Assembly: GCA_000388065.2 (NCBI GenBank)
Contig: KB932207.1
DNA from: Fonticula alba ATCC 38817
Lineage: Eukaryota > Protista > Nucleariida
Length of the DNA stretch: 13,339 nucleotides
Direction: 5' to 3' (one strand)
In this document: piece after piece, positions 1 to 13,339 of the stretch
Position numbering within the stretch: the stretch's first letter is position 1
How the letters are laid out: each line of letters opens with the position of its first letter
Program-made: the position numbers and the translations under genes
The notes under the pieces: model-generated
What the model was told of the DNA's origin: nothing
Seen by the model: the letters and a program-made list of their open reading frames with translations, nothing else
Database searches by the model: none

Positions 1-1075
1 CCCCCCCCCCCCGGGTCGGAGGTCACTCACAAAACGCCCTGCGGCTGCCGGCCGGGGGCGCGGGCGCCCAAGCACGCGGCGGGAGAGGCGGAACCAGGTC
101 GGTATGCCTCGGTATGTTTGCCTGGCTATGGTCCCCGACCCGGGTCAGGGCCCTTGCTGGCTAGAAGGCTAGTGGCCGATGTAGCCCGTTGCCCGGGGCC
201 AAGTGAGCGGCTCCGGGGCCTGACACCTTTTCTCGCTCATACGTGTGTGTGCAGGCGCGCAGGGGACATGCATTTCGGCGCGCTCATGCGCCTCCGGCCT
301 CCCGACGCGCCCGCGCCTGACCATTGATCCCCCCCCCCCCACACACACATCCTGCACGAAGATGGGTGTCCCCTTGTCCCCGCCCTCCCAACATACACAC
401 ACACGCACAGGAGAAAGAGCCACCCCGCAGAAGGTGCGAGGGCGCGAGCCGCCCAGCAGCATCCCAAGAGCTTGGACCCCCCGGCCAGGAGGAGGGCGCC
501 CGGGGCACACCGGCGTACGCCCGACCGGCAGATGTCGAACGCCGCTTGAGACCCGCGGGGACATGTCAACCCGGGGAATTATCGGAGCAACTGCCCATGC
601 ATGGGCATTTGCCCGGTCGGATGTCCCAAAAGGGTGGGAGGCCCTCTTGTTCCTGTTCTTCCCCCGGCTCCGGTGTATTTGTGGCCGTCGAGCGGGGACG
701 TTGCTGAGCCCACAATCCAACCCGGGCGCTCGTCGCGCAAACACACACCGGCGACACACGCCCGCGCATCGACATGCGCGCGGCCCGATAAACATCCAGG
801 CGCGCATGAGGCTGCCCTGTGTTCCGATACCCAGCGCGAGGCAGGCATATCTCGCCCTCGTTGCCTCGTGCCCCGCTCACATTCACACACCCATGAGCAT
901 CCCTCCCATTCGGGCTCGAAGGCGTGGCAGCCGGCGCGCCGGCCGGCGGCCCTCTCTCCCTGGGGAATTCCCGCTGAAGTTGGCCATTTTCACATGGCCC
1001 TCGGGCGATCGACCGGCCCGGGGGGCGGGGGAGGGGGAGCAGGGGGAAAGGCTTCCCCGCCCCTACGGCTCGCCT

Positions 1076-1133
<58 letters not shown>

Positions 1134-1268
1134 NNNNNNNNNNNNNNNNNNNNNNNNNNNNNNNNNNNNNNNNNNNNNNNNNNNNNNNNNNNNNNNNNNN
1201 NNNNNNNNNNNNNNNNNNNNNNNNNNNNNNNNNNNNNNNNNNNNNNNNNNNNNNNNNNNNNNNNNNNN
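1134..1268. other. Assembly gap (135 N) following a 56-nt poly-C run (1078-1133)
   Basis: Seen directly in the sequence. Confidence 1.
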
Positions 1269-1381
1269 CCCCCACCCCATCCCCCTCCACCCCATCCCCA
1301 GCTTGCCCTCGGTACAACCCAGGCCCCGCGACCCCATGCCACAATGGCCCGGGAGATGCTTTGCTTGCTTCACGGGACGCC

Positions 1382-1578
1382 GAGAGGCTTTTCCGGTGAG
1401 CATACTCCCGTCCATCACAAGCACCGGAGTTGGGTGGGGCCTTTTCTTTTCACCCCCGGTCATGACTCGAGAGAGAGAGAGAGAGAGAGAGAGAGGCTTT
1501 TCCGGTGAGCATACTCCCGTCCATCACAAGCACCGGAGTTGGGTGGGGCCTTTTCTTTTTCACCCCCGGTCATGACTC

Positions 1579-1625
<47 letters not shown>

Positions 1626-1628
1626 GCT
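1382..1628. repeat. Direct tandem duplication of an 83-84 nt unique core plus (GA)n tail
   Basis: Cores 1386-1468 and 1495-1578 are identical except for one extra T. Each is followed by (GA)n, and GAGAGGCT recurs at 1382, 1491 and 1621. Confidence 0.95.
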
Positions 1629-2195
1629 GAGTGGGGGGCGATGGACCGCTCAGGATGCTTCTGCGCTCGGGTAACCCGCCCGCACTTTGGAACAGCCCAA
1701 GCACTTGAAATTCAGTCTTCTCCCTCCGGGTGTTGTCGCAAGCATGAGCCCGTGCCATGGGTAGATCGAGCGCGGGCGTGCTCGAGCGAGAGAGAAAGAG
1801 AGAGAGAGAAAGAAAGAGGGAGATGGGCAGATACGGTCAGAGGCCAAATCCCAGGAGGGGCTCTCGCGCTGTGGCGACTCATTAATTACCAAATTAACCC
1901 CCAGACACGGCCCCACACTGACCGATGGTGTTGGCTCCTCAGGCCCTCGTCGTCACCGCCCTTCCGCCTCCATACAGGCTGCTGCTGCCCGGCAAATGGC
2001 CCCACATCCACCCTGGCACGTTGGGCGCGACTCAGGCACCAGCCCCCTTCGACATGGGGCCACCACAGGCTAGAGGCCTTTGGGCGCAGCTGGGGGGTCG
2101 GGGGGGGCGGGGGAGCTTGCAAGGTTGGAGGGGAAGGGGGCCCGTCTCACACGGAGGTGTACAGCCCAACACACGCAGGGGCGATGTCGGGAGGT

Positions 2196-2261
2196 GGGTG
2201 GGAGGGGGGCGGGGGGCGGGGGGCGGGGGGCGGGGCGGGGCGGGGCGGGGGACGGGGGGGG
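2196..2261 (+). repeat. G-tract array (GGGGC-like repeats) with G-quadruplex potential
   Basis: More than 10 runs of at least three G separated by 1-3 nt. Confidence 0.8.
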
Positions 2262-2459
2262 TCCCTCCAAAGAGAGCTGGGGAAACCCCCGCCCGGGGCT
2301 CACGGCCCTGGGGGCGGGGGAGGAAAAGGGGCCGAGGAGGAAAGGGGGCCAGAGGGGCTCTTTCACGCGCCGGCCAGCCGATGGCCTCCGCCCACCACCA
2401 CCCCGGCCAGGCCGGAGCACATCGGCCGCACAACCCTCATTCGCCGCAGCTTTGCCGCC

Positions 2460-2498
2460 CGCGCGCGCGCGCGCGCGCGCGTGTGTGTGCGCACACAC
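2460..2498. repeat. (CG)10 + (GT)n/(AC)n alternating purine-pyrimidine tract with Z-DNA potential
   Basis: 39 nt of strict alternation, including the 16-bp palindrome GTGTGTGCGCACACAC at 2483-2498. Confidence 0.9.
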
Positions 2499-2676
2499 CA
2501 GGCATCCCTCGCTGGTGACCCTGCTGGCTACCCTGCTCCCGCCACCCACTTATCTGCCGCCACTGCTCCACTTGGCCCTTGGCATCCTGGGCCTCCTGCT
2601 GTTTGGCTTGCATCGTGCTTGCGCCGCCGCTTGGGCATCCCTGAAGGGGCAAAGGGTCCCTGGTACTTCAGCGATC

Positions 2677-2771
2677 GAGAGAGAGAGAGAGAGAGAGAGA
2701 GACGGAGAGAGAGAGAGAGAGACGGAGAGAGAGAGAGAGAGACGGAGAGAGAGAGAGAGAGAGACGGAGAG
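2677..2771. repeat. Compound (GA)n microsatellite with a 20-bp higher-order period
   Basis: GACGGAGAGAGAGAGAGAGA occurs three times exactly at 2701-2760. Confidence 0.95.
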
Positions 2772-3066
2772 GGGCTACTTCGCTCGCTCCCTCCAACTCG
2801 CAACCCATCGGTACCCAATCGAGAAACGGGCGCGTATCGCAGCACGAAGTGGCGAGGCCTTGGGCGGCAGCCCCTCCCAACAATCGGGCTCTTGCCTGAA
2901 GGTGTATAATTGCACATTCACACACACATGCACATGCACATGCACAGGCAGACCTTTCTACTTCAGCTTGCCCAGTTTTCTCGTCAACCGAAAAAGACTC
3001 CGTCTAAGGATGGATCTATTGTGTCATGCAACATGGCACAGACACCGCCCTCTCTCCATGCGCATC

Positions 3067-3082
3067 AAAAAAAAAAAAAAAA
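3067..3082. repeat. A16 homopolymer (U16 in the putative USP 3' UTR)
   Basis: Seen directly, about 80 nt downstream of the stop codon. Confidence 0.95.
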
Positions 3083-3159
3083 AGGAGGGCGGAAGAGGAA
3101 CAAAGGCAAGGGAAGCCGGCCGGCCTACGGTCGGCACACAAGGGAAACGAGCAAGTGGG

Positions 3160-3718
3160 TTACAGAATATCCATGCACGTGACAAGGTCATGGACCGGTT
3201 CGCCATAGATGTCGCGTGCACGGCGCGGCATCACATGCGCCGACCCGTAGACCGTGGCCAGGAAGAGCCACAGATGGTGGCTCACGCAAATGTAATGCCG
3301 GCCAAGAACCAGGCCGGGCCGCAGCGGGGGGGACAGCCGCGCGCCGGTGCTACAGGCATGGGCCGCCGAGTGGGCAGCTGCCGCGGCCGGGCCGCCTGGG
3401 GGCGATGGCGGGGACGGTGCAAGGAGCGAAGCGAAGTTGATCTGCCCCAGATGATGATGCCGATAGGGGACCAAGCGGGACAAGTGCCGGAGCCAATGCC
3501 GGGCCCAGTCCATCGGCAGGATGAAGAGAACACCGACAGACGACTCGAGGGCCCGCGGCCAGAGGGAGGGACAGGCCGCGAGGCCACACGGGCCGCCGGC
3601 CGCACCGTGCTGATGCCCATGCGCATCCACACCGCCCACGGTCCCGAGAGACGAATCACTTGAGGCCGACCGCGACAGGCTCATGCTGGAGGAGGAGTCG
3701 GTCGTGGCGGCGGCGGCG

Positions 3719-3756
<38 letters not shown>

Positions 3757-4025
3757 TCCAGCCCCAGGCAGCTGCATGGCTGCCAGAATCTGATCCAGCG
3801 TATCAAGGTCGAAGGGGGCCTGCGGGGAAAGGGACAGCAGGAACTGCACGGCATTCAACTCGGCCACATTTCGCAGCAGGAGCTGGTCGCACAGGAGACA
3901 ATGCCGACGGTTGAGATTCGACCGGGGATACCAGGCCGGGACCAGCGTCGACGTGAAGCCCAAACCCCGGCCAGGGGAGTCCTCCGGCGCCGGCGAGTAG
4001 AGACCCGTGGAGTTGCTGCCGGCAC

Positions 4026-4063
<38 letters not shown>

Positions 4064-7000
4064 TGGCCATGGCCCAGACCACCGCCAACGCCCCAGAGGG
4101 GGTGCGATGGCGAAGGCGAAGCCGGACGCACATCCGGCGACGAACCCAGCGAGGGCGAAGAGCGGCATGCCGACGATGCCCCGGCGCTCGGGGATCCAGG
4201 CCGCTCGCTGGTCGGGGAGACCGTCGAACGTGGCGGCTGCTGGGACACATGGTGATGGGGATGATGCTGGTGCTGGTGCTGGTGATGATGATGGTGGTGA
4301 TCGTGGCCCGGGCCGGCGGCCGAGGGGTCACCACCGACACCCCCACCCAGCCCGACCGGGTGGTAGTCCGACGAGAAGAAACTACCCAGGCCGGGGATCG
4401 GGATGAGGCGCCCGGATTGCGCACCGCCATGGCCGGGCGGCGGGTATTGCCCGCCGGCCAAGGCCGTAAGGCCCCACTGCGCGGTGAAGGCCGCAAACAC
4501 CTTCGGCGGCACAGCCACAAAGACATCGGTCGCCAGGAGCGGCCGACTGAGATTGACAGACACGCAAATGTCCCCGTCAGCCAGGTCGGCCGTGGCCGCC
4601 GGGGTGGCCACCATGTCGGCCGACAGCATGACCGGGCAGGCCGAGGGCCGGCCGAACACCGAGAAGGAGGAGGCAATGCTGCCGGAGGCCGCATCGCCAC
4701 AGGGCAGGGTGCCCGACGGCCCGGCCACCAATGGGGAGTAGCTCCCGGCACCGGCCGGATAGAGGAAGGACTCGACCGAGGCACTGGCCAGCCGGTGGAC
4801 CGACGACGACGACGACGACGACGACCCGGCCGAGCTGACAAGCCGGCAAGCACAGCCGGGCGGACAGGCACCCGAGTCAACCTCCGCCATCGAGGGGGAC
4901 GAGCTGTGCTGCCCGTCGTCCGGTGATGACAGCCTCAGGGACGGCGACCCGCCGGCGGAATGATTGACCGCCGCCAGGGCCGGACTACTGGCAGACCAGG
5001 GAGACCCGTCAGCCGGCGGCGACCACCGGTCGGCCGAAGCAGCAGCAGCAGCACCGCCACCAGGCCGCAGGCCGGCTCCCCCACAGGCCCCGGAGGCCGA
5101 GGCAAAGAGCGAGCCACACAGCAGCCCGGCCGCGATGTGACCGATGGAGCTTTCCAGGAAGGACACATGCTTCGGCAGGAGATTCGACCGAATGAGCGAC
5201 GACCCGTGGGGACAGAGCAGCGGCCGGACGTCGATTTGCCCCGGCGAGCCGGACCCATTCTTCCAGAGGTTGAACCACCGAAGTGGAACCAGCACCCAAT
5301 GCCCATGCGCCGGGGGGAGGATGGCCCCGCTGCCGGGGGCCGGGCGAAGGGGCGACTCGTCGCGCGAGGAGGCCGACGACCGCCGAGCCGCCGCGGCCGC
5401 CGCAGGCCCGCTGCCCATCGCCCCGCCGGCCGACGCCAATGAAGAGGACGACCCCATGGCCGCCACCGGTGGCGGGATCTGGGAATGTGGGAGAACCGGC
5501 CCGCCGGTCGAGGGCTTGCGCGACCCCGGGGGTGGCATCGAGCTGCTGCCGGACCGATGGCGCGACGAGTCAACCCCCGAGGATGACCGATCTACGCGTG
5601 AAAGACGGCCGCCAACTTCCCCAGGAGGCCGAAGCTCAGGCGACAGGGGCCGGTTGCCCTGGCTCAGGGCGGACAGATGCTCGTGCGAGCTGGCAGAGGA
5701 AATGAGCGATGTGGAGCGCATGTTGTTGTTGCCGCCGCCGCCGCCGCCGCCGCCGCTGCCACCAATGGGCGTGGGTGATTGGCCGGTCGGCAGGAAAGAC
5801 CCGCTGTGAGCACGCTCGGGCCACCACCAATCGGAAGACAAGCGCACCGGCCGAGGAATGGACAGAGGAGCCGTGCGCCCGGAGCGCCGGGCTCCACGCT
5901 GAGCTTCGTTTGCCCGGCGCCAGGATTCGAGCCCCGTCGTGGCCGGGGGAGAGTCCCCGCCAGCGCGGGGCTCCTCATCCTCGGAATCCGAGCCGGAGTC
6001 CACGCTGTCGAGGCCCGATCCGGAGGACCGGTCCTCATCCTCCGAGGCCCCGGGGGAGGGGGGCGGCGAGGCGTCCGGCGAGTGGTCCAAACAATCGACG
6101 AGGGCAAAACGCTCATGCCGACGAAGCTCGGCCACCAGCTTGCCAACAGCCCGCCGGCAGGAGGCCAACGGCCGGCGCTTGTAAATCAGGATGCACGGGT
6201 CGCCGGTGTGGCGCGACGCCCGGGTCAAATCCGACGAGGAGGACGCCTCGAAGACCTGCTCATTGTCGAAGGCATACCAGTGTCCGGTGGCCAGATTGCG
6301 CGAGTAGGTGACAAAGTGCCCGGGGGCCGATTCGCCGAAGGGCATCTGCCCGAGCATCGCCGTGTCCATGTGCCCCGGGCCGCAGGTACACCGGGCCCCA
6401 GCCGACTCGGCCAGGCAATGGTAAAACCCGCCGCGAGAGAAATCATGCCCAGCCGGCCGGGGAATGGCCCGGCAGGAACACAGGTCGTCCCCGCACAGGA
6501 CCAGCCCCTCGCCGAAGGGCGAGCCAGGAGAGGGGACCCGGCCGGCCGGAGTGGCGGTGCCGGGCCCGGAGGGACCCGAAGGAAGCGGCCCCGGCTCCGA
6601 GGCCGGAGCCTCGGCACAGATAATCTGCGTGGGTTTCACCGGGACCGTGCACGAAGACAAGTGCGTCACCATGGACACCAGGTCATAATCCGAGGAGTCG
6701 GCATCCGCGTGGGGAACACGCACGCGAAATTCCGCCACATCGAGCCCGCGCAGGGGGAAGCGCAATGAACTGAAGTTCTTCAGCTGCCGACTCCGGGTCC
6801 CGGCCGGGTGTGGCTGCGGGTGGCCCGGCGCCAGGGGGTGTGGCGCCATGCTGCTTGTGTGGCCGCCGCCGCCGCCGCCGCCGCCGCTGCCGGGACCCGC
6901 GGCGAAGAAGGACTTGCGTCGAGCCCCGAGAGCCGGCGGCTCCGTCGAGAGGGGAGGAGGAGGGGACGCGGTCGCCGTCGAGTGAGCATCGGCCGCCCCT

Positions 7001-7261
7001 TCGGCAGGGCGACCTCCGGCCGCCGGAGAGTCCATGCCGCCGGACTCATCGGGTCCAGCATCGGGGGCCTCGTATTGGGCGGCGAAGAAGCGCGGTAGAT
7101 GGATGATGAAGAACTCCGGCGGGATGAGCAGGTGTCGAGTGCGGCTGTGCGCGGTCTTGGCATTGCAGCCGGAGCAGTGGAGCCCTGAGCTGGCAGTCAC
7201 CGGGATGATCTCCGTGGAGAAGAACTCCTCCAGGCAGTCAATCAACCGGCAGTCGCTTGCA
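3160..7261 (-). CDS. Coding exon 6: rest of the USP core including His box, low-complexity linker, DUSP1 and DUSP2, stop codon
   Basis: Acceptor AAATCCAG|T, phase 2. A 4.1-kb open frame contains the His box and both DUSP motifs and ends ...RRARDIYGEPVHDLVTCMDIL-TAA. A further terminal intron cannot be excluded. Confidence 0.82.
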
Positions 7262-9455
7262 CTGGATTTGCACAGGAGGGGGGAGGGGGGAGGGGGAGGG
7301 GGCAAAGCAATGGAGAGAGGGAGAGACAAAGGGAGACAGATGTGCATCAGTGGATGGAAGAACAATCAGGAGGGGGGTATCGGAAAGGCAGGCCGGCCAC
7401 GGGAATGTGCAGAAGGAGAAAAGGACTACACGCACTTGAACACCTGGCTCTTGATCTTACGCCACTTGCTGGTGAGTTTGCTGAAGTTCGTGTCGACCAC
7501 CGGCTCGAAGCAGGGGGCGCCCCGGGTGGCGGAGTAGGGACACTTGCGAGTGACGCCGGACGGAGAACCGTGGCCCGCGGCGGCGCCGGGCGGAGCGGCC
7601 ACACCACCGGCGGCATGGAGCACGGGCGACGACGATCCACCCGACGCCAGGCCCGGGATGACAGTGGCCACGGCCTCGACCGAGTGCTCACAGAATGGCT
7701 GATCCCGCGAGGGGAGCACCGTTCGGGCCGGATGCGTGGAGTAGAAAACCCCAAGCCGGTGCTGGATCTTGCGTTGGTAGGCCGCGGCATCGGCATCCAC
7801 CAGGGGGATGTTCAACTCGAAGAAGCGCGACCGGCTGGAGGACACACGCTTGCAGCCGAGGCAGAAGTACTGCAACAGCAAGACACCCCCGAATGTGTCG
7901 CTCACCACGCTGGAGTTCGAGGAGAAGGCCATCTTCGAGGGGAGCTTGTTGGAGCTGCCGCTGGAGGTCAAGTAGGCCGAGGCGTCGGCCCGGCACCGGG
8001 CACAGCCCCGCTCCGATTGGAGGCTGCAGTCGGCGCACGACAGGCAGGAAGTCGCCCGCGAGTAGGCCTGCAGATCCGGGAGCTTCAGGTCATCATGGAG
8101 GCTGCGCAGGAGGAGCTGCAACAGCAAGAAGGCATCCTCCATGCGTGCCGGGTCGCCGGCCGGCGCCCGCGAAGCGGCCGAAGACCCGGAAGAGGCCGCC
8201 TCCCCCAGCAGGAAGGGATACCGCGCACGCACGGCCGACAGCAGCCTTTGCGAGGAGATGACCGGGCTTCGAGGCGACCAAGGGAAGGCAACATCCGTTG
8301 GCATCGATGGGGCCCAGGGCAGTCGAGCAGACGGGGCACAAGGGAGACAGAGAGGGAGGGGGAGGAGGAGGAAGAGGAGGGGGACATGGTCAGCCGGCAG
8401 CACAAACACCACAGCAAGAGGGGCAAATGCCCCGGCCGCGTACCGATTGACGTGCCAGTAGCTGGCCACAAAGTCCACGAAGGCCCCGGTGACAGTGGGA
8501 TGCCGCGAGGCGAAGAGCTTCAGGTACCCGGGCGCATGCTTGAAAAATCCCACCAGGATGTCGCTGCGAAGGCATACCACCGTCAGGAGGAGGGTCGGCG
8601 AGGTGGGAGAAGGGAGGGCAGCGGGGGAGAAAGCATGCTGCGACACATACCACGCCATCAGCGCCTGGAGGATGGCATTAAAGTGGCTGTCCTTGCCGGT
8701 GCTGGAGAGGCCCACCAGGCCGATGAGACGCGAGAGGGCTGTCTGCGACAGGACCGAGCCCGGGGAGGAAAAGGGATCACGCCCGCCGGAGCTACCGATT
8801 CCCAGCCGATCATGGCCAGCCGTCAGCAGAAGGAAGCTCAGCTGGAAGGGCAGGCGAATGCGGCTAAGGAGCTCCCGCATGCGAACCGCCTCCGGGAGGA
8901 GCCACACATCAGTGATATGGTCCCAGATGGGGATGAGCTTGGCGCAAATGTGGCACCAGACGGTGCGGTCAAAGAGCCGCACTGCGATGCAGTGGGAAGT
9001 GGGCTCGCCGGTTGCCAACCCAATCAGGTCGGTGCTGGAGGACAGGGCGACTTCGCTCTCGGAGTCTGTGGCAGGTGTGGCAGGGGAGGGTCAGGCGAGG
9101 TGGGCGCGGGAGGGCCAAAGAGGATGGGGTGAGAAATACCAAGAGGAAGGGCCAGGAAGAAAGGGAGAAAGGGGGAGAGAGAGAGAGAGAGGAAGCGGGT
9201 AGACACAAGCAGCGGTGGGGAATGGGGGCAACGGACCAGAGACCGGCTCATGGAGGTGCTGCGAGGCGCTGGCCGAGCTGGCACCGGCCAGCCCCGGGGA
9301 CAGGGCGGCGGCTGACATGTGTGCGAAGTGCTGAAGGGCATGATTGTTGACCTCACGCCCACAGGAGATACTCATGCAGTCGGCCTGGTGATGGTGAGAA
9401 GGGCGACAGGATGCAGAGCCGACACGCGGTGAGTGACAGGGCAATCGGAAAAGAC

Positions 9456-9501
<46 letters not shown>

Positions 9502-10866
9502 TCGCACCTCGGTGCACACCCACAGGTGCTGGTATGAAGCTGGGCAGTCGGTGCAGGTGAGCTTCGATGCGGCGGACACCTGGTGGAAGAGACGCTGCAG
9601 GTCGCCAAGCCGCTGGCGGAAGGAGTGGAAGTCCACCAGCGACAGGTGCGGGCAGATGTGCGACGCCACCTCGCGAGCGGCCGTATGCGACAGGTCATGG
9701 CTGGCGGCCAGCATGGCCAGGAAGGAAGTCGAGTGCAGTGAGCCGGGAAGCGGGCGGCCAGGGGACTCCGACCGATCGAGGGAACTCATGCGTGACAAGC
9801 GCCGGGCCGCTTGGCCACTTGTGCCCGACCGGGGAAACCGGGCAGCCGGCGAGGTAGGGCTACCGCCCTCCGGAAAGGGGTGGTGGAGGGGACCGGCGGT
9901 TGACAGGGCGACGCTCGACCGGCGGCTGCGACTCTGGGCGATGAGCGGCTCGAGCAGCGGGTCCGGTGGGTTGAGGAAAATCTCGCCGACAGAGGCCCCG
10001 GCATCGGGCGGCTTGGCGACCGGGCCAGGAACGGTCGAGGCGCCGGCAGCGGCCCCGACCACCGCCAGGGGGACATCTCCGACGGGGGGGGCAGCCCCAT
10101 CGGACGAAGGCCCGATCGGGGGAGCATCACCGGGGACGGGGGCAGTCAAGGCTGGCGGGTCCATCAGCGCCGCGGCCCCCGGGGCCATGGGGATCTGAAT
10201 GGACAAGGATCGAGAGCGAGCGCCGCGAGCGGGCGTGGGAACGTCGAAAGCCGGGGCCGCCGGGCCAACCGGCGGTGCGGCTGGAGGCTGAGGCACACTG
10301 CCGGCCGCAAGCTCCGACATCTGCCAGGGAACAACAGGGGCAGCCTCTCTCGGCACGGTGATCGGCAGATTGACAGCCGTGGGGGCCGGGACGATTGGAG
10401 TGGTCAAGGTGGTGGTGGCCGGAGGGGCGGTGGCCGGAGGGGCGGCGGCCGGCGACATGACCGAGGCGGCGGCCGGGGTGCTGGCTCCCGCGGTCGGGGA
10501 GATGAGTGCCGCCACAGCGGCATCGGTGGCCGCGGAGATGACGCGCGACAGCTCAACGATGTCCAAAGCCGGCGCGCCACCTGCCGACTGGGACCCGGGG
10601 GCACTGGCCGCCTGTAAGGCAGCCATCATGGCGGCGATCTTCACTTGGGAAATGAGTTCCTGGTTGATGGGCCCAGGTGAGGTGGCGGCGGTTGCGGTCA
10701 TCGGGGAGGCAGATGCCGCGACCACAGCACTGGCTGTGGCAGCGGCCGCCGCGAAGGCAGTCGCCTCGACGGGTGTAGCAGCCTCGCGGCTGGCCGGTGC
10801 CCGGGCGGTCTCGCCAGCGCCGGGACTCGGCGCCAGCGGGCCTGTCGTGGCCGTCGGTGTGTCCAT
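3160..10866 (-). CDS. USP20/USP33: USP20/USP33-like ubiquitin-specific protease (peptidase C19; ZnF-UBP + USP + 2x DUSP), probably catalytically inactive; join(complement(9508..10866,9237..9384,8651..9065,8444..8563,7436..8266,3160..7261)), 6975 nt, about 2324 aa
   Basis: Ordered USP20/33 motifs are visible in the translations: HICPHL...CTDC...LWVCTE/ADC...SCG...HALQH...HCIAV...VWCHIC (ZnF-UBP); GLVGL...NAILQAL (Cys box); EDAFLLLQLLLRSLHDDLK; SVVSDTFGG...CLGCKRVS...FFELNIP; LIDCLEEFF...CSGC...PEFFIIHLPRF; YDLVSMVTH; GHFVTYSRN...WYAFDN (His box); CILIYKR; and two DUSP signatures. GT-AG joins restore canonical motif spacing. Family assignment is from recalled sequences, not a database search. 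Exon boundaries are predicted. Confidence 0.88.
3220..3532 (-). other. DUSP domain 2
   Basis: LFILPMDWARHWLRHL...LGQINFASLL...LRPGLVLGRHYICVSHHLWLFLATVYG follows the DUSP pattern W..W...G.I.N...L.....DY..V...W..L...YG. Confidence 0.8.
3706..3756 (-). repeat. Coding trinucleotide repeat (GCG)12(GCC)5 encoding poly-Ala17
   Basis: Read in frame in exon 6. Confidence 0.95.
4027..4061 (-). repeat. Coding (AGC)n repeat encoding a poly-Ser tract
   Basis: Read in frame in exon 6. Confidence 0.9.
4249..4305 (-). repeat. His/Gln-rich coding repeat (HDHHHHHHQHQHQHHPHHH)
   Basis: Read in frame in exon 6. Confidence 0.9.
4471..5304 (-). other. DUSP domain 1, split by a long low-complexity insertion
   Basis: N-half WVLVPLRWFNLWK...PGQIDVRPLLCPHG and C-half VFVAVPPKVFAAFTAQWG resemble USP20/33 DUSP1. 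Confidence 0.65.
7262..7435 (-). other. Spliceosomal intron 5 (174 nt, phase 2)
   Basis: GTGCGT donor, pyrimidine-rich body, CTGAT branch-like motifs, TCCAG acceptor. Contains in-frame TAG (7426-7428) and TGA (7366-7368). Confidence 0.8.
7436..8266 (-). CDS. Coding exon 5: USP core (degenerate QQD box, SDTFGG, CLGC zinc knuckle)
   Basis: Acceptor CCTCGAAG|C gives WHVNR-PVISSQRLL, resembling WHKSRPGSVVPTTLF. Donor TTCAA|GTGCGT lies just before the ORF stop. Confidence 0.72.
8267..8443 (-). other. Spliceosomal intron 4 (177 nt, phase 2, stop-free and hidden inside the ORF)
   Basis: GTACGC donor, GCTGAC, long C/T tract, and no AG until CGAAG. Removal restores WH..R-P spacing. Confidence 0.65.
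8444..8563 (-). CDS. Coding exon 4: USP core (CDILVGFFKHAPGY...FVASYWHVNR)
   Basis: Acceptor CTTCGCAG|C and donor CG|GTACGC. Splicing gives LQALMACDILVGFF, resembling USP33-type LQALSNCPPLTQFF. Confidence 0.7.
8564..8650 (-). other. Spliceosomal intron 3 (87 nt, phase 2, stop-free and hidden inside the ORF)
   Basis: GTATGT donor, C/T tract, CCTGAC branch, TTCGCAG acceptor. Removal restores spacing after the Cys box. Confidence 0.75.
8651..9065 (-). CDS. Coding exon 3: ZnF-UBP end and the degenerate USP Cys box
   Basis: Acceptor CCACAG with branch-like CCTGAC about 25 nt upstream. Encodes HCIAVRLFDRTVWCHICAK and GLVGLSSTGKDSHFNAILQALM. Donor TG|GTATGT. Confidence 0.75.
9066..9236 (-). other. 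Spliceosomal intron 2 (171 nt, phase 1)
   Basis: GTCCGT donor, pyrimidine-rich body, CCTGAC branch, CCACAG acceptor. One in-frame TGA at 9091-9093. Confidence 0.62.
9237..9384 (-). CDS. Coding exon 2: ZnF-UBP middle (ADCMSISCGREVNNHALQHF...)
   Basis: Acceptor CATCACCAG|GCC gives E-ADCMSISCG, matching the USP33-type E-NRCSYVGCG. The 3' end at donor TCTG|GTCCGT is less certain; an alternative donor exists. Confidence 0.7.
9385..9507 (-). other. Spliceosomal intron 1 (123 nt, phase 0, contains TC microsatellite)
   Basis: GTGCGA...(TC)n...TTCTCAC...CACCAG. Removal restores ZnF-UBP spacing. Confidence 0.8.
9464..9498. repeat. (GA/TC)n microsatellite inside intron 1
   Basis: Seen directly in the sequence. 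Confidence 0.95.
9508..10866 (-). CDS. Coding exon 1: about 400-aa Ala/Pro/Ser-rich extension followed by the first half of ZnF-UBP
   Basis: ATG at 10866 opens an ORF ending in HICPHL...CTDCPASYQHLWVCTE, followed by donor GAG|GTGCGA and a (TC)n tract. 1359 nt, phase 0. Confidence 0.8.
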
Positions 10867-10868
10867 GC

Positions 10869-10961
10869 CTTCGTGCAGAGGACCGGGAGGGGAGGAGCGG
10901 TGAGCGAGGTCAGCAAGGCGACCAGAAGAGGAGCAAGGCGAAGGAGCGAGGAGGCACGCAC
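10869..10961 (-). other. Probable 5'-UTR intron (93 nt) ending 2 nt before the ATG
   Basis: CC|GTGCGT donor identical to that of intron 5, C/T-rich body, GCTGAC branch-like motif, and GCACGAAG|GCATG acceptor. Confidence 0.5.
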
Positions 10962-11156
10962 GGAAAGCCGGAAATACAGATCCACCAACCGTCGGGGGGG
11001 GGGGGGAGGCAGGAGGAGGCTTTCCGCGGGACGCGCGGCGATCGGCGCCCAGCAGGCAAAGGAGGGAGGGCAGTGGGAGAGGAGGAGGAGAGAGAGGGGG
11101 GGGAGGGGGGGCGCGGCCTCAGTGGGCGGCGGTGGGGGCGGCACCGGTGAGGCGAT

Positions 11157-11164
11157 CTATATAG
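11157..11164 (-). promoter_or_regulatory. Possible TATA-like element (CTATATAG) about 290 nt upstream of the USP ATG
   Basis: The only TATATA in a very GC-rich upstream region. It is palindromic, so strand is ambiguous, and it is an imperfect match to TATAWAWR. Confidence 0.3.
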
Positions 11165-11372
11165 GGGTGGGAGAGGACGGGGGTCCACCACTGGGCGTTT
11201 GACTCGAGGAGGGGGGTGGTGCTGACACAGTGGTTGCTGGGGGAGAACATCAGATCGGCGTCCTCGTGGAGACGAAGTGCTGCCGCTCGCTTGCGACGCG
11301 GATGGTGGTGATGGTGGTGGTGGTGGCGGAAGGACGGCTAGTGTGCGACGGGAAAAGCGGGCAAGGGGGGGG

Positions 11373-11507
11373 NNNNNNNNNNNNNNNNNNNNNNNNNNNN
11401 NNNNNNNNNNNNNNNNNNNNNNNNNNNNNNNNNNNNNNNNNNNNNNNNNNNNNNNNNNNNNNNNNNNNNNNNNNNNNNNNNNNNNNNNNNNNNNNNNNNN
11501 NNNNNNN
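11373..11507. other. Assembly gap (135 N) flanked by poly-G on both sides
   Basis: Seen directly in the sequence. Confidence 1.
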
Positions 11508-12013
11508 GGGGGGGGGCCTGTTCCGTGGCCCTCTCTCTTTCTGGGCCAGTCGGTGGACCCAGGTGCGTGCTGGCCGAGGGGGCGAGCGGAGGGGGAGAGA
11601 GAGGGACAAAAAGAGGGAGAGTGGGGGGGGGGCGAGGAACGCGAAAGATAGGGGGGAAGCAGATCGGCCTCTTTCGCATGGGCATGCCCACAGCCGGCCG
11701 CCGAGGGGCGCCGGCCCAAGGGGGGAGGTACCCGAAAGAGATGCATGCGCGCGTGTGGGAAAGCACCAACTATCCGCCCCCTGCTGGCCGTGGGCCCCAC
11801 GGGGAACGGGGGGGGCGTTAGCGTTACGCGCCGCGCGACGTTTGGACTAGCCCCCCGGGCCCGGGCCGGAGAGTCGCCCAGCCGCCAGTGCGGCGGCCAT
11901 CGGCGACTGTCCCCGGGCAGCCACCGGCTCCGCGCCACCGGGGCCGGACGTGCTTCTCGCCTGTTGCCCTGGCCGGGGGGGGGGGGGCGGGAGCTGGGGA
12001 GGCCGCGGAGAAC

Positions 12014-12034
12014 CGCGCGCGCGCGCGCGCGCGC
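12014..12034. repeat. (CG)10 alternating tract with Z-DNA potential
   Basis: Seen directly in the sequence. Confidence 0.9.
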
Positions 12035-13339
12035 CGCACAAAGCGCCACCCATCGGCCTGGCGGAGGATGACATGTCGGCCTCCGGGAGGCCAGGCGACA
12101 GACACAAGCGCGTACACCTATTCGTGCGCCGGGGCGCCGCCCCTCGGGGCCGCGCGGGGCCCGGCCTTGGATCCTCCAGGCCACCGTGGCTCCCCCCCCG
12201 GTCCCCTGCCTCGTCCCCTCGGCCAGCGGATCCGGCCACGGCCCGCGGCGGCGCTCGAGCCGCGACCGCCCCCCCCCCCCCCCCCGTGTCCAGGCGCCCC
12301 CCTGGGTCGAGGGCCCAGATTGCGCCAGCCTCGTAATACACCCGCGACCGTGACCCTGGCAGATCGGCCGAGCCGGAGAAACCCGGAAAAGAAAACACAA
12401 ACACCCTCTCCGTACGCCTCCCTCTCCCCGGGGGGGGGGGGGAAGCCGGAGGGCCGAGGCGCCTGGATGGCGGCCTGCGTGCGGAATGGGCCGCGATGGT
12501 GACAAGGCCATGCCCAAGAATGATGTCCGAGCACGGGCTGCGGCTGATGCGGGCGGCCCACAGCAAGCAGGGGGGGGGGGGGAGGGGGTGCGGAGGACAT
12601 TTAGTCGGACTAGGGCTCTGACGCCGGCTGTGCCTGCGGGCCGAAACGCAGGTCAGGCAAGAAAAAGCAGCGTGGTCGCCGACATCGGCGGAGATCACTC
12701 GTCACAACAAAAAAGAGGGGCCCCTGACCTGGAGAGCAGGGGCGCATGCATGGAGGCGGTTCCCGAACCCGCCCAAATACGTACATTCTTTCCCTCCCGG
12801 GGAGGACCTTCTCCTCCCCGGGCGCCGCCCCGACAGGGGGGAGTTGTGTGTGACAATGCCCCACCAGGGTGTGCAACGTGGGTCGAATCGCCGGCCGGCT
12901 GGCCACCGCCGCCGCCACCCCCTGCCGCCGGGGACGGGAGCATGATCGAGGACCGCACGCCGCCAGGGAGAACAAGGGCAGCCCGGGGGGGGGGGGATGT
13001 TCGGGGCCCCGGCGGACAACCGGCCCGCACCTCCGAGGGCGCGGAAGGGGGAAGGGGGCCCCGCGCCCCCGGGCCCCCCGCCCAGGAAGGAAAGATGAGT
13101 GGGTGCCGTCAACTCCAGCGCCACCGGGCCCGTTCTGAAGGAGCCGAGTGCAGAATGCTGCCCGTGGGCCGATCACGGGCATGGGTCAGCTGCCCCTCGG
13201 GCTCCGCATATGTTATTACCCACTTTCACGCGCACATCTGACATGTTGCTTGCTGGGACTTTTTCCTCCTTTCGGACATGTTAGTCATCCTGCTCCATGA
13301 GGAAGCGAGCTGGGGCCTGCTCCGTGAGGCGGGGGGGGG

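Follow-up and report, generated by a model that had tools for sequence, protein, structure and literature searches.

A candidate pseudo-deubiquitinase of Fonticula alba with serine at the nucleophile position of a USP-type active site

The locus analyzed here raises the question of what a USP-type deubiquitinase (DUB) gene encodes when the codon for the catalytic Cys reads Ser while the codons for the catalytic His and the triad Asp are retained. The gene is located on the minus strand of a 13,339-nucleotide stretch of contig KB932207.1 of Fonticula alba ATCC 38817 (hereafter the window), and all positions below refer to this stretch. A preceding reading of the letters alone (hereafter the sequence-only reading) described the product as a USP20/33 homolog lacking the catalytic Cys and proposed an inactive ubiquitin-binding scaffold or substrate trap; translation of the minus strand reproduced every coordinate in that reading.

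The whole gene is composed of about 2300 codons in multiple exons, arranged in the direction of transcription as follows.

9508..10866, minus strand: first coding exon, an open frame with a candidate ATG (10864-10866); RNA contig coverage is confined to 9701-9859
Within exon 9508..10866, minus strand: Ala/Pro-rich N-terminal region
~9640-9657 (CPH), 9535-9555 (CTDC), and 9508-9525 (LWVC), minus strand: first zf-UBP zinc ligands, as motif coordinates
9507, minus strand: 3' donor of exon 1 (GTGCGA), predicted, as is the start codon
9285..9384, minus strand: predicted second exon with the central zf-UBP piece (C..C-G-R, H-x3-H), its splice sites read from the sequence
8651..9065, minus strand: exon of the degenerate Cys box, preceded by the last zf-UBP piece (8938-9000); its 3' end at 8651 is confirmed by RNA (joint 8651/8563) and its 5' acceptor at 9066-9067 is predicted
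8564..8650, minus strand: intron of 87 nt, GT..AG, joint in X11
8444..8563, minus strand: short exon, the helix region after the Cys box (X11 record 14, X13 record 19)
8267..8443, minus strand: intron of 177 nt, GT..AG, joints in X10, X11, and X13, contiguous in DNA contig X6 record 24
7436..8266, minus strand: exon with the drifted QQD box and the first finger CxxC (Pfam UCH, BLASTP, MAFFT, RNA contigs)
7262..7435, minus strand: intron of 174 nt, GT..AG, with an in-frame stop, joint in X10, contiguous in DNA contig X6 record 21
3160..7261, minus strand: last exon, with the C-terminal USP half, long low-complexity linkers and runs, and two DUSP-like domains
3160-3162, minus strand: stop codon of the ORF

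Three introns, all of the GT..AG type, were confirmed by RNA and were removed only in RNA-type runs; three RNA runs, representing two samples, showed correct splicing. The spliced frame extends over 1806 codons with the terminal stop as its sole stop, and at the GC content of the 13.3-kb window (68%), an open frame of this length is very unlikely to arise by chance. The GC3 value was coding-like in every exon, the Cys-box exon included (0.78-0.86), versus 0.61-0.71 in the introns. The gene is thus genuine, transcribed, and spliced, and the earlier argument from the intact frame against a dead pseudogene is now joined by RNA contigs, independent DNA contigs, and the GC3 signature.

The C-terminal half of the catalytic domain has the USP (peptidase C19) fold. 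The Pfam UCH profile (PF00443) matched the exon pieces in collinear order at profile positions 86-141, 165-207, and 208-254 (12.2, 19.5, and 15.6 bits, respectively), and ORF 3160-7365 by itself gave 24.1 bits against a cutoff of 23.9. Sequence matches in PDB were to USP4, USP8, USP15, and USP11, with the His box, the zinc ribbon, and HL(K/P)RF aligned, and the fold search with an AF2 model of 6061-7260 (the C-terminal half) returned only USP catalytic domains, with E values down to 8e-5. The Atlas features of the N-terminal half pointed to UCH clusters (0.92). Upstream of the USP domain, pieces of zf-UBP were detected in order at profile positions 15-35 (9319-9381, 19.6 bits) and 36-56 (8938-9000, 13.8 bits), each being by itself below the cutoff of 22.7 bits, with the zinc-ligand pattern visible in the sequence. 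Downstream, Pfam detected one clear DUSP domain and, ahead of it, a weak match to about half of the DUSP profile; searches of PDB sequences with both DUSP pieces gave no match.

5191..5298, minus strand: first DUSP-like domain, partial (15.9 bits, profile positions 4-36, cutoff 29.3)
3217..3525, minus strand: second, C-terminal DUSP domain (44.2 bits, E 2.8e-11; 36 bits as an isolated piece)

The resulting order, zf-UBP, USP, putative DUSP, DUSP, matches that of human USP20 and USP33 (VDU2 and VDU1, respectively), which carry an N-terminal zf-UBP, a USP domain with zinc ribbon, and two C-terminal DUSPs; no other human USPs are known to combine these domains. The assignment as a USP20/33 homolog stands with respect to domain order only; the closest sequences and structures were of the generic USP4/15/11/8/2 type (25-38 bits), too weak a signal, with too few named sequences, for a tree. 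Both human proteins are active Cys enzymes of ~900 residues, whereas this protein is of ~2300 residues and differs from both in Ser at the nucleophile position, Ser at the oxyanion position, Asn as the fourth critical residue, and a large insertion in blocking loop 2.

Word-index protein searches with C-half residues 1-420, the His-box region, and the DUSP2 region detected no relative, the first of these being swamped by low-complexity words. An exhaustive search by phmmer, in which the query was the 760-residue C-half together with DUSP1, yielded six matches of at most 38 bits and no ortholog: five generic USPs or USP fragments (the best at 35-38 bits) and one repeat protein unrelated to USPs. 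Two metagenome scans, one with the Cys-box exon and one with the His box, found nothing. As judged from these comparisons, the protein is highly divergent and an orphan among the libraries searched, which did not yield the gene's own product either, so that the failure to find relatives carries little weight.

The degenerate Cys box is located between zf-UBP and the next USP blocks, as expected, and is spliced to them.

8665..8712, minus strand: Cys box GLSSTGKDSHFNAILQ, in which Ser takes the place of the oxyanion Asn (8701-8703) and of the nucleophile Cys (8686-8688)

Its residues read G-L-S-S-T-G-K-D-S-H-F-N-A-I-L-Q, of which GLSSTGKDSHFN is encoded by 8677-8712 on the minus strand. As re-read from the codons, both substitutions noted at the outset are real: the position of the catalytic Cys of the USP fold is occupied by Ser (AGC, 8686-8688), and so is that of the oxyanion Asn, five residues before the Cys (AGC, 8701-8703), a residue with a described role in the oxyanion hole of USPs (PMC10867860). 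HMMER placed the former Ser opposite the nucleophile positions of USP35, USP16, and USP18, and MAFFT placed it opposite the Cys of two canonical USPs. A total of five near-invariant positions of the box are changed, while the helix residues N-A-x-L-Q-x-L are kept. A relaxed regular expression for the Cys box gave one match in the six-frame translation and none in 300 residue shuffles. The assignment is therefore based on the two alignments, position, splicing, and these motif statistics; when the N-half was compared with canonical USPs by pairwise BLASTP, the zinc-ribbon block alone was aligned and not the Cys box.

The Ser codon itself was read in two independent sources. RNA-derived contig X11 record 14 joins 8651-8712 to the downstream exons with no mismatch, and soil-metagenome DNA contig X6 record 25, which belongs to another study, covers 8571-9065, also with no mismatch. 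A sequencing error at 8686-8688, against which the sequence-only reading had already argued from the neighboring substitutions, is rejected by the agreement of cDNA and independent DNA. Neither TGC at this codon nor an alternative exon or frame with a canonical box was found, since the contigs read AGC and none of the six frames of the whole 13.3-kb window contains a canonical Cys box. As an alternative nucleophile, the Cys formed at the 8651/8563 junction was considered and set aside; lying 13 residues downstream on helix 1, it would be too distant from the active site.

Alignment to PF00443, which had been proposed as a check, left the 36-residue Cys-box stretch unmatched while the other boxes were detectable; canonical Cys boxes score 37-47 bits in the same search. 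The remaining elements of the USP domain are as follows.

8122-8142, minus strand: drifted QQD box, MEDAFLL
7849-7866, minus strand: first finger CxxC, CLGC (BLASTP, alignment)
7162..7179, minus strand: second finger CxxC, HCSGCN (C29 and C32 invariant in alignment A1)
7084-7101, minus strand: HLPRFF
6322..6660, minus strand: blocking loop 2 insertion, ~107 residues, Cys/His-rich, absent from the five USPs of alignment A1
6259..6321, minus strand: His box, with GHF (His 6316-6318) and WYAFDN (triad Asp 6265-6267, Asn 6262-6264)

The drift of QQDAQEF to MEDAFLL and of HLKRF to HLPRF was as first described, and all the boxes have drifted (for instance, QQD to MED and GHY to GHF). The four-Cys zinc ribbon of the finger is present, with all four Cys and the hydrophobic core positions invariant with other USPs. 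The catalytic His (CAC, 6316-6318; GHF instead of GHY) and the triad Asp (GAC, 6265-6267) fall in columns H315 and D332 of alignment A1, both of which are invariant. The description of the His box as well kept holds in relative terms only: the box gave 17.7 bits over UCH profile positions 208-254 against 33-56 bits for canonical His boxes, and the residue next to the triad Asp is Asn (6262-6264) instead of the Asp found in all five USPs of alignment A1. The catalytic His and the triad Asp have structural roles as well. The conserved Asp beside the triad Asp is the fourth critical residue, essential in most USPs tested (PMC10867860). Since the Cys-box stretch scores nothing while the His box keeps 17.7 bits, the loss is greatest at the catalytic loop. 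Retention of both His and triad Asp is unexpected after a long-past loss of catalysis.

The insertion in blocking loop 2 comes after the conserved loop His (6661-6663) and just ahead of the catalytic one, and RNA contigs run through 6047-6766 with no joint. The idea that it forms a folded zinc module is unsupported, pLDDT being below 50 in the model.

Pseudo-deubiquitinases, which are reported to constitute ~13% of DUBs and act as scaffolds or allosteric partners (PMC10919355), are an established class, and this zf-UBP, USP, DUSP, DUSP protein with Cys-to-Ser replacement most likely belongs to it, as a DUB fold missing catalytic residues is what was found. We consider it probable, on the sequence evidence, that the protein is a lineage-specific pseudo-deubiquitinase kept for a non-catalytic role. 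Its active site has lost the Cys nucleophile (to Ser), the oxyanion Asn (to Ser), and the fourth critical Asp (to Asn), and blocking loop 2, which gates the cleft for the ubiquitin tail, is expanded by the ~107-residue insertion; with these changes combined, cleavage of ubiquitin isopeptides is most likely impossible. The pseudo-enzyme reading proposed from the letters alone thus gains three supports, namely the fourth-Asp replacement, the loop insertion, and a Cys box below Pfam detection. In agreement with this, a USP-type enzyme in its Cys-to-Ser and other Cys variants showed neither isopeptidase activity nor Ub-PA labelling (bioRxiv 10.64898/2026.10.20.760496). Since five near-invariant positions of the box are changed and yet ~2300 codons are still open, catalysis would have been lost long ago and selection on the protein would have continued, presumably for binding, scaffolding, or regulation. 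A ubiquitin-binding scaffold or substrate trap would be one such form, but ubiquitin binding may have been lost too, given that all the boxes have drifted. Two points of caution come from other USP-type proteins: USP53 and USP54 carried an annotation as inactive for a long time before they turned out to be active (PMC12037411), and esterase activity toward ubiquitin can persist in USP-type enzymes without the Cys (bioRxiv 10.64898/2026.10.20.760496).

Among the alternatives, a functionless relic, in which a paralog of some active USP would still be transcribed while drifting to a pseudogene, is unlikely. The extreme divergence in every box, the large low-complexity runs and insertions, and the failure of the libraries searched to yield either a relative or an annotated product are what such a relic would leave, and of coding differences between samples just two were seen, which are non-synonymous or fall on a reference base contradicted by every run. 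Against it stand the 1806-codon frame, the exon-specific rise of GC3 even in the Cys-box exon, the invariant zinc-ribbon Cys and hydrophobic core positions, and the correct splicing in the three RNA runs; moreover, the many Cys-box changes place the inactivation far back, and yet the gene has stayed free of frameshifts.

The retained His and Asp, kept where most other motifs drifted, could instead belong to a Cys-independent active hydrolase, in which a Ser-His-Asp triad of the serine type or a His-activated water operates within the USP fold, the likely substrates being labile ester-linked (Ser, Thr, lipid, or sugar) ubiquitin conjugates and not isopeptides. There is precedent for such chemistry, because TssM with C-to-A, C-to-G, or C-to-S and USP21 with C-to-A retain ubiquitin esterase activity, and the Cys-less pseudo-DUB OTULINL is weakly esterase-active (bioRxiv 10.64898/2026.10.20.760496). 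This reading is nevertheless quite improbable, since the Asn of the oxyanion hole is replaced too, as is the fourth critical Asp, the QQD box lining the ubiquitin-tail cleft is degenerate, the 107-residue insertion occupies blocking loop 2, and engineered C-to-S USPs are without isopeptidase activity (bioRxiv 10.64898/2026.10.20.760496); in the literature searched, no natural USP with a Ser nucleophile was found. A more specific form, a natural serine-type USP serving as a dedicated esterase for ester-linked ubiquitin, with the loop-2 insertion reshaping the cleft for such substrates, is given a still lower probability.

An artefact, either an error of sequencing or assembly that altered the Cys codon or a box assigned wrongly while the real catalytic exon lies in another place, is hardly credible: the window does contain two 135-N assembly gaps, at least one base of the reference, 6159, disagrees with all runs, and 8713-9700 is outside the RNA contig coverage, but the Ser codon and the whole box are identical in cDNA and in the DNA contig of another study, five positions of the box differ and not one, and the box stands in its expected place, spliced to its neighbors, in a window with no canonical box in any frame.

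As a probable pseudo-deubiquitinase, the protein would add an independent, lineage-specific origin of this class in a deep-branching protist. The general significance is modest because the gene is a fast-evolving orphan with nothing orthologous for comparison. It would matter more if the His and Asp reflect Cys-independent chemistry, and a natural Ser-type USP, if real, would offer a ready test case for Cys-less hydrolysis of ester-linked ubiquitin.

Several known systems share parts of this arrangement. Engineered Cys-to-Ser or Cys-to-Ala USPs (USP35 C450S, 5txk; USP2 C276S, 5xve; TssM and USP21 variants) resemble it in the USP fold and, for the C-to-S forms, in a Ser nucleophile with His and Asp intact; USP35 C450S was the PDB sequence aligned to the Cys box by HMMER. 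Such C-to-S/A variants bind ubiquitin and cleave no isopeptides, and some are esterase-active (bioRxiv 10.64898/2026.10.20.760496). They are, however, single laboratory substitutions in otherwise canonical sites, whereas this protein is natural and carries several further active-site changes. PAN2 (USP52), USP53, and USP54 are likewise USP-fold proteins annotated as pseudo-enzymes; PAN2 is without the whole triad and serves the deadenylase complex, while USP53 and USP54 keep the Cys and are active K63-specific DUBs (PMC12037411).

The spliceosomal pseudo-DUB USP39 (yeast Sad1) is similar in that zf-UBP is followed by a Cys-less USP domain, and its maintained function is a non-catalytic one, as a scaffold (PMC10919355). 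In USP39 the catalytic His is missing as well, Asp occupies the Cys position, and there are no DUSPs; it is of ~565 residues and conserved across eukaryotes, whereas the present protein retains both His and Asp and no orthologs of it were detected. Orthology to USP39/Sad1 is rejected by the retained His, the presence of DUSPs, and the difference in size. The only spliceosomal match in the fold search was 6ah0_W, a chain of the pre-B complex, which was marginal, with 70 aligned columns at rank 37.

In the USP-like gene of the minus strand (3160-10866), the catalytic Cys is replaced by Ser. All coordinates of the sequence-only reading, which had proposed this replacement, were correct on re-reading of the minus strand. 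The boxes of the USP domain are located as follows by translation.

8665-8712, minus strand, Cys box GLSSTGKDSHFNAILQ
8686-8688, minus strand, Ser (AGC) at the nucleophile position
8701-8703, minus strand, Ser (AGC) at the oxyanion Asn position
8122-8142, minus strand, MEDAFLL
7084-7101, minus strand, HLPRFF
6316-6318, minus strand, catalytic His (CAC) in GHF
6265-6267, minus strand, triad Asp (GAC) in WYAFDN

With HMMER, Ser fell on the nucleophile position when the box was aligned with those of USP35 (C450S crystal construct), USP16, and USP18, and the same placement was obtained by MAFFT against two canonical USPs recovered in the analysis. The box lies between zf-UBP and the next USP blocks, and a relaxed Cys-box pattern gave one match in the six-frame translation, against none in 300 shuffles. 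The box was left unaligned by pairwise BLASTP; motif, position, and profile-type alignment appear sufficient for its assignment. Canonical 36-residue Cys boxes, used as the control, scored 37 and 47 bits for UCH, and the equivalent 36-residue stretch here gave no UCH match. The helix residues N-A-x-L-Q-x-L are retained; drift is seen in all USP boxes and is greatest in the catalytic loop of the Cys box. A canonical Cys box, for which an alternative exon had been considered, was found in none of the six frames of the whole window, which argues against an alternative catalytic exon.

Domain searches were run exon by exon. Two consecutive pieces matched zf-UBP, with 19.6 bits for profile positions 15-35 and 13.8 bits for 36-56. 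UCH was matched in collinear pieces (positions 86-141, 165-207, and 208-254 at 12.2, 19.5, and 15.6 bits), and DUSP clearly at the C-terminus (44.2 bits) and weakly at an earlier position (15.9 bits). Among PDB sequences, the C-half of the USP domain, encoded by the last exon (3160-7261), matched USP4, USP8, USP15, and USP11, the alignments taking in the second zinc-ribbon CxxC, HL(K/P)RF, the blocking-loop-2 His, and the His box. The AF2 model of 6061-7260, made from a 6-row alignment, gave pLDDT of 70-87 for the core blocks, and every significant match among PDB folds was a USP catalytic domain (best E 8e-5). ESM-Atlas features of the N-half point to UCH clusters (0.92).

The His box scored 17.7 bits for UCH, against 33-56 bits in canonical His boxes. 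Upon alignment of the C-half with five other USPs, Asn directly follows the triad Asp here and Asp does so in all five others, this Asp being the fourth critical residue (PMC10867860). With Cys, oxyanion Asn, and the fourth Asp all replaced, the catalytic site differs at three of its five positions. The same alignment identified a second insertion of about 94 low-complexity residues after HLPRFF, and the following one.

6322-6660, minus strand, blocking-loop-2 insertion, about 107 residues, Cys/His-rich

Here, 114 residues separate the blocking-loop-2 His (6661-6663) from the catalytic His, against about 7 in canonical USPs. RNA contigs span 6047-6766 free of joints, and this insertion is therefore not an unspliced intron but stays in the mRNA. 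It could be a metal-binding element, but is of low confidence in the AF2 model.

Contigs from four runs were compared with the window: three runs with the source-organism label, of which the RNA type was guessed, and a soil-metagenome run that belongs to a different study.

8650-8564, minus strand, GT..AG intron of 87 nt, joint in source-organism-label runs
8443-8267, minus strand, GT..AG intron of 177 nt, joint in source-organism-label runs
7435-7262, minus strand, GT..AG intron of 174 nt, joint in source-organism-label runs
about 9507-9385, minus strand, upstream intron of 123 nt, predicted from sequence only
about 9284-9066, minus strand, upstream intron of 219 nt, predicted likewise

The metagenome contigs are contiguous across the 177- and 174-nt introns and enter the 87-nt intron, the far end of which lies at the overlap of two contigs. 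The joints in three runs and the unbroken introns in the fourth indicate that the former are cDNA and the latter genomic DNA. In X11 record 14, from one of the cDNA-type runs, 8712-8651 is joined to 8563-8444 and 8266-8151 with 0 mismatches, indicating that the Ser-type box is present in mature mRNA, spliced to the remaining USP domain. All three confirmed and both predicted introns have lengths divisible by three, and two of the three confirmed introns lack an in-frame stop, so that the whole gene is readable in one frame; retention of the two stop-free introns would add 29 or 59 residues to the USP domain with the frame intact.

This is the single long minus-strand gene of the window (GC content, 68%), with one reading frame throughout. 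Without the three introns, the spliced frame runs for 1806 codons to its sole stop at the end, and GC3 is 0.78-0.86 for every exon piece (Cys-box exon, 0.81), against 0.61-0.71 for introns. This is no old pseudogene. Long GA/TC dinucleotide arrays are located at 1579-1625, 2677-2764, and 9452-9498, one within the predicted first intron, and a poly-C run of 56 bases (1078-1133) adjoins the first of two assembly gaps.

1134-1268, assembly gap, 135 N
11373-11507, assembly gap, 135 N

No ortholog was detected in three word-index searches, two metagenome scans, and exhaustive phmmer of 1.84 billion representatives. None of the six phmmer matches exceeded 38 bits; five were to generic USPs or fragments of USPs, and the sixth was to a repeat protein unrelated to USPs. 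These searches did not return the product of the gene itself, and the lack of relatives is weak evidence because the gene is unannotated or the proteins of this genome are outside the libraries. Despite transcription, the product was returned from no protein library searched; public annotation may lack the gene or model it differently. The proposed homology to USP20/33 fits in domain order, on which the label would rest, but sequence matches are to generic USPs.

USP20 and USP33 are the nearest systems in architecture. The nearest functional analogue is USP39/Sad1, also with zf-UBP and an inactive USP domain (PMC10919355), but residues, size, and conservation differ. The history of USP53/54 (PMC12037411) advises caution against calling inactivity from sequence alone. 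The best-supported reading is that the product is a lineage-specific pseudo-deubiquitinase, in which the USP fold is retained (zinc-ribbon Cys residues, core positions, His, and Asp), with the nucleophile, oxyanion Asn, and fourth Asp gone and the cleft-gating loop disrupted. In engineered C-to-S enzymes of the USP type, both isopeptidase activity and probe labelling are lost (bioRxiv 10.64898/2026.10.20.760496). The many box changes, with about 2300 codons still open, suggest that catalysis was lost long ago and that selection has since continued for a non-catalytic role. The earlier interpretation holds for a Cys-less USP encoded by a real transcribed gene; the role may be ubiquitin binding, scaffold, or trap. 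The protein would add to an already known kind, pseudo-deubiquitinases.

A drifting relic, a less likely reading, would account for the general decay and orphan status, but the open frame, GC3 signature, and correct splicing are against it. The retained His and Asp, together with the esterase activity reported in a preprint for Cys-less USP-type enzymes and OTULINL (bioRxiv 10.64898/2026.10.20.760496), would allow a Cys-independent esterase or Ser hydrolase, a reading weakened by the remaining active-site losses. An artefact is essentially excluded, since the Ser codon, as the sequence-only reading had held, is no sequencing error, being read without mismatch in the spliced cDNA contig (X11 record 14) and in an independent DNA contig of the soil-metagenome run (X6 record 25; 8571-9065, 0 mismatches).

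In the linker that follows the USP domain, plus-strand base 6159 is A in the reference (codon TGC, Cys) and G in all four runs, cDNA and independent DNA (CGC, Arg); an assembly error at this base, or a private variant, is the probable cause. The soil-metagenome contigs differ further from the window at two bases in 3.9 kb (6806 and 7588), giving Pro-to-Leu in a low-complexity insert and a synonymous Pro, and therefore essentially the same organism is present in the environmental sample of the other study. In runs labelled 'organism B' (2025), 60-80% of sampled words were present.
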